DNA from: Candidatus Microgenomates bacterium | GTDB taxonomy: Bacteria > Patescibacteriota > JACPGU01 | Length of the DNA stretch: 32,110 bases | NCBI GenBank assembly: GCA_016188915.1 | Contig: JACPGU010000001.1 | Coordinates: forward strand, 1 to 32,110 | Direction of reading: 5' to 3' | Part shown: positions 1 to 32,110 of the stretch, in pieces | How positions within the stretch are numbered: position 1 is the stretch's first letter | Layout: the number at the start of each line of letters is the position of its first letter | Position numbers and translations under genes: made by a program | The notes under the pieces: generated by a model | The model's input: the letters and a program-made list of their open reading frames with translations, nothing else | Database searches by the model: none | What the model was told of the DNA's origin: nothing

Positions 1-994
1 TGTTTCTGCTCAACTAGACACTTATTTGTACAATCTAACTAAAAATGTTAGAACCTACACTCAGTCTGTTGAAGCAGAAAGAGGCGATGAATTGATCTAT
101 CGTGTGACGATCAGAAATACCGGCAATACTACTTTGACCAATACTGGCTTCAAAGTAGAGGTTCCTGCCGGTCTAGAATTCGTTGACGGTTATTCTCGCT
201 TCTATTACGGAGATGGTTTTGAAAACATCGGTTTGTCAGCTAATATTGTGTCTGCCGGTGGAGTCGCTTTGATGGATATTCCTGCTCAACCTTATCGTTA
301 TGTCACTTACAAAGTAAAAGTGTCTAGCAACGCTAGCGCCGGCATCTATGCCACTTCCAATAAGTTTCAAGCAAATAACAGAGCAGTTAATATTTCTGAC
401 AATGGCGGCAGAGTGAATGTGAAAGTAGCGGGTCAGCCTAGCGTCACAAGGATTCTGTCTTTGTCGGCCAAGGCTTTCAATGGCACCAGTTATGCCAATA
501 GTATCTCCGTTAAACGCGGCGATGCTGTCAAATTCCGTGTTGATTTCAAAAACGACGGTTCACAAGATTTGTCCAATATCCGTATTACCAATAGTTTGCC
601 AGCCAACATGACCTATGTAGCCGGCTCTATGAAGGTAGTACTGGGTAGCGCGACTATCTCTACCTCTGATTCTGTTTTCAACGCTGGGATCAATCTTGGT
701 TCCTTGACTGTAGGCCAAAATGGCTATATGGAATTTTCCGCTAAGGTCAATAGTGACACAGCGGACAATGTCACACAATTGGTATATACCGCGACCGGTA
801 ACGCTGATAACACAGCGCAAATCTCTTCTCTGGTGACGATTAATCTTGCCAAAGACGGAGTTTTGCCAGATACCGGTACGCCTGGTAGCATTGCTTCTCT
901 GATCTTGCTGGCGATGTTCATTGCTATTGCTTCTTACATTTATTTTAAAGAAACCAATGGTCTGAACAAAGTCTTGAGCATAATCAAGAAATAA
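1..994 (+). CDS. DUF11-like repeat surface protein with C-terminal LPxTG-like sorting signal (5'-partial)
   Basis: The frame is open from base 2, so the gene starts before the window. Two beta-rich repeats ([14 protein letters not shown]...PAGLEFVDG; [14 protein letters not shown]...[11 protein letters not shown]) are typical of DUF11. The C-terminus is LPDTG + hydrophobic helix + basic tail. Confidence 0.75.
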
Positions 995-1031
995 CAGTCA
1001 AAACGCCTCTCTGCCTTAAAAAGCAGGAGCC

Positions 1032-1059
1032 AAAAAGCCCCGTAAAAACGGGGTTTTTT
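1032..1059 (+). terminator. Intrinsic terminator (possibly bidirectional)
   Basis: AAAAAGCCCCGT-AAAA-ACGGGGTTTTTT hairpin with T tract after the surface-protein gene. Confidence 0.8.
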
Positions 1060-1080
1060 GGTGAAAAAAAATATGACCTA

Positions 1081-1089
1081 TGTTATAAT
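1081..1089 (+). promoter_or_regulatory. Extended -10 promoter of prfB (probably leaderless mRNA)
   Basis: TGtTATAAT ends 6 nt before the ATG at 1096; no Shine-Dalgarno sequence. Confidence 0.55.
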
Positions 1090-1095
1090 GGTTTT

Positions 1096-2196
1096 ATGGC
1101 TAAAGAACTTTTGACTTTGGATCAGCTCAAAATTGAAACGGACAAAAACATTGAAACCCTCAAAAATAGAGGGGTTTTTGAGCAGATTGAAAAATTAGAA
1201 AAAAAATCTAGAGAGCCTGATTTTTGGCAAGATTCTAAAACTGCCGGAAGTTTAATGCAAAAATTGGGAGATTTGCAGAAAGAAGTAAGGGAGTGGCAAG
1301 AATTACAAGAAAATATAAAATCAACCACCGCCTCTGGCGGGGTCCCGCCAACAGTAGATTCGAATAGGGGAGACGGGAGAAATCAAGAAAACAAGGAATT
1401 AAGATTACACGAATTGAATAAAATTTTTACCCAATTGGAGGCCAAGATGTATCTGGCAGGAAAATACGACACGGGCAATGCCGTTTTGTCAATCCACGCC
1501 GGAACGGGAGGGGTGGACGCAATGGATTGGGCTGAAATGCTACTTCGCATGTATTCGCGTTATGCCGAAAGGCAGGGTTGGCGGACAGAGGTTTTGCACT
1601 TATCAGCAGGGGAGGAGGCGGGCATCAAAAGTGCTTCGGTGGAAATCTTCGGGCGTTATGTTTATGGATTTTTGAAGCAAGAGCAGGGGACGCATCGGTT
1701 GGTGCGCAAATCTCCCTTTAATGCCAAAGGCTCTCGCGAGACCTCTTTCGCCTTGGTTGAAGTGACGCCGGTGGTTGAAGAAATGGGAGAGATTATCATT
1801 GATGAAAAAGATTTGAGAGTGGACACATTTCATGCTTCCGGCAAGGGTGGACAAAAAGTCAATGTGACGGATTCGGCAGTGAGGATTACTCATCTGCCGA
1901 CAGGAATAGTTGCCTCTTGCCAGTCAGAAAGATCGCAACATCAAAACAAAGAACACGCGATGAAGGTTTTGCGATCAAGGCTTATTTTGCTTGAAGAAAC
2001 CAAATCCGAAGCCGATCTGAAAAAAGAAAAAGGAGAATTGGGTCTAGCAACTTGGGGTTCGCAAATTCGTTCGTATGTATTGCAGCCCTATCAGATGGTC
2101 AAAGACCACCGCACGAATTTTGAAACTTCTGATGTGGAGGAGGTGTTAGATGGCGGGATAGAAGAATTCATTGACGAAAGCGTCAAAAAGGCCTAA
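1096..2196 (+). CDS. prfB: Peptide chain release factor 2
   Basis: SPF stop-codon recognition motif (LVRKSPFN), GGQ motif (GKGGQKVN) and WGSQIRSYV. Continuous frame with no internal frameshift. Confidence 0.97.
1324..1378 (+). repeat. 55-bp palindromic REP-like element inserted in frame in prfB
   Basis: ACCACCGCC...GGCGGGGTCCCGCC...GACGGGA. The first 28 nt match the reverse complement of 3024-3078 at 24/28 positions. Confidence 0.75.
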
Positions 2197-2313
2197 ACCG
2201 CTTGCTAAAACTTATCCACTTGCCATTTGGAGCTATTTACAATATGGTATTATGGTATGGGTAGAAAAAATCATTCCAGTAATTTGTCTTAATTCGAACA
2301 ATTCGCGCTTCCA

Positions 2314-2994
2314 ATGATTTCTATTGAAAAAGTTTCCAAAACTTATCCACCGAAAATTGTCGCGCTAGATGATGTGGACCTGACGATAGAGTCAGGCGAT
2401 TTTCTTTCTTTGGTTGGGCCTTCAGGGGCGGGTAAATCTACTTTGATCAAATTGTTAATCGCGCAAGAAAAACCTAGCCGTGGCCGGATTATGATTGGCG
2501 GCAAAGACATCACCAAATTGCGTGGCGGACAAGTACCTTTTTATCGCCGCAAAATAGGCGTTGTCTGGCAAGACTTCAAATTGCTCAACAACAAAACAGT
2601 TTTTGAAAATGTGGCCTACGCCTTGGAGGTGGTGGAAAAATCAGTGGCAGAAATTATGGCCAAAGTGCCGCAGATTTTGCGTCTAGTAGGCCTGGAAGGC
2701 AAAGAACACCGTTTTCCTCACGAATTGTCCGGCGGAGAGATTCAGAGAACAGCTATTGCTCGCGCCTTAGTCCATGAGCCATACCTTTTGATAGCCGATG
2801 AACCGACCGGCAATCTCGATCCAGTTAATACCGAGGAAGTTATTCAGCTTTTGCAAAAAATAAACAAAATGGGCACAACCGTGCTTTTGGCTACTCATAA
2901 TAAAGACGTAGTGGATAATTTGAAAAAAAGAGTGGTGGTTTTGGAGAACGGACGTGTCGTTTCCGATAGAAAAATAGGACGCTATTCGCTTTGA
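2314..2994 (+). CDS. ftsE: Cell division ABC ATPase FtsE
   Basis: Walker A GPSGAGKST, signature LSGGE, Walker B LIADEPTGNLD; directly upstream of ftsX. Confidence 0.95.
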   Translation: MISIEKVSKTYPPKIVALDDVDLTIESGDFLSLVGPSGAGKSTLIKLLIAQEKPSRGRIMIGGKDITKLRGGQVPFYRRKIGVVWQDFKLLNNKTVFENVAYALEVVEKSVAEIMAKVPQILRLVGLEGKEHRFPHELSGGEIQRTAIARALVHEPYLLIADEPTGNLDPVNTEEVIQLLQKINKMGTTVLLATHNKDVVDNLKKRVVVLENGRVVSDRKIGRYSL

Positions 2995-3023
2995 AAATCC
3001 CTTTGTCCTTAAATTCTAAATCT

Positions 3024-3078
3024 TCCCGCCACCTATTTTTTACTAAATAGTAGGCGGGACCCCGTCGAAGGCGGTGGT
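3024..3078 (-). repeat. 55-bp palindromic REP-like element (same family as the copy in prfB)
   Basis: TCCCGCC...GGCGGGA hairpin followed by CCCCGTCGAAGGCGGTGGT; inverted relative to 1324-1378. Confidence 0.75.
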
Positions 3079-3091
3079 AAATCCTGAGGGT

Positions 3092-3997
3092 ATGCTTTCT
3101 TACAGAATCTTCAAAAATGCTATCATCGGACTCTGGCGCAACAAATGGCTCACTGTCGCCACAGTTATTGTGATGACCTTGGCTTTGTTCACGGTGGGAC
3201 TTTTTATCATCATTAATATTTTAGTCAATTCCACGGTGGATACGGTCAAATCACGCATTGACCTGGAGGTCTATTTCAAAAAAGAGGTAACAGCCGATAC
3301 TATCATGGCAGCGCAGGATGATTTGAAAAAATTGTCAGTAGTCAAAAATACTCGCTACATTTCGCCGGAAGAAGCGCTCAATATTTTTCGTGAACAGAAC
3401 AAAAATGATCCGGGGTTACTTTCCGCTATTTCCGAAGAAGAAAACCCACTTCCCGCCAGTCTAAAAATTGATCTTTATCGGGCCGAAGACCTGGACCAAT
3501 TGAGTAAATTGTTCCACGAAGGAAAATATGATGAGATTACCGATAGCACGAGCTATGAAAACAATAAATTAATTGTTCAAAAATTAATCAATATCGGCAA
3601 TTACGTCAAAAAAGGGGGAGTGGCGCTGTCTCTGATATTCCTTTTAACGACCCTTATCGTGGTTTTCAATACCATCAGAATCAATCTTTACACCAGGAAA
3701 GAGGAAATAGAGATTATGCGCCTGGTGGGAGCGACTAATTGGTATATCCGCTGGCCTTTTATTTTGGAAGGTTCTTTTTATGGGCTGATTTCTGTCCTGC
3801 TTTCTTCGCTGGTTCTTTTTGTGGGTTTGAAATTGACTGCACCCTATTTAGAATCTTACTTGCAGGAATTTAGCGCCAATTTTTTCAACTACATTACTCT
3901 TTATAGCCTACAGATAATTGGTTTGCAGATTGTTATCAGTATCGCTATCGGCATTATCAGCTCAACTCTAGCAATCAGGAGATATTTGAAAGTATAG
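3092..3997 (+). CDS. ftsX: Cell division permease FtsX
   Basis: Four TM helices and the motif NTIRINLYTRKEEIEIMRLVGATNWYIRWPF. ATG at 3092 (GAGGG upstream) is preferred to the GTG at 3074, which lies inside the repeat element. Confidence 0.93.
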   Translation: MLSYRIFKNAIIGLWRNKWLTVATVIVMTLALFTVGLFIIINILVNSTVDTVKSRIDLEVYFKKEVTADTIMAAQDDLKKLSVVKNTRYISPEEALNIFREQNKNDPGLLSAISEEENPLPASLKIDLYRAEDLDQLSKLFHEGKYDEITDSTSYENNKLIVQKLINIGNYVKKGGVALSLIFLLTTLIVVFNTIRINLYTRKEEIEIMRLVGATNWYIRWPFILEGSFYGLISVLLSSLVLFVGLKLTAPYLESYLQEFSANFFNYITLYSLQIIGLQIVISIAIGIISSTLAIRRYLKV

Positions 3998-4048
3998 AAA
4001 TAGGCGATAATCATTATCATTCTGTGAAAAAGTGAACTATTGATGGGC

Positions 4049-4057
4049 TGTGGATAA
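4049..4057 (-). promoter_or_regulatory. Consensus DnaA box (TTATCCACA)
   Basis: TGTGGATAA on the + strand in the ftsX-M23 intergenic region. Confidence 0.5.
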
Positions 4058-4249
4058 CTATAAAACCTATATTAGACAATACGCTAGAAAAATGAAAAAA
4101 AGCTATTTTGGCGAAATTTGACAAAGGGGGCGAGGAGCCCTTTTTGCGTATAGGTAAAAAATAGCTATTTTTAGCCCCAAAGACGATGTTTTTGTCAAAC
4201 TACCTGTCTAGATAAAAATACGCAAAAGATAGTTATTTAAGCTAAAACA

Positions 4250-4278
4250 TTGACTTTTTGCTTTTTTTGTGATATATT
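4250..4278 (+). promoter_or_regulatory. sigma70-type promoter of the M23 peptidase gene
   Basis: TTGACT-17 bp-TATATT with an extended TGn motif. Confidence 0.7.
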
Positions 4279-4374
4279 TAGGTGGTTTGCTAATGAAGAA
4301 ATACGAGCAAACGAAAGAAGGAGGGTTCTTTCGTCCAGGCAAGCCACTTTACAAAAAAAGTAACCCGCTTCTTA

Positions 4375-5646
4375 ATGAAAGCTAAAAACACAAACAAATT
4401 AATGCTAATGGAAAAAGCCAAGATCTTTCTGGGGATTGCCCTGATGGTTTTGGTTCTTTTTAGTTCTAGCGGGGGAGTACTGGCTGGCGAGCTAGATGAT
4501 CAAATCATAGCCAAGAAAAAGCAAGCCGATCAGGTTAACCAACAAATCAAAAACCTGCAAAATTCTTTGGCCCAAAAACAAAAAGAGATCAAATCTTTGG
4601 GTGATCAATTGAATGTTATTGACTCCCGCATTGAGCTGATTCAATTACAATTGCAGGCCAATCAGAGAGATATAGAGCAGACCTCAGCCGATATTGCTCG
4701 TACTGAAAATGAAATCAAAGACAAAGAGGAAGAGATTGCCCGTCAGAAAGAGACTATGGAAAGGGTTATCCGTAAAATCTATATGGATAAAGGCGTTAAC
4801 GCTGTCTCTATCATAGTAGAGTCGCAGAGCTTTTCAGAGCTGGTAGAAAAAACAGAGTATCTGGCTCGTATTCGCGCCAAGCTGAAAGATACGGTTGATC
4901 GCTTGAAGGTTTTGAAGGCCGAGTTGGAAACCAAAAAAGAACAGTTGGACGAAAAAATGAAAGGTTTGGAAACTTTGCGCCACGACAATCAATTAGAAGA
5001 GAGCGCTCTAGAAGACCAAAAATATACCAAGGCCAAGATAGTAGAGATGACGCGTGGTCAGGAATCAGAATTCAAATCTCGTTTGAGCGCTGCTCAGGCG
5101 GAAGAGGCCGCGGCCAATAGAGAAATAGTTCGTCTGGTCCAAGAGCAAGCTCGTCGTAACCGTGCTTCAGGCGTAGAGGGTCGTCCTGGTCGCGATCAGG
5201 TAGTCAATACAGGCGGTTTTGGTTACCCTTTGGCTGGGCCTAATCGCATCTCTATTACGGGTGGTGACTTTATGGACGCGTCTTACGGTCTAGGTTTTCC
5301 CCATACTGGTATTGACTTGGCTGCTTCTCAAGGCACGACTATCTATGCGGCCGGTTCTGGTGCGGTAATCGTGGCTCACGATAGTGGTAACGCTGGCTTG
5401 TCCTATATCGCTATTGATCACGGTAATGGCTTGATTACCAAATATCTGCACGTTTCGGCTATCTTTGTCCAAGCTGGAGACATAGTCAATATCGGGGATC
5501 CGATAGGTCAATCTGGCGGTTCTCCTGGTACTCGCGGAGCTGGTATTTTTACTACCGGGGCTCACTTGCACTTTGAGATTAATGACTATCAGGGTCGTGC
5601 TGTTAACCCACACAATTACCTGTCTTTCTTGCCACCATTATTTTAG
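4375..5646 (+). CDS. Coiled-coil M23-family peptidoglycan endopeptidase (EnvC/PcsB-like architecture; probable FtsEX partner)
   Basis: Signal peptide, long coiled coil, and C-terminal M23 domain with HTGID (HxxxD) and HLH (HxH) zinc ligands; follows ftsEX. Confidence 0.9.
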   Translation: MKAKNTNKLMLMEKAKIFLGIALMVLVLFSSSGGVLAGELDDQIIAKKKQADQVNQQIKNLQNSLAQKQKEIKSLGDQLNVIDSRIELIQLQLQANQRDIEQTSADIARTENEIKDKEEEIARQKETMERVIRKIYMDKGVNAVSIIVESQSFSELVEKTEYLARIRAKLKDTVDRLKVLKAELETKKEQLDEKMKGLETLRHDNQLEESALEDQKYTKAKIVEMTRGQESEFKSRLSAAQAEEAAANREIVRLVQEQARRNRASGVEGRPGRDQVVNTGGFGYPLAGPNRISITGGDFMDASYGLGFPHTGIDLAASQGTTIYAAGSGAVIVAHDSGNAGLSYIAIDHGNGLITKYLHVSAIFVQAGDIVNIGDPIGQSGGSPGTRGAGIFTTGAHLHFEINDYQGRAVNPHNYLSFLPPLF

Positions 5647-5675
5647 AGGCACGAATTACACTAATAGAAAAACTT

Positions 5676-5710
5676 AAAATATCGGTCTGAATACTCGGAC
5701 CGATATTTTT
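5676..5710 (+). terminator. Intrinsic terminator
   Basis: AAAATATCGGTCTGA-ATAC-TCGGACCGATATTTTT hairpin after the M23 gene. Confidence 0.75.
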
Positions 5711-5764
5711 ATGCAGAAATAGGGCATCTGGATATCTGTGACCATAAATAAGAGTCGGCTTCCT

Positions 5765-5797
5765 GCTACTTGCGAAGGTGTCACCTTCGCAAGTAGC
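5765..5797. repeat. Perfect palindrome, REP-like
   Basis: GCTACTTGCGAAGGTG-T-CACCTTCGCAAGTAGC: 16-bp perfect arms around a 1-nt centre. Confidence 0.7.
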
Positions 5798-5837
5798 GGG
5801 AAATAAGTGCTTCCATATCTTTTAGGCTTTCGCTACA

Positions 5838-7070
5838 ATGAGAAAGCGTATGGCAAAAATAGATGAAGAGAAAAAACCAAAAAGTTTTCTACTAGAGAAA
5901 AGACCAAAAGGTCTGTTGCTTTTTGTGTTGGGTTTTTTTATATTTTCTTTGGGCTATTGGACGCATTTCGGTATTTCTTTGGCTATTCAAAAAAGTCTAG
6001 TAAACGCTCCAACTCCCGAGCGCTTCAAAGATATCGATTTTTCTTCTTTTTGGGACGCTTTGGAGAAAGTGCAAATGTCCTATGTCGGCGAGATTGATTA
6101 TAAAAAATTAGTGGAAGGAGCTATCGGTGGCATGGTGGGGAGTCTGGGAGACCCTTTTTCCGCCTATATCGGGCTGGAAGATGTAAATGCTTTCAATAAT
6201 GAACTCAATGGAACATTTGAAGGGATAGGAGCCGAGATTGGCTTAAAAGAAGGGCAATTAGCCATCATAGCGCCTCTGGAAGGCTCTCCGGCGGAAAGAG
6301 CGGGGATAAAGACGGGCGATATTGTCCAGGCTATTGACGATTACCCGGCGCAATATTTGTCTATTGATAAGGCAGTAGAAATGATTAGGGGGGAGAGGGG
6401 GACAAAGGTTAGGCTCACTATTTCGCGCGCTAGTGAGATATTGGAAATTAGCGTTTGGAGAGAAACAATTAATGTCAAAAGCTTGACCTACAAGAATCAG
6501 GGCAATGGTATCGGCTATGTCAAAATCACTCGTTTTGATGAAAAAACAGCCAATCTTTTGACGGCATCCGTTGACAAAATCAGAGAGGATAATATCGGCG
6601 GGCTAATAATTGATTTGCGCAATAATCCTGGTGGCTATTTGACGACAGCCGTAGAGGCAGCTTCGCAATTCATTAGAGATGGGGTGATAGTGACAGAAGA
6701 ATCCAAGACGGGGGAGAAGCAGGAGCTGAAAGCTTCTGGTCGCGGACTTTTGCTAGAGATGCCAATAGTTGTCTTGGTTAATGAGGGGAGCGCTTCGGCT
6801 TCGGAAATAGTGGCAGGAGCGATCAAAGACCACAAGCGAGGGATAATAATAGGTACCCAGACTTTTGGAAAGGGGACGGTACAGGAATTAAGGCCTTTGC
6901 TCTATGGGGGCGCTTTAAAAATAACAGTAGCCAAATGGTTGACGCCCAATGGGCTGGTGATAGACGGGAATGGACTTTCTCCTGATATTGAGGTAAAATG
7001 GGACGGGACTGGCGAAGATGCCCAGTTAAAAAAGGCGGCAGAAGAGATTGATAAGAAAATAAGAAATTAA
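5838..7070 (+). CDS. ctpA: S41-family C-terminal processing peptidase (PDZ + protease)
   Basis: N-terminal TM, PDZ GIGA, DLRNNPGG, SASASE catalytic serine, TFGKGTVQ. The true start may be the ATG at 5850. Confidence 0.9.
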   Translation: MRKRMAKIDEEKKPKSFLLEKRPKGLLLFVLGFFIFSLGYWTHFGISLAIQKSLVNAPTPERFKDIDFSSFWDALEKVQMSYVGEIDYKKLVEGAIGGMVGSLGDPFSAYIGLEDVNAFNNELNGTFEGIGAEIGLKEGQLAIIAPLEGSPAERAGIKTGDIVQAIDDYPAQYLSIDKAVEMIRGERGTKVRLTISRASEILEISVWRETINVKSLTYKNQGNGIGYVKITRFDEKTANLLTASVDKIREDNIGGLIIDLRNNPGGYLTTAVEAASQFIRDGVIVTEESKTGEKQELKASGRGLLLEMPIVVLVNEGSASASEIVAGAIKDHKRGIIIGTQTFGKGTVQELRPLLYGGALKITVAKWLTPNGLVIDGNGLSPDIEVKWDGTGEDAQLKKAAEEIDKKIRN

Positions 7071-7160
7071 AAAAATAAGAAAATAAATGGATGCTTTTTG
7101 CTCAAGTATCCTTTACTTTTTTACTTTTTTACTTTTTTAATTTTTTAATTTTTTAATCCT

Positions 7161-7688
7161 ATGGAAATTGTCTTACTAAAAACTATCAAAACGCTAGGGC
7201 GCTCAGGCGAAGTAAAAGAAGTAAAGAAAGGTTATGCCTTAAATTTTTTGATTCCTTACGGCTGGGCGTTGCCAGCAACGAAAGGGTTTGTCAAGGAAGC
7301 GCAAAATCGTACTAAAAAAATAATCAAAGAAACGGCGGGATTGGATGTGGAGGCCTTAAAGACTATTTTTGCGGCTATCTCCGGCGTCAAATTGACGATT
7401 ATCGCCAAGGCCAAAAATGGCAAATTGTTCGGTTCAATAAAAAAATCCGACATTGCCGAAGCTATTGCCGACAAAACCCGAGAAAATATTGACGAAAAAT
7501 TGATTGTTCTGGAAGAGCCGATCAAAAAAACAGGCGATTACGAAATAACGCTAGCAATGCAGGATTTGTCTGCCCATGTTTTGCTAACGGTTAAAGAAGA
7601 AGAATCCGTCAAAAAACCAGTTAAAAAAGTATTGAAGAAAACGCCGATGAAGAAAACACAGGCAAAGGCGAAGAAATCAAAAAAATAA
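7161..7688 (+). CDS. rplI: 50S ribosomal protein L9 with lysine-rich tail
   Basis: LGRSGEVKEVKKGYALNFLIP and GKLFGSI motifs. Confidence 0.95.
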   Translation: MEIVLLKTIKTLGRSGEVKEVKKGYALNFLIPYGWALPATKGFVKEAQNRTKKIIKETAGLDVEALKTIFAAISGVKLTIIAKAKNGKLFGSIKKSDIAEAIADKTRENIDEKLIVLEEPIKKTGDYEITLAMQDLSAHVLLTVKEEESVKKPVKKVLKKTPMKKTQAKAKKSKK

Positions 7689-7752
7689 AAAATTAAGAAA
7701 TTATTGGGACTAATTCGGATAGAAATTCGGATTTTCCAACGAGGGAGGAACC

Positions 7753-8055
7753 ATGTTTGACAAAATAAAGGACCTTTATCATTTAAAAAAACAAGCTTCT
7801 GCTTTGCAGAAAGAGCTGTCTGAAACTATTATCGAAGTGACCTCTCCGGATGATTTGATAAAAGTAGAAATGTCTTGTGACCAAAAAGTGAAATCTATTC
7901 ATATTGACGCTAGTTATCTGGATCCTTCTCGCCAAGAAAATTTGGAGTTGCAATTAAAAAATGTTTTGGCTTCGGCGCTTTCTCAGTCCCAGCAAGTAGC
8001 AGCGAATAAAATGAAAGAAATGGGAGGGCTGGAAGGACTAATGGGGGGAATGTAA
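7753..8055 (+). CDS. ybaB: YbaB/EbfC nucleoid-associated protein
   Basis: 100 aa; QASALQKELSE...IKVEMSCDQKVKSIHID...A fits the YbaB pattern; strong SD (GGAGG). Confidence 0.8.
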   Translation: MFDKIKDLYHLKKQASALQKELSETIIEVTSPDDLIKVEMSCDQKVKSIHIDASYLDPSRQENLELQLKNVLASALSQSQQVAANKMKEMGGLEGLMGGM

Positions 8056-8057
8056 TA

Positions 8058-8224
8058 ATCGCAAATTGCAGATTTCAGATTGAAAAATTATAAATCTACA
8101 AGCATAAATATATAATGAAGCTGATCGTTGGCCTCGGCAATCCGGGCAAAGAATATGAAAAAACCCGCCATAATGCGGGATTTATTGCAATTGCAGATTT
8201 CAGATCGCAGATCGCAGATTGCGA
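8058..8224 (+). repeat. Heptamer tandem repeats (ATTGCAG/ATTTCAG/ATCGCAG) upstream of and inside pth
   Basis: Four units at 8058-8085 and five units at 8190-8224 (encoding IADFRSQIADC). Confidence 0.75.
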
Positions 8225-8639
8225 GGAGTTTTCTTTTGAAGGTAAATTTAACGCAGAGATAGCGCAGGGGATCTTTGATGGCGAAAAAATCATATTGGCA
8301 AAACCCATGACTTTTATGAATAATTCCGGCGAGGCGGTGAAAAAAATTGCTGATTTTTATAAGATTGCGCCGGAGGATATCACCGTTATCCATGATGATT
8401 TGGACATTCCTTTTGGCGAAGTAAGGGTGAAAAATGATGGCTCTTCCGCTGGGCACAATGGCGTGCAGTCTATTATTGACAATTTGGGCACAGAGGTCTT
8501 CCGGCGCGTCAGAATAGGCATAGGAAGGCCAATGGGAGACATTCCTGCCGATAAATATGTCTTGCAATCCTTCAGTGAGGAAGAACAGGCCAAACTGCCG
8601 GAGATATTAGAAAAAATTGGGAAGATAATCAGTAATTAG
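8115..8639 (+). CDS. pth: Peptidyl-tRNA hydrolase
   Basis: LIVGLGNPG, TRHNAGF, KPMTFMNNSG, HDDLD and GHNG motifs. Confidence 0.97.
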   Translation: MKLIVGLGNPGKEYEKTRHNAGFIAIADFRSQIADCEEFSFEGKFNAEIAQGIFDGEKIILAKPMTFMNNSGEAVKKIADFYKIAPEDITVIHDDLDIPFGEVRVKNDGSSAGHNGVQSIIDNLGTEVFRRVRIGIGRPMGDIPADKYVLQSFSEEEQAKLPEILEKIGKIISN

Positions 8640-8756
8640 CATTACGAATATCATATTTTCGTAAAAAGGAATAGCCGCACAAAGATGATGTGCGGTAAAA
8701 GCAGTGCCAATCCCAAATCTATTCATAATAATTAGCTCAAATTGGATTAATTCGCG

Positions 8757-8799
8757 ACAAACAAAAAGCCCTCTGGCTGATAAGATCTGCCAAAGGGCT
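8757..8799 (-). terminator. Intrinsic terminator ending the minus-strand ncRNA
   Basis: Minus strand AGCCCTTTGGC-loop-GCCAGAGGGCT-TTTTGTTTGT; the stem wobble is G-U on the minus strand. Confidence 0.75.
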
Positions 8800-9198
8800 A
8801 GGGGACAGGAGGGTGATGAACCACCGACCTGTATGGATGATCTGGCCGGATCCTCTGGGTGAAGAGCTTTCATCTGTATCTCTTAATTAACCTTGCGGTT
8901 AAAAAACAGGCAGGGAGATAAAAGCTTTTCATCCAGACGATCTGGCCAAAAGTCTCCTCGCTAGACTGCTCCCAAGATCTGTCTAGGCGACATTTATCCC
9001 TGTCTCAAAAAATAGAATTTTAGGCAGGTTTTGTGGGTGCCTAACGAAGAGGGTACTACCTGCGAGTGAAACCTTAAAGGAGGGCTAAAAGGTTGTCGCA
9101 TTACCGATTGCTCGGCAATGTCGCAAGTAGTACTATCTTCATTAGGCAAATCTTGGAGAAGAAGCGATGAAAAAACTAAATTTTTAATGTTTGTTTAT
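8760..9198 (-). ncRNA. Unassigned ~440-nt structured non-coding RNA
   Basis: Lies between a near-consensus promoter (9205-9233) and a terminator (8757-8799). Two 28-bp stems (9038-9065/9121-9148 and 8843-8870/8921-8948), two GCAA tetraloops on the minus strand, further hairpins, and no credible ORF. Confidence 0.7.
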
Positions 9199-9204
9199 GA
9201 TTAG

Positions 9205-9233
9205 AATATAGCACAATAGGGCAGGCTTGTCAA
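9205..9233 (-). promoter_or_regulatory. sigma70 promoter of the orphan ncRNA
   Basis: Minus strand TTGACA-17 bp-TATATT with extended TGn. Confidence 0.8.
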
Positions 9234-9354
9234 CATAAAACTGTCTAATCTAAAAATAATTGCTTTATTTAGATAATAAAATATTGTGTCTAGACAATAT
9301 AATATAGCTTTTATCTAGGCTAGACAGATTATAAAAAGTATTATTTAGAGCGCC

Positions 9355-9363
9355 TGTGGATAA
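9355..9363 (-). promoter_or_regulatory. Consensus DnaA box (TTATCCACA)
   Basis: TGTGGATAA just before the mfd start codon. Confidence 0.5.
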
Positions 9364-9369
9364 CTTTTT

Positions 9370-12300
9370 ATGCATAGACAGAATATATTTTTAGATAGTG
9401 TCCATTCTAGTATTTTTTCTTCCGAAGAATTTGTCCAGGCAAAAAATAAATTAACTTTGTCTGGCGAAGTCTCTTGCGGAGAATTAGGGTATTTAGCCAA
9501 AGCACTTTTACTTTCTGCCATAATATCCACCGATTGGCAATCTGCCGCAATGTTGGTGGCCGATAGAAAAAAAATTGATTTTTACGAAAATATTTTTCAA
9601 AGTATTGGCTTTGATGACCATTTGATTTTTACGGAAGAAAACAAACCGAAAATATTGTCTCTTGAGGCAAAACCAAGATTTGTCATTCTATCTGCTGAAG
9701 ATATATTGTCTTCTGCTCTCACTCCTGACGAATATTTGGCCAAAATCATTACTCTGACAGCAGGGAAGAAACTGCCAAATGATTTCAGTAAAAAATTAAT
9801 CAATCTAGGCTACGAAAAAGTAAAAAAAGTGAACAGAGCAGGAGAATTTTCTTTTTCAGGAGATATTTGGGAAATAGGCACTTTCTCTGGTGTCTTTCGA
9901 CTGGAATTGTTCGGCTTTAATCTGGAAAAGATATTTTTTTATGCTTTTTTATCTGGTCAAAATAATGATTTATTACGAATAGATACCAAGGAACAGAAGA
10001 AAAAAATCACTATCGCGCCTCTTGCTGTTGGTGATGGAAATGGTTTGGTTTGGGATTTTTTGGCCGATCATTTACTTTTTATTGACGGCCGAGAAAATAT
10101 TAATATGGCTCTAACGAATTGGCTTGATTTGGCCACTAATAAAAAGCTGGCAATTTCTGCCAGCAAATTTTTTTCTAATCAAAAGAAGGTATTTTTAGAA
10201 ACTTTTTTAGTATCAGAGAAAGAGGGAATTAATTTTTCTTGGTTTGCTCCTCAAAAATATAATCGTGCTTTGGCCTCTTTTTTTACTGAAGTAAAAAATG
10301 ACATCAAAAGCAAAAAAGTTTTCATTTTGTCTTCTGAAAAAGAAAAAATAGAAAAGCTATTAACCCATCATAATGTTCCTTTTGTTTCTTGCAACGAAAC
10401 AGGAATGGGAGTAAGGGTTTTTGAAGGCAGCGCCGTGGAAGGGGTAGATGCCAAAAGCGCTTCGCTCAAAATTTTTACCGATGAAGAACTCTTCGGCTTA
10501 AAGAAGAAAAAGAAAAAGGTAAAATTTTCCGCTCTGACCAATTTGAAAATAGGGGAGCATATAGTACACGTTGATCATGGCATTGGCAAATTTACCGGCT
10601 TTGGCACTATTACGGTGGACAATATTTCCAGAGAATATATTTTTATAGAATACAATAAAGGAGATAAAATATATGTTCCATTGGATCAGGCAGATAAAAT
10701 AACAAAATATATTACTGTCGGTAATCAACCGCCAAATCTATCTAGTCTTTCTAGTGGTCAATGGCTAAAAATAAGGAGTAAGGTAGAAAAAAATGTAGAA
10801 CAAATAGCCAAAAATTTGCTAGAAACACAAGCGATGAGAGAAGACGGTAAAGACTTTTCTTATATTGATGACGCGTCTTACCAAAAAAAAATAGCCAATA
10901 CTTTCCATTACAAAGTCACGCCAGATCAAGAAAAAGCGATAGAAGATATTCTGGAGAATATGAAAGAAAAAAAACCGATGGACAGAATACTGGTTGGCGA
11001 TGTTGGCTATGGCAAAACAGAGGTAGCCGTGCGAGCCGCTTTAAGGGCAGTAGTGTCCGGGGGGCAAGTGGCTATTTTGGTGCCAACAACTATTTTGGCC
11101 GAACAGCACGCTCAAACTTTCATTGAAAGATTAAGTGATTTTGGTATAAAGATTGAATCTTTGTCTCGCTTTACTGATAGGGCGAGACAAAAAAAGATAT
11201 TGGACAGATTAAAAATGGGCGGAGTAGATATTGTTATCGGCACCCATAGGCTCCTGTCTCCTGACGTAAAATTCAAAAAATTAATGTTAGTAGTGATCGA
11301 TGAAGAGCAAAAATTTGGGGTAAAAGACAAAGAAAAATTAAAAGCTTTGCGTCGTGGAGTAGATATTTTGACAATGACAGCCACACCTATCCCTCGCACT
11401 CTTTATTTTGGTCTAAGCTCACTGAAAGACATCAGCCTAATCGCTACTCCGCCAGAAGGGAGAAAACCTATCAAAACAATGGTGGCGCGCTATGATGATG
11501 AGATTATTAAAGAGGTTGTCAACAAAGAAATAGCGCGCGGTGGACAAATTTATTTTGTCCATAATAGGGTAGAGACTATAATAGCCTACAAAAATTATCT
11601 TCAGAGGCTTTTGCCAAAGGTAAAAATAGCTATCGGTCATGGCCAGATGTCAGAAAAAGATTTGGCTAGAGCCATTAACGATTTTGCAGCCGGCAAATAT
11701 GATATGTTGCTTTGTAGCACTATTATAGAGTCTGGGCTGGACATTTCTTCGGTTAATACTTTGATTATTGATCGTTCTACTCATTTGGGCTTGGCGCAGC
11801 TTCACCAATTACGCGGGCGTATTGGTAGAGGAGCTGTTCAGGCTTTTGCTTATTTTCTTTATAAAGAAGAAGATTTGCGAGGTAACGCGGAAAAAAGATT
11901 GAAAAGTATTGTGGAGAAAGGAGAATTGGGCTCTGGCTATGAATTATCGCTGGAGGATTTGGATATCAGGGGGTCCGGTAATATTTTAGGGCAAGAACAG
12001 CATGGCAGTATGCAGATGGTGGGAGTGGGCTATTATATGCGTCTCCTGGAAGAAGCCGTAGAAAGAATACGAGACAATAAATCAAAAAATATCAGTCATG
12101 ATTTTGATATAAAGATAGATTTACCGCTATCTGCCTTTATCCCCGATGATTTTTACAAGGGAAGCAATGAAGGCGAGAGTGAAAAAATCCGTGCCTATCA
12201 AAATATTGCTGATGCCGAAGACGAAGATGATTTGGCAGAATGCCTAGACAAATTCAAAAAAAACAAAGCAGAAATCCCGGCAGAGATATATCATTTGCTG

Positions 12301-12582
12301 GATGTGGCAAAAATAAAAATACGCGCTCGCGCCATTGGGCTCAAATCTGTTATTACTAAAGATTTAGAAAATATCTCCGGAAGAAAAAATAAAAAGCTCT
12401 ATCTGGACTTTGATCACATTTTGTCTCGCGATGAGATTCATGTCCTTTTTCTAGTAAGCGCCGATTGGCATTTTGGTAATACTCAAGCTAAAATAGATCT
12501 GGAAAGACTTGGCAGGAATAATGACTGGCTTCCCAGATTTTTAACAATTCTGGACAGATTAAAAGATTTGGCAAAAAAATAG
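9370..12582 (+). CDS. mfd: Transcription-repair coupling factor (divergent N-terminus)
   Basis: CarD-like VHVDHGIG, helicase motifs GDVGYGKT, DEEQKFG, TATPIPRT and QLRGRIGRG, TRG motif, TRCF C-terminus. Confidence 0.95.
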   Translation: MHRQNIFLDSVHSSIFSSEEFVQAKNKLTLSGEVSCGELGYLAKALLLSAIISTDWQSAAMLVADRKKIDFYENIFQSIGFDDHLIFTEENKPKILSLEAKPRFVILSAEDILSSALTPDEYLAKIITLTAGKKLPNDFSKKLINLGYEKVKKVNRAGEFSFSGDIWEIGTFSGVFRLELFGFNLEKIFFYAFLSGQNNDLLRIDTKEQKKKITIAPLAVGDGNGLVWDFLADHLLFIDGRENINMALTNWLDLATNKKLAISASKFFSNQKKVFLETFLVSEKEGINFSWFAPQKYNRALASFFTEVKNDIKSKKVFILSSEKEKIEKLLTHHNVPFVSCNETGMGVRVFEGSAVEGVDAKSASLKIFTDEELFGLKKKKKKVKFSALTNLKIGEHIVHVDHGIGKFTGFGTITVDNISREYIFIEYNKGDKIYVPLDQADKITKYITVGNQPPNLSSLSSGQWLKIRSKVEKNVEQIAKNLLETQAMREDGKDFSYIDDASYQKKIANTFHYKVTPDQEKAIEDILENMKEKKPMDRILVGDVGYGKTEVAVRAALRAVVSGGQVAILVPTTILAEQHAQTFIERLSDFGIKIESLSRFTDRARQKKILDRLKMGGVDIVIGTHRLLSPDVKFKKLMLVVIDEEQKFGVKDKEKLKALRRGVDILTMTATPIPRTLYFGLSSLKDISLIATPPEGRKPIKTMVARYDDEIIKEVVNKEIARGGQIYFVHNRVETIIAYKNYLQRLLPKVKIAIGHGQMSEKDLARAINDFAAGKYDMLLCSTIIESGLDISSVNTLIIDRSTHLGLAQLHQLRGRIGRGAVQAFAYFLYKEEDLRGNAEKRLKSIVEKGELGSGYELSLEDLDIRGSGNILGQEQHGSMQMVGVGYYMRLLEEAVERIRDNKSKNISHDFDIKIDLPLSAFIPDDFYKGSNEGESEKIRAYQNIADAEDEDDLAECLDKFKKNKAEIPAEIYHLLDVAKIKIRARAIGLKSVITKDLENISGRKNKKLYLDFDHILSRDEIHVLFLVSADWHFGNTQAKIDLERLGRNNDWLPRFLTILDRLKDLAKK

Positions 12583-12602
12583 GTATAAAAGTAAATACTT
12601 TT

Positions 12603-13703
12603 ATGGATTCCCAGGAAGTTTTTTATAGATTAGGCTTTGCTTTGATTCCCCAGATTGGCGCTGGCCGTGGACGCAAACTTTTGAATTTTTTCGGTTCGGC
12701 CCAAAAAGCTTGGAAGGCCGATTACGTCGACTTGCTCCAAGCGGGGCTAGAGGATGTTGCCGCCAAAGAATTAGCAGCAGGGAGAAAGCTGTTAGATCTG
12801 GGTAAAAAGATGACAGAAGTAAAAAGTTTTGGTATTCGTTTGGTTTTGCTGGAAGATGAAGAATACCCAAAGCTTTTACGGGAGATTTACAATCCTCCCT
12901 TGCTTCTTTTTGTGCGTGGACAAATTATCGATGCCGATCATTACGCGGTAGCAATAGTAGGGTCGCGTCGTTTTAGCGAGTATGGTCGACAAGCGACAGC
13001 CGATATTGTTTCACATTTGGCCGAAAACCAGGTGACGGTGGTTTCTGGATTGGCCTTGGGGATAGACAGCTTTGCCCACCAGACAGTTTTGAAAAATCCC
13101 AATGCCAGAACAATAGGGGTTTTAGGCTGTGGCATTGATGATTTGACCATATACCCTTCTGAAAATAAGAATTTGGTTCATCGTATCATAGAAGGTAGAG
13201 GAGCTATCGTTTCTGAATATCCTCCAGGCACCCCACCTCTAAAGCAGCACTTTCCGGCCAGAAATCGTATTGTTTCGGGATTGTCCCAGGGAGTAGTGGT
13301 AGTGGAAGCATCTAGCACTTCCGGCTCGCTAATTACCGCGCGGCATGCATTAGAGCAGGGGAGAGATGTTTTTGCCGTGCCGGGCAATATCTATCACAAA
13401 AATGCCGCAGGACCGAATAGTTTGATAAAATTAGGCGCTAAATTGGTGGAAAAGCCGGAAGATATTTTGGAAGAATTAGACTTGCGACAATTATCAAATC
13501 GAGTGGCAGTACAAAAAATGATACCAGAAAATCTTGACGAGCAAAAAATTTTAAGTTTTTTAGAAATAGAACAATTGCATATTGACAGATTGGTAGAATT
13601 ATCAAAACTTTCCATCAATGATCTCAATCCGCTTTTGGTGACGATGGAGATGAAGGGGCTGGTTCGCGATATGGGAGGAGGAAATTATATCGCGGTGAGA
13701 TAA
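12603..13703 (+). CDS. dprA: DNA-processing protein DprA
   Basis: AIVGSR, VSGLALGID, FPARNRIVSGLS and GSLITA motifs; C-terminal winged helix. Confidence 0.96.
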   Translation: MDSQEVFYRLGFALIPQIGAGRGRKLLNFFGSAQKAWKADYVDLLQAGLEDVAAKELAAGRKLLDLGKKMTEVKSFGIRLVLLEDEEYPKLLREIYNPPLLLFVRGQIIDADHYAVAIVGSRRFSEYGRQATADIVSHLAENQVTVVSGLALGIDSFAHQTVLKNPNARTIGVLGCGIDDLTIYPSENKNLVHRIIEGRGAIVSEYPPGTPPLKQHFPARNRIVSGLSQGVVVVEASSTSGSLITARHALEQGRDVFAVPGNIYHKNAAGPNSLIKLGAKLVEKPEDILEELDLRQLSNRVAVQKMIPENLDEQKILSFLEIEQLHIDRLVELSKLSINDLNPLLVTMEMKGLVRDMGGGNYIAVR

Positions 13704-13727
13704 GAATTTCCCAGTTTCCGGAAACCG

Positions 13728-13763
13728 GACAGCAAAAAGCCCCCGGGGAGGGGACTTTCTTGT
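13728..13763 (-). terminator. Terminator downstream of the RT gene; direct-repeat copy 1
   Basis: Minus strand AAGTCCCCT-CCCC-GGGGGCTT-TTTG; 35/36 identical to 15331-15366. Confidence 0.75.
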
Positions 13764-13810
13764 TGGAGGATGTCTATGATTCCAGTAGTGAGATAGCCCA
13801 CGGAGCGATT

Positions 13811-15046
13811 TCACTGGGGTTTTGTATCGGAAAGGGGGATGGCCTTCAAATAATAAGGCTTAGCGCCAGTCATTTTCAGGAAATTAGCCATTGGTCGGCG
13901 CAATCTAGACGGCAAAAGTTTTGGCGGGAAAATACGACAGATGTGCGCCGTAATTCCCATGGCCGAACGAGACAGCTTTTCGTCGCCGGGATTCTGATAA
14001 GCGCTATGCAAAATCGCCCGAAAACGATCCTGATCCTTTCTTCGTAGGGTAATCTGTCGCCCTTCCAGCATCCTGACCGTTTGTATTGGCGGCCAATCAA
14101 TTTTCACGCGAAGACTCAAGCCCAACATTCTCGGCGAGCATTTATTTAAACGATAGTAGTGGATCTTTCCTCTGTTCACCGAGAAGGTATTGGGTTTTGC
14201 CTCTATCGCCGTCACAACTTTCTCTCGCACTTTTTTCGGGATAGGCTGATTGGACGAGATAATAATGTCGTCAGCGTAGATAGTGATAATCGGATGCTTG
14301 ATGCCATTATTTTCAAGAGCGAGATGGATTTTTTTGATTAGTCCGTCAGCATAGGTGGCGTAGACAAAAAAATCCGGAGAAGTAGGGGCGCCCTTGGGAA
14401 GAGAGTCTTTGTCGGTAATCAAGTCCACTACGGCAACAGTAAATTCATAGAGCAAATAAGTCAGATGACGATTGAGCTTGTACTGGAGAAAGTATCGGTG
14501 AAATCGACCACGAAGAAATTCTGCTTCGACATCTACGATAGATTGTCGATGCAAGAAGTGATTGCTGATGCTGGCATTAAATCGACCGCAGAGACTTTTG
14601 GAAAAAAGCTTACTTTTCTGAAACATGCTCTCCCGCCAAAGAATGCGCATCAAGGCAGGGAAGCATATTGTTATCAGAAAGTTTCTTTTTGTTGATCCGA
14701 AAGCGTTTTTCAGGTCTAGCTTGAAAAAGTATTCAGAGTCAGCGTGCGGATGGACTGCAGTCAAGATTGATTTGTTTCGCAAAAATCCATGAAAGCGATA
14801 GTAATGGTGGGTATTTGGATCAAATTTCTGAAAGACAAAATTGTCCATAAGTCTCAAGCCTATTATCCTGTGAAGCCGTTCCTGCACTACTTTCAGAATG
14901 GGAGTGGGTACCGAAATAGTATGCTTGCCCAATTTGTGGCTTCGGTAACGATCTTCGAGCAAAAGGATCTCAATGTATTCTTCTGGCGTAATATCCAGGA
15001 CTCGGCAAAGTAGTCGTTCTCCTTCAAGCAAACCTCTCTGGTCCAT
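13811..15046 (-). CDS. Reverse transcriptase, retron-like but divergent
   Basis: ISVPTPILKVVQERL, HGFLRNKSILTAVHPH (region X-like), LDLKNAFGS (first catalytic Asp and steric-gate F), LPKGAPTSP, YADD, VNRGK and MLGL (region Y-like); SD AAGGTGG upstream. No fused maturase, Cas1 or nuclease domain is visible. Confidence 0.9.
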   Translation of the reverse strand: MDQRGLLEGERLLCRVLDITPEEYIEILLLEDRYRSHKLGKHTISVPTPILKVVQERLHRIIGLRLMDNFVFQKFDPNTHHYYRFHGFLRNKSILTAVHPHADSEYFFKLDLKNAFGSTKRNFLITICFPALMRILWRESMFQKSKLFSKSLCGRFNASISNHFLHRQSIVDVEAEFLRGRFHRYFLQYKLNRHLTYLLYEFTVAVVDLITDKDSLPKGAPTSPDFFVYATYADGLIKKIHLALENNGIKHPIITIYADDIIISSNQPIPKKVREKVVTAIEAKPNTFSVNRGKIHYYRLNKCSPRMLGLSLRVKIDWPPIQTVRMLEGRQITLRRKDQDRFRAILHSAYQNPGDEKLSRSAMGITAHICRIFPPKLLPSRLRRPMANFLKMTGAKPYYLKAIPLSDTKPQ

Positions 15047-15104
15047 CTAGCCACCACCACCTTTCTGCCGGGATTTTTTTGAGCGAGATTTTAATATGCG
15101 AAAA

Positions 15105-15291
15105 GAAAAAAAAGGAGGGGGCAAGCAAACGCACCTTTTTTGAAACCACCCGCTACCCGCGCGAGCGGAAAGTTCCGGGGGAAATGCCGGTCCTTATAAA
15201 ATCCGTCGCAGGAAGCCCGCGACGACCCCTTTGGGGCTGGGGAGACAAATAGCACTCATCCCTTTTTCTGAGTTCTTGTCGCCCCCTCCAT
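15105..15291 (-). ncRNA. RT-associated structured ncRNA (msr/msd-like)
   Basis: Terminal inverted repeat GGAGGGGGC/GCCCCCUCC (15281-15289 / 15114-15122) encloses four stem-loops with minus-strand G-U pairs. It starts ~7 nt after a -10 box, ends in a U tract, and lies directly upstream of the RT gene. Confidence 0.75.
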
Positions 15292-15296
15292 AGAGT

Positions 15297-15325
15297 ATTT
15301 TACAAAAAAGACGATAAAATAGCAA
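15297..15325 (-). promoter_or_regulatory. sigma70 promoter of the RT-associated ncRNA
   Basis: Minus strand TTGCTA-17 bp-TAAAAT; +1 would fall at the 5' arm of the closing stem. Confidence 0.7.
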
Positions 15326-15330
15326 CTTCA

Positions 15331-15366
15331 GACAGCAAAAAGCCCCCGAGGAGGGGACTTTCTTGT
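15331..15366 (-). terminator. Terminator after the small ORFs; direct-repeat copy 2
   Basis: Minus strand AAGTCCCCT-CCTC-GGGGGCTT-TTTG; 35/36 identical to 13728-13763. Confidence 0.75.
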
Positions 15367-15381
15367 CAGGGGGGGTCGGTT

Positions 15382-15585
15382 TTACCGCTTGATTCTTTTG
15401 ATTATTGGAGAGCCAACGTGGGCCATTCTCCTGCTGTTGCATTTGGGGCAAGGGGCCTTGGTAAAAGGGATATTGAAGCCGAGGAACCGTCTTAAGACAA
15501 AATAGGTACCTTGGCAGGCGGTACATTTCGTCTGTTGCCGAGTAAGTGGCGGAGTGAATTGTACCAGGGGATTTTTTGGTATCAT
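15382..15585 (-). CDS. Small basic zinc-ribbon protein (hypothetical)
   Basis: CTAC...CPKC (two CxxC), SD GAGGTG upstream, followed by a terminator. Confidence 0.65.
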   Translation of the reverse strand: MIPKNPLVQFTPPLTRQQTKCTACQGTYFVLRRFLGFNIPFTKAPCPKCNSRRMAHVGSPIIKRIKR

Positions 15586-15598
15586 GGCTTCACCTCTT

Positions 15599-15835
15599 TC
15601 ATTGATCTAAGAATTTTCGAATAGTCTTTTCTGCGGTGGCCAAGTCATCTCCTGGTTTGATCAGCTTTCTCAGACCATTGGGCAGTGGCCCTCCTCTTTT
15701 GAATCGACCATTCCATAATGCCTGAGCGCGGTCAAGGCCGGTAGTTTTCATACTAATGTCGACCTCTATTTTTTTACCGCGCCGACATATTTTCTGCCAA
15801 AAGTCAAGGAACATCTTGGCGACTTTTTTTCCCAT
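15599..15835 (-). CDS. Small basic hypothetical protein
   Basis: 78 aa, SD GAGGTGG, downstream of a sigma70 promoter; 13 nt from the zinc-ribbon ORF. Confidence 0.6.
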   Translation of the reverse strand: MGKKVAKMFLDFWQKICRRGKKIEVDISMKTTGLDRAQALWNGRFKRGGPLPNGLRKLIKPGDDLATAEKTIRKFLDQ

Positions 15836-15880
15836 AGTCCACCTCGGAGTGTTTTTTTGAGCTGTTAAGGAAGCGTCTAT

Positions 15881-15909
15881 ATCTTAGCTCTTGCCACAAC
15901 TTTTTTCAA
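15881..15909 (-). promoter_or_regulatory. sigma70 promoter of the two small ORFs
   Basis: Minus strand TTGAAA-17 bp-TAAGAT. Confidence 0.6.
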
Positions 15910-15925
15910 TAGGAAGCTTGATTTT

Positions 15926-15955
15926 TTGACAAAGGGCGGGAGGATAGTGTAAAGT
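15926..15955 (+). promoter_or_regulatory. topA promoter (probably leaderless)
   Basis: TTGACA-18 bp-TAAAGT, 8 nt before the ATG. Confidence 0.55.
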
Positions 15956-15963
15956 GGGCGAGT

Positions 15964-18255
15964 ATGAAAAATCTGGTTATCGTAGAATCGCCGGCGAAGG
16001 CGAAAACTATTGAGAAAATGTTAGGACGGGGCTTTTTAGTTCGCGCCTCTTTTGGTCATGTCCGCGATTTGCCAAAAAGTAAACTGGGCGTGGATACTGA
16101 ACACGATTTTGAACCGCAATACTTAATTCCCGCCAAAGCCAAAAAAGTAATCAAGGAGCTGAAAGAGCAAGCGGAAAAATCTGACACAGTCTATTTGGCC
16201 ACCGACTTGGACCGTGAAGGAGAGGCGATCTCTTGGCATTTGAGCCAAGCGTTAGGACTTGGAAATCACAAATCACAAATCACAAATCACAAACAATCTT
16301 TAAAAACTAAATCAAAAACTAAATCCCAAACAAAAGAAGGTTCAGATATACAAGTTCATCGCATAGTTTTCAATCAGATTACCGAAAAAGCAGTAAAGGA
16401 AGCGGTGGCCAGCCCCAGAGAACTGGACATGAATTTGGTCAACGCCCAGCAGGCCAGGCGCGTCTTGGATCGTTTGGTGGGCTACAAGCTCTCACCTTTC
16501 CTATGGAAAAAGGTAAAAAAAGGCCTGTCTGCCGGTCGCGTGCAATCGGTGGCGGTCCGATTAATTGTAGAACGGGAAAGAGCGATAGGAGCTTTCAAAG
16601 CGGAGGAGTATTGGGAATTGACAGCGGAGCTAAAAAAATCCCAAACAAATTCTAATGACCAAAATTCAAATGGGGAGAAATTTACAGCTAAACTTCTCAA
16701 AAAGGATGATAAAGAATTAAAGGTTACCAGTAAAGAACAAGCAGACGAGATATTGCAAGATTTGGAGGGGGCGGAATATATAGTAGGAGAGGTGAGACGG
16801 AAAGAAAAAAATCGCAATCCTTCGCCACCTTTTACCACCTCCACGCTTCAACAAGAATCGGCTCGAAAGCTCGGGTTCTCGGCCAAAAAAACCATGATGT
16901 TGGCGCAGAGACTTTACGAAGGTATGGATTTGGACGCGCTCGGCCACAAGGGCTTGATTACCTATATGCGTACCGATTCCCTCAATCTCGCCCCGGAAGC
17001 AATAGAAGCCATACGGGGGAAAATCGCCCAAGATTTCGGCAAAAATTACATTCCCGAAAAACCTAATTTTTATAAAAACAAATCCAAGGGCGCGCAGGAA
17101 GCCCACGAAGCGATTCGTCCCTCCCATCCGGAACTCTCGCCTGATGAAGTGGAAAAATTTTTAGAAAAAGACGAACACCGGCTTTACTCTTTAATTTGGA
17201 AAAGAGCGTTGGCTTCCCAAATGGTGCCGGCAATTATGGACAGTACTTCGGTAGACATAGGCGCGGATAAGCGCGGATATTTATTTAGGGCGACAGGTTC
17301 AGTCATCAAATTTGACGGGTTCATTCGTGTCTATATAGAAGATATTGATGAAGACGAAAAGATAGCTGACGAGGATCGCGAGGGCTATCTGCCACCATTA
17401 GAACAAAATGAAAAACTGGATTTGGAAGAATTGCTTCCTGAACAAAAATTCACTCAACCGCCACCTCGTTTTACCGAAGCATCGTTGGTTAAAGAGTTGG
17501 AAAAAAACGAGATTGGTCGGCCTTCCACCTACGCGCCGACTCTTTCCACTATTCAAGAAAGAGGCTATGTCCAATTGGAAGAAAAAAAGTTCAAACCGCA
17601 AGAAATCGGCTTAATCGTCAATGATGTCTTGGTGGAGCATTTTCCGCAGGTAGTGGATGTCGCTTTTACTTCTCATGTAGAGGAGGAATTTGATGATATC
17701 GCCGAAGGCAAGATGGAGTGGCACGAGATGATCAGGGAATTTTGGACGCCTTTTGAAAAGAACTTGAAAGAAAAAGAAGTGGAAGTGAAAAAAGAGGATA
17801 TTATCGGTGACGAGGCGACCGATATTCCCTGTCCCAAATGTGGCAAAATGCTGGCGATCAAATTCGGCCGGTTCGGTAAATTCTTGGCCTGTACCGGATT
17901 CCCCGAATGCAAACATACTCAACCTTTGAATGAAACTAAGGATGAAGAAAAGCAACTGGAAGCGGTTAATCACGGTAATTGCGAGAAATGCGGACACGAG
18001 TTCGTCATCAAAGAGGGGCGTTTTGGTAAATTCATTGCTTGTTCCAATTATCCGGAATGCAAAAATATCAAAAATCTAGACAACAAAATCGATATGAAAT
18101 GCCCGAAGTGTAGCGAGGGCGATGTGGTGGTGAAGATGACCAAGAGACGCAAAAGATTTTGGGGGTGCAATAAATATCCTGATTGCGACTGGGCGAGCTG
18201 GGTAAATCCGCAGAAAAACGCCGATGAAGCGCAAAATAGCACAGAAAAAGAATAA
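15964..18255 (+). CDS. topA: DNA topoisomerase I (type IA) with three C4 zinc ribbons
   Basis: IVESPAKAK TOPRIM, ATDLDREGE, SAGRVQS, catalytic ITYMRTDS, and three CxxC...C...C modules. Confidence 0.97.
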   Translation: MKNLVIVESPAKAKTIEKMLGRGFLVRASFGHVRDLPKSKLGVDTEHDFEPQYLIPAKAKKVIKELKEQAEKSDTVYLATDLDREGEAISWHLSQALGLGNHKSQITNHKQSLKTKSKTKSQTKEGSDIQVHRIVFNQITEKAVKEAVASPRELDMNLVNAQQARRVLDRLVGYKLSPFLWKKVKKGLSAGRVQSVAVRLIVERERAIGAFKAEEYWELTAELKKSQTNSNDQNSNGEKFTAKLLKKDDKELKVTSKEQADEILQDLEGAEYIVGEVRRKEKNRNPSPPFTTSTLQQESARKLGFSAKKTMMLAQRLYEGMDLDALGHKGLITYMRTDSLNLAPEAIEAIRGKIAQDFGKNYIPEKPNFYKNKSKGAQEAHEAIRPSHPELSPDEVEKFLEKDEHRLYSLIWKRALASQMVPAIMDSTSVDIGADKRGYLFRATGSVIKFDGFIRVYIEDIDEDEKIADEDREGYLPPLEQNEKLDLEELLPEQKFTQPPPRFTEASLVKELEKNEIGRPSTYAPTLSTIQERGYVQLEEKKFKPQEIGLIVNDVLVEHFPQVVDVAFTSHVEEEFDDIAEGKMEWHEMIREFWTPFEKNLKEKEVEVKKEDIIGDEATDIPCPKCGKMLAIKFGRFGKFLACTGFPECKHTQPLNETKDEEKQLEAVNHGNCEKCGHEFVIKEGRFGKFIACSNYPECKNIKNLDNKIDMKCPKCSEGDVVVKMTKRRKRFWGCNKYPDCDWASWVNPQKNADEAQNSTEKE
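16263..16331 (+). repeat. AAATCAC heptamer repeat tract in frame in topA
   Basis: AAATCAC x4 (16263-16290) plus degenerate units; a second related tract lies at ~16636-16671. Confidence 0.8.
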
Positions 18256-18261
18256 TTTTGT

Positions 18262-18289
18262 AGAGGGCGGGTTTTTAACCCGCCCTTTT
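18262..18289 (+). terminator. Terminator / REP-like hairpin after topA
   Basis: GGGCGGGTT-TTT-AACCCGCCC-TTTT. Confidence 0.7.
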
Positions 18290-18367
18290 GGCTATTGTCT
18301 GATAAGCAAAATAATTATAAAGTAAAAGTGGTCTTATTTATCAAAATAATTAAAAGTAGGAGGTTTT

Positions 18368-18943
18368 ATGGCAAAAAGTCGTTTTATTATTCGTCCCTGG
18401 ATGTGGGTAGCGGCAATAGCTATTGTCATCGCTTTGGTTTTGGCTGGTTATTACAATAATTTCGTAGGGCTGGGTCAGAGCGTAAAAAGCCAATGGGCTG
18501 ACGTGGAGAGTTCTTATCAGCGTCGTTTTGATTTGATCCCCAATCTGGTAGAAACGGTCAAAGGAGTGGCTGATTTTGAAAAAGAAACTTATTTGGCGGT
18601 CACCGAAGCGCGCACCAAATGGCTGGACGCGCAATCTATTAATGACAAAGTAACGGCCGGAGCTGCAACTCAATCGGCCCTAGCCAGACTTTTAGTGATG
18701 GTAGAAAATTATCCCGACTTGAAGGCCGCGGCTAATTTTGCCGATATGCAGACGCAATTGGAGGGAACAGAAAATAGAATCAATGTGGAGCGCAATCGTT
18801 ATAATGAAAAAGTTCGCGCCTATAATACGGCCGTTGCTCGTTTCCCAGCGAATATTTTTGCCCGTTTGTTCGGTTTTTCCGACTACCTTTTCTTTGAAGC
18901 TGTTGACGAGGCAGACAAAGTGCCGGTGGTTAATTTCAAATAA
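18368..18943 (+). CDS. lemA: LemA family protein
   Basis: N-terminal TM, YQRRFDLIPNLVETVKG, ENYPDLKA and EGTENRI motifs; SD AGGAGG. Confidence 0.95.
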   Translation: MAKSRFIIRPWMWVAAIAIVIALVLAGYYNNFVGLGQSVKSQWADVESSYQRRFDLIPNLVETVKGVADFEKETYLAVTEARTKWLDAQSINDKVTAGAATQSALARLLVMVENYPDLKAAANFADMQTQLEGTENRINVERNRYNEKVRAYNTAVARFPANIFARLFGFSDYLFFEAVDEADKVPVVNFK

Positions 18944-18975
18944 GAGCAAAAAAACTGAAAAGTAATAATTAAAAA

Positions 18976-19842
18976 TTGATCTCATCGGCAAAAAAAATCG
19001 GGTTGGTTTTTTGTGGCGCTTTTTTGGTATTTTCTTTTGCCCATAAAGCGCAGGCTTTAGATTTGCCTGAATATATGGGCTTCGTTAATGATTACGCGAA
19101 AATTTTAAAAGATGAGACAAAAATTAATCTAGAAAACCAAATCACAGAGCTAGAAAAAGAAACTCATCATGAAATAGCGATAGCTATCGTGCCGAATTTG
19201 CAAGAGACGACAATAGAAGATTACGCTGAAAAACTTTTTCAAAAATGGGCGATTGGTAAAAAAGAGCTGGATAATGGTGTACTGCTTCTAATAGCTATTA
19301 ATGACAGGAAATTAAGAATAGAAACTGGATATGGCCTGGAAGGAATTTTGCCCGATATTACGGCCGGTCGTATTGTTAATGATATCATCACGCCAGAATT
19401 CAAAAATGGCGATTATGACAGTGGTGTAGTAAAGGGGGTTGAAACAATAGCGCAAACTATCAAAGGGGAGGTAGTGGACTATCCCGATAAGATAAATTTT
19501 GATGGCAGATGGTTTGAGTACATATTTTTCGGTATTATCTTCCTTTTTAGCATTTTAGGGCAATCCAAAAGATGGTGGCCAGGCGGGGTTTGGATGGGTG
19601 GTGGAGCGCTAGTTTACGCCCTGATCGCGGGTATGGCAATTATCGGAGCCGTGGTTTTAGTTTTTTCTATGACGCTTTTTGGTCTGATATTAGATTATAT
19701 TTTTTCTAAAATGCCTCAGAATAAAGGCCGAGGAGGAAGTAATTTCTGGTATTGGGGCGGAGGCGGAGGATCGAGTGGCGGTGGTTTTGGAGGATTCGGC
19801 GGAGGATCGAGTGGTGGTGGCGGAGCAAGTGGTTCTTGGTAA
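18976..19842 (+). CDS. TPM-domain (YgcG-like) membrane protein
   Basis: VNDYAKIL, DNGVLLLIA.NDRKLRIETGYGLEG and a glycine-rich C-terminus GGGSSGGGGASGSW; standard partner of lemA. Confidence 0.9.
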   Translation: MISSAKKIGLVFCGAFLVFSFAHKAQALDLPEYMGFVNDYAKILKDETKINLENQITELEKETHHEIAIAIVPNLQETTIEDYAEKLFQKWAIGKKELDNGVLLLIAINDRKLRIETGYGLEGILPDITAGRIVNDIITPEFKNGDYDSGVVKGVETIAQTIKGEVVDYPDKINFDGRWFEYIFFGIIFLFSILGQSKRWWPGGVWMGGGALVYALIAGMAIIGAVVLVFSMTLFGLILDYIFSKMPQNKGRGGSNFWYWGGGGGSSGGGFGGFGGGSSGGGGASGSW

Positions 19843-19868
19843 GACAGGTTATAATTGATAAATTATTT

Positions 19869-21167
19869 ATGAAAATAAAAAATATTCACGCGCGAGAGAT
19901 TTTGGACAGCCGTGGCGATCCGACGGTAGAATGTGATGTTGTTTTAGACGATGGTTCTATCGGACGAGCCTCTGTTCCATCTGGTGCTTCTACTGGCGTG
20001 CACGAAGCAGTGGAATTACGCGATAATGATCCCAAAAGATATGGCGGCAAGGGCGTTTTGACTGCGGTAAAAAACATCAATACCGAAATAAAAAATGCTC
20101 TTTATGGCATGGACGCGACGGAAATTCGCAAAATAGATGGAACACTTCTTCGTCTGGATGGGACGGAAAACAAATCACGTCTGGGGGCTAACGCTATTTT
20201 GGCTGTTTCTCTCTCTTGCGCCAGGGCGGCGGCGGTATCGGCCAAAATACCGCTCTATCAATATCTACGCAAGACTTTTGCCGAAAATTTGAAAGATAAC
20301 TTTATTTTACCGGTGCCTTTGGTTAATATTCTCAACGGAGGTAAACACGCTGATTCCAATCTGGATTTTCAGGAATGTATTATTATCCCAATTGGCGCAA
20401 GCAGTTTTCCGGAAATTGTGAGAATGGGTAGCGAAATATTCCATTCTTTGGGGCAGATCTTGAAAGAAAAACATCTTTCCACCAATGTCGGTAATGAAGG
20501 CGGTTACGCCGGCTATTTCAAAAATCATGCTGAAGCTTTTCAGCTTTTCACACAGGCGATAGAGAGCGCCGGATACAAATCTGGAGAAGATGCTTGTTTG
20601 GGTATTGATGTGGCGGCATCATCTTTTTTTGGCGGTGGGATTTATGATGTTACTTCAGAAAAAAAGAAATTTAGTACAGAAGAAATGATAGGTTATTTGC
20701 GTGATTTGACGGAAAAATATCCCATTATTTCTATTGAAGATCCTTTGGGTGAAGATGAGTGGGGTGCTTGGCAAAAATTTACGCAAGAATTTGGGAGTAG
20801 ATTGCAAATCGTTGGCGACGACCTCTTCGTCACCAACGTCAAAAGAATTCAGCAGGGGATAGAGCAAAAAGTGGCCAATGCGGTGCTTATCAAAGTCAAT
20901 CAAATCGGCACGCTGTCGGAAACAGCAGACGCGATCCTTTTGAGCCAGAAAAATAATTATCGCACTATCGTTTCCCATCGTTCCGGTGATACGGAAGATT
21001 CCTTCATTGCCGATTTGGTGGTGGCGCTTGATTGCGGGCAGATCAAGACCGGTTCGATGAGTCGCAGCGAAAGAGTAGTCAAATATAATAGGCTCTTGCA
21101 GATATCGGAAGAACTAGGGGGCAAGGCCAGATTTTTGGGGAAGAAGACTTTTGGATTTCTGGGATAG
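19869..21167 (+). CDS. eno: Enolase
   Basis: AREILDSRG, VPSGASTG, SHRSG and QIKTGS motifs. The start is the ATG at 19869 (MKIKNIH), not the longer ORF-track start. Confidence 0.97.
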   Translation: MKIKNIHAREILDSRGDPTVECDVVLDDGSIGRASVPSGASTGVHEAVELRDNDPKRYGGKGVLTAVKNINTEIKNALYGMDATEIRKIDGTLLRLDGTENKSRLGANAILAVSLSCARAAAVSAKIPLYQYLRKTFAENLKDNFILPVPLVNILNGGKHADSNLDFQECIIIPIGASSFPEIVRMGSEIFHSLGQILKEKHLSTNVGNEGGYAGYFKNHAEAFQLFTQAIESAGYKSGEDACLGIDVAASSFFGGGIYDVTSEKKKFSTEEMIGYLRDLTEKYPIISIEDPLGEDEWGAWQKFTQEFGSRLQIVGDDLFVTNVKRIQQGIEQKVANAVLIKVNQIGTLSETADAILLSQKNNYRTIVSHRSGDTEDSFIADLVVALDCGQIKTGSMSRSERVVKYNRLLQISEELGGKARFLGKKTFGFLG

Positions 21168-21211
21168 CGACCTTAATCTGCGAATACGCACGAATTTCAC
21201 AAATATTATCC

Positions 21212-21241
21212 TTGACAGGATAGTATTTTTTATATTATAAT
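21212..21241 (+). promoter_or_regulatory. sigma70 promoter
   Basis: TTGACA-18 bp-TATAAT. Confidence 0.7.
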
Positions 21242-21279
21242 ATTATCAGTTTAAAAATTCACCGAAAGAGAGAGACGAA

Positions 21280-21900
21280 ATGAAAAAACAGCGCGAAGGC
21301 GAATGTTTTGATGCGGTGCAAGAAAAGATGTTCTACTCTTTTTTCATTGAAAGATCAGTGCGAGCCTTTCTGAAAATAATGACTTTTTCATTGTGGGAGG
21401 AAAAACGCAATTCTCCCTTTTCTCTCAAGGCATCGTCATTAGGAACAAAAGAAAAAGGGTGTTATCCTATGGGGCTTTTGCGCCTTCGCCTCAATCACGA
21501 AGAGCTCACCGGGCACGAAATATTTGTCGTGGATCTATCGGGCGCTTTTGATTTCGTCAGCGAAGAAGACCTTTGCGGCAAATATCATTTTGACGACTTT
21601 CTTTCTTGGCTTGCTCGGTGGAGCTGTTCTGACAAATACGCCAATTTGCGTCGGGATATGTATATTTTTTCCGGCAACGAGTTTTTCTGCGCGGCCATTA
21701 ACGAAAAAATGCGATCAAAAAAAGAGCTGTTCGATCTCGAAACCAAAGTCTCCAATGTCCATGTTTTTTCTTGCGCCTGTCCGGAGAATAGAATGGGAAA
21801 AGGACTCGCCTACATAACCGAGAGAGATCTCGAATGGCGGCGTCAGGCCATTAATTCCCAAATGGCTCTCAACATGCTACTGTCTAAAGAAAACCGCTGA
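21280..21900 (+). CDS. Hypothetical protein (stand-alone unit; true start uncertain, possibly 21468)
   Basis: ORF between its own promoter and terminator; no recognised motif. Confidence 0.55.
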   Translation: MKKQREGECFDAVQEKMFYSFFIERSVRAFLKIMTFSLWEEKRNSPFSLKASSLGTKEKGCYPMGLLRLRLNHEELTGHEIFVVDLSGAFDFVSEEDLCGKYHFDDFLSWLARWSCSDKYANLRRDMYIFSGNEFFCAAINEKMRSKKELFDLETKVSNVHVFSCACPENRMGKGLAYITERDLEWRRQAINSQMALNMLLSKENR

Positions 21901-21913
21901 AAGGCGGTTTTTT
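21890..21913 (+). terminator. Intrinsic terminator
   Basis: AAAACCGCT-GAAA-GGCGGTTTTTT overlapping the stop codon. Confidence 0.8.
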
Positions 21914-21928
21914 GTTATCTATTTTGTT

Positions 21929-22072
21929 TAGGGCTTACGCACCTAGCTCCCTCCGCAAAGATGTCCGACATCAAAGGATGCTCGATGTCGGACATCAAAA
22001 TACGCAACAATCATTAGAAATTACCTGGCGGTGTACGGTGGCTAGATGATAAGGTCAAGTGCGTAAGCCCTA
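21929..22072. mobile_element. MITE-like element
   Basis: 14-bp perfect terminal inverted repeats TAGGGCTTACGCAC/GTGCGTAAGCCCTA; internal 13-bp inverted repeat (21960-21972/21984-21996); no ORF. Confidence 0.65.
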
Positions 22073-22179
22073 TAGTAATTATAATTGTCGGATTCTCTTT
22101 CCCGATGTATTATGGTAGAGAATCATTCTTCAGCCTAAAATCTAAAATCTGCAATCTGCAATCTTAAATCTGCCCCCTC

Positions 22180-22779
22180 ATGTTTCTCCCAGATTCTGTC
22201 CAAAAAGCCATTGATGCCTTTTCCCGTTTGCCGGGGATTGGTAACAAAACCGCCCAGCGGTTGGTTTTTTATTTACTGCGTCAAGACAAAATAACTTCCG
22301 AACATATCGGACAGGCGATATTGGAGCTCAAAGAAAAAATCAATTTTTGTCCCGATTGTCAAAATATTTCGGATAACGGCCAGTGCAAAATCTGCGCGGA
22401 TTCCTCTCGCGACAAAACGATAATTTGCGTGGTGGAGGAGCCACTTGATATAATGGCTCTGGAGAAAGCCGGTTATTATCAAGGCCTCTACCATGTCTTG
22501 CAAGGGTCTCTCTCGCCGGTGGACGGTATCGGGCCGGATGATTTGAATATCAAAGAATTATTGGATAGACTCCACAAAAAATCTGGCGTCAAAGAAATAA
22601 TCTTAGCGACCAATCCGACCACCGAAGGAGAGGCCACCGCGCTCTACATTCATCGTTTGGTTGAGCCTTTGGGCATTACCATCACCCGCATCGCTCGCGG
22701 CATTCCTTTCGGTGGCGATATTGAATACGCCGACGAAATGACGCTGAAAAAAGCTTTGGAGGGGAGGAAGGAGTATTAG
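22180..22779 (+). CDS. recR: Recombination mediator RecR
   Basis: LPGIGNKTAQRL HhH, C4 zinc finger, ICVVE, ILATNPTTEGEATA and GGDIEYAD motifs. Confidence 0.97.
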   Translation: MFLPDSVQKAIDAFSRLPGIGNKTAQRLVFYLLRQDKITSEHIGQAILELKEKINFCPDCQNISDNGQCKICADSSRDKTIICVVEEPLDIMALEKAGYYQGLYHVLQGSLSPVDGIGPDDLNIKELLDRLHKKSGVKEIILATNPTTEGEATALYIHRLVEPLGITITRIARGIPFGGDIEYADEMTLKKALEGRKEY

Positions 22780-22828
22780 GGGGAATTTCTAATTTCTAAA
22801 ATTAATAATCTAAGTAGGAGGTTCTATA

Positions 22829-23464
22829 ATGAACAATCTAGGGCAAGGTCTTAGCGCAATGGAGGGGAAAAAAGAGAAAATGTCTTTGCATGAAAAACAT
22901 CAAAGATGGAAAGAAAAAATAGATTCCGGCTTACCGTTTGCGCTTGGTATTGGGACTACGGCGACGATAATGTTGGTCGGAATGTATTTTCGCGCCAAAG
23001 GCATAACTGATGAATCTTTAAACGCTAATGTTAGAGACGCGATGATGACCTATGGCAGAATGGTCTATTTGCCAGCGGCTACTGTCGGAGCACCGGCCAT
23101 GTTTATTTTCCAAGGTATAGAAAAAATAAGGACTAAACGATTAGAAGATAATTATTATTCAGCGAAAACGAGCACAGAGTATTTGCCAGGATGGATCGAT
23201 CAAGAAGAAAGGACTCTAGCGGGATGGGAAAGAAGTATAGATGATCTTTTGGCCAGTTATGCTAGTGGCAAACAAAAAATAGAAAATATGAAAGATCTGA
23301 CAGATGAAGCGAAAAAAGAGCGTATGGATTTTTCCCAAGAACATGTCCACGGTATCCTTAAGGTGGATATGAAGGCAATCGAAGCAACAAAAAAGCGAAT
23401 ATTGTCGCTGAAAAGACAATTGGCTCGGAGCAAGGTCTATTCAGAAAAAATGGATAAAAAATAA
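22829..23464 (+). CDS. Hypothetical membrane protein (two hydrophobic segments, C-terminal coiled coil)
   Basis: 211-aa ORF with SD AGGAGG. Confidence 0.65.
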   Translation: MNNLGQGLSAMEGKKEKMSLHEKHQRWKEKIDSGLPFALGIGTTATIMLVGMYFRAKGITDESLNANVRDAMMTYGRMVYLPAATVGAPAMFIFQGIEKIRTKRLEDNYYSAKTSTEYLPGWIDQEERTLAGWERSIDDLLASYASGKQKIENMKDLTDEAKKERMDFSQEHVHGILKVDMKAIEATKKRILSLKRQLARSKVYSEKMDKK

Positions 23465-23499
23465 TTTGTCAAATAAAATAACAAAGGAGATGAATAATT

Positions 23500-23862
23500 A
23501 TGCTTAACGAAGTATTAAAAAAAATAGCCAATATCTATGGTTTTGTTGGGAAAGAAGCCGAAGATGTAGCTGAAGACTTATTTTCTGTCATCATTGAGGA
23601 AATGTCACTTAGAATGAATGAGAAAGAAATCATGGATGATAGCAAACTTCTTCACGGGGAAGGCAAATTTGATCTGGAGAATGGCATGCAAGTAATAGAT
23701 TCCTTAAAGAATAGACCTGAATTTTCTGAAATATTTTCACAATCTTTGTCAGCCGTTTTGGATGATTGGAGAAAAGAGATAGAGCAAGATTTTTCTGAAG
23801 AAAAGAAAAATCTTGTCAAAGAGCAAGTGGAAGAATTGATAAAGGAGATAGATAAAAAATAA
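23500..23862 (+). CDS. Hypothetical acidic helical protein
   Basis: 120-aa ORF with SD AAGGAG, abutting cysS. Confidence 0.7.
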   Translation: MLNEVLKKIANIYGFVGKEAEDVAEDLFSVIIEEMSLRMNEKEIMDDSKLLHGEGKFDLENGMQVIDSLKNRPEFSEIFSQSLSAVLDDWRKEIEQDFSEEKKNLVKEQVEELIKEIDKK

Positions 23863-25251
23863 ATGATCAAATTTTTCAATTCACTAACTAAGAAAAAGGA
23901 AGAGTTTCGGCCGATAACATTGGGCAAGGTTTTGATGTACCAATGTGGACCGACGGTCTATTGGATCCAACATATTGGCAATTTGCGGGCGATGGTCATG
24001 GCCGATCTTATCACGCGCGTCTTGCGCTACAATGGTCTGGAAGTTACTTTCGTTCGCAATTATACCGATGTCGGGCATCTAGTGTCCGATAGCGATGAAG
24101 GGGAAGACAAAATGGAAGAGGGAGCAAAAAGAGAGGGGAAAAGTCCGCAAGAAATAGCCAGTAAATACATCGGGATATTCGAAGAAGATTGCAAAAGATT
24201 GAATATCATAGAGCCGACGGCCAAGCCAAGAGCAACGGAATACATCAAGCCAATGCAGGAGATGGTGCAGACTTTGCTGGACAAAGACTACGCCTACCAG
24301 ACCAATCTTGCTATTTATTTTGATATCACCAAGGCCAAAGATTACACGCGACTTTCCGGGCAGAAATTGGAAGAAAATAAAAAAGGCGCGGGACACGCTG
24401 ATGTTTCGGATTCGGAAAAGAAAAATCCGGCCGATTTTGCTCTCTGGTTTTTCAAAAAAGGCGCGCACGCAAACGCCCTGCAAACATGGGAAAGCCCGTG
24501 GGGCGCGGGATTTCCCGGCTGGCACCTGGAATGTTCCGTGATGAGCAAGGCGCTCCTCGGCGCGACTTTTGATATCCATATGGGCGGAATAGAGCATATT
24601 CCGGTTCATCATACCAACGAGATCGCCCAAAGCGAAGGGGCTAATGGGGTGGAAATAGCGCATTATTGGTTGCATAACGAACATCTTTTGGTGGATGGTA
24701 AAAAAATGGCCAAAAGCGAGGGAACGAGCCATACTTTGGCAGAAATCCAAGAGCATGGCTTTGACCCTCTTGCTCTCCGTTATTTTTTCCTGCAAGCGCA
24801 TTATCGGTCAAAGCAAAATTTTACTTGGGAAGCTTTAACTGGAGCGAAAAACGCTTTGAAAAAATTGACCGCGCTGGTGGCCAGTTTTGAGGAAGCAAAA
24901 GTAGGTTGCGCCGAGTTTGAGGAAAAGTTTCTGGAAGCTATTAATGACGATTGTAATACACCGCAGGCTCTGGCAATACTTTGGGAAGTAGTAAAATCTG
25001 ATTATCCCGATAGCGCCAAGGCGACTACCATCTTGAAATTTGACGAAGTTTTGGGCTTGGGGCTGAAAGAAGTAGTGGGGAAAAAAGAGGATATCCCACA
25101 GGAAATCTTAAAACTTGCCGAAGAGCGCCAAAGAGCCAAAGAACAAAAAAACTTTGCATTAGCAGATGAGATTCGTGATAAGATAGAGGCAATGGGATAT
25201 GTAATTAATGACCTGGAGGACAATAGTTATCAAATAGTTGGGAGTAGGTAG
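23863..25251 (+). CDS. cysS: Cysteine--tRNA ligase
   Basis: CGPTVY, HIGN, GFPGWHLECS, HHTNE and KMAKS motifs. Confidence 0.97.
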   Translation: MIKFFNSLTKKKEEFRPITLGKVLMYQCGPTVYWIQHIGNLRAMVMADLITRVLRYNGLEVTFVRNYTDVGHLVSDSDEGEDKMEEGAKREGKSPQEIASKYIGIFEEDCKRLNIIEPTAKPRATEYIKPMQEMVQTLLDKDYAYQTNLAIYFDITKAKDYTRLSGQKLEENKKGAGHADVSDSEKKNPADFALWFFKKGAHANALQTWESPWGAGFPGWHLECSVMSKALLGATFDIHMGGIEHIPVHHTNEIAQSEGANGVEIAHYWLHNEHLLVDGKKMAKSEGTSHTLAEIQEHGFDPLALRYFFLQAHYRSKQNFTWEALTGAKNALKKLTALVASFEEAKVGCAEFEEKFLEAINDDCNTPQALAILWEVVKSDYPDSAKATTILKFDEVLGLGLKEVVGKKEDIPQEILKLAEERQRAKEQKNFALADEIRDKIEAMGYVINDLEDNSYQIVGSR

Positions 25252-25350
25252 TAGGGGGGAGCGTTAGTGAGTTGCAGGGGGTGAAGTCACAACGTAAGAT
25301 ATAAAAAGTATAAAAGTATAAATAATACAGGCTAACAACAAGGAGGCAAA

Positions 25351-26073
25351 ATGGCAGTAGCAAAAACAAAGCGTCTAGACGGGATTTTTCGTCAAATAGG
25401 ATATTCAAAATGGGTTTTCGCGCGCGCATTTTTGCCCAGTCTTAAAATATTAATCCCTCTTGCTATTTTTTCTTTTGCTTTCACGACGACCATGTCTTTG
25501 AGCCTAGACGGGTCGATTGTTGTTATCGCTCTCGTGCTTTTTATTTTGTTTTCTTTTTATGCGGCTATCGTGACAATGTATATTATTGATAGCGTGTATC
25601 GCAGGGAGAAAATTGACTTCAAAAAGCTCTTGCCTACGTCCAGAAAAAATTTTTGGAAATTTTTTATCGTGAAATTTCTAACCGCTTTAATTATTATTAT
25701 TGGCTACTTACTTTTTATCATCCCGGGGATTTTTCTCTCCGTACGCTATGCTTTTACCGGATTCGTTGCTCTTTTTGAGAAAAAAAGTATTGGAGATACG
25801 ATGGACTATGGTTTTGAGCTTACTCATGGGTATTGGTGGGCGCTTTTTGGTCGTTTCGTTATTTTGGGATTTTTGATTTCAGTGCTCTATGTCCTAATAA
25901 TTAGCGCTCTTCTTTATGTAGGATCGCTTTTGGCTCCAATCACTAGCACTATTAATAGCGGGATTATTCTCAACGCAATTACATCTTTTGTTTCTCCCTT
26001 TGTTGGCTTGTGGATAACATCATTCTATTATGTTCTTTATAGAGATATCGCGAAGAAATCGGTAACAATTTAG
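25351..26073 (+). CDS. Polytopic membrane protein, hypothetical
   Basis: About six TM helices with LLFIIPGIF and GYWWALFGR segments; SD AGGAGG. Confidence 0.75.
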   Translation: MAVAKTKRLDGIFRQIGYSKWVFARAFLPSLKILIPLAIFSFAFTTTMSLSLDGSIVVIALVLFILFSFYAAIVTMYIIDSVYRREKIDFKKLLPTSRKNFWKFFIVKFLTALIIIIGYLLFIIPGIFLSVRYAFTGFVALFEKKSIGDTMDYGFELTHGYWWALFGRFVILGFLISVLYVLIISALLYVGSLLAPITSTINSGIILNAITSFVSPFVGLWITSFYYVLYRDIAKKSVTI

Positions 26074-26076
26074 TTT

Positions 26077-26751
26077 ATGCGTCCAAAGCAATTTGACTAC
26101 AAAAACAATCCGGCGTGGAGAATGTTTCGGATCATGGGGGAGTTCTCGGAGGGTTTTGAATTCATCTCTAGTCTCAAAAAGGCGGTGACGATCTTTGGTT
26201 CGGCGCGCACCAATCCGCGCGACAAATGGTACAAAGAGGCGATGAAGCTCGGAGAATTATTGGCCGGCAAAAATTACGATGTCGTCACCGGCGGAGGACC
26301 GGGGATAATGGAGGCGGCCAATCGTGGCGCTTTCGGTCGGCACAAAAAAGGTGATTCGGTGGGACTCAATATCCAATTACCGCGCGAGCAAAGAGTCAAT
26401 CCTTATGTGGAGCGTTCCATCGCTTTCCATTATTTCTTCACTCGCAAAGTGATAATGAGTTTCGTGGCCAATGCCTATGTTTATTTCCCCGGCGGGTTTG
26501 GCACGCTGGATGAGCTGTATGAAATCGTTACTTTGGTGCAAACGAAGAAATTGGAACCGGTGCCGATTATCTTGGTGGGGCGTGATTTTTGGCGACCATT
26601 GCTTGATTTTTCCAATAAGATGATGGTGGGCAAATACAAAACAGTCAACCGCAATGAGCTGAAAATAATTCAGATTGTTGATACTGCGGAAGGAGCTTTT
26701 AAGATAATTGAAAAAGCTTTGAAGAAAAATGGGAAGAAGAAACAAGAATAA
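26077..26751 (+). CDS. LOG family (TIGR00730-like) nucleotide monophosphate nucleosidase
   Basis: FGSAR, TGGGPGIMEAAN and PGGFGTLDE motifs. Confidence 0.92.
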   Translation: MRPKQFDYKNNPAWRMFRIMGEFSEGFEFISSLKKAVTIFGSARTNPRDKWYKEAMKLGELLAGKNYDVVTGGGPGIMEAANRGAFGRHKKGDSVGLNIQLPREQRVNPYVERSIAFHYFFTRKVIMSFVANAYVYFPGGFGTLDELYEIVTLVQTKKLEPVPIILVGRDFWRPLLDFSNKMMVGKYKTVNRNELKIIQIVDTAEGAFKIIEKALKKNGKKKQE

Positions 26752-26793
26752 CGCAGGATATAGGATGCAGTGCCCAGGATTCAGAAATTGATA

Positions 26794-27483
26794 ATGAAGC
26801 AGATCAAAATCATTTTTGAGGACAAAGATATTTTGGTGATAGATAAACCGGCGGGGTTGGTAGTGGAGAAAGACGCAAAGACCAAGCCATCACAAGGGGA
26901 AACGCTGGAAGATATTTTGAAAAAAGATTTTCAAATCAATCTCCCGCGCGCCGGGATAGTGCACCGATTAGATCGCGATACCTCCGGGCTGATGGTGGTG
27001 GCAAAAACTGAAAAAGCTCTCGTTAATTTGCAAAATCAATTTCAGAGCCATCAGGTGGAGAAAAAATACATCGCCTTGGTTCTTGGTAGAATGGAAGCAG
27101 GGGAGGGGACGATTGATATTGCCTTAAGGCGCGATCCGAAAAACGGAACGCGATTTATTGCCTCAAAAGCGAAAGATGCTCGGAGAGCAGTAACGCATTA
27201 TAAGACAGCAGAGACGATTCGCGGACTGTCTTTACTGGAGATAAATCTGGAAACCGGGCGGACGCATCAGATTCGGGCGCATTTTTTTAGCATAGGTCAT
27301 CCGGTGATAGGGGATCAGATTTATAAAAATGGTCTTTCCGAAAGCATTTCAAAAGAGTTAAATATAGATAGGCAGTTTTTGCATGCAGAAAAACTTTCTT
27401 TTACACATCCTGTGACAGGCAAAAAATTAAATTTTCAAAGCAATTTGCCAAATGATCTAGTAAAAATAAAAAACAAACTATGA
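26794..27483 (+). CDS. RluA/RluD-family pseudouridine synthase (no S4 domain)
   Basis: DKPAGL, HRLDRDTSG, TGRTHQIR and LHA motifs; ATG at 26794 preferred. Confidence 0.92.
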   Translation: MKQIKIIFEDKDILVIDKPAGLVVEKDAKTKPSQGETLEDILKKDFQINLPRAGIVHRLDRDTSGLMVVAKTEKALVNLQNQFQSHQVEKKYIALVLGRMEAGEGTIDIALRRDPKNGTRFIASKAKDARRAVTHYKTAETIRGLSLLEINLETGRTHQIRAHFFSIGHPVIGDQIYKNGLSESISKELNIDRQFLHAEKLSFTHPVTGKKLNFQSNLPNDLVKIKNKL

Positions 27484-28673
27484 ATCTAGAAAACATTCTC
27501 CCGCCACCAATGCCAGAAAAAAAATTGCCTTCTGGCGAAAATCTTTTTGATAAAGAACTTTTTGATGAACTGGGAAAAAGAACAAGGCAAGCTTTTGATC
27601 TCGGGAAAGAAATGGCAGAAAGCCCAAAAGGTAGAAATCTCGCTAGTTGGTTCAAGAAATCGCCAAGACTCAAGGCGGCGCTTTTTGCTGGCCTTGTAGC
27701 TTCCTCTATCCCTGCTCCCGGAGCGCAAGCCAAAACTAGCGAAGATTTATTTAATATAGGCAAAGGTATAGCGATAGGCAAGGTAGTAGATGGCATCAGC
27801 AAAACAAAGGTAGGGGCCAAAAACGAAAAACAAGAAGTCAAAGACGCGCTGGAGACCATAAAACAAATTCTTTACCTATATAGTTTAGTCAAGGGCGAGG
27901 ATTCTTTGGACGCGCAAGAACTAGAATCGCTTCACCAAATAATAGATATGGCGGAAGCGGAGCCAGATTCACTAGATGAGGAATCCATTGCTAGAATAAT
28001 CCGCATTTTAAATCAGCCCAATAGAGGCGAAAACGAAAGAGAGAAAAAAATGGAAAGAGTTATTAAATTGAGAGAAATCGCGTCCATTTTGCGGGAAAAA
28101 ATGGACGAAATAGAAGCATATAGGCAAGAGGTGGCGGCAAAAGAAAGAGAATTGAAAGAAGAACTGGCCAGTCGCCAGCGAGAGCAAGAAGCGGAAAACG
28201 CGAGCGCCCAATGGGACAAGGAAGCAAAAGAAAGAGAAAGGGCTTTTTATGAAGTGGATTGGGAAGACGATTCCGATATCTCAAATTACGATATGAAATT
28301 TCAACGTTCCTACGACAAAGAGCAAACAGTTTTGCCGGAAAAAGATGGAGCAAAATGGCATTTTGAAAATTGGACGAAGACTATTGATAATAAAAAAACA
28401 ATTGGCCCCTCTGTTTTGGTCAAAGAATATGATGATGGAGAATATGGCAAAGTAAAGCTTGAGATAATTGTTATGTCCACAGACAGTCCTGACAAAAAAG
28501 AAGTAATTGTTTTGTTGTCGGACAATGCCTATCAAAGGGAAAATGTGACCGATCTGGATTCTGACACGCCTAAAAAAGCCCTAGAACTTTTCAACAAAAA
28601 AAATAGAGAAAAGGAGATAATGACAGGAGAAAAAGAAGATGCCAGGGTGGAAAGGGCAAAAGATTTATTCTAA
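27480..28673 (+). CDS. Hypothetical protein with a hydrophobic segment and central coiled coil
   Basis: 397-aa ORF with an ATGA overlap with the upstream gene. Confidence 0.7.
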   Translation: MNLENILPPPMPEKKLPSGENLFDKELFDELGKRTRQAFDLGKEMAESPKGRNLASWFKKSPRLKAALFAGLVASSIPAPGAQAKTSEDLFNIGKGIAIGKVVDGISKTKVGAKNEKQEVKDALETIKQILYLYSLVKGEDSLDAQELESLHQIIDMAEAEPDSLDEESIARIIRILNQPNRGENEREKKMERVIKLREIASILREKMDEIEAYRQEVAAKERELKEELASRQREQEAENASAQWDKEAKERERAFYEVDWEDDSDISNYDMKFQRSYDKEQTVLPEKDGAKWHFENWTKTIDNKKTIGPSVLVKEYDDGEYGKVKLEIIVMSTDSPDKKEVIVLLSDNAYQRENVTDLDSDTPKKALELFNKKNREKEIMTGEKEDARVERAKDLF

Positions 28674-28675
28674 AT

Positions 28676-28706
28676 AAAAAAATGCCCCGCAGATGCGGGG
28701 CAAAAA
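28676..28706. terminator. Terminator between convergent genes
   Basis: TGCCCCGCA-GA-TGCGGGGCA hairpin; the adjacent A run gives a U tract on the minus strand. Confidence 0.75.
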
Positions 28707-28744
28707 GACGGAGAGGGTAGCGCCCCCTCCCAAGGAGGACAAAA

Positions 28745-29674
28745 TTATTGAGGCGGAGGGTTCTCCTCCAAGGCCTTTTCCTTGCAAGTGGACTCATCGC
28801 CCACATACAAGGCACCTGCCGCCTCGTTTAAGCCGACGATTTTGCCGACTTTTTTCTTTTCATCGCCCTCCAGGAGGAGGGCGGTGCCGTATGCCAGGCG
28901 AAGACTTTTTCTTTTCTTCGCCACCTGAGACATACAGCCAGCTTCCGCGTATTGGACGCGGATTTCCCAGGCGCGGTAATCTTTCTCCGCCTGGGAGGCC
29001 TTGGCATTTTGCCCGAGGCGAGTCTCCACCGTGGACTGGAGGGTGTCAATTTTCCTCTCCAGAGGCGCCACTGCGGTCGCCACTTCTTCTTTGATCACCT
29101 CGCGTAGCCTTTTGCCGAAGGCGGCGAGGTGATCCTCCAACTCCTCTTGCGTCAGACTGTCCGATAGGGGCTTTACCTCCACCATCAGGACATGCCCCTT
29201 TTGGCCTGGATAGCCCAAGAGGACCATCCGGCCTTTCTTCAAAATGATGTCGCCCTCCATGGCGACATCGTGCCGGAGCCAACCGATCCCAACGGTGTGA
29301 TGTTGGGGCTGGGTTCCGTCACAGGAAATCTCCTTGAAGGTCAAGATGAAAGCCGATCCATCCTGACCTTTCGCGTAGACGCAGGCCGCGCCGTCGGTGA
29401 CGGCGATGTCGGCGTCACTCCCGAAGGGCGCTCCCAGTTGATTCAAGTCCGCGTTGGCGGTAAGAACCCCTGGAAGTATTTTCACGAAAATCCCCTGTTC
29501 GGCAGAGGCGACCGTGGCGCTGATGAAAAAAGCGCCGAGGAGAGAGAAAAACCCGAAAACGCGGGCTTTCTTCCTTCCAAAAATCTTGGCGATCATCCGA
29601 CCGAAAACGGCCGTAATGATTGCCGCGACAATCATTACGATTGCCAAAAAAACGAGTTTTTTCATCTTTTTCAC
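28745..29674 (-). CDS. Hypothetical membrane-anchored/secreted protein, GC-rich (probably foreign)
   Basis: 309-aa ORF with two N-terminal hydrophobic segments ending in ASA-E; has its own promoter and terminator. Confidence 0.7.
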   Translation of the reverse strand: MKKMKKLVFLAIVMIVAAIITAVFGRMIAKIFGRKKARVFGFFSLLGAFFISATVASAEQGIFVKILPGVLTANADLNQLGAPFGSDADIAVTDGAACVYAKGQDGSAFILTFKEISCDGTQPQHHTVGIGWLRHDVAMEGDIILKKGRMVLLGYPGQKGHVLMVEVKPLSDSLTQEELEDHLAAFGKRLREVIKEEVATAVAPLERKIDTLQSTVETRLGQNAKASQAEKDYRAWEIRVQYAEAGCMSQVAKKRKSLRLAYGTALLLEGDEKKKVGKIVGLNEAAGALYVGDESTCKEKALEENPPPQ

Positions 29675-29743
29675 GCGTCGCCCCTGGCGTGGGGCGTTCC
29701 TTTCAGTTTTTAAGGTTCGCTTCGCGATACCTGGTTTGAACGC

Positions 29744-29772
29744 AATATAGCATAATTTTACAAAAAAGTCAA
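29744..29772 (-). promoter_or_regulatory. sigma70 promoter
   Basis: Minus strand TTGACT-17 bp-TATATT with extended TGn. Confidence 0.75.
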
Positions 29773-29856
29773 TAGTTTTTTAAATAAACATACGACAAAT
29801 AGGACGAATAAGACAAATAGGGCAAAGGAGAAGAGAAAAAATAGCGAAAAACCATC

Positions 29857-29885
29857 TTGAACAATGAGAAAACTCGGGTTAAGAT
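29857..29885 (+). promoter_or_regulatory. Candidate secDF promoter
   Basis: TTGAAC-17 bp-TAAGAT. Confidence 0.45.
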
Positions 29886-29920
29886 GGGGGAGCGAAGATT
29901 CATAATTTAAAGAGATTTTT

Positions 29921-31249
29921 ATGCGGAGAAAAATTTGGTTTATCTTTATTTTTATTCTAACTTTGGCTGTTTTCGCCGGTGTGGTGGATTGGCCTAAGGG
30001 GCCGGATATCAAAATCGGTAGTTTTTATCGTAAATTGGATATCCACCAGGGGCTAGATCTTTTAGGAGGAACACATCTGGTTTACGAAGCCGATATGATC
30101 AAAATAAATCCCAAGGAGCGTGATAGCGCGCTGGAAGGAGTAAAAAAAGTAATTGAGCGTCGCATCAATGGCTTGGGCGTGTCCGAACCGATTATTCAAA
30201 CAACCTCGTCGCTTAATTCTTATCGCATTATTATTGAGCTACCTGGTATATCTGACGTGGAGGAAGCAGTCAATCTGATCGGCCAAACAGCCCAATTGGA
30301 ATTTCGAGAAGGGATAGCAAGTCAAAGCCTGGACGAAAATGGACAATTCAAAGTGCCTGGGGCTGAAGACATCAACAATTGGAAAGATATCGGTCTAACC
30401 GGTGCCTTGTTCAAAAAAGCCAATGTGCAAGTCAATCAGAGCACTTTTGAGCCAGAGATCAATATCTCCTTTAACGACGAAGGAGCGACTATTTTTACGG
30501 AAGCAACGGGGCGTAATGTTGGCAAGCCTCTGGCAATATTTTTAGACAAAAAATTGCTTTCCGCGCCCAAGGTCAATCAAAAAATAGAAGAAAGCAACGC
30601 GGTAATCAGTGGCGGTTTTGATATCAAAGAAGCCAAAAATCTAGCCATTCAATTAAATGCTGGCGCTCTGCCGGTGCCTATTTCTTTGGCCGAGCAGAGA
30701 AACGTAGGGGCAACATTGGGTCAGGATTCTGTTCACAAAAGTTTTGTCGCCGGACTGATCGGTGTTTTGGCGGTAATTTTGTTTATGTTGGTTTATTACC
30801 GTTTGCCAGGACTACTTTCTGCCTTGGCGCTATCCATCTATTCTTTGATTGTCATGGCTTTGTTCAAAATTATTCCGGTGACCATGACCCTGGCGGGTAT
30901 CGCCGGTTTCATTTTGTCCATCGGCATGGCCGTGGACGCTAATATTTTGATTTTTGAAAGGATGAAGGAAGAGTTGCGTCGGGGCAAAACTTTTTCTTCA
31001 GCGGTAAAGGCTGGTTTTGATCGTGCTTGGAGCTCTATCCGCGATTCCAATGTTTCGTCTTTGATTACTTGTATTATTTTGTTTTATTTTGGTACTGGCC
31101 TAATCAGAGGCTTTGCTCTAACTTTGGCTATCGGTATTTTGGTCAGTATGTTTTCCGCCATTACGGTGACCAGGATTTTTTTACTGCTTTTGATTGGGAC
31201 AAAAATTTCTGAAAAAAAATGGCTTTTTGGTAGCACGAACTATAAATAA
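29921..31249 (+). CDS. secD: Protein translocase subunit SecD
   Basis: GLDLLGG, RRINGLGVSEP, LNAGALP and IGMAVDANILIFER motifs. Confidence 0.97.
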   Translation: MRRKIWFIFIFILTLAVFAGVVDWPKGPDIKIGSFYRKLDIHQGLDLLGGTHLVYEADMIKINPKERDSALEGVKKVIERRINGLGVSEPIIQTTSSLNSYRIIIELPGISDVEEAVNLIGQTAQLEFREGIASQSLDENGQFKVPGAEDINNWKDIGLTGALFKKANVQVNQSTFEPEINISFNDEGATIFTEATGRNVGKPLAIFLDKKLLSAPKVNQKIEESNAVISGGFDIKEAKNLAIQLNAGALPVPISLAEQRNVGATLGQDSVHKSFVAGLIGVLAVILFMLVYYRLPGLLSALALSIYSLIVMALFKIIPVTMTLAGIAGFILSIGMAVDANILIFERMKEELRRGKTFSSAVKAGFDRAWSSIRDSNVSSLITCIILFYFGTGLIRGFALTLAIGILVSMFSAITVTRIFLLLLIGTKISEKKWLFGSTNYK

Positions 31250-31258
31250 TATCTGCGC

Positions 31259-32110
31259 ATGAGAATTATTGAGCACTGGAAAATTTGGTTTTTTATTTCG
31301 GCCTTGGCTATTGTGCCGGGAATAATCGCCCTATCCTTGTGGGGATTAAAACCGGGAATTGATTTTGCCGGTGGGACGCTTTTGGAAATGAACTTTCCAA
31401 ACATTAAAGAATTGGACGCGCGTGAGGTGGCGGATGTTTTTGCCAATCAAGGCATAGAAGGCGCGCAAATTACTTTGACTGCTAGCAATACTTTTTTGGC
31501 GCGTTCGCATAGCATTGGTAATGCCCAATACAAAGAATTAGCGACTGCTCTAAATCAAGAAGTAGGGGAGGCCAAAGAATTGCGACTGGAAACAGTTGGA
31601 CCCACTATCAGTCGCGATTTAACAAAGAAAGCCGTTTGGGCGATTATCCTAGCTATTTTGGCTATTATTTTTTATATCGCTTGGGCTTTTCGCACTGTTC
31701 CTAGCGGGTATTCCAGTTGGAAATTTGGCCTTTCCACCATTGTCGCGTTACTTCATGATGTAGTCATCGTGATGGGTGCTTTCGCTATTTTGGGTCATTA
31801 CAAAGGGGTAGAAGTGGACAGTCTGTTTGTCACTGCTATTTTGACAACTCTTGGTTTTTCGGTGCACGATACTATCGTAGTTTTTGACAGGATTAGAGAA
31901 AATCTGCGTACGACAACCGGCACTTTTACTCAGGTAGCCAACAAAAGTATCGGCGAAACAATGAGCCGATCTATCAATACATCGGCTACGGTAATTTTTA
32001 CACTTTTGGCTTTGCTTCTTTTTGGTGGCGCCTCCATTTATTATTTTGTGTTGGCTTTAGTTATCGGTATTATTGCCGGAACGTATTCTTCAATTTTTAA
32101 TGCTTCCATC
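31259..32110 (+). CDS. secF: Protein translocase subunit SecF (3'-partial)
   Basis: From ATG 31259: GIDFAGGT, ETVGPTISRDL, ALLHDV, GFSVHDTIVVFDRIREN and GTYSSIF; runs off the window. Confidence 0.95.
   Translation, partial: MRIIEHWKIWFFISALAIVPGIIALSLWGLKPGIDFAGGTLLEMNFPNIKELDAREVADVFANQGIEGAQITLTASNTFLARSHSIGNAQYKELATALNQEVGEAKELRLETVGPTISRDLTKKAVWAIILAILAIIFYIAWAFRTVPSGYSSWKFGLSTIVALLHDVVIVMGAFAILGHYKGVEVDSLFVTAILTTLGFSVHDTIVVFDRIRENLRTTTGTFTQVANKSIGETMSRSINTSATVIFTLLALLLFGGASIYYFVLALVIGIIAGTYSSIFNASI

What the first reader, a model, noticed from the sequence alone, without database searches (positions are those of the whole stretch)
8760..9233. Orphan ~440-nt highly structured ncRNA with a strong promoter and terminator
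Seen: TTGACA-17-TATATT promoter, boxA-like leader and terminator. Domain A is a 28-bp stem (9038-9065/9121-9148) capped by a three-way junction with a GCAA-loop hairpin (9099-9120). Domain B is a multibranch with a second 28-bp stem, another GCAA hairpin (8887-8902), and a hairpin at ~8958-8990. The loop of that hairpin (AGAUCUUGGG) can pair with UCCAAGAUUU near the 5' end, a candidate pseudoknot. I cannot find the signature motifs of RNase P RNA, tmRNA, SRP RNA or self-splicing introns. Inference: a possibly new large ncRNA class.
Basis: partly seen in the sequence, partly recalled or inferred. Interest (0 to 1): 0.76.

Follow-up and report, generated by a model that had tools for sequence, protein, structure and literature searches.

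The report
New anti-Shine-Dalgarno RNA of CPR bacteria
This is a real, strongly promoted gene for a roughly 440-base folded non-coding RNA that matches no catalogued RNA family, belongs to a family kept next to the pth gene in many ultra-small (CPR) bacteria, and displays a copy of the ribosome's mRNA-docking sequence, so it probably acts on translation.

Summary
The gene is real. On the minus strand a near-consensus promoter (9233-9205) and a hairpin/U-tract terminator (8799-8758) bracket about 441 nt that fold far better than shuffles (z -13.6). It matches no Rfam 15 family. It is not RNase P RNA, tmRNA, SRP RNA or 6S RNA, and the 88-aa ORF is not conserved.

It is not an orphan. Full-length homologues occur in 6 of 6 genomes of the order, and six more came from metagenomes. 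Across these 12 sequences 94% of cells pair, against 37-45% with slid partners, and 31 pairs change on both sides.

The core is a long hairpin whose invariant loop UUAGCCCUCCUUU resembles the organism's own 16S 3' tail. It recurs in 25 true matches among 151 genomes of the phylum. It always lies antisense to and downstream of pth, beside mfd or dprA.

New here is a pair of mutually exclusive helices, both covarying.

Best reading (about 0.45): a trans-acting RNA that pairs with ribosome-binding sites. No RNA-seq run was available, so expression, targets and partners are untested.

The parts
9205..9233 (-). Promoter: TTGACA, 17 nt, TATATT, with TGTGC before the -10 (extended -10).
   Evidence: 11 of 12 matches. 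The same promoter stands in 7 of 7 loci and in 7 of 9 metagenome loci. This exact pattern occurs once in the 769-kb genome.
9148..9198 (-). 5' leader, A/U-rich and variable. The start near 9198 is inferred from the -10 box, not mapped.
Evidence: It aligns poorly among homologues.
9039..9147 (-). Domain A. Long helix P1 (9147-9121 with 9065-9039, one 2-nt internal loop) is capped by a three-way junction.
   Evidence: In one search the upper P1 has 96% of cells paired. In one search the lower P1 has 4 pairs with changes on both sides.
9101..9118 (-). P1a, a variable hairpin with a GCAA loop. It is absent in G003 and differs in sequence in the others.
9071..9093 (-). P1b hairpin with the invariant 13-nt loop UUAGCCCUCCUUU (9088-9076), which is anti-Shine-Dalgarno-like.
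   Evidence: The loop is invariant in 12 of 12 full-length homologues. A CC(C)UCC core is present in 18 of 20 distant loci. It resembles the 16S 3' tail read.
8999..9028 (-). P2 hairpin: the sequence varies and the pairing is kept.
   Evidence: helix 5: 7 pairs, 6 with changes on both sides, 94% of cells paired.
8980..8994 (-). Invariant 15-mer AAUGUCGCCUAGACA. It holds a small GUC...GAC hairpin that also occurs in distant family members.
   Evidence: Invariant in 12 of 12. An AAGUC-loop-GAC motif is seen in 6 of 6 f11-type RNAs.
9041..9051 (-). CU-rich 3' strand of the lower P1. It is shared by two mutually exclusive helices (P1-lower and ALT).
8954..8964 (-). Purine-rich strand CUAGCGAGGAG, the partner of 9051-9041 in the alternative helix ALT.
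   Evidence: helix 3: 95.9% of cells paired and 4 covarying pairs (for example CG in 7 and UA in 5 sequences). The counterpart GGGAG strand in f11-type RNAs appears.
8841..8950 (-). P4, the second long helix (8950-8917 with 8874-8841). Its apical part is variable and includes the GCAA hairpin at 8900-8889.
   Evidence: helices 7 and 8: 29 pairs, 16 with changes on both sides, 92-93% of cells paired.
8806..8831 (-). 3' hairpin. It was not part of the consensus fold and lies in the poorly aligned 3' part.
8758..8799 (-). Intrinsic terminator: an 11-bp stem followed by UUUUUGUUUG.
   Evidence: A hairpin plus U-tract ends each homologue sequence taken.
8607..8873 (-). 88-aa ORF overlapping the RNA 3' part and the pth 3' end. 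It is judged spurious.
   Evidence: No Pfam family. No tblastn hit below E 0.1 in 11 homologue loci. The longest ORFs differ in place and frame among the homologues.

Best explanation
Window 9198-8758 (minus strand) is an independent gene for a roughly 441-nt structured non-coding RNA. It belongs to an uncatalogued family of CPR (Patescibacteria) bacteria.

Shown:
- It has its own near-consensus promoter and terminator.
- A covarying fold is kept across the homologues.
- A long hairpin carries an apical 13-nt loop, UUAGCCCUCCUUU, that never varies in the order. Its CC(C)UCC core is kept across distant families.
- The gene has a fixed place, antisense to and downstream of pth.
- The loop is the complement of the AAAGGAGGG-type ribosome-binding sites seen in this genome, and it resembles the genome's own 16S 3' tail.

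Inferred: the RNA is abundant. It acts in trans by pairing its exposed loop with Shine-Dalgarno regions of mRNAs, in competition with the 30S subunit, and so lowers translation initiation.

The CU-rich 3' strand of the main helix can pair with either of two purine-rich strands: the 5' strand of the helix, or a strand in the 3' domain. Both pairings covary. I read this as a conformational switch that changes which Shine-Dalgarno-like and anti-Shine-Dalgarno-like segments are exposed. What trips the switch is unknown.
For: The gene is real.
- Promoter and fold.
- The same promoter stands in 7 of 7 loci.
- On the structure there are 69 G-U cells on this strand against 24 that would form on the other strand. 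That gives 94.1% against 88.2% of 762 cells paired.

The fold is conserved.
- In 12 sequences, 65 pairs, 94.1% of cells pair, against 37-45% with slid partners.
- 31 pairs change on both sides, and 0 of 500 shuffles reach the covariation score.

The family is wide.
- 6 of 6 genomes of the order and 7 of 7 of the class.
- Model R2 matches 27 of 151 genomes of the phylum.
- Of 20 loci outside the order, 18 carry CC(C)UCC in the hairpin and lie next to pth, mfd or dprA. The RNA is on the strand opposite pth in 16 of the 16 where pth is held.

Loop and target.
- This genome's 16S 3' end reads GGAUCACCUCCUUUCUAAGG.
- A scan for AAAGGAGGGC with at most 1 mismatch gave 64 sites, some of them just upstream of ATG or GTG start codons.

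The switch.
- ALT helix: 95.9% of cells paired, 4 covarying pairs.
- P1-lower: 4 covarying pairs.
- In f11-type relatives the same contact is kept, with UCUCCC:GGGAG changing to CUCCAG:CUGGAG in 2 of 6.
Against: - There is no expression data at all (one search listed no RNA holder).
- No specific target emerged. The loop's complement is simply the general ribosome-binding-site consensus, and one RNA species would have to be very abundant to affect many mRNAs.
- A 13-nt loop that never varies is more than base pairing with a 5-6-nt Shine-Dalgarno core requires. That fits recognition by a protein or a specific RNA at least as well.
- The strict synteny with pth is not explained by a global trans-acting role.
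- The ALT conformer is less stable than the full P1 by 3 to 14 kcal/mol in 10 of 11 sequences. Its covariation may rest on few independent events, because the sequences are related.
Confidence: 0.45

Rival explanations
1. Decoy of the 16S rRNA 3' end. The apical hairpin mimics the 16S tail and titrates a protein that normally recognises it, such as a maturation or decay RNase, an assembly GTPase, a small-subunit protein, or a nuclease toxin aimed at the tail.
For: The loop and its 3' flank (CCCUCCUUUAAGG) resemble the 16S 3' end plus trailer read (CACCUCCUUUCUAAGG). The f11-type loops read CACCCUCCUUUAAG. The invariance of all 13 loop bases in 12 of 12 sequences suits recognition by a protein.
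Against: No candidate partner gene is linked to the locus. The neighbours are pth, mfd or dprA. No binding test was possible.
Confidence: 0.2
2. Ribosome-binding RNA. The purine-rich, Shine-Dalgarno-like strands (GAGGAG or GGGAG, and the 5' strand of P1) dock on the 30S anti-Shine-Dalgarno tail. The RNA would then occupy or park small subunits, in the manner of an mRNA mimic or a hibernation-type factor.
For: A conserved GGGAG/GAGGAG strand is seen in 12 of 12 order-level RNAs. In the f11-type RNAs it reads GGGAG in 4 of 6 and CUGGAG in 2 of 6. One of the two purine strands must be unpaired in either conformer.
Against: The most conserved element is the anti-Shine-Dalgarno loop, not the purine strands. 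The shortest family members (G006, about 166 nt, and the f21-type, about 105 nt) lack the 3' domain.
Confidence: 0.1
3. Local, cis-acting role at the pth-mfd junction. Convergent transcription into pth, a shared two-way terminator or promoter interference with mfd/dprA would be the function, with the RNA itself secondary.
For: The position is strictly kept. The RNA lies antisense to and downstream of pth in 16 of 16 distant loci that hold pth, and divergent from mfd or dprA. In G006 the terminator abuts the pth 3' end.
Against: An invariant loop, helices that covary and a 3' domain would not be maintained for transcriptional interference alone. In the window the terminator (8799-8758) ends 119 nt before the pth stop at 8639.
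Confidence: 0.1
4. A very divergent copy of a known housekeeping RNA (RNase P RNA, 6S, SRP RNA or tmRNA).
For: No RNase P RNA was detected in G000 or G001 although rnpA is present in G000. No SRP RNA was detected either.
Against: - RNase P RNA: four relatives (G002-G005) carry both this RNA and a bona fide RNase P RNA at another locus.
- tmRNA: it lies elsewhere in the genome at 136.9 bits.
- 6S: a 6S-like match lies elsewhere.
- SRP: Ffh and FtsY are missing, a published CPR trait (PMC4508563).
- Rfam: no match of the region to any of these models at E up to 10.
Confidence: 0.04
5. It encodes a protein: the 88-aa ORF, the 51-aa ORF or a mini-ORF behind the GGGAG strand.
For: ORFs of 88 and 51 aa exist. 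In three of the six f11-type sequences printed I read, by eye, a 3-4-codon frame starting at UUG after the GGGAG strand.
Against: - The 88-aa ORF has no conserved counterpart.
- The tblastn matches of the 51-aa ORF fall on both strands and in varying frames over the conserved hairpin.
- The longest ORFs differ in place and length (24-69 aa) among the homologues.
- The changes seen are compensatory in helices, not synonymous.
- In the order-level RNAs no start codon is kept after the purine strand (alignment, read by eye).
Confidence: 0.02

Closest known systems
Cuckoo / CcsR (alpha-r14) small RNAs of Alphaproteobacteria, and similar sRNAs with C- or CU-rich loops (RsaE/RoxS of Firmicutes, 6C RNA of Actinobacteria). 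All named from my own knowledge.
   Same: Stable hairpins present an unpaired C/U-rich, anti-Shine-Dalgarno-like loop. The family is conserved over a wide taxon. The presumed mode of action is pairing with ribosome-binding regions.
   Different: - No sequence or structure match: no Rfam family was hit.
- It is much larger here (about 441 nt, against roughly 100-200 nt as I recall).
- It has one very long helix with a three-way junction, a 3' domain and two competing helices.
- It has a fixed genomic place next to pth.
Staphylococcus aureus RNAIII (from my own knowledge).
   Same: A large multi-hairpin regulatory RNA of several hundred nt. Its C-rich loops pair with Shine-Dalgarno regions of several mRNAs.
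   Different: RNAIII also encodes a peptide and belongs to a quorum-sensing locus. Here no ORF is conserved and there is one invariant loop rather than several. No homology was detected.
6S RNA (Rfam RF00013).
   Same: A strongly transcribed, largely double-stranded, rod-like RNA.
   Different: The region does not match RF00013 at E up to 10. A separate 6S-like match lies at C2:64625-64781 (36.7 bits). No large central bubble is seen in the consensus fold.
3' terminal region of 16S rRNA (anti-Shine-Dalgarno tail).
   Same: The run CCUCCUUU is shared with this genome's own 16S 3' end, and an AAGG follows closely in both (one search compared).
   Different: It is not part of an rRNA operon. The sequence sits in a hairpin loop, not at a free 3' end. 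There is an extra C (CCCUCC against CACCUCC).

Membership tests
Bacterial RNase P RNA (RF00010 / RF00011) | Match to the covariance model, that is, the conserved P4 core and overall fold. | tested here: not met
   No match in G000. No match of the region at E up to 10.
Bacterial RNase P RNA (RF00010 / RF00011) | One essential copy per genome, so the candidate should be the only RNase P RNA in its relatives. | tested here: not met
   G002-G005 hold a strong RF00010 match (E 5e-36 to 6e-63) at loci other than the homologue of this RNA.
tmRNA (RF00023) | A tRNA-like domain plus a tag reading frame; match to the model or to ARAGORN. | tested here: not met
   ARAGORN found 0 genes in the window. 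The genome's tmRNA is at C3:238549-238900 with 136.9 bits.
SRP RNA (RF00169 / RF01854) | Match to the model, and presence of the partner protein Ffh. | tested here: not met
   No match. No SRP54-type GTPase or M domain in G000, and 0 of 31 relatives over the Pfam cut-off. The lack of SRP in CPR is published (PMC4508563, abstract and one passage read; PMC8080830, one passage read).
6S RNA (RF00013) | Match to the model; a rod with a large central bubble. | tested here: not met
   No match of the region at E up to 10. A 6S-like match lies elsewhere. The consensus fold has no central bubble.
Any Rfam 15 family, including cuckoo/CcsR, 6C, RsaE, OLE, ROOL, GOLLD, HEARO and raiA (names recalled) | Score at or above the family's gathering cut-off. 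| tested here: not met
   0 matches in the window. The best sub-threshold match is 26.1 bits against a cut-off of 90. Six homologue loci gave the same picture.
Trans-acting anti-Shine-Dalgarno sRNA (a functional kind, not a homology family) | An unpaired C/U-rich segment complementary to the organism's ribosome-binding sites. | tested here: met
   The loop UUAGCCCUCCUUU is mostly unpaired in the consensus fold, apart from two invariant, untestable pairs (A-U and G-C) inside it. Its complement AAAGGAGGG-type sites occur upstream of start codons in G000.
Trans-acting anti-Shine-Dalgarno sRNA (a functional kind, not a homology family) | The RNA is expressed as a discrete transcript and binds mRNA targets. 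| not testable with these tools
   No RNA run holds the stretch.
Protein-coding gene | A reading frame conserved among homologues. | tested here: not met
   the 88-aa ORF has no hit below E 0.1 in 11 loci, and the longest ORFs differ in frame and place.

The most novel reading that the evidence does not exclude
A lineage-wide, ribosome-directed RNA of CPR bacteria. It would be a switchable mimic of the 16S rRNA 3' tail, carrying both Shine-Dalgarno-like and anti-Shine-Dalgarno-like strands, and it would govern global translation initiation or small-subunit availability in these minimal cells. That would make it a new housekeeping-type RNA rather than an ordinary target-specific sRNA. In this order it has grown to about 440 nt by gaining a 3' domain.
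Probability: 0.25. Interest if true: 0.85.

Novelty: new variant of a known kind. Interest (0 to 1): 0.74.

Why it matters
CPR (Patescibacteria) bacteria make up a large share of bacterial diversity, yet almost nothing is known of their regulatory RNAs. A 2022 preprint on the best-studied cultured member states that it has no validated small RNAs (10.1101/2022.03.25.485537, one passage read).

Here is a family with unusually clean signals:
- a consensus promoter;
- helices that covary;
- an invariant loop that copies the ribosome's mRNA-docking sequence;
- a fixed place beside pth in distant families.

It gives a concrete, testable entry point into translation control in organisms with minimal genomes. 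Some carriers are labelled Candidatus Saccharibacteria by their submitters, a group with cultured members. The pair of competing, covarying helices also makes it a candidate natural RNA switch with no known trigger.

Tried and rejected
- **RNA-seq evidence.** The look-up of sequencing runs listed 3 DNA holders from one study and no RNA holder. Read laying was therefore not used. This says nothing about expression.
- **Earlier notes of this scan.** There was no look-alike by sequence and none for the words.
- **RNase P idea.** It was attractive because G000 and G001 give no RF00010/RF00011 match and G000 has rnpA. I dropped it because G002-G005 have both RNAs at separate loci.
- **SRP RNA idea.** Dropped because there is no Ffh or FtsY, which is a published CPR trait.
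Not conserved.
- **boxA.** I could not verify it.
- **A specific target.** Scanning for the loop's complement gave 64 sites with at most 1 mismatch, and no single outstanding target. mfd here has no Shine-Dalgarno sequence (read).
- **Mini-ORF behind the GGGAG strand, with a link to pth through peptidyl-tRNA drop-off.** Tiny UUG frames appear in some f11-type RNAs, but none is kept in the order-level RNAs. Dropped.
- **Link to the reverse-transcriptase gene at 13811-15046.** None of the 18 true distant loci examined lay beside anything other than pth, mfd or dprA. I did not scan those loci for reverse transcriptases. Dropped as unsupported.
- **Alignments not used for models.** A4 mixed in reverse-strand matches. 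In A5 MAFFT misaligned the f21-type hairpins.
- **False positives.** Two R2 matches (G024/L052 and G051/L088) have neither the loop motif nor the neighbours.
- **Genome-collection scan.** One of its 10 hits (L122) is a chance match.
- **Literature.** Searches found no description of such an RNA. One search was too loosely set to be informative.
Full report
**What is in the window**

The finding lies in the 730-base spacer between pth (peptidyl-tRNA hydrolase, 8115-8639, +) and mfd (transcription-repair coupling factor, 9370-12582, +).

On the minus strand there is a TTGACA-17-TATATT promoter at 9233..9205, with 11 of 12 matches and TG before the -10. About 441 nt further on there is an 11-bp hairpin (8799-8789 with 8777-8767) followed by UUUUUGUUUG. 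The promoter scan as a whole found no more sites than chance (3 against 2.8). So neither signal is strong evidence alone.

The 456-nt stretch folds at -186.6 kcal/mol against -109.8 +/- 5.6 for dinucleotide shuffles. That is z -13.6, and 0 of 100 shuffles fold as well.

**It is not a catalogued RNA**

- cmscan of the whole window gave 0 matches at gathering score.
- In the region at E up to 10 there were 11 matches, all far below their cut-offs. The best was a plant or animal microRNA hairpin model at 26 bits against 90.
- Six homologue loci gave the same picture.
- ARAGORN found nothing in the window.

In the genome (769 kb, 4 contigs, 94.7% complete) the other housekeeping RNAs stand as follows:

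| RNA | Result |
|---|---|
| tmRNA | at C3:238549-238900, 136.9 bits |
| 6S-like | at C2:64625-64781, 36.7 bits, below the cut-off of 46.4 |
| RNase P RNA | no match |
| SRP RNA | no match |

The RNase P gap made me test that idea directly. RF00010 matches 38 of 41 relatives, including 4 of 5 genomes of the same family. In those four (G002-G005) the RNase P RNA lies at a different locus from the homologue of this RNA. So this is not RNase P RNA.

The SRP gap is explained differently. G000 has no Ffh M domain and no SRP54-type GTPase. My own scan of the six-frame translation found no SRP-type G3 motif in a plausible gene, and the 31 long frames with a P-loop include nothing that looks like Ffh or FtsY. 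Among relatives, 0 of 31 reach the Pfam cut-off and 0 of 40 match RF00169. Loss of SRP is already described for Parcubacteria (PMC4508563, abstract and one passage read) and for 'many other CPR bacteria' (PMC8080830, one passage read).

**It is not an orphan**

A DNA search found the central 110-240 nt in all 5 other genera of the family (E 1.8e-38 to 8.2e-13). The order as held has only these 6 genomes, and all 6 match.

A pattern made from two invariant motifs found 9 metagenome loci. Three duplicate G003, G004 and G005, and six are new. That gives 12 distinct sequences, one of them cut at its 5' end. The sequences taken from promoter to terminator run 387-512 nt. G004's full transcript is about 655 nt because it carries an extra upstream hairpin, and I aligned only its last 450 nt.

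All seven loci checked carry TTGACA-17-TATATT. Six have TGTGC before the -10, and G006 has ATGC.

**The fold**

On the 12-sequence alignment (A3) RNAalifold predicts 72 pairs, 30 of them with compensatory changes. I then counted two explicit structures.

| Measure | Structure | Structure |
|---|---|---|
| Pairs / cells | 65 / 762 | 80 / 912 |
| Cells paired | 94.1% | 86.7% |
| Cells paired with 3' partners slid 1-3 columns | 36.6-45.4% | 34.5-45.5% |
| Pairs changing on both sides | 31 | 35 |
| Shuffles reaching the covariation score | 0 of 500 | 0 of 500 |

Per helix:
- P2 has 6 of 7 pairs with changes on both sides.
- P4 has 16 of 29.
- The full P1, as counted, has 7 of 25.

These sequences are related, so the shuffle control overstates significance. 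The slid-partner control does not suffer from that.

G-U pairs fix the strand. There are 69 G-U cells on the minus strand, against 24 A-C cells that would become G-U on the plus strand.

- The hairpin at 8986-8961 pairs in 80.6% of cells, but none of its 6 pairs covaries. Its core is an invariant palindromic CUAG.
- The pseudoknot (9157-9150 with 8978-8971) is good in this genome (-13.7 kcal/mol, p 0.023 against shuffled loops). It beats shuffles at p below 0.05 in 1 of 11 homologues. In the alignment 42-50% of its cells pair, but the leader aligns poorly, so the alignment-free test is the fairer one.
- The 88-aa ORF (8607-8873) has no Pfam family and no tblastn hit below E 0.1 in 11 homologue loci. 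The longest ORFs of the homologues (24-69 aa) differ in place and frame.

**A new feature: two competing helices**

The CU-rich strand 9051-9041 (CUCUUCGUUAG) is the 3' strand of the lower part of P1. RNAalifold instead pairs it with the purine-rich strand 8964-8954 (CUAGCGAGGAG) of the 3' domain.

Both pairings are supported:
- The alternative helix (ALT) has 95.9% of cells paired and 4 covarying pairs, for example C-G in 7 and U-A in 5 sequences.
- The lower P1 also has 4 covarying pairs.

They cannot coexist. Forced folding shows the full P1 is the ground state in 10 of 11 sequences, by 3.3 to 14.3 kcal/mol. ALT wins only in G004, by 1.3.

The covarying changes may go back to few events. 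However, the same contact recurs in a distant branch (next section), which argues that it is selected.

**The wider family**

A covariance model of domain A (R1) matched all 7 genomes of the class. In G006 the RNA is only about 166 nt, that is, domain A plus a terminator. In a sample of the phylum R1 matched 16 of 151 genomes.

A second model built from 7 distant matches (R2) matched 27 of 151. These were concentrated in certain families (f1 5/5, f2 1/1, f11 4/5, f21 6/6) and absent from many others.

I examined 20 loci outside the order:
- 18 have CC(C)UCC in the hairpin and lie beside pth and/or mfd or dprA.
- The RNA is on the strand opposite pth in all 16 where pth is held.
- The other 2 (L052, L088) have neither feature and are false positives.

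Counting G025 as well (seen), true carriers number 25 of 151.

I also ran a check that does not depend on the models. In 28 pth loci I looked 800 nt downstream on the antisense strand. This recovered the 5 known carriers in that set and suggested more (G012, G028, G026, G014, G041, perhaps G021). These have a related long helix and a loop reading (A/C)(U/C)CCCUCCU. So the models undercount.

A scan of the species-genome collection found 10 loci, of which 9 are true members. Their record titles read 'Patescibacteria group bacterium' or 'uncultured Candidatus Saccharibacteria bacterium'. These are the submitters' labels, and I did not check them.

The f11-type RNAs (about 165-200 nt) also have a 3' domain. 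It holds a P2 hairpin, an AAGUC-loop-GAC hairpin like the one inside the invariant 15-mer here, and a GGGAG strand. That strand is complementary to the UCUCCC of the P1 3' strand, and the pair changes to CUCCAG:CUGGAG in 2 of 6. The duplex beats shuffles at p below 0.05 in 4 of 6.

**What the conserved loop is**

The 13-nt loop UUAGCCCUCCUUU (9088-9076) is identical in 12 of 12 full-length RNAs.

This genome's 16S rRNA ends GGAUCACCUCCUUUCUAAGG.... The loop and its closing stem read CCCUCCUUUAAGG, and the f11-type loops read CACCCUCCUUUAAG.

The complement, AAAGGAGGG, is what stands in front of a number of start codons in G000 among the 64 sites with at most 1 mismatch to AAAGGAGGGC. No single outstanding target appeared.

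**How it most likely works**

*Shown:*
- an independently promoted and terminated, structured, non-coding gene;
- an exposed, invariant anti-Shine-Dalgarno-like loop;
- a second CU-rich strand that can choose between two purine-rich partners;
- strict synteny with pth.

*Inferred:* the RNA pairs through its loop with ribosome-binding regions and competes with 30S subunits, and the helix exchange modulates what is exposed. I put this at about 0.45.

The main rival, at 0.2, is a decoy of the 16S tail for a protein. It explains the full invariance of the loop better but has no candidate partner. Lesser rivals are a 30S-binding mRNA mimic (0.1) and a local role at the pth-mfd junction (0.1). The latter is the only reading that explains the synteny directly.

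Nothing here shows expression. The one run search gave DNA holders only.

**Comparison with known systems and novelty**

By mode of action the nearest known things are, from my own knowledge:
- sRNAs with C/U-rich loops (cuckoo/CcsR, RsaE/RoxS, 6C);
- for size and multi-hairpin build, S. aureus RNAIII.

It is a member of none of them, because no Rfam model matches.

Literature searches found no description of such an RNA. These were, for which I saw listings and abstracts, plus passages of PMC5737381 and PMC8172020. A 2022 preprint states that the cultured CPR bacterium TM7x has no validated small RNAs (10.1101/2022.03.25.485537, one passage read). Supplementary files of these papers were not opened and could hold unlisted candidates.

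I therefore rate it a new RNA family of a known general kind. It has unusual traits: its size, the competing helices, the likeness to the rRNA tail and the fixed locus.

Noticed in passing
Whole genome G000; rnpA at C3:153667-153978: The RNase P protein gene is present, but no RNase P RNA is found. RF00010 and RF00011 give no match. nhmmer and blastn with the RNase P RNAs of relatives G004 and G002 also find nothing. G001 also has no match, while G002-G005 do. The gene may lie in an assembly gap or be very divergent, as reported for some CPR genomes (PMC8172020, passages read).
   Followed up: partly
Whole genome G000 and relatives: There is no Ffh, FtsY or SRP RNA in G000. Among relatives, 0 of 31 reach the Pfam cut-off for the SRP54 GTPase domain and 0 of 40 match RF00169. 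This agrees with the published loss of SRP in CPR (PMC4508563, PMC8080830).
   Followed up: yes
window 13811-15046 (-) and 15194-15526 (-): A 411-aa ORF has a weak reverse-transcriptase match (RVT_1, E 9e-8, only residues 213-298). Upstream on the same strand lies a 110-aa ORF with no family. The type (retron, DGR, group II or other) was not determined. I found no link to the RNA.
   Followed up: no
L014:1291-1409 (G004), upstream of its main copy; also G076, G099 and G139: G004 carries a second hairpin like domain A in tandem (R1 48 bits), with a different CU-rich loop. G076, G099 and G139 show two adjacent R2 matches. So the hairpin module can duplicate in tandem.
   Followed up: partly
G000 C3 about 7765 and 7910 (minus strand), 5' end of the 16S rRNA gene: The stretch that opens the 16S gene (ending ...AGAGTTTGATCTTGGCTC) occurs twice, about 145 nt apart, with a GC-rich hairpin-like insert between the copies. 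This may be a duplication or insertion at the 16S 5' end.
   Followed up: no
G000 C2:64625-64781 (-): A 6S-like match of 36.7 bits (E 2.2e-6) lies below the Rfam cut-off of 46.4. It is probably the genome's divergent 6S RNA.
   Followed up: no
window 8675-8695 (-): A second terminator-like hairpin on the minus strand lies between the RNA's terminator and the pth stop. It could back up termination of the RNA or belong to the pth 3' end.
   Followed up: no

Follow-up and report, generated by a model that had tools for sequence, protein, structure and literature searches.

Does a reverse transcriptase (RT) gene preceded by a structured RNA, with no effector gene beside it, make up a working system of its own? 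Retrons are now regarded as three-part toxin-antitoxin-like immune systems, and the minus strand of a 32,110-nt stretch of a Candidatus Microgenomates genome (the window, meaning that stretch at its full length) carries a cassette that seems to have two parts. An earlier note on this DNA had described a self-contained and minimal unit, acquired between dprA and topA in a CPR-like genome, and possibly an undescribed RT-ncRNA system. Its overall observation, a minus-strand RNA and RT cassette without an effector, is confirmed by our analysis. The host is a groundwater bacterium with an assembly of 769 kb in 4 contigs that is 94.7% complete, a CPR-size genome as the note had supposed. The features of the locus are collected in Table 1.

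Table 1. Features of the cassette and its flanks (positions are those of the window).
Feature	Start	End	Strand	Description
dprA	12603	13703	+	Pfam DNA_processg_A, 260.9 bits; converges on the cassette, on the side of repeat copy B
Direct repeat copy B	13728	13774		Holds the terminator hairpin after the RT (13740-13753, -)
RT	13811	15046	-	Retron-type, 411 aa; YADD at 14267-14278
Putative ribosome-binding site	15051	15062	-	Purine-rich GGTGG repeats, 4 nt 5' of the RT start codon; read from the sequence
U-rich tail	15086	15113	-	Follows the 3' arm of P1; U8CUUUU run, then A-rich stretch
Structured RNA	15114	15289	-	176 nt; P1 closing stem with five short hairpins inside
Hairpin	15203	15225	-	9-10 bp, 3-nt loop; starts 64 nt into P1; scans as terminator-like
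Candidate priming G	15280	15280	-	Directly 3' of the 9-bp 5' arm of P1
Sigma-70-like promoter candidate	15297	15325	-	TTGCTA-17-TAAAAT, 9/12 matches
Direct repeat copy A	15331	15377		Contains the native 67-aa gene's terminator hairpin (15343-15356, -)
67-aa gene	15382	15585	-	Two CxxC motifs; native, outside the cassette
78-aa gene	15599	15835	-	No known family (Pfam, PADLOC); native, outside the cassette
topA	15964	18255	+	Pfam Topoisom_bac, 425.8 bits; beyond two small genes

We began with the RT. Its reading frame is intact, with a stop codon immediately 5' of the ATG, and the YADD catalytic box, at residues 257-260, is present together with catalytic D111 in the alignment with relatives; the 411-aa YADD RT of the earlier note is thus confirmed. 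The protein matches Pfam RVT_1 at 32.5 bits (cut-off 29.6) and no other Pfam family. Its AlphaFold model (pLDDT 85.8) is a single RT fold with a helical insert of ~60 aa between the DLKNAF and LPKGAPTSP motifs, and the earlier statement that no toxin domain is fused to it agrees with this picture. Several retron signature motifs are altered. The NAXXH position reads AVHPH, with H101 kept and N and A replaced; this N is likewise missing from 2 of 16 validated retrons (PMC6868368). The VTG position reads MLG, with G309 kept, where relatives have ITG or VTG, apart from P0013, which shares the MLG. The LPQG position reads LPKG, and that Q is nearly invariant among relatives. The gene has a G+C content of 0.446 and a GC3 of 0.483, and we rejected a foreign-looking composition, as its codon-usage distance lies only at the 76th percentile of host ORFs.

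Several comparisons bear on the class of this RT. Among the 32 PADLOC families that match it, the best 25 are all retron RT models, headed by RT_X (63 bits, partial coverage) and with RT_VI among the best (56 bits); the retron models of NCBIfam reach 47-50 bits, where their cut-offs are 235-600. When the RT and its 38 best relatives were made into a query profile and searched against the PDB, Ec86 RT scored 162 bits, Ec67 135 and Kva2 125, compared with 51-55 bits for group II RTs, 30 for DRT1 and about 24-25 for DRT2/DRT9. A Foldseek search of the PDB with the RT model agreed: among the matches listed, ranks 1-18 (17 rows) are all retron RTs, and the RTs of DRT2 and DRT9 follow at ranks 28 and 48, after all retron RTs listed. 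By profile and modelled fold, then, the RT is retron-type; it matches none of the typed retron families. Placement against the 13 typed systems of PADLOC and NCBIfam was made by HMM scores; the RT scores below membership in each, and the partner gene is absent. A described retron type that has merely lost its effector here, which the earlier note had named as one outcome that would count against it, was not what we found. Its suggestion of a possibly undescribed system stands in part: the RT belongs to no described retron type, but it is not a new kind of RT, it is not DRT2- or DRT9-like, and stand-alone msr-msd-RT cassettes have already been published, along with 'orphan retrons' (Mestre et al. 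2020, PMC7736814).

Other RT classes were considered and rejected. Membership of the UG/DRT group was rejected on the low profile scores and fold ranks given above, and a group II intron was rejected since the RT is nearer to retron RTs by both profile and fold. Rfam gave no match in 13000-16200 at E values up to 10, and only 36 nt separate the RT stop codon from repeat copy B. A diversity-generating retroelement (DGR) was rejected, as 13400-15700 contains no template/variable repeat pair. The host genome's other RT is of DGR type. Phage origin was also set aside, because 24 relatives on viral contigs score 75-159 bits on the clade profile, below the CPR members.

The RT is far from its nearest known relatives. 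A full HMMER scan of 1.84 billion representative proteins contained no relative above 31% identity, and in a word-index search for close relatives the RT matched only itself among 2307 candidates. In a tree of 104 rows, chosen as best matches of the window's RT (a choice that favours clustering), it falls inside a 43-row clade with an SH-aLRT of 89, on a long branch of 1.49. All seven clade rows of known origin are CPR, the window's RT counted among them. The RT scores 373 bits on the clade profile A3, which includes the RT itself.

We then examined the RNA between the promoter candidate and the RT. The span of 176 nt and its perfect 9-bp closing stem were as the earlier note had given them: 15281-15289 pairs with 15114-15122, and one G-U and one A-U pair extend the stem to 11 bp. 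From the 3' end of this stem to the RT start is 68 nt. The fold of 15105-15296 on the minus strand has a predicted energy of -78.9 kcal/mol (z = -2.75), and 3 of 200 shuffles were as good. When the 400 nt upstream of the RT were dinucleotide-shuffled 100 times, 6 of the shuffles held a long-range stem of equal or greater strength, so the stem by itself is only borderline. The RNA is 58.5% G+C, compared with 42% for the genome's ORFs. Its fold contains no long msd-type hairpin, the longest local stem being 9-10 bp; the msd of retrons consists of one or two long hairpins of 10-50 bp (PMC7736814). By analogy with retrons, G15280 may be the priming G. Its context is GCGAC and it pairs with U in the minimum-energy fold; the priming G of validated retrons sits in AGC beside the 5' repeat, according to PMC6868368.

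The signals around the unit are of mixed strength. The site that the earlier note took for a sigma-70 promoter is present, and its -10 element ends 7 nt 5' of the RNA closing stem, but the 2.6-kb region holds six comparable promoter-like sites where 3.6 +/- 1.9 are expected, so that the candidate is weak by itself. In family members, inspection by eye showed TTGACA/TATAAT-like boxes at the corresponding position 5' of the RNA. Terminator-like hairpins lie after the RT, where the note had placed a terminator, and before the promoter candidate.

The relatives of the RT carry an upstream RNA as well. We built an RNA model, R1, from 7 sequences; it matches 25 of 83 sources (E < 1e-3), 19 of them outside the training set, and the matches examined lie just upstream of the RT on the RT strand. 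Across 19 sequences, the share of cells that pair is 94.1%, compared with 80.2% in shuffles, and both sides change in 21 of the 31 pairs, a number reached by none of 500 shuffles and to be set beside 10 at most in slid controls. This shows a conserved upstream RNA with covariation support in the RT relatives, and another outcome that the earlier note had named as counting against it, homologues lacking such an RNA, did not materialise: the relatives do carry it, and they too do so without partner genes. The family is absent from Rfam 15. It includes a conserved CAG-NNN-CUG hairpin, found in 42 of 71 clade loci and absent from the window; when mixed subgroups were aligned with MAFFT and folded with RNAalifold, the central hairpin alone was recovered.

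How well does the window's RNA fit this family? With default filters, R1 gave no match on it. With filters off, the best match in 3.5 kb is 15086-15158 on the minus strand (9.8 bits, rough E ~0.015), which covers the 3' arm and the tail only, and the model gives the central hairpin 0.5 bits. That hairpin (15203-15225) sits in the same place as the clade's CAG-NNN-CUG hairpin but without the CAG/CUG apex, and the U-rich tail is similar to UUGUUCUUUUAAAA, the tail seen in the family. Family members have A-rich bases, not G, following the 5' arm of P1. The layout of the window's RNA is the same as that of the family, and the model recognises only the 3' arm and the U-rich tail.

Some of these features could also describe an RNA that is a mere leader, an attenuator or a separate small RNA, next to an RT that uses other templates or works template-free in the manner of Abi or DRT enzymes. 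Both the hairpin at 15225-15203, which is followed by AUUUUAU, and the closing stem with its U8 run are terminator-like, and the long msd-type hairpin and the AGC priming context are missing. Inspection by eye of one family subgroup (L128, L131 and L135) showed a clear terminator hairpin at the end of the RNA, with a TTGACA box coming next in L128 and L131. We nonetheless consider this explanation quite unlikely: the RT lies far nearer the retron enzymes than those of Abi or DRT systems, and a covarying RNA that always lies directly 5' of the RT on the same strand has the look of a cognate RNA partner.

We next turned to the flanks and to the history of the insertion. A 47-nt direct repeat of 87% identity, which the earlier note does not mention, brackets the cassette, and these are its only two copies genome-wide. 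In the closest relative (G001) the order is mfd-like gene, dprA, 67-aa gene, 78-aa gene, topA; the RT is absent, and a single homologous terminator aligns to both repeat copies. The relative's copies of the 67-aa and 78-aa proteins are 46% and 41% identical to those of the window. Seen against this genome, the cassette is thus an indel, with a copy of the native terminator on each side. The RT is present in none of five same-family genomes, and in genomes G003 and G004 dprA adjoins topA and both small genes are absent. The earlier note's view of the cassette as acquired is supported by its absence at the same locus in the closest relative and by the terminator repeat on both sides. Its placement between dprA and topA needs amending: Pfam confirms both genes, but the cassette is not directly between them because two native small genes intervene before topA.

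The same DNA occurs elsewhere. Runs of one or two other studies contain pieces that match the RT, the RNA and the copy-A junction at 100% identity, except for one extra G behind 15368; of the two insertion boundaries, these pieces reach only the one at copy A. Among the runs listed, none is recorded as RNA. Sequence joints across the cassette in other studies were set aside, as their sides are only 26 letters long and they are probably from other organisms.

Could the cassette be a decaying relic, a retron-like element that is now inactive and drifting in this lineage? The RT, a singleton, has a long branch and altered signature motifs (AVHPH, MLG, LPKG), and the CAG/CUG hairpin apex that is invariant in the family has gone from the RNA. 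Set against this are the intact 411-aa frame with its catalytic residues and confident fold, an RNA that folds better than shuffles, and the identity of the copies in other samples across the pieces seen; a genome of 769 kb would, moreover, seldom retain 1.6 kb of junk. On balance we judge a relic unlikely.

We also looked for a partner gene. The claim that no other gene lies in the cassette and that the unit is minimal was upheld, as a partner gene is absent from it. We compared 82 neighbour ORFs of six CPR loci by blastp and found no cross-locus match. A survey of 64 metagenome members of unassigned host origin, in 49 groups at 60% identity and with 721 neighbour ORFs, gave as its commonest neighbour family a pyrE/pyrF-type pyrimidine housekeeping family in 4 of the 49 groups. 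As no neighbour recurs in more than 4 of 49 groups, the missing effector is a trait of the clade and not a local loss. A phosphoribosyltransferase (PRTase) effector as in type III-A retrons was considered and rejected, since the recurring PRTase-like neighbours are pyrE/pyrF-type. A neighbour gene at one locus (L136) matches OMPdecase at 128.7 bits and matches no PADLOC retron effector. A literature search with retron and CPR group names found nothing specific.

A protein partner could still be hidden, either as a toxic peptide coded within the RNA, as in type VI retrons, or as the 67-aa and 78-aa genes. Two same-strand frames overlap the RNA, a 54-aa GTG-start ORF with a hydrophobic end (15091-15255) and a 21-aa ATG-start frame (15194-15259); type VI retrons conceal a small toxin in a closed RNA, as described in bioRxiv 10.1101/2025.10.22.683967, and RT_VI is among the best PADLOC matches. 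The two small genes are themselves an indel, being missing from G003 and G004. Against this, the family RNA evolves through compensatory base changes and not as a reading frame, an HTH partner is absent, and the ORF fills the entire 176-nt RNA with no space for a separate template. The two small genes occur in the closest relative without the RT, have their own terminator and match nothing in PADLOC; the 67-aa protein has a weak match to Pfam DnaJ_CXXCXGXG, below the cut-off, and no relatives of its gene were found among the metagenome contigs. We therefore regard a hidden partner as very unlikely.

Known systems offer partial parallels. The two-part content resembles that of DRT2 and DRT9, which likewise consist of an RNA and an RT only, but the window's RT is not of the UG group. 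As DRT2 and DRT9 show, the effector role can fall to a cDNA product. Also among the closest known systems are the orphan or stand-alone retrons, such as Retron-Eco5 (Ec107) and those branches of retron RT clades 2 and 11 that have no effector; they too comprise just an RNA gene and an RT, without an accompanying protein. Ec107 is intergenic and stands in place of a 34-bp palindromic sequence, and mobile elements are absent from its neighbourhood (PMC7736814; PMC6868368); the window's cassette similarly lies at a palindrome, a terminator that is duplicated on both sides. The PADLOC model RT_Ec107-like is not in the best 25 of the 32 families for the window's RT and scores only ~80-100 bits on the relatives tested. 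The window also differs from the orphan retrons in its CPR host (theirs are Gammaproteobacteria or Actinobacteria), in the extra helical insert of its RT between motifs 3 and 4, and in an RNA of several short hairpins in place of a long msd stem.

The best fold and profile matches of the RT are Eco2/Ec67, Eco1/Ec86, Eco7/Ec78, Ec83 and Eco8, which share with it the YADD box, the RNA directly upstream and the closing inverted repeats. Unlike these tripartite retrons, the window has no effector gene or fused domain, scores far under the family cut-offs, and keeps the NAXXH and VTG motifs only in part. The type VI Retron-Vpa2 is a reminder that a seemingly non-coding closed RNA 5' of a retron RT can hide an effector (bioRxiv 10.1101/2025.10.22.683967). 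As characterised there, its RNA is ~470 nt with a separate small-protein arm and an HTH partner, in contrast to the window's RNA of 176 nt with no HTH gene, and the window's family RNA shows covariation at the RNA level.

Taking these lines together, we think it probable, at roughly 0.6, that the cassette is a stand-alone retron-like two-part module and a divergent member of a CPR family of RNA plus retron-type RT. Several observations count against this reading: the R1 match is weak, CAG-NNN-CUG is absent, the closing stem is equalled in 6 of 100 shuffles, the RT motifs are half kept, there is no long msd hairpin and no AGC at the candidate priming G, and the RT, a singleton, sits on a long branch. 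As such a two-part module, the cassette would start transcription from its own promoter at the closing stem. Through the stem and the U-tract, much of the RNA may come free as a separate molecule, and read-through would give the RT mRNA. The RT would bind the RNA, probably at the hairpin 64 nt in, and copy part of it into a small msDNA-like cDNA. Downstream, the module may sense phages with the help of a factor whose gene lies elsewhere, or the RT-RNA-cDNA complex may have an activity of its own.

More tentatively, and with considerable doubt, a single reading could join the window to its clade: two-part retron-like systems would be widespread in CPR, with at least 49 RT groups, RNAs of ~150-190 nt and no protein effector, and the RT-RNA-cDNA complex would itself act, in DRT2/DRT9-like immunity or in a domesticated housekeeping role. 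The window would then hold a rapidly evolving side branch whose RT (region Y, MLG) and RNA hairpin apex changed together.

The role of effector-less 'orphan' retrons is raised in the discussion of Mestre et al. 2020 (PMC7736814). A partnerless RT and RNA clade in genomes of <1 Mb provides a defined test set for that role: its RNA has covariation support, its RTs are compact, and the 1.6-kb unit can go into expression without alteration. Should the modules make cDNA, they may offer small new tools for DNA synthesis inside cells; if they make none, a retron-type RT would have been put to another use.

The cassette lies on the minus strand at 13728-15377, and the elements described in the earlier note, an RNA of about 176 nt closed by a perfect 9-bp stem, a 411-aa YADD reverse transcriptase (RT) and then a terminator, were all found there. 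Taken singly, its RNA features are each modest. The fold energy of the RNA is -78.9 kcal/mol, at z = -2.75, and 3 of 200 shuffles do as well; when the 400 nt upstream of the RT were shuffled 100 times, a stem at least as strong as the closing stem (9 bp perfect, 11 bp with wobble) arose 6 times. The proposed sigma70 promoter is present as a site but is weak alone, as one of 6 such sites in the region versus 3.6 expected. Our case is built on the combination of these features and on relatives of the cassette.

Features of the cassette and its flanking genes, in cassette order
Feature	Position	Strand	Remark
Terminator-like hairpin	15356-15343	-	first in order in the cassette
Promoter-like site	15325-15297	-	5' of the RNA
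RNA	15289-15114	-	176 nt, 58.5% G+C
U-rich tail	after the RNA	-	
Purine-rich ribosome-binding candidate	between U-rich tail and RT ORF	-	
RT ORF	15046-13811	-	411 aa, YADD
Second terminator-like hairpin	13753-13740	-	after the RT ORF
dprA	12603-13703		identity confirmed
topA	15964-18255		identity confirmed

The cassette had been placed between dprA and topA. Both flanks hold, but two minus-strand genes that had been overlooked, encoding 67 aa (with two CxxC motifs) and 78 aa, separate it from topA. Also overlooked was a 47-nt direct repeat (87% identity, spacing 1603 nt) that flanks the cassette on both sides; it has only 2 copies genome-wide, and each contains one of the two terminator hairpins. 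Neither small protein (genes at 15382-15835, minus strand) belongs to a family. Among the same-family genomes examined, the pair is seen only in the window genome and in G001, so these two genes form an indel of their own in the dprA-topA interval. A near-perfect palindrome of 18-20 nt (CCGGTTTCCGGAAACTGG-like, 13708-13729), terminator-like by scan, lies between the dprA stop codon and repeat copy B. It is missing from the G001 spacer. On the dprA side, the spacer of G001 (L010, G001:C23, about 3062-3172) is full of GCTTATTT-like short repeats.

The host genome (769 kb in 4 contigs, 94.7% complete) was compared with same-family genomes. G001, which has the most similar dprA (67%), carries an mfd-like gene (so labelled by reading its translation), dprA, the 67-aa gene, the 78-aa gene and topA in that order, with one terminator and no RT. 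In G003 and G004 dprA adjoins topA; in G005 dprA lies without topA within the stretch fetched. The RT was found in 0 of 5 same-family genomes, which, with the gene order in G001, G003 and G004, makes the cassette an indel at a native gene's terminator. Insertion with duplication of the terminator is the simpler reading; had the repeats recombined in G001 and the cassette been lost there, the outcome would look the same. The earlier description of the cassette as acquired stands as to the indel and the duplicated terminator. Its composition and codon use resemble the host's, which fits long residence or a donor from the candidate phyla radiation (CPR). Contig pieces from one or two other studies are identical to window 14660-14810 and 14982-15193, and the same contigs carry 15270-15419, a stretch that crosses the repeat copy A junction, with a single additional G; the arrangement is thus no assembly artefact of one sample.

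In Pfam the RT matches RVT_1 only. A PADLOC check, as the earlier note had suggested, gave only weak matches (RT_X 63 bits, III-A 59, VI 56), the best 25 families listed all being retron RT models; scores on NCBIfam retron models fall far under their cut-offs, and no described retron type fits. The nine nearest representatives tested matched many retron types at near-equal 90-150 bits, so they too fall in no single type. A word-index search of 5.8 billion proteins returned the RT itself only, and HMMER run in full against 1.84 billion representatives gave 292 matches at E up to 1e-3 (best 31% identity, E 7e-20); by these searches the RT is a singleton. A profile built from the RT together with its 38 best relatives fits solved retron RTs (Ec86 162 bits, Ec67 135, Kva2 125) far better than other RTs (group II 51-55, DRT1 30, DRT2 and DRT9 about 24-25). 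With a structure model of the RT (pLDDT 85.8), Foldseek placed retron RTs at all listed ranks 1-18, followed by group II, DGR, DRT2, Abi-P2 and DRT9 RTs. The alignment retains D111, YADD, H101 and G309, with AVHPH for NAXXH, MLG for VTG and LPKG for LPQG. A helical insert of ~60 aa lies between motifs 3 and 4, where relatives also have an insert, variable in length.

The genome also encodes a second RT of 340 aa (L100, G000:C1:185499-189098, at 1291-2313, minus strand), which among solved structures is closest to the DGR reverse transcriptase 8ub7 (148 bits). A PemK/MazF-like gene (L100, 663-1004) lies ~290 nt away on the same strand. DGRs make up about 80% of CPR RTs according to a review.

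A tree of 104 rows places the window RT within a 43-row clade (SH-aLRT 89) that holds all unnamed best matches and every known-CPR row except L036, L065 and L082, which are placed elsewhere; the 57-row sister group is nearly all non-CPR. Rows were selected as matches of the window RT, which favours such clustering. Of the phylum's 401 genomes, 14 match the clade profile (E up to 1e-10), and the phylum most often represented in the nearest cluster of a protein atlas is Candidatus Saccharimonadota. Among 82 neighbour ORFs from 6 independent CPR loci, there were 0 cross-locus matches. A metagenome scan gave 80 loci, 64 with an RT of at least 175 bits, which fall into 49 groups at 60% identity; flanks longer than 1.5 kb were available upstream for 31 clade members and downstream for 34. 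No neighbour family occurred in more than 4 of the 49 groups. Recurrent neighbours were pheS/pheT-, rfbA- and murF-like (by reading) or pyrE/pyrF-type (by Pfam), with no PADLOC retron-effector match among these families. The lack of an effector gene, claimed for this cassette, was thus borne out, and at blastp sensitivity is a property of the clade.

Genes of pyrE/pyrF type stand beside the RT in 4 of 49 groups (L136, L158, L176, L187, L200), often with pheS/pheT-like genes, probably as synteny common to related genomes; E. coli retron Ec107 also adjoins pyrE, according to PMC7736814. At L151 (2882-3508, plus strand), a small-gene pair after the RT resembles, by eye, an antitoxin of AbrB/MazE type with a Doc/Fic-type toxin.

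A conserved upstream RNA, which the earlier note proposed to test for at homologous loci, was found in the clade, with no conserved partner genes. Long-range stems reached by at most 2 of 40 shuffles occur in 10 of 48 upstream regions; for 8 of them, 23-63 nt separate the end of the 3' arm from the RT start (68 nt in the window). A hairpin G-Y-N-G-N-CAG, 3-nt loop, CUG-N-C-N-R-C is present at 42 of 71 clade loci, one position showing four different pair types. A covariance model, R1, trained on 7 sequences from one subgroup, matched 25 of 83 sources at E < 1e-3, 19 of them outside the training set; those that were checked sit immediately 5' of the RT, on its strand. In an alignment of 19 matches, made by fitting to R1 and hence biased toward the structure, 94.1% of cells are paired (80.2% in shuffles), and of 31 pairs 21 have changes in both partners (reached by 0 of 500 shuffles; slid controls at most 10). 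Because the clade RNA evolves by such compensatory changes, a 54-aa ORF inside the RNA is probably spurious; that it might be real is a minor alternative, which the precedent of type VI retrons would favour. In the common layout a closing stem, P1, pairs a G-run with a C-run; an inner stem, P2, encloses two or three hairpins, and a tail UUGUUCUUUUAAAA precedes the ribosome-binding site. Neither nine representative loci nor the window region gave a match in Rfam 15.

Several variants were seen. By eye, L128, L131, L135 and L153, of one RNA subgroup, have a GC-rich hairpin after the RNA body, followed by a terminator-like U-run in the first three and then a TTGACA box in L128 and L131, as if RNA and RT were separate transcription units. 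The CAG-NNN-CUG hairpin occurs twice, ~300 nt apart, in L047/L198 (about 339 and 35 nt upstream of the RT start) and also in L154 (about 302 and 26 nt), which could reflect a duplicated RNA gene.

The window RNA shares with the clade RNA its promoter placement, G-run/C-run closing stem and U-rich tail, and a hairpin of 9-10 bp, looped by 3 nt, that begins 64 nt from the start of the RNA (about 60 in R1). It has no CAG/CUG apex, and R1 gave no match with default filters. When its filters were switched off, R1 gave its best match within 3.5 kb at the right place and strand, covering the 3' arm and tail only (9.8 bits, rough E 0.015). The window RNA is likely homologous to the clade RNA.

Stand-alone retron cassettes and "orphan retrons" are already described in PMC7736814. 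Literature searches on retrons in CPR groups turned up no account of this clade or of its RNA. If it acts as its retron homologues do, the RT would bind the RNA and reverse-transcribe part of it into a small cDNA. The usual marks of 2'-OH priming are not clearly present here, with neither the AGC context nor a long msd hairpin. Release of the RNA as a separate transcript is suggested as a possibility by the stem and U-tract and by the clear terminator of one subgroup.
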